Below, piece by piece: positions 1 through 64,000 of a stretch of 64,000 bases of DNA. This stretch comes from a virus. Under the pieces are notes generated by a model. That model had not been told where the DNA came from. It searched no databases and saw only the letters and a program-made list of their open reading frames with translations. The stretch's first letter is position 1, and each line of letters begins with the position of its first letter. Both the position numbers and the translations under genes were made by a program. Location of the stretch: IMG/VR virus record IMGVR_UViG_3300046328_000221, positions 30,046 to 94,045 of that record, one strand, 5' to 3'.

Positions 1-1400
1 TTCAGTCATCAACTTCGGGGGACTCAAAGTCAAAGGCATTGAATCCAGGAACAATATACAGAAATGCCTATGGACTATTTGATGTAATTACTCCACCATA
101 TAACCTATATGAACTTGCAAGCTACTATGATACTTCATTTGCTAACCACGCAGCTATTGATGCAAAGGTAGAAAATACTGTTGGCCTAGGATATGATTTT
201 GTTGTATCTGACAGAACAACTCTAAAACTAGAATCTTCAGCAGATCCAGAAGCGGTAGGTCGTGCACGTAATCGTATTGAAAGACTAAAGATCCAGCTTC
301 GTGATTGGCTAGAAAATCTTAATCAGGATGAGAGCTTTACCAGTATTATGGAAAAGGTCTTCACTGATGTTCACTCAGTAGGAAATGGATATATTGAAAT
401 TGGTAGAACCTTAACTGGTGATATTGGTTACATTGGTCACATTCCTGCTACAACAATTCGTGTACGTCGTATGCGAGATGGGTTCGTTCAGATCATTGCG
501 AATAAGGTTGTTTACTTCCGCAATTTTGGAGCAAAGAATCCAAACCCTGTTACAACTGATAATCGCCCAAATGAAATTATCCACATTAAAGAATATTCAC
601 CTCTAAACACATTCTATGGAGTTCCAGATGTTATTGCTGCGATGCCATCATTACTCGGAGATGCTCTGGCATCACAGTATAACATTGACTATTTCACCAA
701 CAAGGCTGTTCCACGTTACATTGTAACTCTTAAGGGTGCACAACTTACATCAGAAGCAGAAGATAAACTATTTAGATTCTTGCAGACTGGACTAAAGGGT
801 CAAAATCACCGTACACTTTATATTCCACTTCCTGGTGATTCAGATACAAATAAGGTTGAGTTCAAGATGGACCCAATTGAAAGTGGAATCCAAGAAGGAT
901 CATTTAAGGAATATAGAAAGCAGAATCGTGACGACATCCTAGTTGCTCACCAGGTACCGCTTTCAAAGCTTGGTGGATCAGACTCTTCTCAGATTGCTGC
1001 TTCTCTTGCACAAGATCGTACATTTAAAGAGCAGGTTGCTAGACCAGCACAACGTAATCTTGAAAAGATTCTAAACAAGATCTTCCGTGAGAAGACAGAT
1101 GTTGTAGAGCTTAAGTTTAATGAGCTTACACTTACAGACGAACTTGCACAATCTCAGATTCTTACTAACTATGTTAAGAATCAGATTATGGTTCCTAATG
1201 AGGCTCGTGCTATTATTAATCTTCCAGAAAGAAGCGATGGGGATAGCCCAGTAGTCCCAACAGCTAGACAGGCTGCAGACTCAAATGCTAACAACCAACA
1301 GAACAGATCAAGAGATGCTCAACGCCAACAGGCTCAGGCTGACAATACTGCAACAGTTTCTGGTAGGAATCCAAAAGGAGAGGGTAGATCTTCAAACTAA
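1..1400 (+). CDS. Phage portal protein (5' end outside window)
   Basis: Frame is open from base 3. Portal-like motifs (GNGYIEI, YGVPD..AA, YF.N.AVP, NEAR). Lies directly upstream of the prohead protease. Confidence 0.9.
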   Translation, partial: QSSTSGDSKSKALNPGTIYRNAYGLFDVITPPYNLYELASYYDTSFANHAAIDAKVENTVGLGYDFVVSDRTTLKLESSADPEAVGRARNRIERLKIQLRDWLENLNQDESFTSIMEKVFTDVHSVGNGYIEIGRTLTGDIGYIGHIPATTIRVRRMRDGFVQIIANKVVYFRNFGAKNPNPVTTDNRPNEIIHIKEYSPLNTFYGVPDVIAAMPSLLGDALASQYNIDYFTNKAVPRYIVTLKGAQLTSEAEDKLFRFLQTGLKGQNHRTLYIPLPGDSDTNKVEFKMDPIESGIQEGSFKEYRKQNRDDILVAHQVPLSKLGGSDSSQIAASLAQDRTFKEQVARPAQRNLEKILNKIFREKTDVVELKFNELTLTDELAQSQILTNYVKNQIMVPNEARAIINLPERSDGDSPVVPTARQAADSNANNQQNRSRDAQRQQAQADNTATVSGRNPKGEGRSSN

Positions 1401-1455
1401 CAATTTTACCACTAAATTGTAACATTTGTAAAAAAGGGTCTATAATAATAATAGT

Positions 1456-2706
1456 ATGTCTATATCTAAAGCCCACTGGAATACGGAGGGAGACAATGTT
1501 CGTCTCTCTATGCCGTTTAGCAAGGTCGATGCGGAGCGTCGCATCGTCTCTGGTTTTGCCACACTTGACAACATAGATCGTCAAAAGGATATCGTTACAG
1601 CAGAAGCTTCTCTTGAGGCATTCTCAAAGTTTCGTGGTAACATTCGTGAAATGCACCAACCACTAGCAGTTGGCAAAATGGTTTCATTCAAAGAAGACAA
1701 GTACTTTGACCCTGAGACAAAGAAGTTCTATTCAGGTGTATACGTATCAGCATATGTTTCTAAGGGTGCTCAGGACACATGGGAAAAGGTTCTAGATGGA
1801 ACTCTATCAGGATTCTCTATTGGTGGCAAGATGAACACCTGGGATGACGCATATGACGAAAAGATGGATTGTGCAATTCGTGTTATTAAGGCATATGACC
1901 TCACAGAACTATCTTTGGTAGATAGCCCAGCAAATCAGTTTGCAAGTATTCTTTCTGTAGAAAAGGTAAACGGAGTTGATACCCTAAAGGGTGAAGCCGT
2001 TGATACTATTATTGAAAATGTTTTCTATGACAAAGACTCTGGTCTTGTAATGTTGTCAGAAAACGAAGTTGAGGTAAGCCCTACTTCTGGGATACCAATG
2101 ACTAACATAGGTTTCGTTGAGAAAAATGATAACGAAAAAACAGATATGATAAAGTTCTTAATTGATAGTGCTAAAGGCATTAACACAGTTGAGATTAATA
2201 AGGAGGCAAACACTATGACAGATGAAAACGTAAATGTTGACAATGTTGAAGTCGCTCCAGAGGCAGATGCCGTAGTTGAAGAAACTACTACAGATGTTGT
2301 TGAGAAGTCAGACACAGTCGAGACTTCAGATGCAGCTGAAGAAGTAGTTGTAGAAATTCCTGCAACTGAAGAGGTATCTCAGTCAGAAGAAGTAGAAGCT
2401 GAAAAAGCTGATGCAATTGCTGACTTAAAGAATACACTTACATCAGCCTTTAGCGATATTACTGCAGTAGTTAAATCACTTAGTGAAGAAGTTGCTGCAC
2501 TAAAGAAGTCAAACGAATTATCAGCTGCAAAACTTGCAGATGCTGAGGGAGACTTTGAAAATCTTGGAAAGCGTATCGATGCAGTTGAGGCTGATACTGC
2601 TTTCCGTAAGTCTGGCGATCTCGGAGAGATTGTACAGGAACCAGCAATGGTTGAAAAATCAGTATGGGGCGGACGTTTCCTCACAACATCCGATCTACTA
2701 AAGTAA
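1456..2706 (+). CDS. HK97-type prohead protease fused to acidic/coiled-coil scaffold
   Basis: Motifs IVSGFAT.DNID, REMH, GFSIGG, ELSLVDSPAN; acidic C-terminal half. Confidence 0.9.
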   Translation: MSISKAHWNTEGDNVRLSMPFSKVDAERRIVSGFATLDNIDRQKDIVTAEASLEAFSKFRGNIREMHQPLAVGKMVSFKEDKYFDPETKKFYSGVYVSAYVSKGAQDTWEKVLDGTLSGFSIGGKMNTWDDAYDEKMDCAIRVIKAYDLTELSLVDSPANQFASILSVEKVNGVDTLKGEAVDTIIENVFYDKDSGLVMLSENEVEVSPTSGIPMTNIGFVEKNDNEKTDMIKFLIDSAKGINTVEINKEANTMTDENVNVDNVEVAPEADAVVEETTTDVVEKSDTVETSDAAEEVVVEIPATEEVSQSEEVEAEKADAIADLKNTLTSAFSDITAVVKSLSEEVAALKKSNELSAAKLADAEGDFENLGKRIDAVEADTAFRKSGDLGEIVQEPAMVEKSVWGGRFLTTSDLLK

Positions 2707-2735
2707 ATCAAAAGAATCACTTGGAGGTGAAAATA

Positions 2736-3830
2736 ATGTCGGAAGAAATAATCAAAAACAATCCTGCTCCAACCAGCTATCCTAATGCGGATGGTGGTTT
2801 TGCTGCAGGTGGTATTGGGGGAGTTGACTCTCCAGCCTTTGCGTTCCTGGGAAATACAGCAACAGCAGAGTTCGGAGAAACTAGCGGTCCAAACGCAGTT
2901 AACCCATCATTTACCGAAAGCCCAAATTACCCAGGTGCTGGTATCCTACGTCCTGATCAAGCTCGTCGTTTTATCGACTATGTTTGGGATGCTACCACAC
3001 TTGCTAATGATGGTCGTCGTGTAACAATGCGAGCTAACACAATGGAACTTGAGAAAGTTAACGTTGGAGAGCGTGTTGTACGTGCTGCAAATCAGGGTGA
3101 TGCATCATTCACAAACGCTGGAGCAACTTTCAGCAAGGTAGAGCTTACCACAAAGAAGCTACGCCTTGACTGGGAAGTTTCAGCAGAAGCACTAGAAGAC
3201 AACATTGAAGGTGGTGCTCTTGAGGATCACATAGTACGTCTTATGACTACTGCTTTTGGTAATGACATCGAAGATCTAGCGATCAACGGTGACACCGATT
3301 CAGCAGATGCGTTCCTTGGCATCATGGACGGTTTCAACAAGAAGATTGCAGCAGATGGTTTCGGTAACGAAGCTGTTGTATCTGCAGGTTCAAACTGGAC
3401 CGTAGAAGACATGCAGAAGCTTATCCTTGCCTTGCCTCGCCGTTACCGTGCGATTCAGTCAGGACTTAAGTTCTATGCAGGATCAGACACATTTGCTAAC
3501 ATCGTAAAGAACAACGGTACCGTATTTGATTCAATTGGATCAACTGAGGCTGCTCGTGGATCATACCTTGGAGGAATCGATCAGACTTTCGGAAACGCTC
3601 GTCAGACTCGTGTTCTAGGTATTCCAGTTCTAGAGGTTCCTTACTACCCTGCGGATTATGTAGACCTTACATTCCCACAGAACCGCATCTGGGGCTTCCA
3701 GCGTGACATCACTGTAAACCGCTTCTATGTTCCTAAGAAGGACACAATTGAGTACACCGTATTCGTACGTTTTGGTATCAATTGGGAAGAGCAGGATGCA
3801 GTTGCATGGGCAGCAAAGCCAGCTTCATAA
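2736..3830 (+). CDS. Major capsid protein (HK97 fold)
   Basis: RBS GGAGG before ATG at 2736; position after protease; EVS.EALEDNIEG and LAINGD motifs; terminator follows. Confidence 0.9.
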   Translation: MSEEIIKNNPAPTSYPNADGGFAAGGIGGVDSPAFAFLGNTATAEFGETSGPNAVNPSFTESPNYPGAGILRPDQARRFIDYVWDATTLANDGRRVTMRANTMELEKVNVGERVVRAANQGDASFTNAGATFSKVELTTKKLRLDWEVSAEALEDNIEGGALEDHIVRLMTTAFGNDIEDLAINGDTDSADAFLGIMDGFNKKIAADGFGNEAVVSAGSNWTVEDMQKLILALPRRYRAIQSGLKFYAGSDTFANIVKNNGTVFDSIGSTEAARGSYLGGIDQTFGNARQTRVLGIPVLEVPYYPADYVDLTFPQNRIWGFQRDITVNRFYVPKKDTIEYTVFVRFGINWEEQDAVAWAAKPAS

Positions 3831-3854
3831 TTTGAAGTAGGTAACACCCTTTGA

Positions 3855-3888
3855 GGGGGGCAGGACTAACCTCCTGCTCCCCTTTATT
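3855..3888 (+). terminator. Intrinsic terminator after capsid gene
   Basis: GGGGGCAGGA-ctaacc-TCCTGCTCCCC hairpin followed by TTTATT. Confidence 0.8.
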
Positions 3889-3926
3889 AATTAATCTGTT
3901 ATAATATTACTTAAGGAGGCATAACT

Positions 3927-4373
3927 ATGTCAGAAAAAAATGAGATTGAAACATCATTAGATTTTCTACCAGAAGGAGAAGTCCTTGTCCCAGAAGAAGT
4001 TCTAGAAGAACTGTCTAAGATTGTAGAAAATACCGATAAGCCAGTTGAGGCTAAAGAATCAGAAGTTAATGAAAACGTTATTTCGCTAGAGAAGCCAGAA
4101 GTTACTGGCCCAGGTCTTGCTCCAGTGGCATCAGGTGCTATTGGAAGTACACAGGTAAAGGCACGTCCAAAGCCAGAGTCAAAGACAAAGGCAAAGAAAG
4201 CTGATGTAGAGAAGGTTGCTATTCATTCTAGTCGCAATGTGACTTGGGATGGCGTTGGTAAGGTAAACATTGGCTACAACATTGTTACTGAAGATCAAGC
4301 AGCAAAGTGGCTAGAAAGAAACCACATTAGACTTGCAACACCAGAAGAAGTTGCCAAGGAGTTTATCCAATAA
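3927..4373 (+). CDS. Hypothetical virion-module protein
   Basis: Own TGTTATAAT promoter and AGGAGG RBS; position in head module. Confidence 0.7.
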   Translation: MSEKNEIETSLDFLPEGEVLVPEEVLEELSKIVENTDKPVEAKESEVNENVISLEKPEVTGPGLAPVASGAIGSTQVKARPKPESKTKAKKADVEKVAIHSSRNVTWDGVGKVNIGYNIVTEDQAAKWLERNHIRLATPEEVAKEFIQ

Positions 4374-5302
4374 TGGAAATCCTAAGAGTTCCACCATATC
4401 CAATTATAACAACCTGGGATGTCCCAGAGGCAAACCATGCATATACAATTTATATTGAAGATGTGGTGGATCACTCTTATGAAACACTAGACGTTATCTC
4501 ATCAGGCGGATCAACCGTTGACTATATTCTTCCACGAGCAAAGGTTCAGTTTGACCGTGATTTTGTTTTTAGAATTCACGATACAGATATTAATGGAGAA
4601 ATCGTTGTAGATTCAAACCTAACAGTTTATCGTCCATATGTAGATCCAAACACTCTTGGAACAACAGCTTCAGAAATAGCAGAATATAAAAAATTAGAGA
4701 TAGTCGCTAGATCAATTATTGACTCATATCTTGGAAATGACTCAGCCAATGGAGAGGGTTTCTATAACCACAAGCTGGTCCTTCAGACAGTTGGACAAGG
4801 AACTGACTATATTCCAATGTGGCATAATCCAAAGAAGATTCTAAAGGCGTATGAGAATAACGTTCTTGTGTATGACTCAGAAACTCCAGAAACAAACATC
4901 TATACATATGTAATCTCACCAGATAACTCTGCAATTATGCGATATGAGGCTGACCTTTATAATAGGCTTGAGCAAGCTCCAGCTAGAGTTCCTGCAGGGA
5001 CTGGAGATCTGGGGTATTATGGAAGAGCTGGAGCAACATTCCCAAGAGGAAATGACTATACTTTTGTCCTTGATGTAGGATACAAAGCAATTCCACCAGA
5101 TGTAGAAATAGCAACAACCATGCTAATTGATGATCTTAAGTGTGGAAGAAATGACTATTACAATAGATTTGTTACTCAATACAGCACAGACCAATTCGAT
5201 ATTAAGTTTAGTGCACAAATGTTAGAGGGTACGGGGAATATGGTAGTAGATAAGATTCTTAATGGATATAAGGGATCTGTTATCAAACCAGGATTGATCT
5301 AA
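4373..5302 (+). CDS. Putative head-tail adaptor
   Basis: Synteny; C-terminal GY..IPPDV.IA motif typical of adaptors. Confidence 0.6.
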   Translation: MEILRVPPYPIITTWDVPEANHAYTIYIEDVVDHSYETLDVISSGGSTVDYILPRAKVQFDRDFVFRIHDTDINGEIVVDSNLTVYRPYVDPNTLGTTASEIAEYKKLEIVARSIIDSYLGNDSANGEGFYNHKLVLQTVGQGTDYIPMWHNPKKILKAYENNVLVYDSETPETNIYTYVISPDNSAIMRYEADLYNRLEQAPARVPAGTGDLGYYGRAGATFPRGNDYTFVLDVGYKAIPPDVEIATTMLIDDLKCGRNDYYNRFVTQYSTDQFDIKFSAQMLEGTGNMVVDKILNGYKGSVIKPGLI

Positions 5303-5748
5303 TGATATGCGAAACCACAGACTTTATGTACCCACTCCTTGCGGATATTTACTATCCAATAGTTGAGCAAGGTGGATTTGGCAATATCAAAAAGCAATGG
5401 ATTCTTGACAGAACCGTTGCCTGCTCATTTAATCCAGCTGGTAGAAAATTTAAGCAAGACCTTCAGATTAATCCAAATATTACACTAGACAATATCCTTG
5501 TTGGTAGAACAAGATCTGATATCCTATCTTCAAATCGTGAAGATCTAAATGCTATGACTAATGTTATTATTACAAATATTCGTGATAGATTTGGTAATAG
5601 GATCTATAATGAGTCATCTGGTATCCGTAAAGGAAAGTCCACAATCTTTGAAATTTCAACCTTTAGTCCAATTGTTGGAGCCTTTGGCTCAACAGAATAC
5701 TACAAGATTGTCCTAGCTCGTTCAGAAAACCAGGGTGCTGATATTTAA
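5302..5748 (+). CDS. Putative head-closure protein
   Basis: Synteny, size, TAATG coupling. Confidence 0.5.
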   Translation: MICETTDFMYPLLADIYYPIVEQGGFGNIKKQWILDRTVACSFNPAGRKFKQDLQINPNITLDNILVGRTRSDILSSNREDLNAMTNVIITNIRDRFGNRIYNESSGIRKGKSTIFEISTFSPIVGAFGSTEYYKIVLARSENQGADI

Positions 5749-6419
5749 TGCTAAGACTTGACGATAAACAATTTTTTAGAGAGATGAATAATATCATGGA
5801 ATACTCTGTAGGGTATCTAGATGGAATTCATCAGGGTAAACAAAAGTTTCTTGGAAGCATTGGTAGCAGTGTGATTGAGACACTAAAGACATACATAGAC
5901 TCAAGTGCAAGAGTTGATCCCCAAATGTTGCACCATGTCTATGAATGGAATCAAACAGGCAGCCCCTCAGCAAGATTATTTGATATTGAATATACTATTA
6001 GTAATTTAGGATTATCTTTTAAATCAAGCTTTACCCAATCATCATCTGTCAAAGATGGATCAACTACCCCATTCTACAATAAGGCAATGATCATGGAAAA
6101 TGGTATCCCAGTTACCATTAAGCCAAAGAATGCTAGTATCCTATCCTTCAATGTTGATGGAGAACAGGTTTTTACAAAGGGACCAATTGAGGTTTCAAAT
6201 CCAGGTGGTGACATGGTTCAAGGAAGTTTTGAGAACGTCTTTGATGAATTCTTTAATAGATATTTCACACAGGCATTCCTTTCTTCAAGTGGAATATCTT
6301 CATATCTAAAGAGTCCAGTTTTATATAAAAAGAATTTAGTAGCAGGCAAGTCATTAGGCAAGTCTGCTGGAGTATCTACAGGATACCGCTGGATCGCTAA
6401 CGCAGGAGTTGTTATTTAA
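5748..6419 (+). CDS. Putative neck/tail completion protein
   Basis: Synteny, coupled start/stop. Confidence 0.5.
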   Translation: MLRLDDKQFFREMNNIMEYSVGYLDGIHQGKQKFLGSIGSSVIETLKTYIDSSARVDPQMLHHVYEWNQTGSPSARLFDIEYTISNLGLSFKSSFTQSSSVKDGSTTPFYNKAMIMENGIPVTIKPKNASILSFNVDGEQVFTKGPIEVSNPGGDMVQGSFENVFDEFFNRYFTQAFLSSSGISSYLKSPVLYKKNLVAGKSLGKSAGVSTGYRWIANAGVVI

Positions 6420-6979
6420 TGGCTATTTACTATCCACCAGCATTTATTAATGCATATCTTCAAGACAAGATAAACGAGCACTTCACTGAAAATCCAATAG
6501 CTGGATTTGACCCAAGTGTTCTAAATCCAAGCAAAACTTTCCCATTCTTTCCAACAACCCCAACGGATATAAACTCACTATTTGAGACATTCTCAACTGG
6601 AAATGGCCAGTTTGCGGTATTTGACAGAATGTTTAAAATGCGTAGATTACCATTCCCACACATAAAGTCAGAGCAGTTACTATACTACTTCTATGCTACT
6701 GGAACAAACCCAATCCCATTTATGGTTGAGATTGCTCAAAAGGTACAGGACCTACTTGATAGCGAAGATGAGTCTGCACAGGATCTAAATGACTGGGCAA
6801 AGGCCAAGCAGTCATCATCCACCCCACTTACTGATGACAACGGAGTAAAGCTTCCGCTGCCATTCTTCCACAGAATCAAGGTCTATCAATTACAGGAAAC
6901 TAGGGATGTAGTCAACTTTGGAACTGCCAGAACCTTTGCTGGTAATAAGATGATTATTGACTATGACTGGCATAAGTAA
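6419..6979 (+). CDS. Putative tail terminator
   Basis: Immediately precedes the major tail gene. Confidence 0.5.
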   Translation: MAIYYPPAFINAYLQDKINEHFTENPIAGFDPSVLNPSKTFPFFPTTPTDINSLFETFSTGNGQFAVFDRMFKMRRLPFPHIKSEQLLYYFYATGTNPIPFMVEIAQKVQDLLDSEDESAQDLNDWAKAKQSSSTPLTDDNGVKLPLPFFHRIKVYQLQETRDVVNFGTARTFAGNKMIIDYDWHK

Positions 6980-7054
6980 TAGTTTAAAAAAGCTGTTATA
7001 CTTAGTTTGAGGAAACACGCCCATTATTTCTATAGAAAAAAGAGGTGAAAAAAT

Positions 7055-7699
7055 ATGCCATATACACGTGGTTCAAGTACCAACATTATAGTTGGTGCTG
7101 CAGCACTATTTACATACGAGGCAGGGACTCTAACAGAGGCTGACCTACCAGCGTATGCAAATGGTGTTTCATACAAGGATACTCTGACAGCAGATACAGA
7201 TTTCCGTAACGTTGGATATACAAGTAATGGTCTAGAGCTTATGTTCCAGCCTGACTTCGGAGAAGTTAGAGTTGATCAGGTTCTTGATGTTGCTAAGTTG
7301 TACAAGCAGGGTATGCAGGTTAACCTAAATACCACATTTGCTGAATCAACACTAGAAAACCTATTGTTTGCAATTGCAGGAAAAGATGAAGATCTTACTT
7401 CAGCAACTGGAACAGGTATTGGTGCAGGCTCAAGCCAGCTAAACCTATCAGCAGGAGACATCGGAGAATGTCCTGTTGAGCGTGGTCTAGTTGCAGTTGG
7501 TCCAGGTACAGGAGACTGTGCAGTTGGATCTTCTAAGGAACGAGTTTATGCTGCTTACCGTGCGTTGTCAATTGAGAGCGTAACAGTATCAGCCAAGCGT
7601 GACGAAGCAACTCAGTTTGCAGTGTCATTCCGCTTGCTACCAAATGACACAGCTTCATACGGTAAGATCGTTGATCGTACCATCCCAGCTGCATCATAA
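7055..7699 (+). CDS. Major tail tube protein
   Basis: VGYT..GL.L motif of actinophage tail tube proteins; strong RBS; terminator follows. Confidence 0.8.
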   Translation: MPYTRGSSTNIIVGAAALFTYEAGTLTEADLPAYANGVSYKDTLTADTDFRNVGYTSNGLELMFQPDFGEVRVDQVLDVAKLYKQGMQVNLNTTFAESTLENLLFAIAGKDEDLTSATGTGIGAGSSQLNLSAGDIGECPVERGLVAVGPGTGDCAVGSSKERVYAAYRALSIESVTVSAKRDEATQFAVSFRLLPNDTASYGKIVDRTIPAAS

Positions 7700-7717
7700 T
7701 CTACAACTTAATACTGC

Positions 7718-7755
7718 AGAACCGTCTAGTTTAACTACTAGGCGGTTTTGTTTTT
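7718..7755 (+). terminator. Intrinsic terminator
   Basis: AACCGTCTAGT-ttaact-ACTAGGCGGTT hairpin followed by a T-run. Confidence 0.8.
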
Positions 7756-7769
7756 GGTATACTTATAGG

Positions 7770-8459
7770 ATGGCCACAGAAGTATACAAATCAGCAACGG
7801 TACATCTAATAGATGGTACTGAGCTATACATTACCCCATTAAAAATAAAATACTTACGTGAAGTCATGGACACCTTTGAAGCGGTAAAAAGATCAAAGAA
7901 TGATAACGAAGCTATTTCCTGGCTGTCTGAATGTACCAGAATAGCCATGAAGCAATACTACCCTAAGATAAAGACAATAGAGGATTTAGAAGATAGCGTT
8001 GATATTGAAACACTGTATAGGATATTGGATATTGCTGCAGGAATAAAGATAGACCAGGAAAAGACAGAAGAGACAGTACAAGAGCAAGCAGCAGAAAGCG
8101 GTCCTGGCTGGGAAAAGTTTGATCTAGCAAAGCTGGAGTCTGAGGTATTTTTGCTGGGTATCTGGAAAGATTACGAAGAACTAGAAGCATCTCTATCAAT
8201 GCCAGAGCTATCTGCTATTTTGGAATCAAAAAGAGATTTAGATTATAAAGAAAAGAGATTTCTAGCAAGTATCCAAGGAGTTGATCTTGATGAACAGACT
8301 GGAAATAACGAACCAAATGCCTGGGAAAAGATGAAGGCCAAAGTATTCAGCAATGGTAAAACAGAAAATCCAAATGATGTAGTATCTCTACAAGGACAGA
8401 ATGCAGTAAAAGCTGGTTTTGGTATTGGCATGGGATTAGACTACGAAGATCTTGGATAA
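7770..8459 (+). CDS. Tail assembly chaperone, long (GT-like) form
   Basis: Lies between tail tube and tape measure genes; leaderless ATG at 7770 after TGGTATACT; N-terminal half is paralogous to the next gene. Confidence 0.65.
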   Translation: MATEVYKSATVHLIDGTELYITPLKIKYLREVMDTFEAVKRSKNDNEAISWLSECTRIAMKQYYPKIKTIEDLEDSVDIETLYRILDIAAGIKIDQEKTEETVQEQAAESGPGWEKFDLAKLESEVFLLGIWKDYEELEASLSMPELSAILESKRDLDYKEKRFLASIQGVDLDEQTGNNEPNAWEKMKAKVFSNGKTENPNDVVSLQGQNAVKAGFGIGMGLDYEDLG

Positions 8460-8509
8460 AATAAGTTATTTATGCTATAATTGATTAACCTAACAGGAGG
8501 AAAAATAAA

Positions 8510-8827
8510 ATGGCAACAACAACGCACCAAGAAAAAACAATCGTATTGTTTGATGGACAAGAAATCAAAATTAGACCACTAAAAATTTCACTTTTACGTG
8601 AATTCCTAAAGACATTTGAGGCTATCGAAGAAATTTCTGAAGATAACGACAAGTCTATGGATGAGCTTATTAAGTGTGTACAGATTGCTTTTAAGCAGTA
8701 CAAACCAGAATTGGCAGAAGATGCCAAGGCACTGGAAGATCTACTAGATCTACCAACTGTCTATGAGATTATTGGAGAAGCATCTGGAAACAGACTAGGT
8801 GATTCATCTCTATTGAATAATCTATAA
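8510..8827 (+). CDS. Tail assembly chaperone, short (G-like) form
   Basis: Own TGCTATAAT promoter and AGGAGG RBS; paralog of the 7770 N-terminus. Confidence 0.65.
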   Translation: MATTTHQEKTIVLFDGQEIKIRPLKISLLREFLKTFEAIEEISEDNDKSMDELIKCVQIAFKQYKPELAEDAKALEDLLDLPTVYEIIGEASGNRLGDSSLLNNL

Positions 8828-8849
8828 AATGTAAAGAGGGTGTATATGA

Positions 8850-11800
8850 ATGGCTGAAGATATTCAGTCCAACATTAGAGTCAATATTGACACTAATCAA
8901 GCTTTGGCAAACATTAAACTTTTGCAAAGAGAGCTTTCAGCCTTTCATACATCTTTTGCTAAGGGGTCAGCCACTGCCGTTGCTGCCTCAAGACAATTTC
9001 AGCAAGAGTTAATTAATGATGTTAACGCCACTGGAAAATTTAGTGCCCAATTCAAAACGGTAAAAACCTCTACAGAATCTTTCACTACAGCCCTTGAAAA
9101 GAACAAGCTCTCAATGGGAGAGTACTTCCGCTATGCTGGTGGAGCATCAAGATCATTTGGAAAGCTCTTCAAAACAGAGTTTGACACTATAAATAAGGTA
9201 GCTCGTGAACGTGTTAAAGACCTTCAAACCCAATATATCAAGATGGGTCGTGACGCAAACGGGGCAATGAAGGCTATTGCTATTCGTCCACTTACTCTAG
9301 ATATGGAGAGTCTAGGAACAAAAACAGCAATTGCAGCACAGAAACAGGCATTGCTGAATCAGCTTCTAAAACAAGGATCTACGAATCTTCTAAACTTCGG
9401 TAAGAATACCCAGTGGGCTGGTCGTCAGCTTATGATTGGTTTTACTATTCCACTAACAATGCTAGGTACTGCTGCTGCCAAAACCTTCATGGACATGGAA
9501 AAGCAAGCAATTGCGTTTAAGCGTGTTTATGGAGATATGCTTACAACATCTTCGGAAACAGAAAAGGCCCTAAAGGATGTTCAAAATCTTGCAGTTGAGT
9601 TTACAAAGTATGGAGTAGCAGTAGCAGATACCATGGAGCTTGCGGCAAAGGCAGCAGCGACAGGCAAGACTGGTGCAGACCTTATTGCTCAAGTAAGCCA
9701 GGCGACTAGGCTATCTGTTCTTGGTGGAGTAGATCAGCAGCAAGCACTTGAGGCAACTATATCTTTGACAGATGCATTTGGAACATCTGCAGATGCCTTA
9801 GCTGGAAAAATTAACTTCCTTAACGCAGTTGAAAACCAGACTGTAACATCTATTGAGGACCTAACAATAGCTATTCCAAAAGCTGGTCCAGTTGTAAAGC
9901 AGCTTGGTGGAAACGTTGAAGACCTAACCTTCTTCCTTACAGCAATGCGTGAGGGTGGGATTAACGCATCAGAAGGTGCTAACGCCCTTAAGTCTGGTCT
10001 TGCATCTATGATTAACCCAACAGCAAAGGCATCTGAATTCCTTGCTGGATTTGGGGTAAATCTAAAAGGTATTGTAGAGGCAAATAAGGGAGACGTCAAG
10101 TCAACAGTCATTGAGTTTGCAAAAGCTTTAGACACACTTGATCCACTAAATCGTGCTCGTGCTATTGAGCAACTATTTGGCAAGTTTCAATTTTCTCGTA
10201 TTTCTACATTGTTTAAGAATGTAATAGATGAGGGAACTCAGGCAGGCAGAGTTCTTGAATTAACAAATACATCAAACATTCAACTTGCAGCATTGTCACA
10301 AAAAGAGTTGCAGAGAATATCAGAGTCTCCAATGTTTAAATTTCAAAAGGCTGTAGAAGACCTAAAGAAGTCATTGGCCCCAGTTGGAGAAGAATTCCTG
10401 AAGGCAGTAACGCCACTGATTAATTTTGGAACAGATGTCTTAAAAAAGTTTAATGATCTTGACTCAGGAGCAAAAGCCTTCATTACGAATCTTATTGGAG
10501 GTCTGGGAGTTGTTGGTCCAGTAGCCCTGATGACGTTTGGTCTATTGGCTAACGGAATTGCAAACCTTATCAAAGGCTTTGTGTTTATTAAAAATGTATT
10601 CAATAGAGCTGGAACTGCATCAACAGAGCTAGGCCAACAAACAGCATACATGTCTGCTGCTCAGATTGAGGCTTCGGCAGTTGCAGCATCTTTAAATCAA
10701 ACACACAGCAAGCTTATACAGACATTTAACTTAGAAGCAGGAGCACTAAACTCACTAACAACAGCGTACAATCGCTCACTATCCTCAATGTCTGCCTTCA
10801 CTGGTGTTCCAAGAGGAACTGGAAAGTCAACAAAGAAGTTTGCTGCTGGAGGGATGGTTCCAGGGTCTGGCAGTGGAGACATTGTTCCATCATTGCTTAC
10901 CCCTGGCGAATTTGTTGTAAACAAAAAGGCTGCAAGTCAAAACATGCTGGCACTAAATGCTCTAAATTCTGGTAAAATTTCTAGGTTCGCAAGGGGTGGC
11001 AGAGTTGGCTCTGGACCATCTGGCCGTGTTGGAAAATCGCTAATAACTCTACCAATTGACTATAAGACAAATGTCTCGAATCAATCTGGTGCATTGAATA
11101 TGTCAGACATCACGCCAGATGCAGCATCACTATCATACATGTATGCAGATGAAATACTTAAGCAGTCTAAGACCTCTGCTGGAGCAGTTTCTAGAGAGAT
11201 AATCCAGTGGGAGCAAATAAATAAAAAAGCTATCGATGAGGCGACAAATGCAGTGAATGCTGGAACCCCTGCTGCAGAGGCCTTTAAAGATCTATCAGAC
11301 AAATTTGTTTCTGATATGGAATCTGCAAATGGTCCAGTAAAGAAGTTTTCAGATACTGCTAGATCAATGCTACCACAAATTGAGGCAGATTTTAGAGAGG
11401 CACAGGCAGCAGCAAACTCAATGGGCCTAAATCTTAGGTCTGGAGCAGATACCGCAAAACTAGCAGAAAAAATGCCGAACAATCTCCTAGCTCAGGGAAT
11501 GAATACCCCAGGAAACTTTGGAAGACTGTCTAGGGTTAGGGGGGCAGCAGCACAGATATTCGGAGGCGGTAGCAAGAACTTTGGAAAAACTGGCACTCCA
11601 GCATTTATGATGACAAAGGGTCTAGATACAAAGTCTATAGCCTATGGAACTATGATGACTCAAGAGCACATAGCTGTAACAAAGCTTCAGGAAGAAAACA
11701 GAAAAGCTCTAGCTGGAATAAGAACCCAAACAACCAAATTTGCCCAAGCAGTTCCAAAAGAAACCGTTTCCGCAATAGAAGAAGTCACTCGTCAGGCATC

Positions 11801-13985
11801 TCCATCTAAAGAAGCATATAATGCTGGAGCAAACATTGGTATTGGTGCAATAAATGGTATCAAGTCAACTCAAGGACAAGCAGTTACAGCTGGAGAATCT
11901 CTTGCAACAGCTACCCAATCTGGAGCTAGACGTGCATCTCAGGGACAGACAAACTATGATCTACTAAACCTTCCAATGCAGGGACCAGCAAAACCAACAT
12001 TTAGACAAAAGGTTGGATCAAAGATTAGTTCTGGCATAAGGTCAGCAGCCAACATGAAAGTCGGAGACTTGTCTGGTGGAAAGCTGGCTGGTCTTGGTGC
12101 AGCAGCATCTATGGCAACATTTGCTCTATCTGGAATGGGCGGCACAGTTGGACAAGTAGCAAACGCCATTCTTCCAGTCGTGAGCATTTTTAGCTTACTT
12201 GGCCCGCTGTTGACTGGTTTTGCAGCATCTCTAGGATTAGCCTCATTACCACTACTACCGATAATTGCTGGTCTTGCTGGCTTAGCAGCAGTTGTTGGGG
12301 TATCAGCATTTGCTATAAACCAAGCGAATGAAGCTAAGAAAAAAGAATTAGAACAAATTAATGCTTCAGCAGACGCATACAAGTATGCAACAAAGGCAGT
12401 ATCAGAATTTGCAACTTTGAGTGGTACGGCCACCAAGCCAACGCTAATGGATCTTTCCAAAGAAAGCTTTAAGTCTGATGTAACTGGAAAAAACCTAAAT
12501 GATATTCAAACACTTTTGGCAAGCGATGAGTTTACTAATCCAGAATCTCAAATATTTAAAATGATTACGGCTCTTAAAAAAACTACTGACGTTCAAGCAA
12601 AGGCTTTTGTTTCAGCATATGCTCAGCAACTAGTTGCTTCTGGAATAGGGGAAGCCGAAGTTGATGCTAGCATTAAGGCAATTCAATCAGCAGCAGGCAA
12701 AAAAGATTTAAATATAGATTTTGCATCAGTTAATATAAATACCAAGACTGGAAGAGAAAATCTTCTTAAATCTATTGAGGAAGCTACATCAAATATTACA
12801 AAAAACAAAAAGCTAAAAAGAAGAGATGGAACAACTGTTCTAGATCCTATAGCGACCGCAAAAAGAACAGCCGATGTAAAGTCAGCAGCATCTGCATTAT
12901 CATTCTCGTTTGCAAATATTAACTCTCAGTTCTCAACTGGTGCAATATCGGGCAATGTCTATAATTCAATGATATCGGGTATCACAAAAAGCCTCAAGGG
13001 AATGACGGACCAAGCCTTGGCTGGACGTATTCTAAAAACAATGTTTTCTGACATAAGCCCTGCAGCAGCTAGCTTTGCAGCTGGCTTTGATTCCATGACA
13101 GATAAAGTAAAAATCTTTACAATAGTCTCTCTTGCAGGTGCAGATGCTTTGGCAAGTCTGCAAGACTCTTTTGCTAGAATGGGTCCAATTGCAGATCCAA
13201 AGCAAAGGGCATCTTTGATAAAGTATACTCTAGACAAATCCTTAAAAGATGCAAAAGCATTTGGAAAAGCCTTTGATAAGATTACTGGCACAGGGAGCAC
13301 TGGCACTGGATCTGGAACTGGTGGGACAGTCGCAAATACCTCAGCCCTAGAAAAACAACTTGACACATTGAAGAAAAAGCTTGAATCTCTAAGGAGTATA
13401 AATGCAGAACTCAAGAGACAGCAAGATTTTGAAATGGCTCAGCAAAAGAGAATTCAGGATATGAAGCAAGACTTTATCTCTGGTAACTACCTAGCTGCAT
13501 CTATGAAGCGTCAAGAAATGGCCTATGCTCAACAGAATTATAACAAAGAGTCTGAAACCATATCTCTAGAAAAGAAGATTTCAGATCTTGAAGCACGAAT
13601 TGCTGCAAAAAAGAATACTGGAAGAGCTTCTGGTGGAATGGTTTATCCAGGAATGGCTATGGGAGGACTAATCTCTGGTCCAGGAACTGGAACCTCAGAC
13701 TCAATTACTGCAAAACTAAACTTTGCTAGTGGTGGTCAGATCAATGTTTCTAATGGAGAATATATCACTCGTGCTGCTTCTGTAAGACAGTATGGAACTG
13801 ACTTTATGAACTCTGTAAACAATGGATCATATAATCCAGGAGCATACTCTGGCGATTCAGTGTATAATGTTAATATGACAATTAATGGCGGTAATGCAAA
13901 TGCTGATCAAATTGCATCAGCAGTAATGAAGAAACTTGATGTTATTGCTACCAAGAATAATAAGACAAACAAGGTTAGAGTTTAA
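8850..13985 (+). CDS. Tape measure protein
   Basis: 1711 aa, Ala/Gly-rich helical; TP901-like core; hydrophobic segments; GPGTGTSDSI motif. Confidence 0.92.
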   Translation: MAEDIQSNIRVNIDTNQALANIKLLQRELSAFHTSFAKGSATAVAASRQFQQELINDVNATGKFSAQFKTVKTSTESFTTALEKNKLSMGEYFRYAGGASRSFGKLFKTEFDTINKVARERVKDLQTQYIKMGRDANGAMKAIAIRPLTLDMESLGTKTAIAAQKQALLNQLLKQGSTNLLNFGKNTQWAGRQLMIGFTIPLTMLGTAAAKTFMDMEKQAIAFKRVYGDMLTTSSETEKALKDVQNLAVEFTKYGVAVADTMELAAKAAATGKTGADLIAQVSQATRLSVLGGVDQQQALEATISLTDAFGTSADALAGKINFLNAVENQTVTSIEDLTIAIPKAGPVVKQLGGNVEDLTFFLTAMREGGINASEGANALKSGLASMINPTAKASEFLAGFGVNLKGIVEANKGDVKSTVIEFAKALDTLDPLNRARAIEQLFGKFQFSRISTLFKNVIDEGTQAGRVLELTNTSNIQLAALSQKELQRISESPMFKFQKAVEDLKKSLAPVGEEFLKAVTPLINFGTDVLKKFNDLDSGAKAFITNLIGGLGVVGPVALMTFGLLANGIANLIKGFVFIKNVFNRAGTASTELGQQTAYMSAAQIEASAVAASLNQTHSKLIQTFNLEAGALNSLTTAYNRSLSSMSAFTGVPRGTGKSTKKFAAGGMVPGSGSGDIVPSLLTPGEFVVNKKAASQNMLALNALNSGKISRFARGGRVGSGPSGRVGKSLITLPIDYKTNVSNQSGALNMSDITPDAASLSYMYADEILKQSKTSAGAVSREIIQWEQINKKAIDEATNAVNAGTPAAEAFKDLSDKFVSDMESANGPVKKFSDTARSMLPQIEADFREAQAAANSMGLNLRSGADTAKLAEKMPNNLLAQGMNTPGNFGRLSRVRGAAAQIFGGGSKNFGKTGTPAFMMTKGLDTKSIAYGTMMTQEHIAVTKLQEENRKALAGIRTQTTKFAQAVPKETVSAIEEVTRQASPSKEAYNAGANIGIGAINGIKSTQGQAVTAGESLATATQSGARRASQGQTNYDLLNLPMQGPAKPTFRQKVGSKISSGIRSAANMKVGDLSGGKLAGLGAAASMATFALSGMGGTVGQVANAILPVVSIFSLLGPLLTGFAASLGLASLPLLPIIAGLAGLAAVVGVSAFAINQANEAKKKELEQINASADAYKYATKAVSEFATLSGTATKPTLMDLSKESFKSDVTGKNLNDIQTLLASDEFTNPESQIFKMITALKKTTDVQAKAFVSAYAQQLVASGIGEAEVDASIKAIQSAAGKKDLNIDFASVNINTKTGRENLLKSIEEATSNITKNKKLKRRDGTTVLDPIATAKRTADVKSAASALSFSFANINSQFSTGAISGNVYNSMISGITKSLKGMTDQALAGRILKTMFSDISPAAASFAAGFDSMTDKVKIFTIVSLAGADALASLQDSFARMGPIADPKQRASLIKYTLDKSLKDAKAFGKAFDKITGTGSTGTGSGTGGTVANTSALEKQLDTLKKKLESLRSINAELKRQQDFEMAQQKRIQDMKQDFISGNYLAASMKRQEMAYAQQNYNKESETISLEKKISDLEARIAAKKNTGRASGGMVYPGMAMGGLISGPGTGTSDSITAKLNFASGGQINVSNGEYITRAASVRQYGTDFMNSVNNGSYNPGAYSGDSVYNVNMTINGGNANADQIASAVMKKLDVIATKNNKTNKVRV

Positions 13986-14665
13986 TGGCATATCCAATAG
14001 AAGCTGGTATTCAGCTTGCCCTAAATAATACCCCTACAACGGCTACATATGCCTCTGATGGGGCTTTGGGTGCTACTTCTGTAGTTATTGGTGCGTCTAA
14101 CTCAAATATCGTTGTAGGCCAAACTGTGACTGGTACTGGCTTTGCTGCTAATACTCTAGTTACCAGCATTGATGGAACAACTATAAACTTTTCTCCAGCC
14201 ACAACTGCCCAAGTAGCTGGAACAATAACCTTTAGCACCACTTGGTATAAACTTACAGATCACAATAGATCAGAAATTAGTATCCAGCCAGAGCTAATTG
14301 AGAAATCTCAAAGAATGGCTAATGGAACTATGCGTAAATATGTTGTAGCAAAGAAGCACAATATCTCTACATCGTGGGACTTCCTACCAGCAAAAACTAT
14401 CCTAGCAGTTGATGGAAACTATGCAGCAGCATGGCTAGAAGCTTTTTATAATGCTAACTGTGGGATTCCAATTTTTGTAAAAGTTGTAAAGGCTAAAGAT
14501 ACTGCGGTAAGTCTAGGACAGTTGCCATTAGACTCTACATTTGCAACTGCTCAAAACTCAAGCACAATATACGAAGTGTTCATGACTGGATTCTCAAATA
14601 CAGTTAGATATAGAACAACTACATCAGACTATGTTAATATGAGCATAGAGTTTACAGAGGTATAA
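13985..14665 (+). CDS. Distal tail/minor tail protein
   Basis: Follows the tape measure gene; RMANGTMRKY motif. Confidence 0.65.
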   Translation: MAYPIEAGIQLALNNTPTTATYASDGALGATSVVIGASNSNIVVGQTVTGTGFAANTLVTSIDGTTINFSPATTAQVAGTITFSTTWYKLTDHNRSEISIQPELIEKSQRMANGTMRKYVVAKKHNISTSWDFLPAKTILAVDGNYAAAWLEAFYNANCGIPIFVKVVKAKDTAVSLGQLPLDSTFATAQNSSTIYEVFMTGFSNTVRYRTTTSDYVNMSIEFTEV

Positions 14666-17600
14666 TGTTAAATACAGTAGACTCCTCAGTATTCCTGAAT
14701 TCTAAATACATCAACATGAAGCCAGTAGTCTCTGCTGAGTGGAATAATAACCTATACAATTCTCCATACGTTGTTGTATCTGGAAATGCTGCTTTTAATC
14801 CATCAGATATTTCATATTATGGATCACTATCAACCAAAACACTTTCATCTGTAAGTTCTGGATCAGAGTATGCTAAAGAAAACTTTGTTACTAATAGTTT
14901 TCCTTTAGATGCTGGAGCTAGTACTTCTACTGTAGCTTTTAGATACTCTGGCACTTTAGCAGCAGGAGAAGCATATAAAATAGTAATGTATGTTAAAACT
15001 AACAGCATTTATCCAGTATTGCTAAATACTAATATTGCTGGGTACTCCGCAAAGTCAAAAGAAATTGATTCTTTAAATTGGACAAAAATAGAGACATATG
15101 CTTCCTGGGATTCAAATGTAACGCCAACATCCCTTGACTTTATAATAAACGCATCCAACATTGTGACATATAATACTAGTGCTAATATCTACATAACATT
15201 ACCAGAAGTTTATAAGATAACAAGATTTGATTATGAAAATGGATCATTGTGGTCAGCATATAGTCCATTCAAAATTTTTAGACCAGGAGAATCATATGTA
15301 TCTTCTGGAAATGCAGATATATCATATCCAGTTAATTTTAGAAGAGCTACTAAAGGACTTAAGAGTGGACAGACCTATCAAGATATGCCAATTAGTCCTC
15401 TAGTTAATAATCCAAAATTCTTTTTAGCATCACCTCCAGTGGGAATATATAAAACTGGGGTAGCTAATGATACAATGCCATATCAATATTTTGTATCATC
15501 TGATCAATCAGCTGAGAAGATTATCACTGCAAAATATGAAAAAACTGTATATTGTAATAAACTTGTTTTAAAATTTAACACACTAATGTCTACACCAACA
15601 GTAACAGTAAGCCTTGATGGATCAAGTATTGGGTCCTTTACTCCAGACTCAACAGGTCTTTTGGTTCTATACTATAGTGGTTCTAGTTGGAGCACTACAA
15701 AATGGGCATCTAGTATAACGCCTAGATTTTCGAAAACTGGAACAATGTCTCCAGCATATAAAGAGTTTAACAAGATTTCTATAAATCAGATATCCTCGTC
15801 TGTAAGCTCTTCATTCTCATCATATTCTTCATTAACCTCTGAAATGACAAGATTGCAGCTAATTGAAGTATCCCCTAGACTTGAAATAGATTTGACGGAT
15901 CTTGTTCTAAATGTCTCTATAAATAAGTCATTAGATAGCAAGAATAGCTATGTCCCAATATCTTCTATTAATTCAAATGATGCGTCAATTGAAATTTCAG
16001 CAATACCTCTAACAAGCTCTACTGGACCAATTCCATTATTTTCAAATGAATCTAATCTAACAAACACTGTATTAAAAAATATGTTAACCAAAAACGTTAA
16101 GTTTTATATTAGCTTCTTGTTGTCAGAAGCAAGCTCCCCAGCAATCTCTACACAAGACTACTATATTCCTGCAGGAGTTTTTTATTCAGAGTCCTGGTCA
16201 GAAAGCGATGTGTCGTCAGTCTCAGTTCAGGCATATGACATAACAAGATATTTGCAAACAACTCCAGTACCAGATTATGTAGCAAACAAGAAAAGTGTGT
16301 TTGATATAATCTCAAACATTTTAGACCTGTCTGGATTTACAGACTATGACTATGACTCACTATATAATGTCTGTAATGATCCTGTGCTACCACTAGATCT
16401 TGCATACTACTATTGCAACTCTAAAGATTCAACAATAGTAGAGGCTCTATCTGAAATATTCTTAGCCTATCAAATCGGGGCATATATTGATGAATATGGG
16501 ATAATGAAGTTCCTAAGTCTAAGTAATATTATGTCCAATACAGGAACAACCATAAGCATCAGTGATTCAAACATCATTGATGGTGGATATTCTATTCAAA
16601 CAAATGCAAAACCTGGGAAAATATCTTTAAGATATCAACCACCAAAAATTAAGCAGTCACTCTCACTACAAAATACTGCAAGTCCAGATATGAAAAACTC
16701 TCCATCTTTCATATATGCAACATCAAATGATGTTGTTTGGTCACAGCAAAACCTAGACTCTGTTGGATTTAACTATCTAAGTAAGTCTATGTCAGCAAAT
16801 AGCAATAGTTTTACTTTAGATAAACGTGACCTACTAGATATTTTTCACACATATTCATTAAATAGTAATGGGTATGCTGCAATTGAAAATGAAATAGTTT
16901 CTTTTGTTTATAAAGAATATAACATAAAGACCCATGATTATGTTGAAGGTGTATCTGGACATCAGGAAACTGTTTCTGTCAAGAGCGATATAGAGTTAGC
17001 TTATGAGATAAATAGGTTTATAAGAAAATATCCAATAACCATAAGAAAGATTGATAGTGTTATTACTGATGTTATTGGGACTGGAGATTTAGTGTCATAT
17101 GTGTCAGATAATGATTTTGTTATTGGAGACAGCGTTAGTATTGTTGGGGTTACTCCAGCAGTATATAATATCATTGGGACAATTGTAGATCGTGATCCAA
17201 CATATTTTTCTATTAAAAATACTGCAGTTGGAACCTTTAACTCAGCAGCATCACTAAATGCAATGGCTATTGCCAAAACTGATTATGACGTAACCATAGA
17301 GCCTACAGGAAACATTAACAATGTTCAAAGAGGCGTTTTCAATACAAAGGTGTCAGAACACAATATTCTTGAAACAACCATAGAAAGTAAGGGTCTTACT
17401 CAGGCAAGAGTATCTTCTTCTAACGTAATATCTACTGGAAATATCGATGCAACTGTTTTATCTGAAAGTTCTTACCCAGATATAGATAAAAATAGCTATT
17501 CTAAAATTGCTGTTAGATCTTCAACATTAATAGATAAGGTATTAATATACTCAGATACAGATAGAGATTCTGGAAATCAATTAGATACTATTACTGAAAA

Positions 17601-19290
17601 ATATCTAGGCTACCAGACATACATGACAAAATTTAATTTTAACTATGATGTAAAGCTTGGTTCAGCTGGGTTATTCTTTAATCTTGATTCAGACCTAACA
17701 ATGACTAATTCGTATTTTGTAGAAATTACACAATACTACAAATCTACAAAAACTACACTTGACGGCTATGGAAATCCAACAAAAGTATATGGATATTTGT
17801 GTACCGTTTATTACATTAATTCTTCAAATGAAAAAATTATTGTTGGCTATTCAGATATAAGTTCAATTGTGGCATCTATTGTATTTAATTTTCCAAAAGT
17901 TATGACAAAAACAACAGACTCCTATACTGGTATAGTTTCATATAAAAACGATTTAACTGTAGAGACTCCATTCATTCTAAAAGTAGCCCACAGCATAGAA
18001 GAAAACGTTCTTGGGAATGTAGCCACTGATGGAGATAGGGTTCTAAGAGTATTTTTAAATAATATAGAGATATCTGGCTGGCAGGTTCCAATAAACGGAA
18101 GCTCTGTAGCCATTACTGGAGCTACCGTTGACTACGAGTTTCACAAAACAACTTATTCATTTTCTGGAACCAAGCCATCAGATTTTATAGCTGGAAATTC
18201 CGTAACAATATCTGGAATAAATCCAACAGAGTTAAATGGAACTTTTGTAATTTATGCAACAACAAGCAGTTCCTTTACAATAAATCAAATAGTTTCTTCA
18301 AGTGCATACATTTCTGACGGTACCGCAGTAATTGTAGATACAATTAATGAAACAAGCTACAAGACAATAGATGTAAACTCAACATCTAAAATTAGAAAGA
18401 AGCTAGTCTTACCACACCAAATTTCAGAAAATACTATTTTTGGAATTTTTGCCAGTGCCAATCCATTAATGGATAATGGAGTCACAGCCGATAACTTAAA
18501 TATTTGCACATTTTCAGAGATATATGCAACCCAGTCTGATCTAAAAGAGCATTCCGTAAACTATTTCTTTCAGGATAGGAGATTCTTAAACGCATCTCTT
18601 CAGGGACAAAATTTAATGGAAAAAACATACTGTATGCAAACTAAGCCAGAAGTTATTGGAATAAACTACTATGATGTTCAATATACAACACCAGCAGCAG
18701 TCTCTGTCGATGTTCTTCCAATTGAATATTCTTGGTACTATTTCCCAGGAAATATGCCAGAAGATCAAAAATGGTATCAAAGACAGTTTGTTAGCGAAAC
18801 ATCTGTATCCTACTCAACACCAATTAATACTGGATTTAGAGCAAAAATGATAATTGTCAATAATGCACCACACATGGTTTTCTTGAATAAAGAATCTGAT
18901 GAACTTAATCAATTTACGGTTAGACTAAATCTATGGACACATGAAATCATAGCTCAATCTGATCAAGAAATTATCGAAAAGAGTGTCAGTGATTCTAATA
19001 GTTCTGAGGTTGCACAAATAGATTCAGAATGGATTCAGTCAAAACAGGCTGCAAACAGAATGCTCTCTACAATAAATTCTGGACTAGACGGATTTTCTAA
19101 AAATACAACAATTCAAATATTTGGAAATCCATTAATTCAGGTGGGAGATGTTGTTAGTCTAACATATACTCTAAACGGAATCAATCAGCAAAAATATACA
19201 GTACACTCTGTAAATCATTCATTTGATAATGGATTAAGCACAACCTTAGTACTAAATACCATTAAGAAGGGAATTAGCTATAGTGTCTAA
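14665..19290 (+). CDS. Large tail tip/baseplate hub-adhesin protein
   Basis: 1541 aa, Ser/Thr/Tyr-rich; C-terminal GNPLIQVGDVV hub motif. Confidence 0.75.
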   Translation: MLNTVDSSVFLNSKYINMKPVVSAEWNNNLYNSPYVVVSGNAAFNPSDISYYGSLSTKTLSSVSSGSEYAKENFVTNSFPLDAGASTSTVAFRYSGTLAAGEAYKIVMYVKTNSIYPVLLNTNIAGYSAKSKEIDSLNWTKIETYASWDSNVTPTSLDFIINASNIVTYNTSANIYITLPEVYKITRFDYENGSLWSAYSPFKIFRPGESYVSSGNADISYPVNFRRATKGLKSGQTYQDMPISPLVNNPKFFLASPPVGIYKTGVANDTMPYQYFVSSDQSAEKIITAKYEKTVYCNKLVLKFNTLMSTPTVTVSLDGSSIGSFTPDSTGLLVLYYSGSSWSTTKWASSITPRFSKTGTMSPAYKEFNKISINQISSSVSSSFSSYSSLTSEMTRLQLIEVSPRLEIDLTDLVLNVSINKSLDSKNSYVPISSINSNDASIEISAIPLTSSTGPIPLFSNESNLTNTVLKNMLTKNVKFYISFLLSEASSPAISTQDYYIPAGVFYSESWSESDVSSVSVQAYDITRYLQTTPVPDYVANKKSVFDIISNILDLSGFTDYDYDSLYNVCNDPVLPLDLAYYYCNSKDSTIVEALSEIFLAYQIGAYIDEYGIMKFLSLSNIMSNTGTTISISDSNIIDGGYSIQTNAKPGKISLRYQPPKIKQSLSLQNTASPDMKNSPSFIYATSNDVVWSQQNLDSVGFNYLSKSMSANSNSFTLDKRDLLDIFHTYSLNSNGYAAIENEIVSFVYKEYNIKTHDYVEGVSGHQETVSVKSDIELAYEINRFIRKYPITIRKIDSVITDVIGTGDLVSYVSDNDFVIGDSVSIVGVTPAVYNIIGTIVDRDPTYFSIKNTAVGTFNSAASLNAMAIAKTDYDVTIEPTGNINNVQRGVFNTKVSEHNILETTIESKGLTQARVSSSNVISTGNIDATVLSESSYPDIDKNSYSKIAVRSSTLIDKVLIYSDTDRDSGNQLDTITEKYLGYQTYMTKFNFNYDVKLGSAGLFFNLDSDLTMTNSYFVEITQYYKSTKTTLDGYGNPTKVYGYLCTVYYINSSNEKIIVGYSDISSIVASIVFNFPKVMTKTTDSYTGIVSYKNDLTVETPFILKVAHSIEENVLGNVATDGDRVLRVFLNNIEISGWQVPINGSSVAITGATVDYEFHKTTYSFSGTKPSDFIAGNSVTISGINPTELNGTFVIYATTSSSFTINQIVSSSAYISDGTAVIVDTINETSYKTIDVNSTSKIRKKLVLPHQISENTIFGIFASANPLMDNGVTADNLNICTFSEIYATQSDLKEHSVNYFFQDRRFLNASLQGQNLMEKTYCMQTKPEVIGINYYDVQYTTPAAVSVDVLPIEYSWYYFPGNMPEDQKWYQRQFVSETSVSYSTPINTGFRAKMIIVNNAPHMVFLNKESDELNQFTVRLNLWTHEIIAQSDQEIIEKSVSDSNSSEVAQIDSEWIQSKQAANRMLSTINSGLDGFSKNTTIQIFGNPLIQVGDVVSLTYTLNGINQQKYTVHSVNHSFDNGLSTTLVLNTIKKGISYSV

Positions 19291-19831
19291 ATATAAATCA
19301 CCGTTTTCTGTCAGCCATAGACAGCCAATAATTATAGACCCAAAAGATCCTCGCAGCAATAACATTGATAGGTATAGATCTAGAATAGGATCAGAAGTTA
19401 TTCTGGCAAAGCCAAAAGATCAGCCAATAGGTATGGTCGACAGCCCAGGTAGAGCAATTCCAATAAATTATTATGCAAATGTGACAATTCACCAAACATA
19501 TAACAATTTACCACATCAACTTTTGCTTATTCGTAGATATTTGGAAAGCCCTTTATCAATAGAGGATCTAGCAGAAGAGACAACTACCTTCTGTGTATTA
19601 GATGAGGGAGGATTTGATATTGATTTTGATCCCATTTATCCAGATCAAAATGGAGGCAATTTAGTTATCTATGTTCCAAAAATACCAGGATTTTCGACAA
19701 GTCCAACATATAGCTATACAATATCTAATTCAGCAAATGCAGAATGGCTTGCTACATACAACGTAGGAAATAAGTGGGAATTTACCTTCCATGTACATGG
19801 AGATGTTGATATTTCTATGACTGTGATATAA
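19283..19831 (+). CDS. Hypothetical tail-module protein
   Basis: ORF overlapping the previous stop. Confidence 0.5.
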   Translation: MSKYKSPFSVSHRQPIIIDPKDPRSNNIDRYRSRIGSEVILAKPKDQPIGMVDSPGRAIPINYYANVTIHQTYNNLPHQLLLIRRYLESPLSIEDLAEETTTFCVLDEGGFDIDFDPIYPDQNGGNLVIYVPKIPGFSTSPTYSYTISNSANAEWLATYNVGNKWEFTFHVHGDVDISMTVI

Positions 19832-19850
19832 TTAAACATTAAGGAGAAAA

Positions 19851-20297
19851 ATGCCATACGTACAAATATCTGATCCAAATATCATTGACCTAGCCTCATG
19901 GCATCAGGTTATTAATGTTGTTAATCAACATAGTGATGCTATTGCAGCATTAACAAATAATTTTGGACTATCTTGGAGTCCAGACTATGACGGAGACGAC
20001 TGGTCCTCAGCTTTTGACTTTGGATCACAGATTATTGTTTATGGTAGATCAAGAGTTAATGGTACTGTTGATAATACTACAACAATTAGTCAAACAATAA
20101 ACTTTACACAGCCATTTTCTGCTAAGCCAGTAGTTACTGCAACCGTATACACAGGAACAGAAAGTAGATATGATGCAGTTGCGACAACTATGGATCAGAC
20201 AACTTCAAGTTTTACATTGAGAGTAACTAATCTTCCTGCAACAGTAACTGTGGATACGTATGTGACCGTAAACTGGATTGCAATCGGTCCTAAGTAA
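19851..20297 (+). CDS. Minor tail protein (gp53-like/H-lectin-like C-terminus)
   Basis: F..PF...PVV.AT and VNWIAIG motifs. Confidence 0.65.
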   Translation: MPYVQISDPNIIDLASWHQVINVVNQHSDAIAALTNNFGLSWSPDYDGDDWSSAFDFGSQIIVYGRSRVNGTVDNTTTISQTINFTQPFSAKPVVTATVYTGTESRYDAVATTMDQTTSSFTLRVTNLPATVTVDTYVTVNWIAIGPK

Positions 20298-20323
20298 TCC
20301 TATAACTTAAACTAGGCTTAATT

Positions 20324-20866
20324 ATGGCTAATAGAAAAGGCAGCATATCTGATGAAGGCTATAATGAGTCTACAATAATTCCTGGTAACAAAAAAGTATG
20401 GTTTTTAAATGGAGATTTAGTTCGTATTCATCACCTAAATAGATCTAATGGCATCATGTCTGTCTATAATATTATAAAAGATCAGATTGAAAGTTGCCTA
20501 ATTGCTGATTTTAAAAAGAATCGTGAACGTGCTTTTACAGTTGGAGAAACTGCACAACTGGTAAATCGTCACAAAAAATATATGCCTTCATTAGTAAAAA
20601 GAGGCATAATCCCAGAGCCTACTGGCTCACAAAAAGGTGGGGCACGAGGCTGGCAGGTAAGAAGCTATTACTCAGAATCTCAAGTAAGAGAAATTCGTGA
20701 TATACTTGCTTCCTACCATATTGGTCAACCAAGGAAAGATGGTCTTATTACTAACAATATGACACCATCAAAACAGGAGTTGACACGTCGTATGGGAGAT
20801 GGTATACTAACTTATACGAGAACAGAAGATGGAAGATTTATACCAGTTTGGTCTGAATCTATATAA
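20324..20866 (+). CDS. MerR-like HTH DNA-binding protein
   Basis: FTVGETAQLVNRH...RGIIPEP...RSYYSE motif. Confidence 0.65.
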   Translation: MANRKGSISDEGYNESTIIPGNKKVWFLNGDLVRIHHLNRSNGIMSVYNIIKDQIESCLIADFKKNRERAFTVGETAQLVNRHKKYMPSLVKRGIIPEPTGSQKGGARGWQVRSYYSESQVREIRDILASYHIGQPRKDGLITNNMTPSKQELTRRMGDGILTYTRTEDGRFIPVWSESI

Positions 20867-20884
20867 CCGTTGAAAGGGTTGAGA

Positions 20885-21082
20885 ATGTCAGAAGACAGTA
20901 CAAAAGTAAACGTAGCATTGGGCTACACGCTAAATCTAGGAAACTTTCAGTCATTGCGTATTGATCTAGGAGTCCAGGACTCTAAGCGAGATGGAGAGAC
21001 AACCGCAGAAGCGTTTGACCGTATCTATTCATTCGTTGAGGCAAAGCTACACGACAAGATTAAAGAGAATCAAGAAGACTAA
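20885..21082 (+). CDS. Hypothetical protein
   Basis: GYTLNLGNFQSLRIDL motif; downstream of a TTGACA-17-TATACT promoter. Confidence 0.6.
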   Translation: MSEDSTKVNVALGYTLNLGNFQSLRIDLGVQDSKRDGETTAEAFDRIYSFVEAKLHDKIKENQED

Positions 21083-21393
21083 TGGCTGTAGAACGCAAAG
21101 ACCGAATGGCTTTGCTTTCACGCTATAGCAAATTCCATACTGCTAAGTATGAACAAAAGCCGTTACTAAATCTAAATGTGGAACAATGGGCATCAGATGC
21201 TCTTATTGAATCCTATACTTTACCTTTTTGCTATGATCTGCTAGAATATTATTTCAAGGTAGCACAAAGTCCAACATGGAAATATTTTGCTAACTATGCT
21301 GACAAAATTATTGATGCAAGAGCAGAACAAGAACAAGATTCTAAGGAGAGAGCTGAGCGACGCAAGTTAGCTCAACAGTGGTTAAATGAATAA
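21082..21393 (+). CDS. Hypothetical protein (possible helicase loader/accessory)
   Basis: Coupled ORF upstream of dnaB. Confidence 0.55.
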   Translation: MAVERKDRMALLSRYSKFHTAKYEQKPLLNLNVEQWASDALIESYTLPFCYDLLEYYFKVAQSPTWKYFANYADKIIDARAEQEQDSKERAERRKLAQQWLNE

Positions 21394-22606
21394 TACAGAA
21401 GCTAAACTAATATCCGCAGTACTACAGGATAAGCAGATCCATGTTTTGCTACAAGCAAATGTGGAAACCTTGTTGCGTACTCATAATGATATTTGGACCT
21501 TTATTCGAAACTACTCAGAAAATAATGGATCTCTCCCACCAACTAATCTTGTAGTAGAAAAGTTCCGTGACTTTTCCCCAGTCGATGGGGTAGGTGCAAC
21601 CAAACATCACCTAGAAGAGCTACAGGTAGAATACCTAAACGATAGCATGAAAGATATTCTTCGTAATGCTGCCTCAGAGGTTCAAGCTGGTCAGGGATCA
21701 AAGGCACTAGAAGAACTAATTACTAAAACCTCAGAGCTTAAGAAAAACACCTCAACCATCCGTGACATTGATGCTACTGATCTTGAAGATGCTGTTGCAT
21801 ACTACCAAAACGTTCAACGCCAAATGGAGATTGGATCTATTGGTATTAAGACTGGTCTTGCTGGATTTGACAACTACCTACCATCTGGTATTATGCCAGG
21901 GCAGCTGGGCGTGTTTCTAGCCTATCCAGGTATTGGTAAATCTTGGATGGCTCTATACTTTGCGGTACAGGCATGGAAACAGGGTAAGTCACCACTAATC
22001 ATCTCACTTGAAATGAGTGAGACAGAAGTTCGTAACCGTGTATTTACAATTATGGGTGCAGGTCTGTGGTCACACCGTAAGTTATCTAATGGACAGATTG
22101 AGATCGATGATCTAAAGCGTTGGCACGAAAAGGATCTTGCTGGTAAGCCAGAGTTCCACATTATCTCAAATGATTCAGGTGGTGAAGTTACACCATCAGT
22201 TATTCGTGGAAAGATTGATCAGTATAAGCCAGATCTAATTATTGTAGACTACCTACAGTTGATGAGTCCAAACCAGAAGTCTGAAAATGAGACTGTCCGT
22301 ATGAAGAACCTTTCTCGTGAGCTAAAGCTAATGGCGATTGGTGAAGAGATGCCTATCATTGCAATCTCCTCAGCGACACCAGATGATGTTAATAAGTTGG
22401 ATACCGTTCCTACTCTAGGCCAGACTGCCTGGAGCCGTCAGATCGCTTACGACGCTGACTGGGTTTTAGCTCTGGGTCGTGCCACAAACTCTGATATCAT
22501 TGAGTGTGTATTCCGTAAAAACCGTAATGGATTTATGGGAGAGTTCCTAGTGCAAGCAGACTTTGATAAAGGCTGGTACAAGTATAAAGACTTTGAAGAT
22601 AAGTAG
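21386..22606 (+). CDS. dnaB: Replicative DNA helicase
   Basis: Walker A AYPGIGKS; SLEMS; IIVDYLQLM; KNRNG. Confidence 0.92.
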   Translation: MNNTEAKLISAVLQDKQIHVLLQANVETLLRTHNDIWTFIRNYSENNGSLPPTNLVVEKFRDFSPVDGVGATKHHLEELQVEYLNDSMKDILRNAASEVQAGQGSKALEELITKTSELKKNTSTIRDIDATDLEDAVAYYQNVQRQMEIGSIGIKTGLAGFDNYLPSGIMPGQLGVFLAYPGIGKSWMALYFAVQAWKQGKSPLIISLEMSETEVRNRVFTIMGAGLWSHRKLSNGQIEIDDLKRWHEKDLAGKPEFHIISNDSGGEVTPSVIRGKIDQYKPDLIIVDYLQLMSPNQKSENETVRMKNLSRELKLMAIGEEMPIIAISSATPDDVNKLDTVPTLGQTAWSRQIAYDADWVLALGRATNSDIIECVFRKNRNGFMGEFLVQADFDKGWYKYKDFEDK

Positions 22607-22618
22607 TTATAATGGAGT

Positions 22619-22963
22619 ATGGCCAGCTATCACCATCGACCAATTAAAAAGTTTTATTTGGATGGAGTAATCAATGATGATTCAGTGCTTGGAAGATTAA
22701 AAATTGAATACATAAGATTGTTAATATCTGAAATGAAACTTTTGGGATATGTTCCAAGACTTGACATTGATCCAGACTTTACAATACAATATAATGATAC
22801 AAAAGAATATTTTGAATTTAAATTATCAATACATGGGGTTTACACAGGGAAGAAAAAGAGCGAATGCATAACGGGAATAGACGGAACAACAGCGGTATAT
22901 ACACAAAAGAGCAAATCAAGCGTGTCCTTGCAGGAGCAGGAATCACGATTGAATCAGAAATAG
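22619..22963 (+). CDS. Hypothetical protein
   Basis: Leaderless start after TATAAT; overlaps the primase start. Confidence 0.55.
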   Translation: MASYHHRPIKKFYLDGVINDDSVLGRLKIEYIRLLISEMKLLGYVPRLDIDPDFTIQYNDTKEYFEFKLSIHGVYTGKKKSECITGIDGTTAVYTQKSKSSVSLQEQESRLNQK

Positions 22964-23808
22964 ACTCTGACTATATCATTTTCTGCCCATTCCATAATAA
23001 CTATCGCACCCCAGCAGGTGAAGTTGATAAAACTAGTGGTATATTCTTTTGCTTTTCTTGTCAAAAAGCTACAGACCTAGTTGAACTAATTATGTTTACT
23101 TCAGCTAGAACTTACTTTGAATCAGTTCGTTTTATTAAAAGTAAGCAGCAAGAGGGTAATCTAGAGCAAGAAATTGTAAGCAAGTTAATTCAAAAGCCAG
23201 ACTATGTTCAATTTGATGAACTAACGATTAAGAGACTAAACAATCAGGCCCTAGAGTCTCCTCGTGCTATGAGATATTTTAGCGGAAGATTGATAACAGA
23301 AGACTCTGTAAAGAAGTTTGTACTGGGCTTTTCTGAAAAGCAGGACATGGTAACTATTCCAGTTCACTCTCCAGATGGTATGGAGATCGGCTTTGTTGGT
23401 AGATCTATTGAGGGTAAAGAGTTTAAGAATACCCCAGGACTACCAAAGAGCAAAACCCTATTTAATCTTAATAGAACTAAGGCATCAAGCAAGGTGTATG
23501 TAGTAGAATCATCCTTTGATGCTATTCGTTTAGATCAATGTGGATTCCCAGCGGTAGCAACCCTGGGAGCTAATGTATCAAATATACAAATAGAACTTCT
23601 TCAAAAATACTTTAATAACATTATAGTTATTGCAGATAATGATGAAGCTGGTGGTAACATGAAGGATAGGCTTATTGAAAGACTAGGATCTCGTGTAACT
23701 GTCATAAAACTAGATAAACAATATAAAGACATAGGAGATATGGAAGATGCAGATATTAAAAAGTTTGACTTTTCATTTGACAAATCTATATCATCTATGT
23801 TAAACTAA
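22864..23808 (+). CDS. dnaG: DNA primase
   Basis: CPFH...CFSC zinc finger; TOPRIM motifs VVES.FD and DNDEAG. Confidence 0.9.
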   Translation: MHNGNRRNNSGIYTKEQIKRVLAGAGITIESEIDSDYIIFCPFHNNYRTPAGEVDKTSGIFFCFSCQKATDLVELIMFTSARTYFESVRFIKSKQQEGNLEQEIVSKLIQKPDYVQFDELTIKRLNNQALESPRAMRYFSGRLITEDSVKKFVLGFSEKQDMVTIPVHSPDGMEIGFVGRSIEGKEFKNTPGLPKSKTLFNLNRTKASSKVYVVESSFDAIRLDQCGFPAVATLGANVSNIQIELLQKYFNNIIVIADNDEAGGNMKDRLIERLGSRVTVIKLDKQYKDIGDMEDADIKKFDFSFDKSISSMLN

Positions 23809-23833
23809 TATACCGCTAAATAAGGAGAAAAAC

Positions 23834-24487
23834 ATGAGCGTAATTAAAGGGCTAAAAGATATCAACGCACTACTTGATAAGCCAAAATATGAAAGCACAG
23901 GATCAAAGGTTCGCTGGGTAAAGCTAGTTGACGGACAATCTGCAAAGGTTCGTTTTGTTGAAGAACTAGATTCAGATTCAGCAAACTATTCAGAAGACCG
24001 TGGTCTATCTGTAGTAATTTCAGAACACACAAATCCAAAGGACTACAAGCGTAAGGCTGCCTGTACTATTGATTCAGAAGGCCGTTGCTACGGTTGTGAG
24101 ATGGCTCGCAAGGAGCCAAAGTCAGGATGGCGTTCACGCCTACGTTTCTACTGCAATGTTCTAGTAGACGATGGCACAGAAGATCCATACGTTGCTGTAT
24201 GGTCACAGGGTATTTCAAAGCAGTCTGCTTTTAATAATATTCGTGAGTATGCACTAGATACTGGATCTATCTCAAATCTTGAGTGGAAGCTAAAGCGTAA
24301 CGGGCAGGGAACTGAAACCAACTACACTCTACTACCTAGCAAGCCAGATTCAGAACCATTTGCTTGGACAGGTCACGAATTCTTTAACCTTGAGAAGGTT
24401 GTTCGTGAAGTCCCTTATGCAGAACAGGAACAGTTCTACTTTGGTTTTGACGCACCATCAATTACTTCAGGTAACACTGACTGGTAA
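23834..24487 (+). CDS. ssDNA-binding protein (gp32-like, Zn-containing)
   Basis: H...C...CxxC pattern; R.GQGTETNY motif; acidic-aromatic tail; sits in the replication module. Confidence 0.65.
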   Translation: MSVIKGLKDINALLDKPKYESTGSKVRWVKLVDGQSAKVRFVEELDSDSANYSEDRGLSVVISEHTNPKDYKRKAACTIDSEGRCYGCEMARKEPKSGWRSRLRFYCNVLVDDGTEDPYVAVWSQGISKQSAFNNIREYALDTGSISNLEWKLKRNGQGTETNYTLLPSKPDSEPFAWTGHEFFNLEKVVREVPYAEQEQFYFGFDAPSITSGNTDW

Positions 24488-24494
24488 TCGCTGA

Positions 24495-24529
24495 GTGAGT
24501 GGGGGTAGCTATAATGGCTACCCTCATTT
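24495..24529 (+). terminator. Hairpin/terminator after SSB gene
   Basis: GGGTAGC-tataatg-GCTACCC stem. Confidence 0.6.
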
Positions 24530-24541
24530 GCCTTACAGGTA

Positions 24542-24570
24542 TTGACAACCTATAGAAAATATGTCATAAT
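24542..24570 (+). promoter_or_regulatory. Housekeeping-sigma promoter for dnaE
   Basis: TTGACA-N17-CATAAT. Confidence 0.75.
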
Positions 24571-24603
24571 TTTATATATTATAAAAATAACATTAAGGAA
24601 AAT

Positions 24604-27600
24604 ATGAGTTACGCAGGGCTTCACGTTCACACGCATTACAGTTTGTTTGACGGAATCGCCACCCCACAGGAATATGTGGATCGTGCAGTAGCGTTGGGTA
24701 TGCCAGCTATTGCAATTACTGACCATGGATCTCTATCTGGTCACCGTGAAATGTATCGTGCTGCCAAAGAAGCAGGCATTAAGCCTATCCTTGGCCTTGA
24801 GGGGTATATTACTAAAGATCGCCTACATCACGAAGATAAAAAGGCTAACAATGACCCACTAGATCTTAACTATAATCACCTTATTATTCTTGCTAAGAAT
24901 GCCCAGGGATTAGAAAACCTAAATAGACTTAATGAAATTGGTTGGACAGAGGGCTTTTACAAAAAGCCACGTATTGACTGGAAAGTCCTAGAGCAATACA
25001 AAGAAGGTCTAATTATTACATCAGGATGTCTATCTGGTGTCCTAGCTAAGGCTATTGAGGCAAATGAGTTTGCATATGCAAAAGACCATATCAAGTGGTG
25101 TAAAGAAACTTTCGGTGATGACTACTACATTGAGGTAATGCCACACAATCCTCCAGAGATTAACAAGGCTCTTCTTGAACTTGCAGATGAATTTGGGGTA
25201 TCTCCAGTAGTAACACCAGACTGTCACCACTCAGACCCATCTCAGAAAGAAATTCAAGAGCTAAAACTAATTCTTAATACCTATTCTAATCAGGTACAAA
25301 AGGATGCCAGCTATGATGGCTCTAAGAAGTATGAAAACTTGATGGATAAGCTTGACTACCTATATGGTGCAGATCGTCAAATGTCATTTAATAAGTTTGA
25401 GATTCACCTATTGTCAGATGCAGAGATGCGTAGTGCCATGGAAGCCCAGGGTATTGACCGTGAAGACATGTACCAGGCCACTCTTGATATCGTAGCTAAA
25501 ATTGAAGACTACGACATTAAAGACCATGCAGATCTCTTGCCTGTTCAGTATAAAGATCCAGACAAAGAGTTGTATGAACTAGCTATAGTTGGATTGGCTG
25601 ATCGTGGTCTTGAAGGTAAGCAGGAATATCTAGATCGTCTAGATGAAGAACTTAAGGTAATCAAAGATAAGAACTTTGGGCCATATTTCCTTGTTGTACG
25701 AAGCATGATTGCTTGGGCTAAAAAGGAAGACATTATGGTTGGTCCAGGTCGTGGTTCTGCTGCAGGTTCGCTGCTTTGCTATGCCCTAGGAATTACAGAT
25801 ATTGATCCAATTCAACATGGACTTTTGTTCTTCCGTTTTATTAACCCAGAACGTAATGACTTCCCAGATATCGATACAGATATCCAGGATTCACGTCGTG
25901 AAGAAGTAAAGGATTACCTTGTTCGTCAGTATCGCCACGTTGCTTCTATTGCAACATTTCTTGAATTTAAGGGCAAGGGTATGGTTCGTGATATTGCTCG
26001 TACACTTAATATTCCGCTACCAGATGTCAACAAAGTTCTAAAGCTAGTTGATGATTGGGATGATTACTGTAACTCAAAATCAACTGCTGAGTTCCGTGAA
26101 AAGTATCCAGAGATTGAGCTATATGGCGAACAGCTACGTGGTCGTATTCGTGGAACTGGTATTCACGCTGCAGGTGTTGTTACATCTAAGGAGCCTATCT
26201 TTAGATTTGCACCTATGGAAACTCGCACGGCACCAGGAACTAAGGAACGCATTCCAGTAGTAGCAGTAGACATGGCAGAGGCAGAGCGTATTGGTCTAAT
26301 TAAAATCGATGCTCTTGGTCTAAAGACTCTATCAGTTCTTCAAGATACTCTAAAGATTATCGAAGAGCGAGATGGCAAAAAGATTGAGCTTCTAAAGATT
26401 GATATGGAAGACAAGAATGTATACTCTATGCTATCTGACGGATATACAAAGGGTGTGTTCCAATGTGAAGCTACTCCATATACTAACTTGCTAGTTAAGA
26501 TGGGTGTCAAGAACTTTGCAGAACTTGCTGCATCTAATGCTCTAGTTCGTCCAGGTGCTGCTAATACTATTGGTAAAGACTACATTGCTCGTAAGCATGG
26601 CAAGCAGAATATCTCATATCACCACCAAGTAATGAAAGCATTTACTGCTGAAACTTATGGATGTATCCTATACCAGGAACAGGTTATGCAGGCTTGTACC
26701 GAACTTGGTGGGATGACTATGGCAGAGGCCGATAAGGTTCGTAAGATCATTGGTAAGAAGAAGGATGCCCGTGAATTTGACGCATATCGTGATCAATTTG
26801 TTACTGGGGCATCTAGATTCCTACGCCCAGAGGTCGCAGAAGAGCTGTGGACGGACTTTGAGGCCCACGCTGGGTACTCTTTCAACAAGTCTCACGCTGT
26901 GGCTTATTCGACGCTCTCATACTGGACCGCTTGGTTGAAGTACTATTACCCAATTGAGTTTATGTATTCATTGCTTAAGAATGAGAAGGATAAGGATGCT
27001 CGTACAGAGTATCTAATTGAAGCAAAGCGTATGGGTATTCCAGTTCGTCTACCACACATCAATGAGTCAGACATTGACTTTAAGATTGAGGGTAAGGGAA
27101 TTCGTTTCGGACTATCAGCTATTAAGTTTATTAGTGATAACATTGCTAGTAAGTATATTGCAGCCCGTCCATTTGCTTCTTATAAAGAGGTTGAAGACTT
27201 TACTTTTGGCAAGGGCAATGGAGTTAACAGTCGTGCTCTAAATGCTATGCGTGTTGTTGGTGCAGTTACTTTTGAGGATCAGCCACGTAATGATGAAGAG
27301 ATTAAAGAAAATCTATACGAATACCTAAACCTACCAGAATTTAATATGTCTGTTCCTGCTCACTATCATGCATTTATTAATGATGTTGAAGAGTTTGAAG
27401 AAAAGGGAGCATACGTTATTATGGGTATGGTCAAGGGAATTAAGCGTGGTAAAGGTTGGTCACGTGTAGAAATTCTAGACAAGACTGGTAGCGTGGGTAT
27501 CTTTGATGAAGAGGAAAGTTCAATTGAGGCAGGTAGAACATACATAGTCTTAGCTAGTGATAACAGAATTGTCTCAGCAGTTCCAGTAGATGAGATTAAA

Positions 27601-27876
27601 GGATCAGAATCTGGTCTAGTTAAAATTCTAAATTATCGCATGTTGCCTTTCAAAGAGGATGAACTGTTTGTGGTATCATTTAAACCTAGAATTACAAAAG
27701 CAGGAAAGAAAATGGCAGCACTAGTTTTGGCAGACGTTAGTCGTGAACTACACAGTGTCACTGTATTTCCTACAGCATTCCCTCAAGCGTACATGAGGAT
27801 TCAAGAGGGAAGTGCATACAAGTTTAAGCTTGGTAAAACTAAAGATGGAACAACTATTATGGAAGAAGTAAAATAA
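24604..27876 (+). CDS. dnaE: DNA polymerase III alpha subunit
   Basis: PHP domain HVHT.YS..DG and TDHG; GRGSAAGS; PDIDTD; YSFNKSHA. No intein evident. Confidence 0.96.
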   Translation: MSYAGLHVHTHYSLFDGIATPQEYVDRAVALGMPAIAITDHGSLSGHREMYRAAKEAGIKPILGLEGYITKDRLHHEDKKANNDPLDLNYNHLIILAKNAQGLENLNRLNEIGWTEGFYKKPRIDWKVLEQYKEGLIITSGCLSGVLAKAIEANEFAYAKDHIKWCKETFGDDYYIEVMPHNPPEINKALLELADEFGVSPVVTPDCHHSDPSQKEIQELKLILNTYSNQVQKDASYDGSKKYENLMDKLDYLYGADRQMSFNKFEIHLLSDAEMRSAMEAQGIDREDMYQATLDIVAKIEDYDIKDHADLLPVQYKDPDKELYELAIVGLADRGLEGKQEYLDRLDEELKVIKDKNFGPYFLVVRSMIAWAKKEDIMVGPGRGSAAGSLLCYALGITDIDPIQHGLLFFRFINPERNDFPDIDTDIQDSRREEVKDYLVRQYRHVASIATFLEFKGKGMVRDIARTLNIPLPDVNKVLKLVDDWDDYCNSKSTAEFREKYPEIELYGEQLRGRIRGTGIHAAGVVTSKEPIFRFAPMETRTAPGTKERIPVVAVDMAEAERIGLIKIDALGLKTLSVLQDTLKIIEERDGKKIELLKIDMEDKNVYSMLSDGYTKGVFQCEATPYTNLLVKMGVKNFAELAASNALVRPGAANTIGKDYIARKHGKQNISYHHQVMKAFTAETYGCILYQEQVMQACTELGGMTMAEADKVRKIIGKKKDAREFDAYRDQFVTGASRFLRPEVAEELWTDFEAHAGYSFNKSHAVAYSTLSYWTAWLKYYYPIEFMYSLLKNEKDKDARTEYLIEAKRMGIPVRLPHINESDIDFKIEGKGIRFGLSAIKFISDNIASKYIAARPFASYKEVEDFTFGKGNGVNSRALNAMRVVGAVTFEDQPRNDEEIKENLYEYLNLPEFNMSVPAHYHAFINDVEEFEEKGAYVIMGMVKGIKRGKGWSRVEILDKTGSVGIFDEEESSIEAGRTYIVLASDNRIVSAVPVDEIKGSESGLVKILNYRMLPFKEDELFVVSFKPRITKAGKKMAALVLADVSRELHSVTVFPTAFPQAYMRIQEGSAYKFKLGKTKDGTTIMEEVK

Positions 27877-28097
27877 TGATTACAGTATATTCAAAACCAG
27901 CCTGCGTCCAATGTGAACAGACAAAGAAACTACTAACTAAGAATGGTCTTGAGTTTGAGACTATCGATATCACAGAAGATCAATCTGCATACGATAAGAT
28001 CGTAGCAATGGGCTTTCAGGCAGCCCCTGTGGTCATTACAGATGATGATGCATGGGCAGGATTTAATCCTGTTAAAATTAATGGATTGGTGGCATAA
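27876..28097 (+). CDS. nrdH: NrdH-redoxin
   Basis: CVQC motif; WAGF.P. Confidence 0.92.
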   Translation: MITVYSKPACVQCEQTKKLLTKNGLEFETIDITEDQSAYDKIVAMGFQAAPVVITDDDAWAGFNPVKINGLVA

Positions 28098-28099
28098 GA

Positions 28100-29104
28100 A
28101 TGACTACTATGGAAGAAGCTCTTGCAGCTCTAGATCCACGTATCCGCAAGCGTTTGTCAAATGGGGTAGGATTTAAGACTGAGTATCAGGCAACGCCTAG
28201 CTATGGCTTGAACCGTGCACTAAATGGCGGATTGCCTATGGGTAGACAAGTTCTGATTTGGGGATCAAAGTCATCAGCTAAGTCATCTCTATGTCTTCAA
28301 ATGATTGCTATTGCCCAGCAAGAAGGAAAGCTTTGTGCTTGGATTGATGCAGAGATGTCATATTCTGAAGAGTGGGCAAAAGCTCTTGGGGTAGATACAG
28401 AACAACTCATTGTGTCTCAGGCACGTACTATTAATGAAATGGTAGATGTGGGAACTAACCTGATGAATGCAGGTGTAGACCTAATTGTAGTAGACTCTAT
28501 TACATCTCTTCTGCCTGCAATTTATTTTGAAAAGGATTCAGATGAACTTAAACAATTGGAAAACACTAAGCAAATTGGTGCTGAGTCAAGAGACTTTAGT
28601 AACGCTTGGAAAATGCTTAATTACGCAAACAACAAAGTTAAGCCAACGCTTTTTGTACTTATCAGCCAATCTCGCAATAACATTAGTGCTATGTATACTA
28701 GTCAACAGCCTTCTGGTGGTCAAGCTACTAAGTTCTATTCTTCAACTGTTATTAAACTCTTCTCGTCTGAATCAGACAACCAGGCTATTAAGGGTAAGAT
28801 TGCTGTCGGAGATAAGCTTATTGAGGAAAAGGTTGGACGTAAAGTTCGCTGGGAGGTTCAGTTTTCAAAAACTTCTCCAGCTTTCCAGTCTGGTGAATAC
28901 GACTTTTATTTCAGGGGCGATGTTGGCATTGATAGCGTTGGTGACCTTGTGGACACTGCAGAACTTATGGGTATTGTTAGTCGCACTGGGGCTTGGTATA
29001 TTCTCCCAGACGGCTCTAAGGTCCAGGGTAGAGAAGCTTTTGTCAACCGTGTTCGTGAAGATTTAGATCTACAGGATTCAATCAAGGCACAGGTAAATGG
29101 CTAA
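28100..29104 (+). CDS. recA: RecA-like recombinase
   Basis: GGLPMGR, WIDAE, IVVDS, GAWY motifs; variant Walker A (GSKSSAKS). Confidence 0.88.
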   Translation: MTTMEEALAALDPRIRKRLSNGVGFKTEYQATPSYGLNRALNGGLPMGRQVLIWGSKSSAKSSLCLQMIAIAQQEGKLCAWIDAEMSYSEEWAKALGVDTEQLIVSQARTINEMVDVGTNLMNAGVDLIVVDSITSLLPAIYFEKDSDELKQLENTKQIGAESRDFSNAWKMLNYANNKVKPTLFVLISQSRNNISAMYTSQQPSGGQATKFYSSTVIKLFSSESDNQAIKGKIAVGDKLIEEKVGRKVRWEVQFSKTSPAFQSGEYDFYFRGDVGIDSVGDLVDTAELMGIVSRTGAWYILPDGSKVQGREAFVNRVREDLDLQDSIKAQVNG

Positions 29105-29276
29105 GTATACAGTATTTCACGGTCAGTTTACTTGCCACGTCTGTAAGACAGAGGTTAGCTCATTGAGATCATATCCAGATACTAAAGAATTAACCTGGAT
29201 GTGCTCAGAAAAGCATCTAAGCAAAGTAAATCTGTCATATAAAAAGATTAAGAAGGACTATGAGCGAGAAAAATGA
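29097..29276 (+). CDS. Small Zn-binding protein (59 aa, not in ORF track)
   Basis: MAKYTVFHGQFTCHVCK...WMCSEKH; overlaps both neighbours. Confidence 0.65.
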   Translation: MAKYTVFHGQFTCHVCKTEVSSLRSYPDTKELTWMCSEKHLSKVNLSYKKIKKDYEREK

Positions 29277-29553
29277 GAGTAAGAGAATAGGTGCTAAACA
29301 GCACAAAAACTCTGGTAGAGGGACTCATAAGGGCGATGCTACATGGGAAAACTTTACAGTAGACTTCAAAGAGGTTGGTAAATCATTTACCATCAATAAG
29401 GAAGTCTGGGCAAAGGCAACAACAGATGCAATTAGAAATGGTAATGATCCAGCCATCGTTGTTGTCATAGGATCTGAGGGTATAAAGACAAGACTTGCTT
29501 TAATAGAACTATCCTTGCTAGAACAGCTGATTAATGGTATAATAGAAGAATAA
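29260..29553 (+). CDS. PD-(D/E)XK nuclease / Holliday resolvase-like protein
   Basis: SG...KGD...VDFKE motif. Confidence 0.6.
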   Translation: MSEKNESKRIGAKQHKNSGRGTHKGDATWENFTVDFKEVGKSFTINKEVWAKATTDAIRNGNDPAIVVVIGSEGIKTRLALIELSLLEQLINGIIEE

Positions 29554-29568
29554 CACTGGAGACAATAA

Positions 29569-29874
29569 ATGGAACATGAAACAACAACAATAGATAAAGT
29601 AAATGGTCTAACAGAAATTGCAGACTTTATGAATGACGAAGAGCTAACTCAAGCTCTTACTTTCATAGCTAAGATCATCATTAAACCAGATATTCCACTT
29701 AATGTCGCCACACTAGAAATCGTTAGACTTCAGGCAATTGCTGCAAAGATGTCTTTTAAAGCAACTTGGATGACTAACGTAGACAAAGGAGATAGAGCGA
29801 AGAAGAATATCTACTATACAGCTGCTGAGGCCATCAATGACCTAGTATCTGCATTGAAGTATATTACTCGCTAA
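29569..29874 (+). CDS. Hypothetical protein
   Basis: RBS and TGGTATAAT promoter upstream. Confidence 0.6.
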   Translation: MEHETTTIDKVNGLTEIADFMNDEELTQALTFIAKIIIKPDIPLNVATLEIVRLQAIAAKMSFKATWMTNVDKGDRAKKNIYYTAAEAINDLVSALKYITR

Positions 29875-29881
29875 TCACATC

Positions 29882-30691
29882 ATGGCAAAAAGTTTACTAC
29901 AGCAGGTTATGCTAAAGAAGATCGACAACAGTGGTCCATCTTTTATTGACAAGCAAGCACTAATTGATAAGATTCAATCTGGATACACAGTAAATCGTGT
30001 AGACAAGTTTACAACCAAAAAGACATTTGCACCTAGTACTATTGCATATTCTCATGGAGAATGTCCTCGTTACTGGTACCTTGCTTTTACTGGTGCTAAC
30101 TTTACTGATAATGCTGATGCATACGGTGGTGCTAATATGACTGCTGGTACTAAATCACATGAGCGTATTCAGGAAGCAATGGGTAATGTCCCTGGCTTCT
30201 TAGTCGATTCAGAATTTAAGATTACTTATAATGATCCTCCAATCTTTGGATTTGGTGATGTCATGCTTAACTGGGAAGGCGAAGAACTTCTTGGTGAAAT
30301 CAAGACTATGCCAAACGAAGGATTTGAATATCGTAAGCAAGCAGGGAAGCCAAAGACTGGCCACCTTGTACAGCTACTTATTTATATGAAGATCAAGAAT
30401 AAGAATAAAGCCGTATTGATTTATGAAAACAAGAATAATCACGAACTGTTGATTTTCCCTGTTGAACTTAGTCAGTACTATTTTGAGTGGGTTGAAAATG
30501 CATTTGAATGGATGCGAACAGTTCGAAAAGCTTGGGAGAATAAAGAACTTCCAACAAAGAACTATCGCTCTAATTCTAAAATCTGTAAGACATGTCCAAT
30601 TAAGGAAGCATGTGACGCAGCTGGCATTGGGGAGATCAAGATTAAATCTCTGGAGCCTATAGATGAAAACCAAGCATTGCCAGTGGTGTGA
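29882..30691 (+). CDS. Cas4-like PD-(D/E)XK exonuclease
   Basis: CPR..Y; GT..H; D...EIKT; Q..IY; CxxCxxxxxC. Confidence 0.8.
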   Translation: MAKSLLQQVMLKKIDNSGPSFIDKQALIDKIQSGYTVNRVDKFTTKKTFAPSTIAYSHGECPRYWYLAFTGANFTDNADAYGGANMTAGTKSHERIQEAMGNVPGFLVDSEFKITYNDPPIFGFGDVMLNWEGEELLGEIKTMPNEGFEYRKQAGKPKTGHLVQLLIYMKIKNKNKAVLIYENKNNHELLIFPVELSQYYFEWVENAFEWMRTVRKAWENKELPTKNYRSNSKICKTCPIKEACDAAGIGEIKIKSLEPIDENQALPVV

Positions 30692-30953
30692 TCACACCTT
30701 TGAGACTAATATCTCATATCAAATATATTGTTCTTCTGAATGTAGAGAGTCTGCAACCAAAGAAAAAATTGCAGCACGGTATCTACAGACTAGAAGGACT
30801 AGGCGTAGTGGGAAAAACAGGGTATGTAAATCTTGTGAGCAAAGCTTGTCTATCTATAATGATAATGATCTGTGCTTAAACTGTGATGTAAATCCGAAAG
30901 ATGTTTTAAAAGCATTGAAGGATATTAAAGGATTAGCAAATGGTAAAAATTAG
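30663..30953 (+). CDS. Cys-rich Zn-finger protein
   Basis: Several CxxC-type pairs. Confidence 0.6.
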   Translation: MKTKHCQWCDHTFETNISYQIYCSSECRESATKEKIAARYLQTRRTRRSGKNRVCKSCEQSLSIYNDNDLCLNCDVNPKDVLKALKDIKGLANGKN

Positions 30954-31515
30954 TGCTGTTAATGAAAAGCCAAAAGTAGTATGTAGTATTGATGCTAGTA
31001 CTAACAGTCTGGCATTTGCCATATTCTCCGACCTTTCATTAATAAGCATTGGCAAGATCAATTTCCAGGGTACTAATACATACGCTAAAGTTGCAGATGC
31101 TGCTAAGAAAACGGTATCATTCTTTAAAGAGTTTGAAATTGATGCCATTGTGATTGAACATACAGTCTTTATGAATAGTCCTAAGACTCAGGCTGATCTA
31201 GCATTGGTTCAGGGTGCACTTTTAGGGGCAGCAAGTATCAATAATATTAAAATTGCTGGTTCAATCAATCCAATTACTTGGCAATCATATATTGGAAATA
31301 ACAAGCTTACTTCTGCTGAAAAACAGGAGCTTATGAAACAGTACCCAGATAAGTCAAAAGCCTGGTATACAACCAGAGCTAGAGATATTAGGAAAATAAG
31401 AACTATAGATTTCGTAAATACATATTATGACAAAGATATATCTGATAATGATGTTGCTGATGCTGTTGGTATTGGGCATTGGGCAATTCATAATTGGGGA
31501 AAGTTGACAAAGTAG
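30940..31515 (+). CDS. ruvC: RuvC-like Holliday junction resolvase
   Basis: SID.S; IVIE; D.ADA.GI motifs. Confidence 0.8.
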   Translation: MVKISAVNEKPKVVCSIDASTNSLAFAIFSDLSLISIGKINFQGTNTYAKVADAAKKTVSFFKEFEIDAIVIEHTVFMNSPKTQADLALVQGALLGAASINNIKIAGSINPITWQSYIGNNKLTSAEKQELMKQYPDKSKAWYTTRARDIRKIRTIDFVNTYYDKDISDNDVADAVGIGHWAIHNWGKLTK

Positions 31516-31532
31516 TATGATATAATTTTCTT

Positions 31533-32018
31533 ATGGGAAGAAAATTTTATAATGGATATAAACAAGGGCTATGGACCATAGTTAACTATCCAGCAAAAAG
31601 CAAAAAGGCATTGATGAGATGCAGTTGTGGTTACGAAACTTGGAACTTTTTATCTAACCTATCTTCTCACAATTCTCAAGGTTGCAGAAAATGCATGTTG
31701 CAAACTCCAGCACATAGAACCTATCTTTTAGTTCTTAGAACTGCAAGCAGGAGATCAATTAAGTGGAATATTTCAGAAGAGGCCTGGGTCACAATCTCAC
31801 AACAGGACTGCTTTTACTGTGGAGCTAAGCCGTCTAATATGATTACAGAATATGGATACCCATATAATGGATTAGACCGAATTGATTCAAATGGAATCTA
31901 TGAGTTGACAAATGTAGTTTCCTGCTGTAAGATTTGCAATAGATCAAAAAGTGATATTACACAAGAAGAGTTTTATAGCTGGATAAGGAAAGCCTATGAG
32001 CAAATTATATCAAAGTGA
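31533..32018 (+). CDS. Free-standing HNH homing endonuclease
   Basis: CSCG; CFYCG; GLDRIDS..IY...NVVSCCKICN..K; own leaderless promoter. Confidence 0.85.
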   Translation: MGRKFYNGYKQGLWTIVNYPAKSKKALMRCSCGYETWNFLSNLSSHNSQGCRKCMLQTPAHRTYLLVLRTASRRSIKWNISEEAWVTISQQDCFYCGAKPSNMITEYGYPYNGLDRIDSNGIYELTNVVSCCKICNRSKSDITQEEFYSWIRKAYEQIISK

Positions 32019-32148
32019 AAATTGGCTTCGTAAACGCTATTGGCTAGACAAGAAAAGTCCAGAAGATATTGCAAAAGAGTGTGGGACAAGCGTAGAGACT
32101 ATCTATGTTTATCTTGCTAAATTTAAACTTAGGAGATCAAAACGATGA
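31996..32148 (+). CDS. Small HTH protein (50 aa, not in ORF track)
   Basis: WLRKRY..DKKSPEDIAKECGTSVETIYVYL. Confidence 0.7.
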   Translation: MSKLYQSENWLRKRYWLDKKSPEDIAKECGTSVETIYVYLAKFKLRRSKR

Positions 32149-32399
32149 CTATATTTTTAAGAGAACCACAGGTGACTCTAGAAAATGGAAAAATTATTCA
32201 AAATGGGGATCTTATTAAGATTCGTGGAGAGTATGGACTTAGCTTTAAGTTCCAGAATCTAACTACCAATCCTAATACTGGTGCTCAATGGATTGACTGT
32301 TTTGAGATGTTTCGTGGACATGCTGGGGTACTTAGATCATTTAGATCTGATAGAATTAAACGTATACCAAAGAGAAGAGTAAAGAAGAATGTCAACTGA
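32145..32399 (+). CDS. Hypothetical protein
   Basis: Coupled ORF with RBS. Confidence 0.55.
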   Translation: MTIFLREPQVTLENGKIIQNGDLIKIRGEYGLSFKFQNLTTNPNTGAQWIDCFEMFRGHAGVLRSFRSDRIKRIPKRRVKKNVN

Positions 32400-32922
32400 A
32401 GCAGATTTAATTGCACATCTAGATGAAGTAAATAAGGTAGTAGAGAAATATCTACAGGGAGCTGAACCTACACAAATATCTAAAGAGCTTGCCCTACCAA
32501 GACAAAAGGTAGTCGCTCATCTGAATGAGTGGAAGATGATGGCATCTGATAATGCTATTATTCGTGCACGTGCCAAGGAAGCTTTAGCAGGAGCAGATAC
32601 TCACTACAACAAGCTAATACAAAAAGCCTATGAGGTTATGGATGATGCAACTACTACTGCTAATCTTGGTGCTAAGAATGGTGCCATCAAACTTGTAATG
32701 GATATTGAGAAGACTCGCATCGACATGCTTCAGAAGGCTGGTCTGCTGGAGAATAAAGAACTTGCAGAAGAGATGCTAGAGATTGAACGTAAGCAAGATG
32801 TCCTTGTTGGTATCCTACGTGATATTGCATCTGAATACCCACAGATCCGTGATGAAATTATGCGTAGACTCTCTAACGTATCTAGAGAGCAGGAAGTGAT
32901 CACAATTGTCAACAATGTTTAA
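32389..32922 (+). CDS. Terminase small subunit (putative)
   Basis: N-terminal HTH and helical body; overlaps terL. Confidence 0.65.
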   Translation: MSTEADLIAHLDEVNKVVEKYLQGAEPTQISKELALPRQKVVAHLNEWKMMASDNAIIRARAKEALAGADTHYNKLIQKAYEVMDDATTTANLGAKNGAIKLVMDIEKTRIDMLQKAGLLENKELAEEMLEIERKQDVLVGILRDIASEYPQIRDEIMRRLSNVSREQEVITIVNNV

Positions 32923-34690
32923 TGAGTTCTTAGAGGTTCTCAAAAATAATAATTTCGATGAGACTCCAGTAGATGCTAAAACATTTGTTGAGGGTGAGAA
33001 TTATCTTGCTCAACCACCACTATCTCAAATTCAATATGACATCGTTGAGGCAATGAGTCAGATTTATAGACTTGAAGACTTGATTGATATCATGGGTGAA
33101 GAAGAGGGTAGACGTTACTATAAAAAGTATACAAAGAATGAAGTAATTCTACAGCTTGGTAAGGGTAGTGGAAAAGACTTTGTTTCTACTGTTGCTTGTG
33201 CATATATTGTTTACAAACTGCTATGCCTTAAAGACCCTGCAAGATATTTTGGTAAGCCATCTGGGGATGCTATTGATATTATCAATATTGCTATCAATGC
33301 TCAGCAGGCTAAGAATGTTTTCTTTAAAGGCTTTAAGACCAAGATTGAAAAATCTGAATGGTTTGGTGGGAAGTATAATCCAAAGGCTGAATCTATTGAA
33401 TTTGATAAAGGCATTACAGTTTATTCAGGACACTCTGAACGTGAATCCCATGAAGGTCTTAACCTGATCCTTGCCGTGCTAGATGAGATCTCTGGTTTTG
33501 CTACTGAAGTTGGAACTGGAAACGAACAGGGTAAGACTGCAGACAATATCTACAAGGCTTTCCGTGCTTCTGTAGACTCTCGTTTCCCAGATCTTGGAAA
33601 AGTTGCACTACTATCTTTCCCTCGTTATCCAGGTGACTTTATTTCCCAGAGATACGATGCTGTAATTGCAGAGAAAGAAGTTATTACAAAGCATCATAAG
33701 TTTATTATGAATGAAGATCTGCCAGCGGATGCAGAAGGTAACTCATTGGAAATTAGTTGGGATGAAGATACCATTCTTTCTTATAAGTTTCCAGGAATGT
33801 TTGCTATCAAGCGTCCTACTTGGATCGTAAATCCAACTCGTAAGATTGATGACTTTAAGCTTGCATTCTATACAGACCTTGGCGATGCAATGATGCGTTT
33901 TGCATGTGTTCCAACCTATTCATCAGATGCATTTTTTAAGCAGATAGATAAGGTTAGAGCAACTATGTCTTTGAGAAATCCTCTAGATTCAAATAGAAGA
34001 TTTGATGAAACATTTACTCCAGATCCAGATAAAAAATATTTTATTCATGCTGACCTTGCACAGCGTCACGACAAGTGTGCTGTTGCTATTGCCCACGTAG
34101 AAAAGTGGGTAAATATTCAGGTAATTAAAGACTACCAACAAGTAGCACCTGTAGTCGTAGTAGATGCTGTAGCATGGTGGGAGCCAAAGATTGAAGGTCC
34201 TGTAAACCTTTCAGAGGTAAAGCAGTGGATTCAAAACTTGCGAAGACTAGGATTCGATATTGGTATGGTGTCTTTTGACCGTTGGCAGTCATTTGATATT
34301 CAGAATGAGCTAAAGCAGGTAGGAATTAGAACTGAAACTGTCTCAGTTGCAAAGAAGCATTATGAGGATATGGCAATGTTGGTATACGAGGAAAGACTTG
34401 CCATGCCAGCAATTGACCTTCTATTTGAAGAGCTTACAGAGCTTAAGATTATGAAGGGTAACAGGGTAGACCACCCTAGAAAGTCCTCTAAGGACCTTGC
34501 AGACGCTGTCTGTGGGGCTATCTTTGGAGCAATATCACATACACCAAAAGACACTAATCAGATGGTTGAGATTCATGAGTTTAGGGATAGACCTAAAAAA
34601 ATACTTGACAACGATAAGGACAATGTGATAAGATTGAAGCCTATGCCAGATGACGTTAAGAAATATTTGGGTAGATTCGATCTAATCTAA
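32906..34690 (+). CDS. terL: Terminase large subunit
   Basis: GKGSGKD Walker A; AVLDE Walker B; HADLA..HD; DHP...SKD.ADA nuclease motifs. Confidence 0.9.
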   Translation: MSTMFNEFLEVLKNNNFDETPVDAKTFVEGENYLAQPPLSQIQYDIVEAMSQIYRLEDLIDIMGEEEGRRYYKKYTKNEVILQLGKGSGKDFVSTVACAYIVYKLLCLKDPARYFGKPSGDAIDIINIAINAQQAKNVFFKGFKTKIEKSEWFGGKYNPKAESIEFDKGITVYSGHSERESHEGLNLILAVLDEISGFATEVGTGNEQGKTADNIYKAFRASVDSRFPDLGKVALLSFPRYPGDFISQRYDAVIAEKEVITKHHKFIMNEDLPADAEGNSLEISWDEDTILSYKFPGMFAIKRPTWIVNPTRKIDDFKLAFYTDLGDAMMRFACVPTYSSDAFFKQIDKVRATMSLRNPLDSNRRFDETFTPDPDKKYFIHADLAQRHDKCAVAIAHVEKWVNIQVIKDYQQVAPVVVVDAVAWWEPKIEGPVNLSEVKQWIQNLRRLGFDIGMVSFDRWQSFDIQNELKQVGIRTETVSVAKKHYEDMAMLVYEERLAMPAIDLLFEELTELKIMKGNRVDHPRKSSKDLADAVCGAIFGAISHTPKDTNQMVEIHEFRDRPKKILDNDKDNVIRLKPMPDDVKKYLGRFDLI

Positions 34691-34718
34691 CAAAAATAAA
34701 GAAAAGGAAAATAAAACT

Positions 34719-35636
34719 ATGACTTCATTAAAGAAGCCACTTATTGCTATTGCCACTGCACTAGCTATCGCCACAACTGCTCTAACTGCACCAGCTTCTG
34801 CTGCTACTGCTGGACTCACTGTAAATGCCGCTGAGCCTGCTACTACTGGAAGCACATCAGCAACTGCAATCGTATTGCCAGTACCTTCAAATAATGTTGT
34901 TGGTGTAAACAATGCACTAAAGATTGCTCTAACTGGTATAACTGCTGGATCAACAGTAACTGCTGTTGCTACTAATGCTACACTGCTAACATCACTAACT
35001 TCAGCTACCGCATCTTCAGGTTCAGCTAGCCTAAGCATTGCTACTGGAACTGGAACTGTTGCAAACATTTTTGTATATACGAAGACCACATCAGTTGGAA
35101 CAGTTGTTGTTACTGCAGATAATGTTGTTACAACTTATTACGTTAAGGGTTTAGCTGGACCAGCCTACAATGTTTCTGCTGACGTAGTTCCTACCGCAGA
35201 TCTGTCTAGCGTAAACACTTTGACAGCAAAAGTAACTGATGTATTTGGAAATGCTGTCGCTACATCTCCATCCGTTGTGATTATTGGAGGTACTGCTGGG
35301 CCTATTACTCTTACTGCTACAGTTGGAAGTTACACTTCTGCAATTACTACACCTGCAGTTGCTGGTGAAATTATAATTGAGACAAGTATTTCTCCTACTG
35401 CAGTTGATGGTTTTGCTGCTCCAGTAAAGGCTATTGTATCAAAGGTTTCTGTTGGTGACCTACGTGCACAGATTAAGTCTTTGTCTGCAGATCTTGCATC
35501 AGAAAAGACTGCTCGTATCACAGATAAGACAGCTGCCGATGCTGCATACGTTGCTTTGAGGGCAAAGTTTAATGCTCTCGCCAAGAAATATAACAGCAAA
35601 ACTGCTAAAAAGTACCAGGTTGCTTTGTTAAAGTAA
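34719..35636 (+). CDS. Secreted Ala/Thr/Val-rich Ig-like surface protein with C-terminal coiled coil
   Basis: Signal peptide (MTSLKKPLIAIATALAIA...ASA); VTDVFGNAV Big-like motif. Confidence 0.7.
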   Translation: MTSLKKPLIAIATALAIATTALTAPASAATAGLTVNAAEPATTGSTSATAIVLPVPSNNVVGVNNALKIALTGITAGSTVTAVATNATLLTSLTSATASSGSASLSIATGTGTVANIFVYTKTTSVGTVVVTADNVVTTYYVKGLAGPAYNVSADVVPTADLSSVNTLTAKVTDVFGNAVATSPSVVIIGGTAGPITLTATVGSYTSAITTPAVAGEIIIETSISPTAVDGFAAPVKAIVSKVSVGDLRAQIKSLSADLASEKTARITDKTAADAAYVALRAKFNALAKKYNSKTAKKYQVALLK

Positions 35637-35655
35637 TATGTTATAATTGTATAAC

Positions 35656-35689
35656 TTAGGGGAGGGCTTTTCATAGGTCCTCCCCTTAA
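35656..35689 (+). terminator. Hairpin terminator
   Basis: TTAGGGGGAGGGC...GTCCTCCCCTTAA inverted repeat. Confidence 0.6.
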
Positions 35690-35718
35690 TTATCCCCATT
35701 TTAGAGAGAGGCTTAAAG

Positions 35719-36113
35719 TTGTCATTGAAGGTTGTGTACTTTTCAAATTATTCAGGCAACACAAAGCGTTTTGTAGAGAAGTTGGAAGTAGATGCCATCC
35801 GTATTCCTATTGACTGGGATCCAATAGATCCAGTCTATATAGACGAGGAATACGTTCTGATGGTTCCAACATATGGTGGAGGCTCTGATAAAACTGCCAT
35901 CCCAAGGCAGTTAGGAAAGTTTTTAAACATTCCTAGCAATAGGTTATGGCTACGTGGAGTAGTTGGTTTAGGCAATACAAACTTTGGAGAACATTTTTGC
36001 AAGGCTGCAGAGATGATCTCACAAAAGACTGGGGTACCAGTAATCGCCAAGGTAGAAATCTTTGGCACAATCGATGATGTAATCAAGGTAAAGGAAAGGT
36101 TGGCATTAATACA

Positions 36114-36117
<4 letters not shown>
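35719..36117 (+). CDS. nrdI: Flavodoxin NrdI
   Basis: YFS..SGNT.RF; PTYGGG; GNTNFG..FC.A. Confidence 0.93.
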
Positions 36118-39196
<3,079 letters not shown>

Positions 39197-39209
39197 TCTA
39201 TCTTTTGTT

Positions 39210-39239
39210 GGGGCTGGGACTTATGTCCTGGCCCCTTTT
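39210..39239 (+). terminator. Intrinsic terminator
   Basis: GGGGCTGGGAC-ttat-GTCCTGGCCCC followed by TTTT. Confidence 0.85.
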
Positions 39240-39302
39240 CTAATATTTAAATAATGATATAATTATCTTGTTAGCAACACCCCACTAACAGGAGAACCCC
39301 AA

Positions 39303-40655
39303 ATTAAAAAACTTTACAACTCATTACTAGTTTTAGGACTAGCTTTTAGTTCACTATTTTTTATTACCCCAGCATCTGCTGCTATAAATATTTCTGGTGA
39401 AGTATATGAAGGTGGACAACTAGTCTTAACAGCTCCTCAAGGTACTACCTTTGACGGAGTAATTTCTGCATTCTATGGTAATCCTAATGATCCTACGCAG
39501 GGTGCAGATGTAAGCCAGATTATTTTGCCAATGGTATTAGGACAATCTGTAGTAACCATTGATGCCAATAATGGAGTATTTGGTGACCCTATTTCAGGTG
39601 TATACAAAATACTTAGAGTAACTTTATCATATAAAGATCTAGAATTACCATCAAAACCAACATCAATTCTAACTGATCCAACCAGCCCTAACATTGTTAT
39701 AAATGGAGATAGCCTTGATGTGTCTTGGACTCACCCAGATGGAAGCACAATTCCAGTTGAAAGATATGCAATTATGTGGTTTACAAATACGTCAAATGGC
39801 TGGGGTATTGCAACTGGTAACGTAGGAGATTCACAATCTTTAAATACTCATATCTCTATTCCAATAAGTATAGTAGTAAATGATGGATATGGTAAAGATT
39901 ATTTCTTTATGATTAGAGCAGACAATGACACACTGCCATTTTATTCTAACTACTCTGGCCCAACTTCAATATTTTTGATGGACCCAACACCTATGCCTAG
40001 CCCATCACCAAAGCCTGACCCTCAGCCAAGCCCTGAGCCATCTCCTTTACCAGCACCAGCCCCTCAGCCTGAGCCTACTCCTGAACCTATTCCAGTACCA
40101 GATCCTACACCAACTGCTACTCCTGAACCTATTCCAGTACCAGATCCTATAGTAATTCCAGATCCTATAGTAATTCCAGATCCTATTCCAGAGCCAACGG
40201 TAGATCCAACACCTGCTCCAGAACCAGTCATGCCAGCTGAAGAAGTTGTTAATAATCTTATTGCCATCCCAGTAGAGGAGCTAACGGATGCTCAAGTGGA
40301 GCAATTAGTATCAGCTGCAGAGCAAACCCTATTAACTGCAGAAGATGGTTCACCAGCTTATGAGCAAGCCCTAGATGCTTTGGCAGTAGCAGCTGAAGCA
40401 GATGACGTAGAATTACCACAAGAGCTTGCAGCTATTCCAGGTGCAGTAGCAGTGCTTGAAGCATTTAATGCTCTTGGAAATATGGGTGCAGACATGTCTC
40501 CTGCAACTCGTGAAGAAGCAAAAAAGATCGTTGTAGCAGGAGTTGTAGCAGTTAATGCAGCCCTTGGTGCAATAACAATACCATCAGCTCCAGCAGCCCC
40601 TGCATCTGGTGGAATGTCATCAGGTTCAGGCTCAACAGCCAGAAGAAAGGAATAG
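39303..40655 (+). CDS. Exported/anchored protein: signal peptide, SUEL-like lectin, FN3, Pro-rich linker, hydrophobic tail (probable ATT start)
   Basis: Frame extends 74 codons upstream of the 39525 call to an ATT 8 nt after AGGAG, encoding IKKLYNSLLVLGLAFSSLFFITPASA. Confidence 0.7.
   Translation: MKKLYNSLLVLGLAFSSLFFITPASAAINISGEVYEGGQLVLTAPQGTTFDGVISAFYGNPNDPTQGADVSQIILPMVLGQSVVTIDANNGVFGDPISGVYKILRVTLSYKDLELPSKPTSILTDPTSPNIVINGDSLDVSWTHPDGSTIPVERYAIMWFTNTSNGWGIATGNVGDSQSLNTHISIPISIVVNDGYGKDYFFMIRADNDTLPFYSNYSGPTSIFLMDPTPMPSPSPKPDPQPSPEPSPLPAPAPQPEPTPEPIPVPDPTPTATPEPIPVPDPIVIPDPIVIPDPIPEPTVDPTPAPEPVMPAEEVVNNLIAIPVEELTDAQVEQLVSAAEQTLLTAEDGSPAYEQALDALAVAAEADDVELPQELAAIPGAVAVLEAFNALGNMGADMSPATREEAKKIVVAGVVAVNAALGAITIPSAPAAPASGGMSSGSGSTARRKE
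40075..40190 (+). repeat. Coding tandem repeats in PEP/PDP linker
   Basis: 33-bp CTACTCCTGAACCTATTCCAGTACCAGATCCTA at 40075 and 40117, then 18-bp CCAGATCCTATAGTAATT units. Confidence 0.85.
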
Positions 40656-40657
40656 TA

Positions 40658-40834
40658 ATGAAAGAAAAGATTAGAAAGTTTTTCAACGATATTCTAGGTC
40701 AGCTATGGACGCTGCTTGGTATGTTCGTTGCATATGGTGTTCTTGAAGGAGACTTTAAGACGATTGTTGGCAATGCAATTATTGCCTGTATCGCTATCTG
40801 GATTATTACATATAGCATTAGAAACAAAGAATAG
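40658..40834 (+). CDS. Small membrane protein (58 aa, not in ORF track)
   Basis: Two hydrophobic helices. Confidence 0.65.
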   Translation: MKEKIRKFFNDILGQLWTLLGMFVAYGVLEGDFKTIVGNAIIACIAIWIITYSIRNKE

Positions 40835-40857
40835 ACTAAATTCGAAAGGAATTTAAA

Positions 40858-41124
40858 ATGAAAAAAGAAGCAGTAGTAGGTGGATTAGCCACTATTAAGA
40901 ACGTTATCTGGAGAATTCTAGCAGTATTTGCAGCATCAGGTCTATCAGTTCTAGGAGCAGGAGCTATAGTAGGAGTTGATCTATTGTCAGCTGTATTGAT
41001 GGCAGGTATCCTAGGAGTAGCTACGGTAGTAGAGAAGCTAGCTAGAGCCTTCCTAGAGGATGGCGTATTGACTTTAAGTGAGATTAATGCAGCCTTTGCT
41101 AAGGTTGACAAGAACGCAAAATAA
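40858..41124 (+). CDS. Membrane protein (holin-like)
   Basis: Two TM segments, charged tail. Confidence 0.55.
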   Translation: MKKEAVVGGLATIKNVIWRILAVFAASGLSVLGAGAIVGVDLLSAVLMAGILGVATVVEKLARAFLEDGVLTLSEINAAFAKVDKNAK

Positions 41125-41210
41125 TAAGACTATTATCAGGCAACCCCCTTGACAACCCCCTTCTGGATGGTGTATACTAGACGTAAACATCATTTAGGAG
41201 GGGTTTTCTT

Positions 41211-41600
41211 ATGTCAGCAGCTAAGGCTATTCGATATCCAAAAGTGCCTACCAAGATTAAAATTGGAGCACAGGACTGGACTATCGTTGAGCGTACTCGT
41301 GATGACGATGGCTTAATTAATGATGACACTTATGGATATACTCTCCAGAAGAGCAATCTAATTGTTTTAGACAAACACTGCCCTCCATCACGTAAACGTC
41401 AAACTCTATTCCATGAACTATTTCATGCAATCCGTTTTTCAAATGGATCAAGTGGGATTAAACCAAATGTAGAGGATGTTCAGTCAGATGAGTTAATTTC
41501 TATTTGGGAACATTATTTTATTGCTATGTATGAAGACACAATGCTGTTAGTATTGCGTGAAAATCCAACGGTATCAGATTATTTACTAAGTCAAGAATAA
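41211..41600 (+). CDS. HExxH metallopeptidase-like protein
   Basis: TLFHELFHA motif. Confidence 0.65.
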   Translation: MSAAKAIRYPKVPTKIKIGAQDWTIVERTRDDDGLINDDTYGYTLQKSNLIVLDKHCPPSRKRQTLFHELFHAIRFSNGSSGIKPNVEDVQSDELISIWEHYFIAMYEDTMLLVLRENPTVSDYLLSQE

Positions 41601-41637
41601 GCTTGACAAACTACTAGGTTGAGAGTACAATATACAC

Positions 41638-41817
41638 ATGAATGAAATTGACAAAGAAGAAGTCTGGGAATGGCTTCAAATTGGAATTGACAAGGGATGG
41701 GTCACAGAACCATTCTGCTATACCCACGATGGGGATCCTTACATGACAGAAGAAGAGTCTCAAGAGTGGGAAGAAGGCGGAGATCCATGCTCACCAGTAC
41801 TCAAGATCCTAGCCTAG
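41638..41817 (+). CDS. Small acidic protein (59 aa, not in ORF track)
   Basis: Leaderless after TTGACA-17-TACAAT; C.THDG...EEGGDPC motif. Confidence 0.7.
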   Translation: MNEIDKEEVWEWLQIGIDKGWVTEPFCYTHDGDPYMTEEESQEWEEGGDPCSPVLKILA

Positions 41818-42218
41818 ATAAATATTGGAAGAAGCTTTGGCGTAATGTCAATATGTCTTCTACCCATGGTGCTGCAGGAGCACGTACAGATAATAATCCT
41901 AAGTTGCAAGGTCGTATCCGCAAGGGTAACCAATCAACTAGCTATCATGAAGTTAGCATTACCCTAGATGATCTAAAAGAACAATGGAACAAACAAAATG
42001 GCAAGTGCTACTGGCTTGGCATTGATATGAGTCTTGAAGATCTTATGATCAGTCGTTCACCATTTGCACCATCAGTTGATCGCCTAGATTCATCTGGACA
42101 TTATACAAAAGATAATATTGTACTAACATCACGATTTGCTAATCTTGGTAGAGGTGCATATGCTGGAGAAGATTTCAAGGAAAGACTTGACAAACTTTTA
42201 TCAGTCGTGTATAATTAA
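41787..42218 (+). CDS. HNH-like endonuclease upstream of the tRNA cluster
   Basis: Q.GKCYW.G; PSVDRLDSSGHYTKDNIVL...AN. Confidence 0.7.
   Translation: MLTSTQDPSLDKYWKKLWRNVNMSSTHGAAGARTDNNPKLQGRIRKGNQSTSYHEVSITLDDLKEQWNKQNGKCYWLGIDMSLEDLMISRSPFAPSVDRLDSSGHYTKDNIVLTSRFANLGRGAYAGEDFKERLDKLLSVVYN
42187..42215 (+). promoter_or_regulatory. Consensus promoter for the tRNA/ncRNA cluster
   Basis: TTGACA-N17-TATAAT. Confidence 0.85.
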
Positions 42219-42235
42219 AACTCACAATTAAATAT

Positions 42236-42308
42236 TGCCCTATAACTCAATTGGCAGAGTGACGAGCTGTTAACTCGTAAGTTCCTGGTTCGAGTCCAGG
42301 TGGGGCAG
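42236..42308 (+). tRNA. tRNA-Asn(GTT)
   Basis: Cloverleaf; loop CTGTTAA; GGTTCGAGTCC T-arm. Confidence 0.92.
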
Positions 42309-42361
42309 CTAATGGTTCAGCCAGCACCACTCTCAGAGAGACAGAGATAAAAGCTGGCAAT

Positions 42362-42432
42362 GCGTGTGTTGCATAATGGTAGTGCCTCATCCTTCCAAGT
42401 TGAAGGTGCCAGTTCGATTCTGGTCACACGCT
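42362..42432 (+). tRNA. tRNA-Gly(TCC)
   Basis: GCGTGTG/CACACGC acceptor; loop CTTCCAA. Confidence 0.88.
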
Positions 42433-42606
42433 CTATAGGTTAATCACCTATACGTGTACAAGTGCACGTAAAATTGTCAACGCTTGTTGCTGTCCAGGCA
42501 GTAATTAATCTGGCGTGTAAGCACCTCACGACATAGGTTCGGAGTTGGTCACTCGTCTTAGGAAACGACTCAGGGATATAGATCTGATTAATCTGATATC
42601 CCACTA

Positions 42607-42675
42607 GGATAGATAGTTTAATAGGCAAAACGGCGTTGATCAGCCAGATTGGGAGTTCGACTCTCCCTCTATCCA
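42607..42675 (+). ncRNA. tRNA-like RNA with shortened anticodon arm (GAT in loop)
   Basis: Perfect acceptor GGATAGA/TCTATCC, D-arm and T-arm; anticodon arm is only GGC-GTTGATCA-GCC. Confidence 0.65.
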
Positions 42676-42768
42676 CGACTTACACCTGCAGTTCGTAATT
42701 GTTCGGCACCTCGCAAGAGATTAAGTTGTAAGCAAAAAGGTTGGTCCACCCTCGTACGAGAACGGCTA

Positions 42769-42846
42769 GGACTCGCTCTCAGGGCATCGTCGAATGAGAG
42801 TAGCCAGCTCCGTATGGTGCGTGGAGGTGCAAATCCTCAGAGTCCA
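42769..42846 (+). ncRNA. tRNA-like structured RNA
   Basis: GGACTC/GAGTCC+A closing stem; 7-bp arm; GCCA-GCTCCGTA-TGGT arm; GAGG-TGCAAAT-CCTC T-like arm. Confidence 0.55.
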
Positions 42847-42925
42847 CAAACAGAATTACTTCACTTATAGTCCGCACTATAAGCTATTAGGATTCTGGGC
42901 TATGGCTGATCACCATAGCTATTTT

Positions 42926-42999
42926 GTTTCTGTAACTCAGTTGGTTAGAGTGCCACCCTGTCACGGTGGAAGTCGTGGGTTCAAGTCCCATCAGAGACG
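42926..42999 (+). tRNA. tRNA-Asp(GTC)
   Basis: Canonical cloverleaf; loop CTGTCAC. Confidence 0.93.
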
Positions 43000-43077
43000 C
43001 AAAAAGTGGTGAAGTGGAGTATGTTGCAACTAAACTCTTCGTAAGAAATCCAGTGATGCTGGACATCCACTTTTTAT

Positions 43078-43154
43078 GCTACCTTAGCTCAGTTGGCCAG
43101 AGTTCCTCACTTGTAATGAGGGTGTCATCAGTTCGAATCTGATAGGTAGCTCCA
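43078..43154 (+). tRNA. tRNA-Thr(TGT)
   Basis: Canonical cloverleaf; loop CTTGTAA; encoded CCA. Confidence 0.93.
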
Positions 43155-43205
43155 ATTAGTGGTAAAATTGATGTGTAGATAAAGTCTACGTATTAGGAGG
43201 AAATA

Positions 43206-43685
43206 ATGGCAGTTAAACCAGCACAATACTTTGATCCATTCCCAGGAAATCGTGGGGATGAATTAGGCAACATGGCATCATATCGCAAGCACCCACATCG
43301 TGGTAGCGACTGGGGATCCAAGGCAGCAATTGAAAATAAACCTATTAAGGCTATTACCAGTGGTGTAGTTAAGAAAATATTTTGGTCAGATGTTCTTGGA
43401 CATTGTCTAGTTCAGGGTTCAGCAGATGGATTCTACTGGCTATACGCACACCTTGCTGCAGAACCAACGGTTGCAGTTGGAAATAAGCTTGAGGGTGGAA
43501 AAACTGTTATTGGTAAAGTTGGTGGTGGCAAGAAAACTCCATCAGGATCAGCATCAACTGGTGCTCACCTTCATATGGCTGGTGGACCAATGGCTACAGG
43601 CCAGGATGTTCACACTATTGCTTATGAAAAACTAGTTGACGTACACAAGCACATTGACAAAAATAAGAATCCAGTAGCAGCTTAA
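43206..43685 (+). CDS. M23 peptidase (endolysin candidate)
   Basis: H.G.D, YAHL and STGAHLH motifs. Confidence 0.85.
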   Translation: MAVKPAQYFDPFPGNRGDELGNMASYRKHPHRGSDWGSKAAIENKPIKAITSGVVKKIFWSDVLGHCLVQGSADGFYWLYAHLAAEPTVAVGNKLEGGKTVIGKVGGGKKTPSGSASTGAHLHMAGGPMATGQDVHTIAYEKLVDVHKHIDKNKNPVAA

Positions 43686-43692
43686 GGAAAAG

Positions 43693-43872
43693 ATGCCAAC
43701 ATATGAATATAAATGTCCTGAATGTGCAGAGAAATCTGTTTTTATCAGAACTATTTCAGAAAAAGAGCCAGAATATATGTGCAAGACTTGCAATTTAAAG
43801 CTTGCTCGTGTATACTTGTCTAATGTAAACATTGCCTTTAAAGGTAGTGGATTTTATTCAACAGACAAATAA
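43693..43872 (+). CDS. FmdB-family Zn-ribbon protein (not in ORF track)
   Basis: MPTYEYKCPEC...CKTC...FKGSGFYSTD. Confidence 0.85.
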   Translation: MPTYEYKCPECAEKSVFIRTISEKEPEYMCKTCNLKLARVYLSNVNIAFKGSGFYSTDK

Positions 43873-43884
43873 AGGAGAAGTTGT

Positions 43885-44130
43885 ATGGTAGAGACTACTA
43901 AAAAAGTAGAGTGGGTCCTTACAGCTTTGGATAGATGTGATGCAAAAGATTGCAGTGCTCAGGCATATGTTAAGGCAGTTGGGGTAGCTGGAGAGTTACT
44001 ATTTTGTAATCATCACTATGAAAGATCTGTAAACAATGCAGTCGGATATGATAAAATGATGAAATTTGCATATGAAATTGTCGACGAGCGTGAACGCCTT
44101 GTAGAAAATAGACTACAGGGCGAAGACTAA
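43885..44130 (+). CDS. Small actinobacterial-type Zn-binding protein
   Basis: LTA.DRCD..C.AQAYV...LLFC.HH. Confidence 0.65.
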   Translation: MVETTKKVEWVLTALDRCDAKDCSAQAYVKAVGVAGELLFCNHHYERSVNNAVGYDKMMKFAYEIVDERERLVENRLQGED

Positions 44131-44173
44131 TTTTTATACAATTAGTATAACAATCAAGGTAGTATAATTAACT

Positions 44174-44608
44174 ATGCAATATTTTTTGGGATCAATAATA
44201 ACTCTAATTGTACTATTTGTATTGACTAGAATATATAAAGATAGGACTGATGAGTCTATCATGTCTAGTATTGCCTACAGTCAAAGCAGTGTTCACGAAA
44301 TCTTAAAGCCTGTTTTGCCAACAAATAAAGCTCTTAAAGCTATGAAACCTCTGATTTCTCAAGCCCAGAAGTACTATGATGAGCAGTTTACTCGTGTAAT
44401 CCTAGTAGAAAATATGGCATATTGGATCAAAGATAATGCCTTCTATAGTGCTGAAACCGATAATGGAACTATTTTACAAGAAACTGCAAAAACAGTTGAC
44501 ACAATTGCCATGGATAAGGTACAATTGGATAAGATGATTTTTATTGTAGAGAAGCTAACGGAAGGACTTACAGATGATCGTGGGAATACAGGGCAGTCGA
44601 AATTTTGA
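44174..44608 (+). CDS. N-terminally membrane-anchored hypothetical protein
   Basis: Hydrophobic N-terminus; leaderless start. Confidence 0.6.
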   Translation: MQYFLGSIITLIVLFVLTRIYKDRTDESIMSSIAYSQSSVHEILKPVLPTNKALKAMKPLISQAQKYYDEQFTRVILVENMAYWIKDNAFYSAETDNGTILQETAKTVDTIAMDKVQLDKMIFIVEKLTEGLTDDRGNTGQSKF

Positions 44609-44924
44609 AGACTACGCTATCTTTCTTAGAGCAATGGGTACAGCTCTTTCTATGCTTCCAGAAGATGATAATGAATTTTTAATATTTTCTTGTGGTCCAG
44701 TAAAGATCAATGCTTTTGCAATGGAGTTTTCAAACATCACAGAACGTAGTTTGAAAGCTCGTGGCAAGAAGATTAAACTCATTAAGGTTCCACCAAGTTG
44801 GTTTAGCAACAATATGAAAGACGTAAACTATTTTATATACTTGGGTAAACCAAAAGAAACAGTTTCTCCGATCGTCAAATTAGCAGAAGCTAAGGATGTC
44901 GAAGTCGGAATCTACAGATACTAA
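44574..44924 (+). CDS. SLOG/YspA-like protein (tentative)
   Basis: IVGIQGSRNFEDY N-terminal motif. Confidence 0.45.
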   Translation: MIVGIQGSRNFEDYAIFLRAMGTALSMLPEDDNEFLIFSCGPVKINAFAMEFSNITERSLKARGKKIKLIKVPPSWFSNNMKDVNYFIYLGKPKETVSPIVKLAEAKDVEVGIYRY

Positions 44925-44957
44925 AAATAGTATCTTATCAAATAAATAGTAATAGGA

Positions 44958-45173
44958 GTGATTATGTTAATTAACTCACTTGAAAAAATGGAGCAGATTG
45001 TAGAAAACAATAAAGCTCTTTCATGGGACGGTTGGACAGTAATTGAAAATCGTTTTAAGGAAAACGGAAGAATTGCAACTGATGGAGTTTACTTAAATGG
45101 TAAATGGATCGTGCAGAAGCGTTTTGAATTGTCGACCAATGGCTGGGAAATTCCTTCCAAGTTTGTAGGATAG
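44958..45173 (+). CDS. Hypothetical protein
   Basis: RBS AGGAG; LSWDGW motif. Confidence 0.55.
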   Translation: MIMLINSLEKMEQIVENNKALSWDGWTVIENRFKENGRIATDGVYLNGKWIVQKRFELSTNGWEIPSKFVG

Positions 45174-45174
45174 T

Positions 45175-45459
45175 ATGGATAAGAACGTCTGGAAAGATGA
45201 TGGACTTTGTGTAGGATATGATCATGATTTATTCTTTGACAAGTACGAAGAAGATGAAAAGTTAAGGCCTGCAATAGATAAGTTATGTTCAGGATGTCCT
45301 ATGGCAAGACAATGTTTTGCTGTTGGAGTATCTCAAAAAGAATGGGGAGTTTGGGGAGGCATCTATTTAGAAAATGGAAATATCTCTAGAGAGTTCGGGA
45401 AACATAGAACAAAGCAGGACTGGTCAGACACTTGGCAAAATCTAACAAATGATAAGTAG
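45175..45459 (+). CDS. whiB: WhiB-family Fe-S transcription factor
   Basis: C...C..CP...C and GVWGG motifs. Confidence 0.9.
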   Translation: MDKNVWKDDGLCVGYDHDLFFDKYEEDEKLRPAIDKLCSGCPMARQCFAVGVSQKEWGVWGGIYLENGNISREFGKHRTKQDWSDTWQNLTNDK

Positions 45460-45464
45460 GAATT

Positions 45465-45701
45465 ATGTATACTGACGCAATGAAAATGGCATTCCATTCT
45501 ATTACTCCACCAAATAATTTTGGTGTGCAGATAATTGATAATGAGCATTTCTTGACGGTAAAAGCAAAAGAAGAAATCTTTATGCGATTGCTGGATGAAG
45601 AAAAGCGTAGTGCCGTAGAGTATATGGTAAGAGTAAAGAAAGCTTTAGAAGACAAAGGGGCAATAGTATTGCTTGTACGAGATGGTGGAGAAGATCTATA
45701 A
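45465..45701 (+). CDS. Hypothetical protein
   Basis: ORF in operon with whiB. Confidence 0.55.
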   Translation: MYTDAMKMAFHSITPPNNFGVQIIDNEHFLTVKAKEEIFMRLLDEEKRSAVEYMVRVKKALEDKGAIVLLVRDGGEDL

Positions 45702-46114
45702 TGATAGAATTAGTAGCGTTTATTGTTTTTATATCACTATTTATTCTTGTTTGTATTGACAATGTTTTATTAAGAAACAAAACAAAAAGAATATCTATGA
45801 GTCTTGTTCAGCTATATATTGAGAAGAACGTCTTATCAGAGCACTTGTCTCAAGTATTAGTTGAAAATGAATCAAAGAGTGTTGAGCAAACAGATGGATT
45901 TTTAAAGTTTGTTTCTCAATCTCGTGATTGGGCATATTCATATATTGAAGATGCACAGGACAAGATTCAGAAATTTGATAAGGTTGTAGACAGTGTCTCT
46001 GGCTCAACATCGAAAGAATCGCTAAAAAGAATTCTGGAAGCATACAAAGAATTAAAAACTTTGCTACCAGATAATCAAGAAAATATAATAGTTCAAGGAG
46101 AACCAAATGAATAA
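45701..46114 (+). CDS. Membrane-anchored coiled-coil protein
   Basis: N-terminal TM helix. Confidence 0.55.
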   Translation: MIELVAFIVFISLFILVCIDNVLLRNKTKRISMSLVQLYIEKNVLSEHLSQVLVENESKSVEQTDGFLKFVSQSRDWAYSYIEDAQDKIQKFDKVVDSVSGSTSKESLKRILEAYKELKTLLPDNQENIIVQGEPNE

Positions 46115-46364
46115 AGCTGCAAAGGCAATGCTTGCCTCATATGCACGATCAGTACTTGGTGCTGCATCTACACTATATCTAGCTGGAGTAACAGATCCAG
46201 CAGACCTAGTCTGGTCACTAGTTGGTGCCATCGCACCTGTGGTGCTTCGCTACATTAATCCAAATGATGCTGCTTTTGGTGTTGTGCCAAAGGAAGCTGA
46301 CATTAAGGAAGCTCTATCTAAGGCTACGCCAAAGAAGGCACCAGTAGTAAAAAAGAAGAAGTAG
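46107..46364 (+). CDS. Holin-like membrane protein
   Basis: Two TM helices; LRY.NP.D.AFG motif; basic tail. Confidence 0.6.
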   Translation: MNKAAKAMLASYARSVLGAASTLYLAGVTDPADLVWSLVGAIAPVVLRYINPNDAAFGVVPKEADIKEALSKATPKKAPVVKKKK

Positions 46365-46373
46365 TTCTAAATA

Positions 46374-46411
46374 AAAAGATAGCCAGGGTAATTAGCCCTG
46401 GCTTTTCTTTT
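46374..46411. terminator. Bidirectional terminator
   Basis: AGCCAGGG-taattag-CCCTGGCT with A/T-rich runs on both sides, between convergent genes. Confidence 0.8.
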
Positions 46412-48332
46412 AATGAAAAGATAATGCTTTATAGTTTATATAAATATTGTTATATCCAGCATCATGGAAGTTCTGACATACAACTACCATCTCACAATCA
46501 AATTCATTAGTTACATTATTGATCCAGCCATGTCGTATGCCCTCCTGGAATGGTTTGGCACGGTATAAGCATAGTCCATTAGATGTGGAATAGTATTTAC
46601 CATATTCTTTAGTCTTATACAATGGATCAAGCTCAGACTTATTTGGATTAAAAATAGCGGTAGTTCTAGTAGCCCACCAGTCATAGTGAGTACCAGTAGG
46701 ACGTATAGATACAGAAGATACTATATCAAAGTCTGGCTCTTTATCTCTAAAAGTAAGAAGGTGTCTAGCTGCATCAACTTTAAATTTATTATCTCCCTCA
46801 ACCATAAGAACATAATCAACCCTATCTAAGAATCCTCCAGCCTCTATTGCCTTATTTCTAGCCTTAGCAAGATTTTCAACTCTGGTGGCATCCTTTACTG
46901 ACCCATAAAACTTAGTGTTAATATTCTCAGTTATGATTGAAATGCCTTGGAAGAATGACCAGTCCTTTGAGTATAACAATGACTTGGTTTTATCATTAGA
47001 ATCATTTTCATAAATAGATAAGTAAAAGTCATACTCAGGAGATTGCTGTACAATAGATCTAAGCTGGTCATGGTATCTATCTATATTATTTTCAATATTT
47101 CTAACAATAGAATATATTAATACACTTTTCTTTTCAACATTATCCGAAACAACTGGGATAGTCTTAGAACAGTTTTCCTCAATAACTTCATCAAGAATAT
47201 TTAAAAATCTTTTCTCAATGTTTTTCCAATCGTATTCTTCAAAAATACTTTTAGATCCTTCAATCAAGCCTGAGTATTTAGATCTATCACTTAATGATTC
47301 TATTGCCAAAGCCATATCCTCAACTGTTTCTGCGATTAGCATGGATTTATTAATGTCTGATTCTCTAAATCCTCTAGCACCAACAGATGAACTAATTATA
47401 GGAATTCCATAACTAAGGGCTTCCATCATCTTTAAGTGCGTTCCAGATCCAGACTTCATTGGATTAATAAAAGCTAGAGAATCTCTAAATATAATATCTA
47501 ACTCTTCATTACTAACTTTGCCAAGAACATTAAGATTGTTTGGAATAAGCTCTTTCTTAATACCAAGACCATTACTTGCAGAACCACAAAGATTGAAGGT
47601 GTATTCAGGCATCAGACGTGCTAGGGGAACAATAGCTTTTGCTGCTTCTACGTTTGGTGGATGACCACTTCCCACAAAGAATAGACTCTTTGATTTAGCT
47701 CTTAGCTCAGGACTTGTTACTGTTTTTTTATTAGCACCATTTGGAACATAGTATGCAGGGCAGCCAAGGCCATAAAATTCTTCTAGATGTGTTAAGTCTT
47801 CATTGGAACAGTATAGAACTGCATTAGCCTTTGAGAGGGCAAAAGCTTCCATCTTTTTGGTTGTCTTGGCAGCTTCTGAATTTTCACCAAAAATTTGATT
47901 TGCCATAAAGATCTCACAGTTTTGTGAGCTATAGACTATTGGTATTCCCTCAACTTCATTTAGAAAAGGTGCTCCAGAATAGTGCTCAAGAATAACCAAA
48001 TCAGTATTCTTCAATAACTCTTTTATTTTATTTTGTGTAGAGGTTAGATATTTATATACGAGATCTATGCACAAATCTGGATTCCTAGACACCTGTTCCC
48101 AGGCCCTAGACTTCATCTGAATGGCTCTATGTTCTGCTCCAGAGTAAATATATGTTAAGTTATCTTTTATCTTTTCTTCTTTTGCACCTGGCTCCCAGCC
48201 AAATGATAAGAAAGTTACATTGTGCTTTTCAGTTAAAGCATCTATTAGGGCCATTGTTCTAATGGCTCCACCACTATCTCTATGGATCTCGGATCTACCC
48301 ATATTAGCGTTTATAAAAAGTATATTTACCAC
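46410..48332 (-). CDS. Two-domain glycosyltransferase (GT4-type + GT-A-type)
   Basis: GSGTHLKMMEALSYGIPIISS (GT4); YENDS.D.T and LAKARN.A (GT-A fold). Confidence 0.85.
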   Translation of the reverse strand: MVNILFINANMGRSEIHRDSGGAIRTMALIDALTEKHNVTFLSFGWEPGAKEEKIKDNLTYIYSGAEHRAIQMKSRAWEQVSRNPDLCIDLVYKYLTSTQNKIKELLKNTDLVILEHYSGAPFLNEVEGIPIVYSSQNCEIFMANQIFGENSEAAKTTKKMEAFALSKANAVLYCSNEDLTHLEEFYGLGCPAYYVPNGANKKTVTSPELRAKSKSLFFVGSGHPPNVEAAKAIVPLARLMPEYTFNLCGSASNGLGIKKELIPNNLNVLGKVSNEELDIIFRDSLAFINPMKSGSGTHLKMMEALSYGIPIISSSVGARGFRESDINKSMLIAETVEDMALAIESLSDRSKYSGLIEGSKSIFEEYDWKNIEKRFLNILDEVIEENCSKTIPVVSDNVEKKSVLIYSIVRNIENNIDRYHDQLRSIVQQSPEYDFYLSIYENDSNDKTKSLLYSKDWSFFQGISIITENINTKFYGSVKDATRVENLAKARNKAIEAGGFLDRVDYVLMVEGDNKFKVDAARHLLTFRDKEPDFDIVSSVSIRPTGTHYDWWATRTTAIFNPNKSELDPLYKTKEYGKYYSTSNGLCLYRAKPFQEGIRHGWINNVTNEFDCEMVVVCQNFHDAGYNNIYINYKALSFH

Positions 48333-48429
48333 AGTTACCTATCTATTTACTTCTATTCTATCATATGCTATAATGTTTATGCCTGCCAATTGGGGGCAAT
48401 TAACTCGCTTAACAAAAGGAGATGATAGA

Positions 48430-48813
48430 ATGGTTACATTCACATATGGAGGCTTTGCTCAGGAATTTGAGAGAGCTTTTGGAAACACAGGAAACAATAC
48501 CTACCCACCATACAATGTCGTTAAGGTTGATGACGACAAAATTGTTATGGAATTTGCGGTAGCTGGATTCAAGAAGAACGATATCAGTATTACTACTGAG
48601 AAGAATGTTCTAACAATCAAGGCAGAACAGCCAGAGACAGATGAGAAGGCATATCTACACAAGGGTATCGCTGCTCGCAAGTTTACTCGTGCTTTCACAC
48701 TACCAGAGTATTTTGAGGTAGAGTCTGCTGAATTTGAATACGGTATTTTGTATATCGATCTAATTCGTAATATCCCAGAAGAGAAGAAACCAAAGAAGAT
48801 CACTATTAACTAG
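48430..48813 (+). CDS. Small heat-shock protein (Hsp20/IbpA-like)
   Basis: YPPYN; AVAGF; YLHKGIA.R.F.R.F.L; GIL.I.L. Confidence 0.92.
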   Translation: MVTFTYGGFAQEFERAFGNTGNNTYPPYNVVKVDDDKIVMEFAVAGFKKNDISITTEKNVLTIKAEQPETDEKAYLHKGIAARKFTRAFTLPEYFEVESAEFEYGILYIDLIRNIPEEKKPKKITIN

Positions 48814-48823
48814 TGATATAATG

Positions 48824-48920
48824 GGATTGTCCCCTACATAGGACTACGCTTAGGATGGATTAGTTACCTATTTTATGACCGTGGCCTTCGTGCTTGAATA
48901 GCCTGTGTAGGGGATTCCTC
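48824..48920 (+). ncRNA. Candidate stand-alone structured sRNA
   Basis: Own TGATATAAT promoter; 13-bp closing stem TCCCCTACATAGG/CCTGTGTAGGGGA; no convincing ORF. Confidence 0.55.
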
Positions 48921-48945
48921 ATAACAACTGTGCTATAATATACTT

Positions 48946-49428
48946 ATGAATGAACAATTGGTTAATGCACTAAAGGTGCTTCTTGCAGATACAATAGCTT
49001 TAAAATTTAAGGCTCACGGCTTTCACTGGAACGTTGAAACAGATGACTTCCCACAGTACCACGCCTTCTTTGGATCAATCTATGAAGACTTTAATGAGGC
49101 CGTAGATCCATTTGCAGAGTGGATTCGTATGCTAGACAATAACCAGTATGCTCCTTTCTCTTTGTCTCGTCTTGCTAGCCTAACAACTGTTCCAGACGCT
49201 CAGGTAACTCCTGACCACGAATCTATGGCTGCAGATCTACTAGCATCTATTGAACTTATTACTCCTAAGATTGTTGAAGCTGCTGTAGTTGCTACTGCTG
49301 CTAATCAATTTGGATTGGCTAACTTCCTTGGAGATCGTCAAACTGCTCACCAAAAATGGATTTGGCAACTAAAGACTGTCGTTAAGCCTGAACCAATGGA
49401 TGTTCAGGAAACAGAACAAGGAGCATAA
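48946..49428 (+). CDS. dps: Dps/ferritin-like protein
   Basis: HGFHWNV...F...H..F...Y...D..AE.IR; K..W.L. Confidence 0.9.
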   Translation: MNEQLVNALKVLLADTIALKFKAHGFHWNVETDDFPQYHAFFGSIYEDFNEAVDPFAEWIRMLDNNQYAPFSLSRLASLTTVPDAQVTPDHESMAADLLASIELITPKIVEAAVVATAANQFGLANFLGDRQTAHQKWIWQLKTVVKPEPMDVQETEQGA

Positions 49429-50600
49429 TGCCTTATTCGGTTGGGGCTAAAGGAACATACGGTTGCAGTGGTTATCCTGTAATCAAAACTAAAACTGGTG
49501 AAGTTATGGGTTGTCACCCATCTGTAGAAAATGCTAATAAACAATTAGCTGCTCTTCACATTAATGAGCCAGAGGCTAGTAAGGTTGATCAAACTATGAC
49601 TCCCACAAAAACACATTCATCAACAGATGCTCTGTATCCAAGTATTGGAATTAAAAATCCTACACAAGGACGTGCAGGAACAACTACTGGAAGCAAGATT
49701 AAAAGCAAGTATGCAAAGAAACCAAAGATCAATAATGGTCGTTCTGGAGATGCACAAAACAGTGATGGTGCAATTGCATCTGGAGGATCTGGTGGTTCTA
49801 TGGGAACAAAGTCATTAGATTGTTGCCCTGATGAATCTGTTGCAAAGGCCGAACCGTGTTGGGATGGTTATGTTCAGCGTGGAATGAAGCCAGGATCTGG
49901 TGGAAGAATGGTTCCTAATTGCGTTCCTATAAAGAAGTCAGATGATAGGATTGTCGAAGGTGACTTTGTAATGGCAATGACTACAGAGGGATCAATCGTT
50001 GGACAAGTTGAGCATGTAATGCTTGAGGGTGGCACTTACGGACAGCCAGGCAATCCTTATGCTGTTGAGTCAACTCCAGAAAATCCAGCGGTAGCTATTA
50101 GAATGCTTGAAGAAGAAGATGGTGTATACTTCTACACCCCATACTCAATAGGTACATTGATGTCAAACATTAAAAGAATTGATATGCCAAACATTAGTTT
50201 AGAAGACTATGAAGATGAAGAAAAAGTATCTAAAGCTGAGGGATATTCTCCACCATCAGGTGCAAGGTCTGCTGCTCGTAGAGCTATTAAGTTTAAGCAA
50301 GATGGCAAGGCCACTGGTGCTGGAACAATGGTTGGATGGACTCGTGCAGGACAACTTGCTAGAGGAGAAACCTTGTCTCTCAGTACAGTAAAGCGTATGT
50401 ATTCTTATTTCTCACGTCACGAGGTAGACAAGAAGGGTAAAGACTGGGGAAACCAGGCTAATCCATCTAATGGCTATATCATGTGGCTTGCATGGGGTGG
50501 CGATGCTGGGTATTCTTGGTCCAGGGGCGTAGTTCAAAGAGAAAAAAACAAAATGGATAACAGCATTTGGGCTGGGTCTGCATTTGAAAAACGAAAATAA
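49428..50600 (+). CDS. Multi-module head-associated protein (putative polyprotein)
   Basis: GCH...A.KQLAAL; CWDGY..RGMK...VPNCVP; RM.SYFSRHE...W.AWGGDAG modules. Confidence 0.6.
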   Translation: MPYSVGAKGTYGCSGYPVIKTKTGEVMGCHPSVENANKQLAALHINEPEASKVDQTMTPTKTHSSTDALYPSIGIKNPTQGRAGTTTGSKIKSKYAKKPKINNGRSGDAQNSDGAIASGGSGGSMGTKSLDCCPDESVAKAEPCWDGYVQRGMKPGSGGRMVPNCVPIKKSDDRIVEGDFVMAMTTEGSIVGQVEHVMLEGGTYGQPGNPYAVESTPENPAVAIRMLEEEDGVYFYTPYSIGTLMSNIKRIDMPNISLEDYEDEEKVSKAEGYSPPSGARSAARRAIKFKQDGKATGAGTMVGWTRAGQLARGETLSLSTVKRMYSYFSRHEVDKKGKDWGNQANPSNGYIMWLAWGGDAGYSWSRGVVQREKNKMDNSIWAGSAFEKRK

Positions 50601-50603
50601 ATA

Positions 50604-51638
50604 ATGAAAAAGGCATTAATTACAGGAATCACTGGACAAGACGGTTCCTACCTAGCAGAGCTATTGCTCAATCTTGGTTACGAAGTTCACGGTATTGTTC
50701 GTAGATCCTCTACAGACACCTATGACCGTATTAAGAGTATCCTTGATAATGATAATCTATTTCTTCACCGTGGAGAGCTAACTGATTCCTCATCACTTAA
50801 TAATATAGTTAAGCTTGTTCAGCCAGATGAGGTGTATAACCTAGGTGCCCAAAGCCATGTTCAGATATCTTTTGATACTCCTATGTTCACTGCTGACGCA
50901 GACGCTATGGGGGTTCTACGCCTCCTAGAAGCCATTAGACAAGCAGGGCTAGAGAAACACACACGCTTTTATCAAGCAAGCACCTCAGAGATGTTTGGGC
51001 TTGTTCAGGAGGTTCCTCAAAAGGAGACTACCCCATTCTATCCACGCTCACCATATGGCGTAGCCAAGCTTTATGGTCACTGGATCACCAAGAATTATCG
51101 TGAATCATATGGAATGTTTGCTACCAGTGGGATCCTATTTAACCACGAATCACCTAGACGTGGTGAAAATTTTGTTACAAGCAAGATAGTTTTATCATTG
51201 AGCAACATCATGCAAGGTAAGCAGGACTTACTAGAGCTTGGTAATTTAGATTCTCTTCGTGACTGGGGACATGCAAAGGATTTTGTATATGCCATGTATC
51301 TAATGCTACAACAGGATCAGCCAGATGACTATGTAATTTCTACAGGAGAACAGCACTCTGTTCGTGAATTTGTAGAGTTAGCTGCTAACTATTTTGGTAT
51401 GAATATTACTTGGCAGGGTACTGGAGTGGATGAAGTTGGTATTGATACTATTACTGGTAACACTGTTATTAAGATTAATCCTAAATTCTATCGTCCAGCA
51501 GAGGTAGAAACCCTACTGGGAGACTCTACAAAGGCTATACAAGCTCTAGGGTGGGTTCGTAAACGTTCGTTTAAGGATCTTGTAGAAGATATGTGTGAGA
51601 ATGCTCCTAGCATGTTCCCTAACTATAAAGGTGAATAG
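50604..51638 (+). CDS. gmd: GDP-mannose 4,6-dehydratase
   Basis: [12 protein letters not shown]; YQASTSE; SPYGVAK; FNHESPRRG; RDWGHA.D. Confidence 0.96.
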
Positions 51639-51920
51639 TTAAGCAGCCTGATCGTGTTCTCTAGTATAGGTTCTTACTTTGTGGCAGTTTGAACAAACAA
51701 CGTCACACTTAGCAACTTCTTTCCAGGCCATCTCTGTTCCATAATTTTTTAAAACACGAGTGACGTTATCTATTTTGATTTCACCAGGTCTGTGGTCAAA
51801 CTCTAAAACGTAGTGTGGGAATTTATTTCTACAGTCAAAACATCCACGCTTCTCTTTGAGGAGATGAAGCTCCTGCAGCACTTTTGCTGCCTCTTGACGA
51901 TGCTTTTTACTTTTTACCAT
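51639..51920 (-). CDS. Small HNH endonuclease
   Basis: CFDC; FDH; KC.VVC.NCH..RT; leaderless start at 51920. Confidence 0.8.
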   Translation of the reverse strand: MVKSKKHRQEAAKVLQELHLLKEKRGCFDCRNKFPHYVLEFDHRPGEIKIDNVTRVLKNYGTEMAWKEVAKCDVVCSNCHKVRTYTREHDQAA

Positions 51921-51970
51921 CCATATAATTATACCACTAAGGTATAATTGTTTTAATAGAAGAAAGAAAA

Positions 51971-52687
51971 ATGGACTTAGTTTATATCTGTAGAGATGGC
52001 GAAAATGAGGAATTACGCTACTCAATTAGATCTGCTGTAAAGAACCTAAAGCATAAAAATATATGGATAGTTGGGGCTAAGCCAGACTGGTACACTGGTA
52101 ATTTTATTCCAGTAGCAGATGTTGGATCTAAGTTTACTAATCTTAAGAACTGTATGGACGTTATAGCAAGTTCACATAAAATTTCCAAAGAGTTCATCTT
52201 AATGAATGACGACTTTTTTATAATAAAACCGATCAAGAGGATTTCGACGGTATACGATGGGTACCTTATAGATAAATTAAATCAGTATAGAGAATTAACA
52301 CCAGTATCACAATACACAACATTGATGAATAATGCATATAAGTTTTTGGTTAGATATGGAATAGATAATCCAATTAATTATGATCTACATGTTCCTATGA
52401 AAATGAATAGAGACTTACTGTTAGCTATTCAGAAGTACCCTGGACTATCAAGAACAGTCTACGGAAATCTATACGGTATTGGTGGGAAGCAATTTAATGA
52501 TGTAAAAGTTTATACATCTACACTAAGCTTAATTAGTAGATCTTATGACTTTAAAGATAAAGATATTACATATATCTCTACTGAGGATGAGTCCTTTGAT
52601 GTTGTATATGAAAATGTTTTAAAAGATTTGTTTCCAGACCCATCAAAATATGAATCGAACCCCTACGCAGAGTCGAACTGCGGTTAG
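51971..52687 (+). CDS. Stealth-like sugar-phosphate transferase
   Basis: DLVY; EELRYSIRS; FILMNDDFF motifs. Confidence 0.7.
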   Translation: MDLVYICRDGENEELRYSIRSAVKNLKHKNIWIVGAKPDWYTGNFIPVADVGSKFTNLKNCMDVIASSHKISKEFILMNDDFFIIKPIKRISTVYDGYLIDKLNQYRELTPVSQYTTLMNNAYKFLVRYGIDNPINYDLHVPMKMNRDLLLAIQKYPGLSRTVYGNLYGIGGKQFNDVKVYTSTLSLISRSYDFKDKDITYISTEDESFDVVYENVLKDLFPDPSKYESNPYAESNCG

Positions 52688-52726
52688 AAGGGTAGAAACC
52701 TCCTACGTAAATCCGTTACTAGGGGC
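52658..52726 (-). tRNA. Atypical tRNA-Arg(TCT)
   Basis: GCCCCTA/TAGGGGT acceptor; mini D-arm; 7-bp anticodon stem; loop TTTCTAC; canonical T-arm. Confidence 0.7.
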
Positions 52727-52727
52727 A

Positions 52728-52804
52728 TGGTACTCCCAGTGAGACTTGAACTCACACTGAATTGATTTTAAGTCAACTTCCTCTGCCGATTGGGATATGG
52801 GAGC
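52728..52804 (-). tRNA. tRNA-Leu(TAA), short variable loop
   Basis: Cloverleaf; loop CTTAAAA; encoded CCA. Confidence 0.88.
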
Positions 52805-52805
52805 G

Positions 52806-52879
52806 TAGTGCGAGAGGGATTTGAACCCTCATAGGCCACCTTATAAGAGTGGTTCATTGACCTGTTATGATATCGCACC
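52806..52879 (-). tRNA. tRNA-Ile(TAT)
   Basis: Cloverleaf; loop CTTATAA. Confidence 0.85.
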
Positions 52880-52886
52880 AAACGAA

Positions 52887-53426
52887 TTAAGCTTCTATTA
52901 AAGCCTTAATTCCTCTATACAAGTCATCAACACGCAGATCGTTAGAAATACTATGGTCAAACTTATACTCATCTAATGCCACTTCAGATGGATGGTTATT
53001 AACTGGTCCATGGTTTTGTTTTGAGATACGCCATACTTTTCCACCATGCTTCTTAATAGCATTAGCTTCATTTCTATAGCGTGTATCAGCAAAGACTACA
53101 TTCTCGTGTTGGCTAGCTTTTAGTAATCCCTGGTTAACCCAGAAGTCTTCTCCAAACATATCTCTACCAACTTCTGTGCCCATACGCTGTAGAAGCTTTC
53201 TTGTATCTTCGCTATCTACCTTAACATCTTCCCAGCCAAGTCCATCTACGGCAGAAGCAAGGGATACCCCACGCATATCTGCAATATCAACTTTTGGGTT
53301 GAGGCGGTATAAAGCTTCACGAATTGGATCAGCAAAAGATACCTTTACAAAACCATAGTTATTAACTAAATAATTAGCTACAGTATCCTTACCAACTTGA
53401 GCATAGCCACTAAGACCAATAATCAT
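52887..53426 (-). CDS. Deoxynucleoside monophosphate kinase
   Basis: IIGLSG...VGKDT; R.LLQ..GTE.GR; D.RY.NE; H.SE. Confidence 0.88.
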   Translation of the reverse strand: MIIGLSGYAQVGKDTVANYLVNNYGFVKVSFADPIREALYRLNPKVDIADMRGVSLASAVDGLGWEDVKVDSEDTRKLLQRMGTEVGRDMFGEDFWVNQGLLKASQHENVVFADTRYRNEANAIKKHGGKVWRISKQNHGPVNNHPSEVALDEYKFDHSISNDLRVDDLYRGIKALIEA

Positions 53427-54118
53427 TAAATCTCCTTTATAGCTTCCATTGTACGTGGAAAGACTGTGTTTGTCAACTCTTCAACTGCCTTTGCATATTC
53501 CTGAATCTCTACCTGTGCATCATGCGGTAAACGCTGTTCAAGGAATGTCATAACAGATTGTAAAGAAGCTGTCCAACGCCAACGAACATACATTCCATAT
53601 GCTGGCAAGAATAGACGTGCAAGTTCTGGAGCAATTCCATCATCCATTGCATCATGGTATGCCTGTGTGCTTTCAGCAATAATCTTAATTAACTTATTAG
53701 TATAAACCATACCAAGTGAGTCACTTACTGGATCACCACTACCCTGCTTAGAATTCTCAGGAGCACTTCTCCACTCGTCATGCAGAGGAACATAGAATTG
53801 TTCATCTTCTGTAATATAACGACGTGAAGACTCATTCCAACCATTCTGATCATCAACGTGCGACGATGCAACCGCATACTTCCACCACTGACGTGCAACA
53901 AATAGAGGTGCATAGACCTCAAAAGTTAGAGCTGCGTGTCTGAATGGACTTGTGTGTCCTTCTCTAGCAAGGAACCTAACGAGCTTTGAATCTCTTTCAG
54001 CGAATTCATTAGATTCTTTATCATAACTAACCCTAGCAGCATTGACAACAGATAGATCGTCGCCAAGAGTGTCCACAAGTCGTACATATCCCTCATCTAA
54101 TACCTCAATCTTATTCAT
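53426..54118 (-). CDS. thyX: FAD-dependent thymidylate synthase
   Basis: AARVSY; H.SPF.H; WNE.SRRY; APELAR; AQ.EI. Confidence 0.92.
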   Translation of the reverse strand: MNKIEVLDEGYVRLVDTLGDDLSVVNAARVSYDKESNEFAERDSKLVRFLAREGHTSPFRHAALTFEVYAPLFVARQWWKYAVASSHVDDQNGWNESSRRYITEDEQFYVPLHDEWRSAPENSKQGSGDPVSDSLGMVYTNKLIKIIAESTQAYHDAMDDGIAPELARLFLPAYGMYVRWRWTASLQSVMTFLEQRLPHDAQVEIQEYAKAVEELTNTVFPRTMEAIKEI

Positions 54119-54282
54119 TTTAATTCCTCAACTATCTTAATTGCAAGGGCAAGGCCTTCTTCTGTAAAGGTCATAGTCCTAGTTGTGTTATGGTCTAATT
54201 GTTTTTGTAAAGCATTAAGAATTTTTGTTCGCTCATCTTTACGAATTTTTTCTTCTTTAAGAAGTGCATGGATACTAATCAT
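54115..54282 (-). CDS. Small protein, divergent ERIIKLL-family member (55 aa)
   Basis: RKDERTKILNAL...GLALAIKIVEELK; coupled to both neighbours. Confidence 0.55.
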   Translation of the reverse strand: MISIHALLKEEKIRKDERTKILNALQKQLDHNTTRTMTFTEEGLALAIKIVEELK

Positions 54283-54458
54283 TAGTACTCACCATTATCA
54301 TGCTTAATGCCATGCTTGTTATCAATATATTTATGTAGACTACGCTTTGCCTTAGCTTTTGAAACAACAAAGATTACTACAGCGAATACAGCATTCCAAA
54401 AGAATTCTGCAATAATATGATCAATGCCAAAAACTACGTCTAAAATATTCTCGTGCAT
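54282..54458 (-). CDS. Small membrane protein (58 aa)
   Basis: One TM helix; coupled stop/start. Confidence 0.55.
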   Translation of the reverse strand: MHENILDVVFGIDHIIAEFFWNAVFAVVIFVVSKAKAKRSLHKYIDNKHGIKHDNGEY

Positions 54459-54575
54459 TACTTATCTTTCTAGTTAATTTTGGTTTGGTAAAGAAATACC
54501 AGTTATTCAAAAACCAATGTTTGTATACTGATAATGGGTATTTTAATAGTTTAATTTGTTTGCGATGTTTTGTCA

Positions 54576-54863
54576 TTAGCCAAGAACTGCAAAGATGTCA
54601 CGGTATGCAAGAATAATATAGTCTTCTCCATCGTGAGTAATCTCTGTACCTTGATACTTAGAGAAGACAACCTTGTCTCCAACCTTTAGATCTGGGACAA
54701 CTAGGTCGCCATCATTGAGCCTGATTCCTGGACCAACAGCAACAACTATTGCTTCGTTTGGCTTTTCTTCCTGCATACCTGCAAGAACTAATCCAGAGGC
54801 AGAAGTCTTTTCAGCTTCTTTTTCTACTTTTACAATTACTTTATCTTCTAGTGGTTTAAGCAT
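54576..54863 (-). CDS. groES: Co-chaperonin GroES
   Basis: LKPLEDKVIV; VVAVGPG; KVGDKV.FSKY.GTE. Confidence 0.95.
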   Translation of the reverse strand: MLKPLEDKVIVKVEKEAEKTSASGLVLAGMQEEKPNEAIVVAVGPGIRLNDGDLVVPDLKVGDKVVFSKYQGTEITHDGEDYIILAYRDIFAVLG

Positions 54864-54931
54864 TTATCGCTTCCTTAATGTTTTTCATATGAATATTTTA
54901 TACCATTATAACCTGTTTGTCAAGTAATACT

Positions 54932-55011
54932 TGGTGGCATGTCAGGGAATCGAACCCTTCTAACCTATGGTACAGGATTTACAGTCCCGTGTCTGTCCCA
55001 GCAGCCATGCC
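54932..55011 (-). tRNA. Atypical tRNA-Tyr(GTA)
   Basis: Loop CTGTAAA; variable arm; CCA; reduced D-arm and 4-bp T-stem. Confidence 0.75.
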
Positions 55012-55012
55012 C

Positions 55013-55086
55013 TGGCACCCCCTCAAGGAGTCGAACCTTGGCCCTCAGTTTTGGAGACTGATGTGCTACCGTAACACTTAGGAGAT
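55013..55086 (-). tRNA. tRNA-Trp(CCA)
   Basis: Cloverleaf; loop CTCCAAA; encoded CCA. Confidence 0.9.
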
Positions 55087-55235
55087 ATCTGTATTATTGT
55101 ATCAGAGTTGCAATGATATCGCAATAGCAATTTAAGTTGGGTTTATCATACTTAATTATATTAAGTTGTTTATAAACACTCCAGTATATGTCGTGATATT
55201 TACCACATGGACATTTGTAGGCAAGCAAAATGTCT

Positions 55236-55754
55236 TTAGGCATTTGCTATATATGTTCCATTCACATAAATTTTGCTGATTGTTGTTAAGGTTTCAGGAG
55301 TACCTTGTACAAATAAGCCTTCTCTAATTGGAGAGTTAGCTCCGCCAGATTGCTTTAGATAGTGCAAATCTAAAGTAGTAGTAATCCCTGCGGTATCACA
55401 GTTAAGGATTGTGTGCCCAGTTCCATTATCAGGACTAATACTAGGATCAGGCCAACACCAGCCAGAAAAATGGTTATATCCAACAGCAGGAGTAAAAGGG
55501 AGGTCTAGCTTATATTGACCAGTACCAAAATTAGTTACGGTAGTAAGGTCAACCTCAATAACAAAACTAACTAATCTACCAGATTTAAGATAATAAGAAT
55601 TATAAGTTGGATATGTTCCATTTGCTCCAGTGAATGTCAAACCAGTAGCAGAAAATGTTGGAGAATATCTTGTCCAAGTTTCTAGTCCAGAAGTTCCGCT
55701 TGATCCTGTATCTCCTTTTGGACCCTGTGGCCCAGGATTAGTAAACCTAGCCAT
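55236..55754 (-). CDS. Fibre-like protein with short collagen segment
   Basis: GPQGPKGDTG; W..Y.PT; FGTG.Y...LP beta-sandwich head. Confidence 0.6.
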   Translation of the reverse strand: MARFTNPGPQGPKGDTGSSGTSGLETWTRYSPTFSATGLTFTGANGTYPTYNSYYLKSGRLVSFVIEVDLTTVTNFGTGQYKLDLPFTPAVGYNHFSGWCWPDPSISPDNGTGHTILNCDTAGITTTLDLHYLKQSGGANSPIREGLFVQGTPETLTTISKIYVNGTYIANA

Positions 55755-56032
55755 TATTTACCAGCCTCAAGGTTTAGTCTTAATACAGCAACATTGATTG
55801 CTTCAGATCCAACAATGTATAGGTCATTATTACCAGAAAGCTCTACAGAAAAAGCTTGTCCAGCAGAAAGACGGTAGCCATAGTTAGAACTGGTAACACC
55901 AACTCCACCAATATAAACATATCCAGTGGTACCAACATGCTGAATTGTAATGTCATAGCCAGCATCAAGGCCTGGAGTTATCTTTAGGGACCCTGTGCCA
56001 ATTGTAAATTTTTCGTGAATCGGAGCTGTCAT
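55754..56032 (-). CDS. Small beta-sandwich virion-type protein
   Basis: VYIGG.GVT..NYG..L.AG motif. Confidence 0.55.
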   Translation of the reverse strand: MTAPIHEKFTIGTGSLKITPGLDAGYDITIQHVGTTGYVYIGGVGVTSSNYGYRLSAGQAFSVELSGNNDLYIVGSEAINVAVLRLNLEAGK

Positions 56033-56054
56033 AATTTAGATTTCCTTCTAATTG

Positions 56055-56426
56055 TTAAAAGATGTTCCAGACATCCCAGTTTTTACCAATTGTAGCAGGA
56101 TCCATAGTCTTGATCCCATGCTCAGAATACGCACGACGCATAGTAGCGTTATTATCAATTGCTAATGACACAGACCCCTTTAGGCGTTGAGCAACTTGTG
56201 CTTTAAACTTAGCAGCATTGGCAGAAGAATATGGATTCATAATAAGTCTAGAATACTTTACTCCAGCTGCTCTTAGTGCTCTAATGGTTTCTGGTCTTTG
56301 AGATTGTGGTCTACCAGTGACAATTATTTTATCTCCAGGAAGGGAGTTAACGTAATCAATAGTACGCTTAATTGGTTGTGTACCGTTGCGAAGCAGGGTA
56401 TCATCAATATCTACAATAATTGCCAT
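56055..56426 (-). CDS. HAD phosphatase (PNK 3'-phosphatase-like)
   Basis: DIDDTL; VTGR; K; IDN motifs. Confidence 0.8.
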   Translation of the reverse strand: MAIIVDIDDTLLRNGTQPIKRTIDYVNSLPGDKIIVTGRPQSQRPETIRALRAAGVKYSRLIMNPYSSANAAKFKAQVAQRLKGSVSLAIDNNATMRRAYSEHGIKTMDPATIGKNWDVWNIF

Positions 56427-56463
56427 AGAGTAAGTATATCATGGATATGCTATACTAGAAGGT

Positions 56464-56652
56464 ATGAATTGTCCTATTTGTAATACTGCCATGGTAGAGA
56501 TCTGGTATGGTCTACCAACTTCAGCTAAGATTGAGAAAGCCAGGAATGACGAAATCGTTCTTGGTGGCACCAATCGTAAGCCATATACTCACTACTGCAA
56601 TGTCTGTCAGGAAACGTATCCTCAGACTAATGTGTCATTTTCTAATGAGTAG
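56464..56652 (+). CDS. Small Zn-ribbon protein
   Basis: CPIC...I.YGLP...LGG...YCNVC. Confidence 0.6.
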   Translation: MNCPICNTAMVEIWYGLPTSAKIEKARNDEIVLGGTNRKPYTHYCNVCQETYPQTNVSFSNE

Positions 56653-56741
56653 CGTGACAGCTACAAGAACATAAAACTACTGGATCTTTAATTGTTTTAA
56701 TACATTGCTCATGGTGTCCAGTAGTACACCAACCAAACAGA

Positions 56742-56927
56742 TTACTCATTTATAGATGAAGCATTAACCCTATTAATACCAGCAATGTATCCAGCTTTCC
56801 AAGCCTTCATTTCTTCAACTGTTGGGTTAGAAGCTAAAGCATCTAGCCAGATGCCCATATCTTTTTTAGCCTTAATAGCTACGTTATCAAGCATACGCTT
56901 AGTCTTACGCTTCTCATATCTATTCAT
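56742..56927 (-). CDS. Hypothetical protein
   Basis: ORF track; part of a minus-strand run of small genes. Confidence 0.5.
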   Translation of the reverse strand: MNRYEKRKTKRMLDNVAIKAKKDMGIWLDALASNPTVEEMKAWKAGYIAGINRVNASSINE

Positions 56928-57290
56928 CTATTGACTCTTCTTCCTGTTCAGGAACAGAGTTTTGCTCTGCATGTATGCCAGCCATTTTTGCCATGTCAGC
57001 CTCCCAGCTAGTTACAGTCGCAACGTAGTCACGAAACAGTTCTGTAAATTTTTCCATGTTCATAGTGTATCATTCCTCAGTAGTATTGTCAAGGTCTTGG
57101 ACAAATTTGTCTAACTCTGCACGGTACATAAACATCTTCAGAATCTCAGATCCAAGAACCTTATATTCTATACCATCATACTTAAGGGTATACTCTCTAT
57201 CTGGAAAGATGGGATAGTTAAACTTCATACCCAATTATATCATTAAGACTAATGCTTGACAAATGGTTCTGACCTCTGTATACTTGTTAT

Positions 57291-57461
57291 ATGATCTGTT
57301 GGTATTGTAATAAAGAGCTAGGGGATACTCCTAGTGTAACCTATTCTAAAAGAAAAGGCAACAAGACCCAACAGTTAACTGTTCATGGAAACTGCTATAG
57401 ATCCATGCGTAAACAAAAGATAGGGTATAAAGTAATTGCCCCAGGAAGTGTATCACAATGA
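57291..57461 (+). CDS. Small Cys-containing protein (56 aa, not in ORF track)
   Basis: Leaderless after TTGACA-17-TATACT; ATGA-coupled to the next gene. Confidence 0.55.
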   Translation: MICWYCNKELGDTPSVTYSKRKGNKTQQLTVHGNCYRSMRKQKIGYKVIAPGSVSQ

Positions 57462-57694
57462 AACTACCTAAGATATTTAGCTGGCGATTACGCCTTGTTC
57501 AGTCAGGTTACGATATGGGCTGGAACCATGGTTATGAAGCTGGGAAGATTGAAAGACAGAATGAAATTGTAGACCTATTGTCATACAAGATTGAGTCAGT
57601 TGACTGGCTACGAGAAGAGCCTATCAACATTAATGATGTTGTCCCATTAGTAAAGAATCACAAGATTAATCAAGAACCTATTGGATGGAAGTAA
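57458..57694 (+). CDS. Small protein, divergent ERIIKLL-family member
   Basis: GYEAGKIERQNEIVDLL...VVPLVK. Confidence 0.55.
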   Translation: MKLPKIFSWRLRLVQSGYDMGWNHGYEAGKIERQNEIVDLLSYKIESVDWLREEPININDVVPLVKNHKINQEPIGWK

Positions 57695-57945
57695 TGCAAC
57701 TACTACAGCGTAATAAACCTACCACTCTCGTATGTACAGCTAATACTGAATATGAGATGGAGTGGGATAGTGAAGAGCCACTATTTCTAATAGAGCACAA
57801 TGATAAGATAATCAAGGAGCTTGAGGGTCAGGGGTATCAAATGCATCCCTTAGTACCAGAAATCATAGTATGGAGCAAGTCCTTAGACTTTAAAACTACA
57901 TACGTAGCACGTAAAGAAGACTTTGACGAAATGGAGATGTTTTAA
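57694..57945 (+). CDS. Hypothetical protein
   Basis: TAATG coupling. Confidence 0.5.
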   Translation: MQLLQRNKPTTLVCTANTEYEMEWDSEEPLFLIEHNDKIIKELEGQGYQMHPLVPEIIVWSKSLDFKTTYVARKEDFDEMEMF

Positions 57946-58196
57946 TGTTTTATAGTTATAAACCTATTACCGTGGCAGAATTAATTGCCAAACTAAGTGA
58001 TCTGCCACAAGACGCTCACGTTGTTGTATCTAATGGTGATAGCGAATGGGGCGGAACACACCATAGCCATGTTTACGATATTGGTCTTGGTAGTCGTAAT
58101 GACAAGCCATTGGTATTTATTCACGATGGCCTGTGCAAAGATGACTGGTATGAAGAAGATAGCTGGGATGATGAAGGGGATGAAGATGAAGAATAA
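57945..58196 (+). CDS. Hypothetical protein
   Basis: TVAELIAKL..LP.DA.V motif; acidic tail. Confidence 0.55.
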   Translation: MFYSYKPITVAELIAKLSDLPQDAHVVVSNGDSEWGGTHHSHVYDIGLGSRNDKPLVFIHDGLCKDDWYEEDSWDDEGDEDEE

Positions 58197-58458
58197 TATT
58201 TCTATTAAGACAGTTAATGTTTCAGCATATGAACTTAGATATCCACCATATACAGACAACCTTGGCTTTCCTCCACTACAATTAGAATATATCTTAGTCG
58301 TAAATGGTGAAGAGATTCCAATCTCAAAGGATATGGCTTTTGGTATCGCTGGAGCACTTGACGAGTACAGGGAGCAGGTTCGTAATGAATTTGAAGAAAA
58401 GAGATTCCCCTATACTTTTCACAAAACTTTTGGGGCACACGAAGGAACAGACAAATGA
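58186..58458 (+). CDS. Hypothetical protein
   Basis: Probable start at 58186, overlapping the previous stop. Confidence 0.5.
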   Translation: MKNNISIKTVNVSAYELRYPPYTDNLGFPPLQLEYILVVNGEEIPISKDMAFGIAGALDEYREQVRNEFEEKRFPYTFHKTFGAHEGTDK

Positions 58459-58634
58459 AAACACAATTTGACATTGAAGACTATCTAGACTATCTAACTA
58501 ACCACCTACGCAAGACCCTTACCAAAGATTTCGGGGCAGATGGTGGACACATAGTAGATCTACTATCTAATACAACTACACAAATAGATGCTATCTTTTA
58601 CTGGATGGCTGATTATCCTGGGGAAGTTAAATGA
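58455..58634 (+). CDS. Hypothetical protein (59 aa, not in ORF track)
   Basis: ATGA-coupled on both sides. Confidence 0.55.
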   Translation: MKTQFDIEDYLDYLTNHLRKTLTKDFGADGGHIVDLLSNTTTQIDAIFYWMADYPGEVK

Positions 58635-58879
58635 GCGGATTTCAAAAAAGAGTAGCATTGCTTGAAAAGTGGGCACCAAGTCTATTGCCAAAGCTAAGGG
58701 ATATTGACGACATGGCTGAAATTATCCTAGACGTTTGGGATGAAGCAGAGGCACATACTGAGGAACGCATTATTAAGTTGCTAGACGAGTTTATTGAAAA
58801 CAGCGATTTACCAGAAGTTGTAGACCGTTTGGAATGGCTTAAAGGCAGTATCAAAGGAAAAACAAATGAGCCTGACTGA
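58631..58879 (+). CDS. ERIIKLL-family mini-protein
   Basis: HTEERIIKLL...SIKGKTNE. Confidence 0.7.
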   Translation: MSGFQKRVALLEKWAPSLLPKLRDIDDMAEIILDVWDEAEAHTEERIIKLLDEFIENSDLPEVVDRLEWLKGSIKGKTNEPD

Positions 58880-59045
58880 ATACAGGGTTGGCGATAAGGC
58901 TATTTGGAATGCTGGGCGTGAGTATGAACAGGAACGCATTATCAAGTTGCTAAAGCGACTATGGGAAAAGACTCAAGGAACAGATTTGCCAGCAGTAGTT
59001 GTTTTGCCTGAAGCAATCGAACTTATCAAGGGAGAAAACAAATGA
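58866..59045 (+). CDS. ERIIKLL-family mini-protein (59 aa, not in ORF track)
   Basis: GREYEQERIIKLL...AIELIKGENK. Confidence 0.75.
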   Translation: MSLTEYRVGDKAIWNAGREYEQERIIKLLKRLWEKTQGTDLPAVVVLPEAIELIKGENK

Positions 59046-59272
59046 GTGAAAAATGGAACATTGATTATGATAGCGGTTTTAACTCTGGTGCGGAGCATGA
59101 GCATAAAAAAATTATCAATATTTTAAAAGATAACTTTTCTTTTGCTATGGACTGCGAAACTCAAGAGTGCTTACAAAATGCGGCTAATTCAATTACTTGG
59201 AGCGAACGTTGGCAGTTATCTTTCAATCAACTTATCGAACTTATCAAGGGAGAAACTAATGAGCTTAGATAA
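59042..59272 (+). CDS. ERIIKLL-family mini-protein
   Basis: GAEHEHKKIINIL...LIELIKGETNE. Confidence 0.7.
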   Translation: MSEKWNIDYDSGFNSGAEHEHKKIINILKDNFSFAMDCETQECLQNAANSITWSERWQLSFNQLIELIKGETNELR

Positions 59273-59441
59273 TTTCCAAGAGGCTATGGATAGATTGACT
59301 GAAAAGGTTGAGATGCAGGATACTACGCTTAAAGTTCTCTCTGAGGCAGCAGATCGTATTGAGGATAAGCTCAATATTGTGGATATACCATATGGACAAC
59401 ATCCACCACAGAGGTTTCGGGATATCTCTAACGGAGAATAA
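59259..59441 (+). CDS. Hypothetical coiled-coil protein
   Basis: Starts at the shared AAGGGAGA RBS junction. Confidence 0.55.
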   Translation: MSLDNFQEAMDRLTEKVEMQDTTLKVLSEAADRIEDKLNIVDIPYGQHPPQRFRDISNGE

Positions 59442-59562
59442 GTTCGGCGTAAAATTCGGCGGTAAATAAGAGTTTCTACAAGCCACAGGCTTGACATTCT
59501 CTAGTATCCCTAGTATAATTAATAAACAAAGCCAATATTAAATACATTTAAGGAAAATACAC

Positions 59563-59805
59563 ATGGCAACTGAAGCACAACTAAAAGCAATTAATACTGA
59601 TTATGAAGTTGAATTTCAACACACAGTAAACATGATTCAAGAGAAGATCAATTTCTTGCTTGATCTATATAACAAAGACAATCTATCACCTTTTGATATG
59701 TATCGTAATCTATCAGCAGTAAAATGGCTTGATAGTGCATTAGAGGGTAATGTTGAGGTTATTCAGTTAACCCTAGAAAGAAAGAAACAAAAGGCTAACG
59801 CCTAA
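59563..59805 (+). CDS. Hypothetical protein
   Basis: TTGACA-17-TATAAT promoter at 59491-59519 and RBS. Confidence 0.6.
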   Translation: MATEAQLKAINTDYEVEFQHTVNMIQEKINFLLDLYNKDNLSPFDMYRNLSAVKWLDSALEGNVEVIQLTLERKKQKANA

Positions 59806-59896
59806 AACTTTCGGGGAATCAAGAGGAAGCTTCATAATCCCTAGTATAAGATATAAGAATTAACCCTAGTCATAATACACTTTGATTGGGGTTTTT

Positions 59897-60019
59897 TCAT
59901 AGGTCTTTGTCACAGGTTAGACAGAATGCTTTTCTATCAAAGCCATCTACTATATATGCTATAAAGTGATAACCCATAGCACATTTGATCTTATATTTGA
60001 TATAGCTGAATATCCACAT
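59897..60019 (-). CDS. Possible 40-aa Zn-binding peptide
   Basis: MWIFSYIKYKIKCAMGYH...FCLTCDKDL; leaderless after TATACT. Confidence 0.35.
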   Translation of the reverse strand: MWIFSYIKYKIKCAMGYHFIAYIVDGFDRKAFCLTCDKDL

Positions 60020-60290
60020 ATACCAAGTATACAGCATCAGAGCTGATCTAAATACCCTGAAAAGTTATACACATATAGCTAAAAGTTATCCACAAGTTTA
60101 TCTTACTGAATAATTATCTAGATAGACGTAAAGTGGAGATATATGGGAGATAGTGGATAATAATACATTATACTATAGGCCGATCGTAATGTCAAGCTTT
60201 TTATACCCATATCCATAAATACTTTTATCCCCAAATCCCCTATCACATTTATCCTGATTTGTCAAGTTTTTATTATATTTATCTACAAAT
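60010..60290. promoter_or_regulatory. Cluster of DnaA-box-like 9-mers (putative origin)
   Basis: TTATACACA at 60065 and TTATCCACA at 60086, plus single-mismatch copies, in AT-rich non-coding DNA. Confidence 0.55.
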
Positions 60291-60598
60291 TATCCTATTA
60301 TCTATACAAATCTAGGGAAAAATAGATCATATCGTAATGTTTTTATATCAGACATATCTACCTATGTGTTATTACTTATACTAGGGGGAAGTGTATAGAT
60401 TGTTTGTATACCCTGCCTTCGGCAGCTGGCTATGCCAGGTATATGTTTATCTTAGTATGCTCTATCAAATTGGCATATCAAAAATTGGGGGTATTTAATG
60501 TATGATCGTAATGTCTCTAGTAGTATATACACCATAGTAAAGTATAAGCTTATATGTTTATATAGGGGATATTTGTATATGATCGTAATACCCTGGAG

Positions 60599-60665
60599 AT
60601 CTGGGAAAAATACTTGACTTTCGTAATGTCTGAGAATCTGGGAAAAATACTTGACTTTCGTAATG
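60599..60665 (+). repeat. Tandem direct repeat ATCTGGGAAAAATACTTGACTTTCGTAATG x2
   Basis: Identical 30-mers at 60599 and 60636. Confidence 0.9.
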
Positions 60666-60736
60666 ATGTTTGGTATAATTCAATTTGGGTCGGCCACAGC
60701 TAGCCGCTTTTGTCAAGCGACTCTCTGCGGATCCCT

Positions 60737-61024
60737 TTACTCTTCTTCTGTGATAGCGGAAAGACCTAGCAATTCATCTAGGTTATCGAAACCATTATCC
60801 TCAACATCTAATGCTGTGATAAGCAAATCGAAAGTTTCACCTATGAACGCAGTTGCTTTTGGTGAAGTATCTACAATGTCATTCGCAATAGCATAGGCAA
60901 GTGGCAAACCTAAGTCGTTGTATTCAATGAAGTCAATGAAGTCCTCATCTTGACGATAGTTGAGCCATAGTTCTGCTAGGATACTAACCTGATTAGCAAA
61001 AGGTGTCGTGGCTGATTCTGTCAT
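60737..61024 (-). CDS. Hypothetical protein
   Basis: IL.ELW.NY...F.DF.EYNDLGLPLAY motif; probable start MTES at 61024. Confidence 0.65.
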   Translation of the reverse strand: MTESATTPFANQVSILAELWLNYRQDEDFIDFIEYNDLGLPLAYAIANDIVDTSPKATAFIGETFDLLITALDVEDNGFDNLDELLGLSAITEEE

Positions 61025-61202
61025 AGTTGCTTTCCTTTTCTTGTTCTGCTGATTCAATGATAATGGATAAACGCCTGTAAGTCAAATTAGGGTGATTACG
61101 AGCCAGATAGATTCCAACCTTATCCAAATCTAATCTTACATCTGATACAATGTGCGATAACTTTTCTGCTATCTTTTCTGCTTCTGTTTTTACTTTACGC
61201 AT
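60993..61202 (-). CDS. Hypothetical protein
   Basis: SDVRLDL..VG.YL motif; promoter upstream. Confidence 0.6.
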   Translation of the reverse strand: MRKVKTEAEKIAEKLSHIVSDVRLDLDKVGIYLARNHPNLTYRRLSIIIESAEQEKESNYDRISHDTFC

Positions 61203-61358
61203 TTGTTTCCCTTATTCAGTTATGGACATCTATTGTATCAAAAGTGGAAGGAGAAGTCAAGACCTGCGAGAATCTTGACCTCCCCCACTTTGCACACAGG
61301 CAACCCCTTACCTTGTGCGATTGACAGGGAGCGAACTCAACCCATCAAGTTTATTTAG

Positions 61359-61568
61359 TTATGCTACTTTCTGTCCCTTACGCAATGTAGCAAGACTAAT
61401 AGAATCAATAAACTTTCCATTACGACGATATACGATTCGCTCTGAAGTTCCATAGCGTGTGTTCCATACTTCTAGATACGGTACCACTGGTCCCATGGCC
61501 TTGCCCTTTTTGGTCAACTTGGTTAGACGCTTTGGTTGTGCTTTACGTGCCTTTGGAAATACTGCCAT
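61359..61568 (-). CDS. Small basic protein
   Basis: AGGAG RBS; promoter upstream. Confidence 0.6.
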   Translation of the reverse strand: MAVFPKARKAQPKRLTKLTKKGKAMGPVVPYLEVWNTRYGTSERIVYRRNGKFIDSISLATLRKGQKVA

Positions 61569-61645
61569 TTTATGTCTCCTTATAAATTATTGGGTTATAG
61601 TTGTTGCTATTCTATTATTTCATATTTAGTTGTGTTTGTCAATAC

Positions 61646-61981
61646 CTAAAATAAAACTTCTTCGTGATAGACAGGTAACCCATAAAAGATACTCTTCAGT
61701 CTATCGCTAAGCAATGTGTCTTTATCAGCTAAGAAACCATTCAGGCCATACCATAGGTCTGGTTCATGGTTCTGGAAGTATGGGTCATTGTTGATAAGAT
61801 TATTAGACTCAGTAGGAGTTAGTTCAATTGGTGCCCCTAGTTCTTCGTGCGTCGTTGCTCCTTGGTATGAGTTCACCTGATAGATGTGAATGTACCATGG
61901 GCCTCCGTACTCATACTCATCTTCAGCATTCAGTAGTTCACGTTGGAAGATATTGAGATCGTAGTCAAATTCAGTACCCAT
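61646..61981 (-). CDS. Hypothetical acidic protein
   Basis: GAGGAG RBS. Confidence 0.6.
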   Translation of the reverse strand: MGTEFDYDLNIFQRELLNAEDEYEYGGPWYIHIYQVNSYQGATTHEELGAPIELTPTESNNLINNDPYFQNHEPDLWYGLNGFLADKDTLLSDRLKSIFYGLPVYHEEVLF

Positions 61982-62104
61982 TAGTCTTGCTCCTCAATCT
62001 CTAGCCATTGAAACGTTTCGCCATCTTCAGTATACTGCGACATGTTTGTTAGTTCTTGCAACCACCCTTGGTCAACAAGTAGTATTACTTTATACTTTTT
62101 CATA

Positions 62105-62530
62105 TTAGTACCAAGCCTCTCCTGTGTGGTCTTCACAGCCACAGCAGTTCAAACAATACCCATTCTGCTTATCACAGCGGAATACATCCATAATTAGTTC
62201 ACCGTCTAGAGTCTCTGCTTCACCACATGCTTCACAGCATTCTGGAGACATCTCTAAGTCAATCTCATAGGAGGTTGAATCTATCCACGGTACTTCAGTA
62301 ATAAAATAACCAATACGATTCACATAGTGGAATCCTTCGACAGTCACAGTTCCACCGTCAGTATTTAGATAAGTCCAGATGTTATTAGGCTTGGCTTTCA
62401 TAACAAACTCTAGTTCTTCCCCATACGTCTCAAACATTTGTTGGTCAGGGTCATTACTAAACTTATTAGGCTCAGGCTTGAATTGCTCTACAAACTCTGA
62501 CCAAGTTAGCGATAGTTCGTTAGTAGTCAT
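62105..62530 (-). CDS. Hypothetical protein with Cys-rich tail
   Basis: FETYGEEL.FV...G.HYVNRIGYFITE.PW motif. Confidence 0.65.
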   Translation of the reverse strand: MTTNELSLTWSEFVEQFKPEPNKFSNDPDQQMFETYGEELEFVMKAKPNNIWTYLNTDGGTVTVEGFHYVNRIGYFITEVPWIDSTSYEIDLEMSPECCEACGEAETLDGELIMDVFRCDKQNGYCLNCCGCEDHTGEAWY

Positions 62531-62598
62531 TGGGTTCCTATCTTAGAAGTGGAAGTCTTTGGGTTATAAAAGTAGTCTACAGGTTATTTCTCTTTTTG

Positions 62599-62997
62599 TC
62601 AAGACTTATTTCTAAATTTAATTAGGGCTTCCTTCTTGCATACCTTGCAATCCAGCTGTCCAGTTTTCTTATTTATATAATCTCTCTTATGTCCTCTTTT
62701 GCAATACTCTTTACGCTTATACTCATACTCATATAGGTTGCGTCTTCTAGAGTTCTCACCCTTAGTGACTGCTTCTAAATGTTTTGGATTAACGCAAAGG
62801 GTATTATTACAGAGATGATCAATAGTTAAATCATTTAGTACTTGTCCTGTATAGTATTCATAAGAGAATCTGTGTGCTTTATTACCATGTTCATGCCTAA
62901 ACATTCCATACCCTGCCCAGGTGCTGGCTATCCAATTCCAACATCCAGACACTGGGTCTACGGTATACTTAGATGTAAATCTGTCTATTATTTCCAT
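62599..62997 (-). CDS. HNH homing endonuclease
   Basis: CWNW; GYG; AHR.SY; IDHLC.N..CVNP.HL; C.RGH. Confidence 0.9.
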   Translation of the reverse strand: MEIIDRFTSKYTVDPVSGCWNWIASTWAGYGMFRHEHGNKAHRFSYEYYTGQVLNDLTIDHLCNNTLCVNPKHLEAVTKGENSRRRNLYEYEYKRKEYCKRGHKRDYINKKTGQLDCKVCKKEALIKFRNKS

Positions 62998-63025
62998 AAG
63001 TATATTGTACCATAACTATTCATTT

Positions 63026-63169
63026 CTAAAAGTGCATATCACAAGGCACTAGATACCATGAATCGTCAAGCGTGTCAAGAACCCATTTAGGATTTGTTGA
63101 CCAGTTGCTTAGGTCATAGAAGTATGAGTTCATATCCCATTTACCCTGCAACCATTCCCCATAGAAACA
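63026..63169 (-). pseudogene. C-terminal remnant of a gene (...LQGKWDMNSYFYDL...WYLVPCDMHF)
   Basis: Protein-like frame with no proper start; begins at a 24-bp repeat. Confidence 0.45.
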
Positions 63170-63442
63170 TCATTTGTTCTCTCCCTTGATAAGAGCAATC
63201 AGATGTTCTCCGTACCAGTTTTCAAAGTCTCCACAGGTGCAGCCAACAAAACCACCTTCAATACCTGCTTCTGGCTCATGCGACTCCATCAGTCCAAAAA
63301 TGCGTTCACGCTCATTGGTAATTGTCTTAGCTTTATATTTTGCTAACCAAAGGTCAAACATTCGGTTTGCGTAAGTGCTATCTACTCTTTCGGCTGAGTA
63401 TGCGTCACGCACATCTGCTGTTTTTGGTATAAGGTCACTCAT
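63170..63442 (-). CDS. ERIIKLL-family mini-protein
   Basis: ERERIFGLM...CTCG...LIALIKGENK. Confidence 0.7.
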   Translation of the reverse strand: MSDLIPKTADVRDAYSAERVDSTYANRMFDLWLAKYKAKTITNERERIFGLMESHEPEAGIEGGFVGCTCGDFENWYGEHLIALIKGENK

Positions 63443-63687
63443 TTTGTTTCTCCCTTGATAAGTTCAAGTGCTAGGTTGATGCCGTCTTTAAGCGACCAAG
63501 CACCATCTTCTTCATAGTAGGCACCCTCAATGCTTTCTAAAAGTTTGATAATCCGCTCCTCGGCGTGTTTCACACCTAACTGAAACTCTGATACCCCACA
63601 ACATTCGCAAGGTTCGGTGAACTCTTTTGGTGGGTTATTGATGATGTTGTAAATGTGTGTGTCTTTGTTGTTGTTATTTATACTCAT
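63439..63687 (-). CDS. ERIIKLL-family mini-protein
   Basis: GVKHAEERIIKLL...ALELIKGETK. Confidence 0.75.
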   Translation of the reverse strand: MSINNNNKDTHIYNIINNPPKEFTEPCECCGVSEFQLGVKHAEERIIKLLESIEGAYYEEDGAWSLKDGINLALELIKGETK

Positions 63688-63905
63688 TTCTTTTCCTCCG
63701 CTTTCCAGGTATCAATAAGGTCAATTGCCTCACAAAAACAAAAACCCTTTGTGTTGTGAGTTCCAATTGTGCATTTGTTATTTTCTCGTAGCATTGCCAT
63801 CAATTCCTCCTTGGCATACTCTGTGCCATTGAAAAACCCTGTATTGTATTCAGCCTCAATTGCTTTGCCAATTACTTTGTTTTGTTCTTTTGTAAACTCA
63901 GACAT
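63684..63905 (-). CDS. ERIIKLL-family mini-protein (divergent)
   Basis: GTEYAKEELMAML...CFCEAIDLI. Confidence 0.6.
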   Translation of the reverse strand: MSEFTKEQNKVIGKAIEAEYNTGFFNGTEYAKEELMAMLRENNKCTIGTHNTKGFCFCEAIDLIDTWKAEEKK

Positions 63906-63999
63906 TTGTTTTCTCCTTACGGTAATCCATCCACTTGAAAAGCAGAATCAGCGGTGAAGCAAGGTATAGCCCTGCAACCATTCCCCATAGAAATGTCAT
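63898..63999 (-). CDS. 33-aa membrane peptide MTFLWGMVAGLYLASPLILLFKW...
   Basis: Hydrophobic ORF whose end carries the RBS for the next gene. Confidence 0.5.
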   Translation of the reverse strand: MTFLWGMVAGLYLASPLILLFKWMDYRKEKTNV

Positions 64000-64000
64000 T

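Follow-up and report, generated by a model that had tools for sequence, protein, structure and literature searches.

The DNA analysed here (the window) is a stretch of 64,000 nucleotides, corresponding to bases 30046-94045 of the viral record IMGVR_UViG_3300046328_000221, which is 94,045 bp long. The virus contig has an 831-bp terminal direct repeat, giving a genome of about 93.2 kb. This genome encodes a head maturation protease, a DnaB-like helicase, a DnaE-like polymerase, a UvsX/RecA-like recombinase (28100..29104, plus strand; phrog_97, E 1.8e-56) and a ribonucleotide reductase, together with eight tRNA genes and a WhiB gene that scores above the Pfam cut-off. The polymerase finds its best match in Streptomyces phages (55% identity), and the GC content of the phage is about 0.39. 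Taken together, these two features indicate that the host is probably an actinobacterium of low GC content.

Three consecutive, overlapping small genes, which had been singled out in an earlier note on this DNA, are indeed present on the plus strand at 58631-59272. They encode proteins of 82, 59 and 76 residues, and are called A, B and C here. Each is read as a variable front, a 5' anchor, a variable core and a 3' anchor, the anchors being the two short constant tracts. Gene B (58866..59045) is a minimal member with both anchors, and matches the family profile described below with E 1.2e-20. Gene A (58631..58879) has a long front, the EERIIKLL helix, a short core and a degenerate 3' anchor (..KGSIKGKTNE..), and gives a partial match to the profile (E 2.2e-4). 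Gene C (59042..59272; E 1.9e-9) has a canonical 3' anchor and a 36-residue core with two cysteines, but its 5' anchor (HKKIINIL) is diverged both in protein and in DNA. The common layout that had been proposed for all three genes therefore holds completely for B, but only in part for A and C. Likewise, the statement that the cores have no visible similarity is correct for B and C, which align at the anchors only, but has to be qualified for A and B, which BLASTP aligns weakly through a DLP.VV motif. A search of viral contigs for relatives of gene C found none.

The array is part of a chain of about ten overlapping small genes. The chain is preceded by a promoter-like site of sigma-70 type at 57256..57284 (plus strand; 11 of 12 positions, a consensus match only), and a second promoter-like site, a perfect consensus match, lies 3' of the chain at 59491-59519. 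A scan of 55500-64000 listed no terminator-like sites within the arrays; the promoter-like matches inside the array reach only 9 to 10 of 12 positions, below consensus, and none of them is at an anchor. Gene C is followed by a translationally coupled gene of 60 residues (59259..59441, plus strand), which does not belong to the family; the 3' anchor that serves it is the one in gene C. A look-alike of 78 residues (57458..57694, plus strand; ..ERQNEIVDLL.., ..PLVKNHK..), here called G, lies in the same coupled chain. Its membership is weak: it has no match with the second of the two profiles described below (A2), and its homologue P0093 was retrieved only by the first (A1), which included G. A weak candidate at 54115-54282 gave no match with the profile and was rejected.

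A second array of three members is found on the minus strand at 63170-63905, running into the terminal repeat. Gene D (63439..63687; 82 residues, E 1.1e-9) has a C.CC front, the EERIIKLL motif written in other codons, and a canonical 3' anchor at 63447-63468. Gene E (63170..63442; 90 residues, E 1.4e-10) reads ERERIFGLM, a C.C core and then LIALIKGENK; its core also occurs in P0068 and P0082, in each case behind another front. Gene F (63684..63905; 73 residues) has diverged anchors and belongs to a sub-family with a C/H/C/C core, matching the profile partially (E 2.3e-4). The profile search thus finds six members in this genome, A to F. They sit in an early-type region, where small genes overlap and are translationally coupled in chains.

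The anchors are well defined as DNA. The 5' anchor is identical at 22 of 23 positions between A (58761..58783, plus strand, codons for E-R-I-I-K-L-L) and B (58930..58952, plus strand), and the 3' anchor at 22 of 22 positions between B (59016-59037) and C (59234-59255), exactly as noted earlier. Neither identity was equalled in any of 100 shuffled controls, and both are therefore beyond chance. Gene D on the minus strand has a further copy of the 3' anchor, the third, with two mismatches. The 5' anchor of gene D encodes the same EERIIKLL but differs in codon at five of eight positions, so that the 22/23 identity of the 5' anchor holds specifically for the A-B pair. In general the 5' anchor extends over about 23-28 bp and the 3' anchor, with its junction, over about 25-38 bp, having the form CTTATCAAGGGAGA..AAATGA. 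Both tracts are near-constant as DNA, here and in otherwise unrelated phage contigs. The anchors are the only repeats in the locus, the inverted repeats being weak and scattered. The possibility that the RNA of the 5' anchor pairs with that of the 3' anchor was judged by eye and rejected, as the two share the same sense and are not complementary.

The 3' anchor is also the junction with the next gene. From B to C (59016..59047, plus strand) the anchor comprises the helix end, a GGAG ribosome-binding site and an overlapping ATGA stop/start. From C to the next gene (59234..59263, plus strand) the anchor is followed by an ATG at 59259, while the junction from A to B (58846..58872, plus strand) is degenerate and reads AAAGGAAAAACAAATGAG. 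Taking ATGA, GTGA or TAATG as a start and requiring an open reading frame of at least 30 residues, an overlapping or abutting start is present at 23 of 26 3' anchors, which bears out the dual role that had been suggested for this tract. The gene that follows is a family member in four of the 26 cases and a non-member in the other 22. The in-frame sequence AAGGGAGA places GGAG 7-9 nt upstream of the next start. In B, D and E the tail ..KGE.K comes directly before ATGA, and in A and C there is a ..TNE.. variant of the tail, with the next ATG inside it. The GGAG and the overlapping stop/start are signals of the next gene, which accounts for why the protein ends in ..KGE.K. Genes of this chain that lie outside the family likewise end in ..G..K ahead of an overlapping ATGA, from which it follows that it is mainly the translation signal that determines the final residues of the motif. 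The earlier note had described each unit as self-expressing wherever it lands. This needs amending, because the ribosome-binding site serves the downstream neighbour and not its own gene; what does stand is that a unit between two 3' anchors, which is exactly one gene, keeps its coupling.

Two profiles were used to define the extent of the family. Profile A1, built from seven window sequences, retrieved 189 representative clusters at E <=0.001. Profile A2, built from 60 sequences, matched at least 4,809 clusters (at 90% identity) among 8,000 scored candidates. None of the clusters matched has a Pfam domain, and their names in the source are either 'hypothetical protein' or evidently spurious. 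One apparent member, P0071 (1,115 residues, six matches), was discarded as a HEAT-repeat false positive. Pfam, PHROG and NCBIfam contain no match to the family, and a literature search on the family motifs found nothing relevant. Nearly all of the members found are on viral contigs, the nearest Atlas clusters are 100% viral, and a metagenome scan contained at least two family loci. DNA and protein searches found no member among GenBank phages, and no cultured phage carries the family; the two Streptomyces phages with the closest polymerase have no member either. The only match in cellular genomes is on a 29-kb contig of an Actinomycetota metagenome-assembled genome, with none in 150 other genomes of that order. 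The ERERIIKLLE...LIKGE small proteins are therefore an undescribed, unnamed and very large family from uncultured phages.

Family proteins are 46-130 residues long. Their layout is a variable front, a helix with G...ERERIIKLLE, a variable core of 14-53 residues, and a second helix with (A/L)I(A/E)LIKGE plus two residues. The invariant residues of the motifs are E, E, R, L, L in the first and I, K, G, E in the second. The tail after KGE is exactly two residues long in 71 of 103 proteins. The cores are often rich in Cys and His, with two or more cysteines in 45 of the 103, and in the core sub-family that includes gene F the residues C, H, C and C are invariant. AlphaFold2 models B as a helical hairpin with helices at residues 11-36 and 43-55 (pLDDT 78.5), and F as a pair of helices whose turn forms a knuckle (pLDDT 83.5). 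The expectation that these are small helical-hairpin proteins thus agrees with the predictions for B and F, in both of which the core forms the turn. Foldseek searches against PDB and BFVD gave only generic hairpins, with E >3.

Codon usage in the anchors was counted over 23 distinct members for which DNA is available. In the 5' anchor, CGT is used in 11 of 13 cases, GAA in 19 of 23, CGC in 19 of 23, and then ATT in 17 of 23 followed by ATC in 18 of 23. The remaining anchor codons are as constant: CTT 17/23, ATC 22/23, GGA 20/23, AAC 12/12 and TGA 12/13. Outside the anchors, the same genes use codons at ordinary frequencies (for example CGC 0.18, ATC 0.23 and GGA 0.15). The nominal binomial p values for the bias are 1e-8 to 1e-14; they assume that the members are independent, which they are not, independence being the null of old paralogues. 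It is worth noting that the two adjacent isoleucine codons of the 5' anchor favour different forms, ATT in the first position and ATC in the second. This argues against general codon optimisation, and for either identity by descent or a constraint at the level of DNA. Synonymous sites in the anchors are thus fixed far beyond what protein constraint predicts, and beyond codon use elsewhere in the same genes.

The relationship between fronts and cores was analysed by cutting 247 proteins at the anchors and clustering the halves separately, with 124 clusters of fronts and 155 of cores as the result. Each of the 23 multi-member fronts is joined to at least two core clusters, with a maximum of 24, and 34 of the 37 multi-member cores are joined to at least two fronts, with a maximum of ten. 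Ten unrelated fronts precede the core of gene B in one protein or another, and A, B, C and D each have a front that is also joined to other cores (for gene C, in P0080 and P0113). In one set of proteins (P0220, P0255, P0060 and P0212), two fronts and two cores occur in all four combinations. The protein set seeded with gene D over-samples one front cluster, but a second set, seeded with the profile, gives the same pattern. Such a pattern of re-assorted fronts and cores cannot be produced by divergence alone.

The same exchanges can be seen in DNA, the relatives compared all being metagenome assemblies. Gene B and its relative in contig L007 are 95% identical over 58930-59047, as against 38% upstream and 40% downstream. 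The 5' anchor of gene B is the left boundary of this 118-bp block, which is common to L007 and L008, and the right edge is immediately past the ATGAG of the next gene; in L008 the gene B core block is 90% identical. Gene D shares its front (86%) but not its core (41%) with one gene of L005, and its core (92%) but not its front (39%) with another gene of the same contig. Gene A has its front in common with L045 and L046 (83% and 88%, with cores at 32% and 37%), and its core in common with L047 (83%, with the front at 36%). Relatives therefore differ by anchor-to-anchor replacement, with blocks of 83-95% identity beside flanks of 32-41%. The breakpoints in DNA come from three genes (A, B and D) in seven comparisons, and the remaining evidence is at the protein level. 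When the 8-kb region is compared with about 20 otherwise unrelated viral contigs, only the anchors appear, as islands of 25-38 bp with 88-100% identity; the few longer matching blocks in the fetched viral contigs start in one anchor and stop at the next.

The content of the arrays is not fixed among relatives. In G005, whose polymerase is 84% identical, the syntenic position is occupied by just one member, which joins a B-like front to a different core. In L008, a conserved neighbour has the gene with the B core on its opposite flank, and unrelated genes stand where the array would be. Two complete genomes (G002 and G007) lack this polymerase and yet have family modules, which shows that the modules cross phage lineages.

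On the basis of these observations, we consider it likely that the window contains two three-gene arrays of a combinatorial family, whose parts are re-joined by homologous recombination at the anchors. The DNA mosaics, the re-assortment of fronts and cores, the fixation of codons and the variable arrays all support recombinational shuffling at short anchors, as the earlier note had proposed. Homologous recombination within the anchor tracts would repeatedly link fronts to cores of foreign origin and would move whole genes as well, giving rise to a combinatorial family. The catalyst may be general homology-dependent enzymes acting on tracts of 23-38 bp, the UvsX/RecA-like protein of the phage being a candidate. 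The 3' tract has a second role as well, in that it supplies the next gene with its ribosome-binding site and its start.

The best of the other explanations is that the anchors are kept constant by a role in cis, as a ribosome-binding site, coupling signal, binding site or RNA element, and that recombination is an incidental by-product. The 3' anchor lends itself to this interpretation, given the GGAG and overlapping start at 23 of 26 junctions, the predominance of non-family genes (22 of 26) after it, and the same junction design in unrelated genes of the chain. Indeed, ribosome-binding function alone accounts for part of the constancy of its DNA. It does not account for CTTATC, directly upstream of the ribosome-binding site, which is fixed too. 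Nor does it extend to the 5' anchor, which is in the middle of the gene with no start nearby and has codons that are equally fixed (CGT GAA CGC ATT ATC). The 8-mer TTATCAAG, common to both anchors, is not enriched outside family genes. Moreover, exchanges at the anchors are observed, whatever it is that keeps the anchors constant. We therefore regard this explanation as unlikely. As a separate matter, TTATCAAG was considered as a Chi-like signal and rejected: there are nine copies against 4.45 expected, and the surplus consists of the five family copies.

The exchange of cassettes might instead be driven by a dedicated enzyme that recognises the anchors, for example a free-standing HNH endonuclease or some other site-directed nuclease or recombinase. 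Directly 3' of the second array there is an HNH endonuclease gene (62599-62997, minus strand); in L009 another lies at a distance of about 1.3 kb from the family member, and the two anchors have the 8-mer TTATCAAG in common. HNH genes are however common in such phages, and searches of the phage genome for a reverse transcriptase (RVT_1), a tyrosine integrase (Phage_integrase) and RecT found none of these. Members of the family also occur in lineages with different replication modules, and identity over 23-38 bp suffices for phage recombinases to carry out homology-dependent exchange (PMC3945230). A dedicated enzyme is accordingly very unlikely.

It is even harder to regard the genes as ordinary old paralogues, in which the motifs are held by protein constraint, the remainder has drifted, and no modules have been exchanged. 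The motifs are certainly segments of amphipathic helices with invariant residues, and the cores of A and B can still be weakly aligned, as this explanation would have it. But drift would not put one core behind up to ten unrelated fronts or one front before up to 24 unrelated cores, nor all four front/core combinations into one set of proteins. Neither would it leave blocks of DNA at 83-95% identity flanked by sequence at chance level, or fix the anchor codon at each position. We consider this explanation highly improbable.

Finally, it is scarcely credible that the mosaics are chimeric metagenome assemblies, mis-joined at short repeats: although the relatives are all from short-read assemblies, and the anchors at 22-38 bp are near a small k-mer size, sequencing reads are far longer than the anchors, independent samples and sources repeatedly yield the same combinations (7 contigs carry P0044 and 27 carry P0269, for example), and six members with different parts coexist here in coherent, coupled operons.

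Recombination at the anchors thus remains the preferred explanation, and leads to two suggestions that go further. Judging from the small size of the proteins, the variable hairpin scaffold and the early-type context, it is possible that they act early in infection, as diversified small binders of host or defence targets; we put this forward tentatively. Rather doubtful is the broader proposal that the anchors are selected as recombination-and-expression signals, and that a common pool of cassettes, possibly passed on as circles, is shared across lineages and provides libraries of binders that can be re-assorted.

Several known systems resemble parts of this arrangement. In phages of the T2/T6 type, the adhesin gp38, which binds the host receptor, has conserved glycine-rich motifs that separate hypervariable segments (Trojet et al. 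2011, PMC3157838). Each of these segments is drawn from a restricted palette; they are easily interchanged, and recombination between the motifs swaps them between phages (PMC3157838; Tetart et al. 1998 cited there). The likeness is that short conserved motifs form the structural core within one small gene and delimit the variable segments that are exchanged. Exchange of variable segments within conserved motifs, as in gp38, is also what is found here, on comparative evidence and not from crosses. However, Pfam, PHROG and fold searches reveal no relation in sequence or fold, and the anchors here are helical and not glycine-rich. There are two of them, as against five motifs in gp38, and one also provides the ribosome-binding site for the gene that follows. 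The present family is located in an early-type region of small genes, as multi-copy arrays, whereas gp38 is in the tail-fibre locus.

At the level of whole genes, the closest parallel is with the PeSL cassettes in the hyperplastic regions of T4-type phages, in which conserved expression elements flank orphan genes and homologous exchange takes place preferentially at these elements (Arbiol et al. 2010, PMC2839356). Genes that are inserted, deleted or replaced in this way stay expressed (PMC2839356; Comeau et al. 2014, PMC4122927). Gain, loss or replacement of genes at conserved elements is likewise found between relatives here (L008 and G005). PeSLs are intergenic elements of about 100 bp, consisting of an early promoter and a stem-loop terminator, for which excised circles have been proposed (PMC2839356, PMC4122927). 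The anchors, by contrast, are coding, are three to four times shorter (23-38 bp) and have no promoter/terminator cassette. They carry a translational signal where PeSLs carry a transcriptional one, and they also split genes into halves.

Relaxed homologous recombination, in which diverged phage genomes exchange DNA at short or imperfect homologies, has been described by De Paepe et al. (2014, PMC3945230). That system involves Rad52-like recombinases, temperate phages and modules on the scale of genes (PMC3945230), whereas the phage described here has a UvsX/RecA-like gene and no RecT, and the modules are sub-genic (40-110 bp).

Other candidates were rejected. Diversity-generating retroelements place a variable region, with adenine-templated positions, between constant flanks. 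A variable stretch between constant flanks in a phage protein is what we have here, but there is no reverse transcriptase and no template repeat, and the cores are unrelated and of unequal length. An integron-like cassette array was rejected because the genome has no tyrosine integrase and the inverted repeats at the locus are weak and scattered. An annealing protein of RecT type was also looked for in the genome and is absent.

Of all the parts of phage genomes, the small early proteins are understood least, and here there are thousands of them in one family. The plan of this family, in which two constant helices hold a variable front and a variable turn, defines a new family to be named and modelled. 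If our interpretation is correct, it offers a clear natural case of sub-genic modules (40-110 bp) that are exchanged at coding anchors with fixed silent sites. It is in addition a case in which the ribosome-binding site of the gene that follows imposes most of a C-terminal protein motif. As a natural scaffold with a variable loop, it invites screens for binders and a search for targets in freshwater actinobacteria, whose phage-host biology is difficult to study by culture. The two anchors also provide a sequence handle, by which more members can be retrieved from metagenomes.

The small helical proteins of this family are not always single units. In some family members (L005 5343-5714 and L026 4159-4473, both on viral contigs, and family protein P0190) a sense codon stands in place of the stop after ..KGENK, and the protein continues into a Cys-rich module of about 35 aa, again ending ..GE.K. 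In others, two units are fused in tandem (P0074, P0085, P0086, P0100, P0115 and P0183). One Cys-rich front module makes up a gene of its own, of 93 aa, in the relative L008 (190-471), whereas in P0167 it forms the front part of a complete family protein. This double occurrence shows that fronts can be independent domains.

The end of the protein is not peculiar to the family. Two non-family genes on the plus strand of the same coupled chain (58197-58458 and 58455-58634) end in ..EGTDK and ..PGEVK respectively, followed by an overlapping ATGA. Because these genes end in the same way, the G..K protein end in this phage is, judging from the sequences, a by-product of the ribosome-binding site.

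The phage has a second array of three family genes, on the minus strand at 63170-63905, running on into the start of the contig (L001 1-736); the 831 bp terminal repeat of the contig gives a second copy of it. The first and second arrays lie on opposite strands and converge on a gap at approximately 60-60.7 kb. Free-standing HNH endonuclease genes, both on the minus strand, adjoin a family array in this phage (62599-62997) and in the relative L009 (5541-6011).

Three promoter-like sites are found at the heads of small-gene chains. By consensus match, two are perfect TTGACA-17-TATAAT sites (59491-59519, plus strand; 60195-60167, minus strand), and the third, at 57256-57284 on the plus strand, matches at 11/12 positions. 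The 20-nt stretch around a promoter-like -10 element (ATCCCTAGTATAA..) occurs a second time, at 59837.

The probable host is a low-GC actinobacterium, as suggested by three features taken together: a WhiB-family gene at about 45190-45363 (plus strand), whose score exceeds the Pfam cut-off; a DnaE-like polymerase closest to those of Streptomyces phages; and a GC content of 0.39. Eight tRNA genes lie within 42236-43154, 52728-52879 and 55013-55086; for one of the ARAGORN calls (42607-42676) the anticodon loop is read, oddly, as two bases. On the minus strand, the gene at 53426-54118 resembles, by eye, a ThyX-like thymidylate synthase, and the one at 54576-54863 a GroES-like co-chaperonin.

Follow-up and report, generated by a model that had tools for sequence, protein, structure and literature searches.

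In T4-type phages, the modules of the hyperplastic regions are shuffled by way of PeSL (promoter-early stem-loop) cassettes (PMC2839356; PMC4122927). A PeSL is an intergenic element that combines a strong promoter with a terminator hairpin. It is the closest known concept for the small-gene arrays described here: in both, short conserved sequences border small non-essential genes and act, or in our case would act, as homologous recombination sites, and recombination at these borders inserts, deletes or replaces genes between related phages. The sigma-70-type early promoter, terminator stem-loop and intergenic borders of a PeSL-type cassette were not found at the array anchors. Unlike PeSL, one anchor is a Shine-Dalgarno (SD)-stop-start junction and the other lies in frame and encodes a helix that is itself under selection. 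Protein halves would thus be shuffled here as well as whole genes.

Other systems share single features with the arrays. In lambdoid phages, boundary ('linker') sequences at gene junctions provide short homologies that guide mosaic exchange. The arrays would likewise use short homologies at gene borders, but one standardised junction string of 20-25 nt recurs in many genes and a second anchor is intragenic. Polymorphic toxins exchange unrelated C-terminal cassettes by recombination, CdiA-CT after VENN and Rhs tips after PxxxxDPxGL. There too a short conserved peptide/DNA motif marks the point of exchange; in contrast to those toxins, the proteins described here are tiny and phage-encoded, the parts before and after the motif both vary, and there is no sign of toxin activity, immunity genes or secretion systems. 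Small host-takeover genes are clustered in the terminal redundancies of the Bacillus phage SPO1 and the coliphage T5. One of our arrays is similarly a small-gene cluster with strong ribosome-binding sites in a terminal repeat, but the repeat measures 831 nt only, is perhaps not a physical terminus, and has no sequence or fold similarity to those modules.

We examined two arrays in a viral contig and compared them with related sequences. The reading that we favour, and hold to be fairly probable, is that they belong to a large actinophage small-protein family whose diversity is generated at two anchors by homologous recombination, chiefly between different phages.

Members of the family in the window

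The window, that is, the whole stretch of 64,000 nt that was analysed, is the final 64 kb of a record consisting of a single contig of 94,045 nt. The ERIIKLL...LIKGE family has no existing name and was defined by a profile from which the window's own genes were left out; it was built from 116 external homologues and run over the 805 ORFs of the genome. Six distinct members were found, all of them significant: three in a plus-strand array at 58631-59272 (58631-58879, 58866-59045 and 59042-59272; E = 8e-10 to 2e-24), which was characterised by profile searches and module analysis, and three on the minus strand at the end of the contig (63439-63687, E = 2.7e-26; 63684-63905, E = 8.7e-18; 63170-63442, E = 1.2e-6). 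The profile bears out, for all three terminal genes, the claim of an earlier note that they belong to the same family as the array near 59 kb. That note had arrived at about eight members by adding weaker matches at 54115-54282 and 57458-57694. These scored E = 1.4 (minus strand; hhalign probability 0.3%) and E = 1.5 (plus strand; 0.6%), respectively, and were rejected, 57458-57694 being at most a remote relative; six members are supportable.

Leave-one-out profiles made from the window's six genes only recovered 58866-59045 (E = 6e-8), 59042-59272 (E = 4e-7) and 63439-63687 (E = 1.5e-6). The result was marginal for 58631-58879 (E = 0.028) and non-significant for 63170-63442 (E = 0.53) and 63684-63905 (E = 0.49). 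Judged by these scores, the membership of the last two genes rests on external homologues; that of 63684-63905 is secured by its loop class, which it shares with canonical members.

Proteins of the family measure about 50-130 aa and share one layout: a variable N module, a hinge helix (E/R)ERIIKLLE (canonically ERERIIKLLE), a hypervariable, often Cys/His-rich loop and a C-terminal helix AIxLIKGE (canonically AIALIKGE). A simple pattern found hinge plus tail in 226 of 252 proteins. Alignments and AF2 helices agree on a hinge helix, a variable loop and an amphipathic C-terminal helix: models of 63439-63687 (pLDDT 72.7; helices 32-51 and 66-77) and 63684-63905 (pLDDT 78.7; helices 6-41 and 58-72) showed a confidently predicted helix on the hinge and another on the tail, the intervening loop being of lower confidence. 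The median loop is 24 aa long (range 14-74), and loops are mutually unalignable; 52% contain at least two Cys and 42% contain none.

Gene content of the terminal array

Four minus-strand ORFs with overlapping stops and starts lie in a row at the contig end (63898-63999, 63684-63905, 63439-63687 and 63170-63442). The first encodes a 33-aa hydrophobic product (MTFLWGMVAGLYLASPLILLFKW...), and its end shares 8 nt with the beginning of the gene that follows. The three family members come next, coupled to one another as the earlier note had described; their stops and starts overlap as ATGA.

The product of 63684-63905 (73 aa; module N6, loop class C2) has a divergent hinge (KEELMAMLR) and tail (AIDLIDTWKAEEKK; AIDLIDTW). 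Its loop reads C-x4-H-x5-C-x-C, and C45, C56 and C58 are invariant in 38 sequences. The same loop class, NxKC...H...GxCxC-EAI, also occurs in proteins with the canonical ERERIIKLL...ALIKGE. The second member, 63439-63687 (82 aa; N1, loop class C3), carries the N module INNPPKEFTEPCExCGVSEFQLGV, and its hinge (EERIIKLLE) and tail (LELIKGETK) are both canonical. The third, 63170-63442 (90 aa; N5, loop class C7, H...CxC...H), has the hinge RERIFGLME and the tail IALIKGENK. The Cys motifs CECC, CTCG and CFC reported earlier are present in the translations, but CECC belongs to the conserved N module and not to the variable loop. In the plus-strand array, N2 is joined to C17 (58631-58879), N3 to C1 (58866-59045) and N4 to C8 (59042-59272).

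The terminal repeat

The block that had been taken for a second array is the contig's terminal repeat: the genes are real and oppositely oriented, but blastn showed window positions 63170-64000 to be identical to genome positions 1-831 (831/831), with a period of 826 nt, and the mini-gene array is therefore present twice in the record. IMG/VR classes the record as carrying direct terminal repeats (DTR), and CheckV gives a completeness of 69%.

The 826-nt unit consists of a small hydrophobic ORF and, after it, three family members; imperfect 31-nt direct repeats on the minus strand bracket it. Copy A (63970-64000) is the start of the 33-aa hydrophobic ORF. Copy B (63144-63174) differs from it by 2 mismatches and is the stump of a further small-ORF copy (MMFLWGMVAG-stop, 63141-63173). 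Exact repetition begins at the first base of copy A and ends at the last base common to A and B before the first mismatch. If the unit continues into either copy A or copy B, this end coincides with an expected de Bruijn branch point. The repeat at the record's ends would then be an assembly-graph repeat, and a tandem or second copy of the 826-nt unit is most likely, ahead of a packaging DTR. At a tandem junction, ...GAGAACAAATGA would read directly into CATTTCTATGG. The unit may have been caught in two copies or in two contexts.

A true packaging DTR, in which each virion would carry the genes twice and deliver them to the cell first, as with the terminal-redundancy host-takeover genes of SPO1 and the pre-early genes of T5, is consistent with the exact repetition of the ends and with the class of the record. 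Long DTRs are also found in the Streptomyces phages that have the closest polymerase match. We nevertheless consider this reading unlikely. In short-read assembly a DTR collapses to a cycle with a k-mer-sized overlap, compared with 831 nt here, and the repeat borders fall where a graph containing copies A and B would branch. The gene block also runs uninterrupted across the ends and is contiguous in a relative (L016; GC 0.40), both contig ends being syntenic with one continuous stretch of that contig. This synteny suggests that the circle probably closes and that the CheckV estimate may be low. The 'terminal repeat' of the record is in itself no proof of a complete genome.

Flanking genes and mobility within the genome

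Downstream of the unit lies a decapitated gene (63026-63151, minus strand), which retains the final 41 codons of a gene that L016 carries complete (181 aa; 4837-5382; tblastx 84% over 44 aa). Its first 140 codons are missing from the genome; the 181-aa gene is intact in both L016 and L017. Homology to L016 starts within the last ~12 nt of copy B, where the window reads ATGGTTGCAGGG and L016 reads ATG-TTGCAGGG, so that copy B is what is left of a second small-ORF unit; its fusion to the resident gene lies at a stretch with 11/12 matching positions. At the position of the unit L016 carries other genes and zero family members. The array region is a hyperplastic small-gene zone.

An HNH endonuclease-like gene (62599-62997, minus strand) is missing from the syntenic position in L016. 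The genes that flank it are directly adjacent in L016, where another, different HNH-like gene (3429-3824) is encoded on the opposite strand at a distance of 1.5 kb.

The earlier note had concluded that the units are mobile within the genome. Autonomous elements that copy themselves, such as mini-transposons or homing-endonuclease-dependent cassettes, would fit the opposite orientation of the two arrays, which lie 4 kb apart, as well as the HNH gene that adjoins the array and is missing in the relative, the direct repeats that bracket the unit, and the behaviour of the unit as a repeat at the contig ends. The six members, however, are not copies of one another: pairwise identity is 25-41%, and N modules and loops all differ. 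The 31-nt repeat is not a target-site duplication but marks where a paralogous small ORF starts; copy B is fused to a decapitated gene. In relatives, HNH genes stand at different places. Neither terminal inverted repeats around the array nor a reverse transcriptase in the genome was found, and no transposase or integrase turned up in searches aimed at other features. The inverted repeats and near-identical copies of transposable mini-elements (e.g. the MPME type of mycobacteriophages) are likewise absent. For integron-type gene cassettes, which have attC recombination sites and an integron integrase, the observation covers the gene junctions, where no inverted-repeat sites were seen. Each member has closer relatives in other phage contigs, for example at 91% identity for 63439-63687 (P0011) and 90% for 63684-63905. 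Because identity within the genome is low, no modules are shared and relatives elsewhere are so much closer, intragenomic mobility is unsupported, and we regard it as quite improbable. Module exchange between phages, at the hinge and at the gene junction, is the best-supported reading of these comparisons.

Two conserved anchors

The junction and hinge strings of the terminal array match the 59-kb array, as had been noticed, with three sites each and none expected in shuffled sequence, and these conserved anchors flank unrelated cores. The junction string CTTATCAAGGGAGARAMNAAATGA occurs at 63170-63193 (minus), 63439-63462 (minus) and 59022-59045 (plus), with 0 expected in 100 shuffles; in the form CTTATCAAGGGAGA..AAATGA the junction is found three times in the window, twice at the terminal array and once at 59022. 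The hinge string GARCGNATTATYAARYTNYTA occurs at 63538-63558 (minus), 58763-58783 (plus) and 58932-58952 (plus), again with 0 expected. Hinge DNA at 63538-63558 reads GAGCGGATTATCAAACTTTTA and encodes the same peptide as the two plus-strand sites.

At the junction, the K-G-E codons (AAG GGA GA.) are the SD sequence of the next gene. They read AAGGGAGA or AAAGGAGAG and stand 8-9 nt upstream of the next start, which the stop overlaps as ATGA or GTGA. Could the similarity among members be nothing more than convergence at gene ends, the needs of SD and stop/start overlap making unrelated genes end in ...IKGExK? For the tail this has some force. The string ATCAA(A/G)GGAGA...(A/G)TGA ends many unrelated genes in related contigs, including one for a 656-aa protein, with tails of the form ...IKGE(N/Q/T)K-stop. 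The KGETNE type of tail results from this junction DNA when the spacer is 1 nt shorter and reading continues into the ATGAG of the next gene. Since the same junction ends unrelated genes, the last 3-5 residues are part of a portable junction and not of the protein family, and judging from these tails part of the members' similarity is junction-driven.

As a complete explanation, convergence is refuted, and we give it very little credence. The hinge lies mid-gene, far from starts, and ERIIKLLE is near-invariant in 116 proteins. Between the hinge of 63439-63687 and those of the 59-kb array there are up to six synonymous third-codon differences, and the peptide EERIIKLL is kept; its retention with different codons in the two arrays indicates that the hinge peptide is selected too. 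The hydrophobic AIxLI helix before KGE is not within the SD sequence, 63684-63905 lacks KGE and yet aligns through hinge, Cys loop and tail helix, and leave-one-out profiles recovered three members at 1e-6 to 6e-8. The alternative proposed earlier, similarity driven only by ribosome-binding sites, fails for the hinge, whose recoded peptide is shared by more than 1300 protein clusters, and survives for the last 3-5 residues only.

Codon usage at the anchors was unusual. Hinge Arg is encoded by CGC three times and by CGG once in this genome, where these codons make up 8% and 1% of Arg codons; at the 13 other Arg positions of the six genes neither codon is used. For the tail Ile, 5/5 members have ATC, compared with a usage of 18%. 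Hinge DNA is mostly GAA CGC ATT ATC AAG TTG CTA across contigs of 39-54% GC. The deviation of hinge Arg and tail Ile from genome usage points to homogenisation or import of anchor DNA. Conservation of hinge codons could in part reflect shared recent ancestry of N1-type genes instead of recombination.

No terminator-like sites were found in either array and no promoter-like sites on the anchors; a lone promoter-like site inside the array (63871-63843, minus strand) lies off the anchors. The hinge was accordingly rejected as a promoter.

Hinge and tail anchors share the 8-mer TTATCAAG (codons.TT ATC AAG, I/L-I-K), which is found at 58763-58783, 58932-58952, 59016-59045, 63170-63198, 63439-63467 and 63538-63558. 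Were hinge and tail to recombine out of register, a loop would be deleted or duplicated. The tail of 59042-59272 (...KGETNELR) is the junction read in another frame, and a fourth gene, from outside the family (MSLDNFQEAMDRL...; 59258-59441, plus strand) starts at an ATG inside this junction.

Exchange of modules at the anchors

To describe module combinations, the 116 proteins were cut at the hinge and tail columns. This yielded 34 clusters of N modules and 67 of loops. N1, present in 36 proteins, is found with 27 different loops and loop C1 with 19 different N modules, and two or three N modules accompany each of several loops. The modules of the terminal array recur in the same manner: three proteins (P0005, P0007 and P0040) combine the N module of 63170-63442 with the loop of 58866-59045, and the loop of 63170-63442 is found again in P0106. 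The hit list had been chosen with a profile of the six window genes and is enriched for their modules, so that the combinations are real but their frequencies are biased.

Comparisons at the DNA level drew on ~15 related loci. Among 13 N1-type genes (the window's and those of 12 metagenomic loci), per-codon identity was mostly 0.5-1.0, typically ~0.8-0.85, up to the hinge; right after the hinge codons nucleotide identity dropped to ~0.3, the random level. Over N1 plus hinge, dN/dS was ~0.13-0.15 at a mean dS of ~1. This purifying selection on the N1 module indicates that the N1-type genes encode real proteins. Because the breakpoints are codon-sharp, the genes would represent a clean natural case of anchor-guided protein-module shuffling, one in which a shuffling anchor sits inside the reading frame.

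Diversification of the loops in place by targeted hypermutation, through a diversity-generating retroelement or similar, would account for a hypervariable segment between constant flanks, but it has a negligible chance of being correct, as the loops range from 14 to 74 aa and cannot be aligned with each other, the same loop is found with different N modules, and the genome has no match to RVT_1 (reverse transcriptase).

We infer the mechanism of recombination at the anchors from comparison. Diversity would arise by homologous recombination at the two conserved DNA anchors: in-frame crossovers at the hinge would swap loops relative to N modules, and crossovers at the SD-stop-start junction would swap, add or delete whole genes. 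These exchanges would take place mostly between co-infecting phages. With modules joining at standardised anchors, any co-infection could make new combinations and the copy number within an array could change.

Family size, host and possible role

An exhaustive HMM search of 1.84 billion representatives placed 1356 clusters at 50% identity in the family (E <= 1e-3). A word-indexed search gave 2229 matches at E <= 1 among 8000 candidates scored. Tandem arrays of 3-6 members with (A/G)TGA overlaps were present in five related contigs (L001, L004, L005, L008 and L011).

The family matched no described protein in the collections searched. Neither the six genes nor 116 relatives matched Pfam, PHROGs or NCBIfam above chance level, and searches of 50,697 cultured-phage records by tblastn and blastn had no match below E = 0.3. 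The ESM Atlas returned unnamed viral clusters only, Foldseek found no fold match in PDB or BFVD, and a literature search for the family motifs found no relevant paper. The 24-nt junction repeat was absent from the viral contig collection searched. Across the genomes of 185,579 species, the hinge-plus-tail DNA pattern had two matches, both due to chance and with stop codons; no prophage copies were seen with this narrow pattern.

A WhiB-family gene at 45190-45363 (plus strand; genome 75235-75408) scored over the Pfam cut-off, which identifies the phage as an actinobacteriophage despite its GC content of 38.7%. Its DnaE-like polymerase is 55% identical to the polymerase of Streptomyces phages, and in L003 a WhiB-like gene lies two genes downstream of a family member. 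The host is actinobacterial, and the family is one of actinobacterial phages. More than 1300 clusters without a Pfam, PHROGs or NCBIfam model amount to sizeable viral dark matter among the phages of actinobacteria that are abundant and mostly uncultured. For annotation, a shared ...IKGExK tail should be read as junction DNA and not as a protein domain.

Should the loops bind host targets, family members would together form a repertoire of takeover or anti-defence factors. We tentatively suggest that aquatic actinophages may possess a recombination-based system for small-protein diversity, with two standardised anchors and a repertoire of host-binding loops under arms-race selection. That the products are host-interaction proteins (takeover or anti-defence), in which a two-helix scaffold shows a variable, often metal-binding loop, is a guess and a somewhat more doubtful one.

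Additional observations

Near-perfect or perfect TTGACA-17-TATAAT-like sites were found at 57256-57284 (plus), 59491-59519 (plus) and 60195-60167 (minus). The three lie to either side of the plus-strand array and of the convergent intergenic zone (59.8-60.7 kb); overall, such sites were no more numerous than expected from shuffling. Eight tRNA genes were called, including one at 42607-42676 (plus strand) whose anticodon loop was unreadable by ARAGORN (tRNA-???, 'ga').

The junction stop was lost in some relatives (L001, 5346-5717; L004, 3658-4014; P0005), and in these the family domain is fused to a downstream Cys-rich peptide (HTHEIDVFGSPCDCGTRHEYCNNC...). Two family domains were present in one protein in P0036, P0101 and ~15 others.
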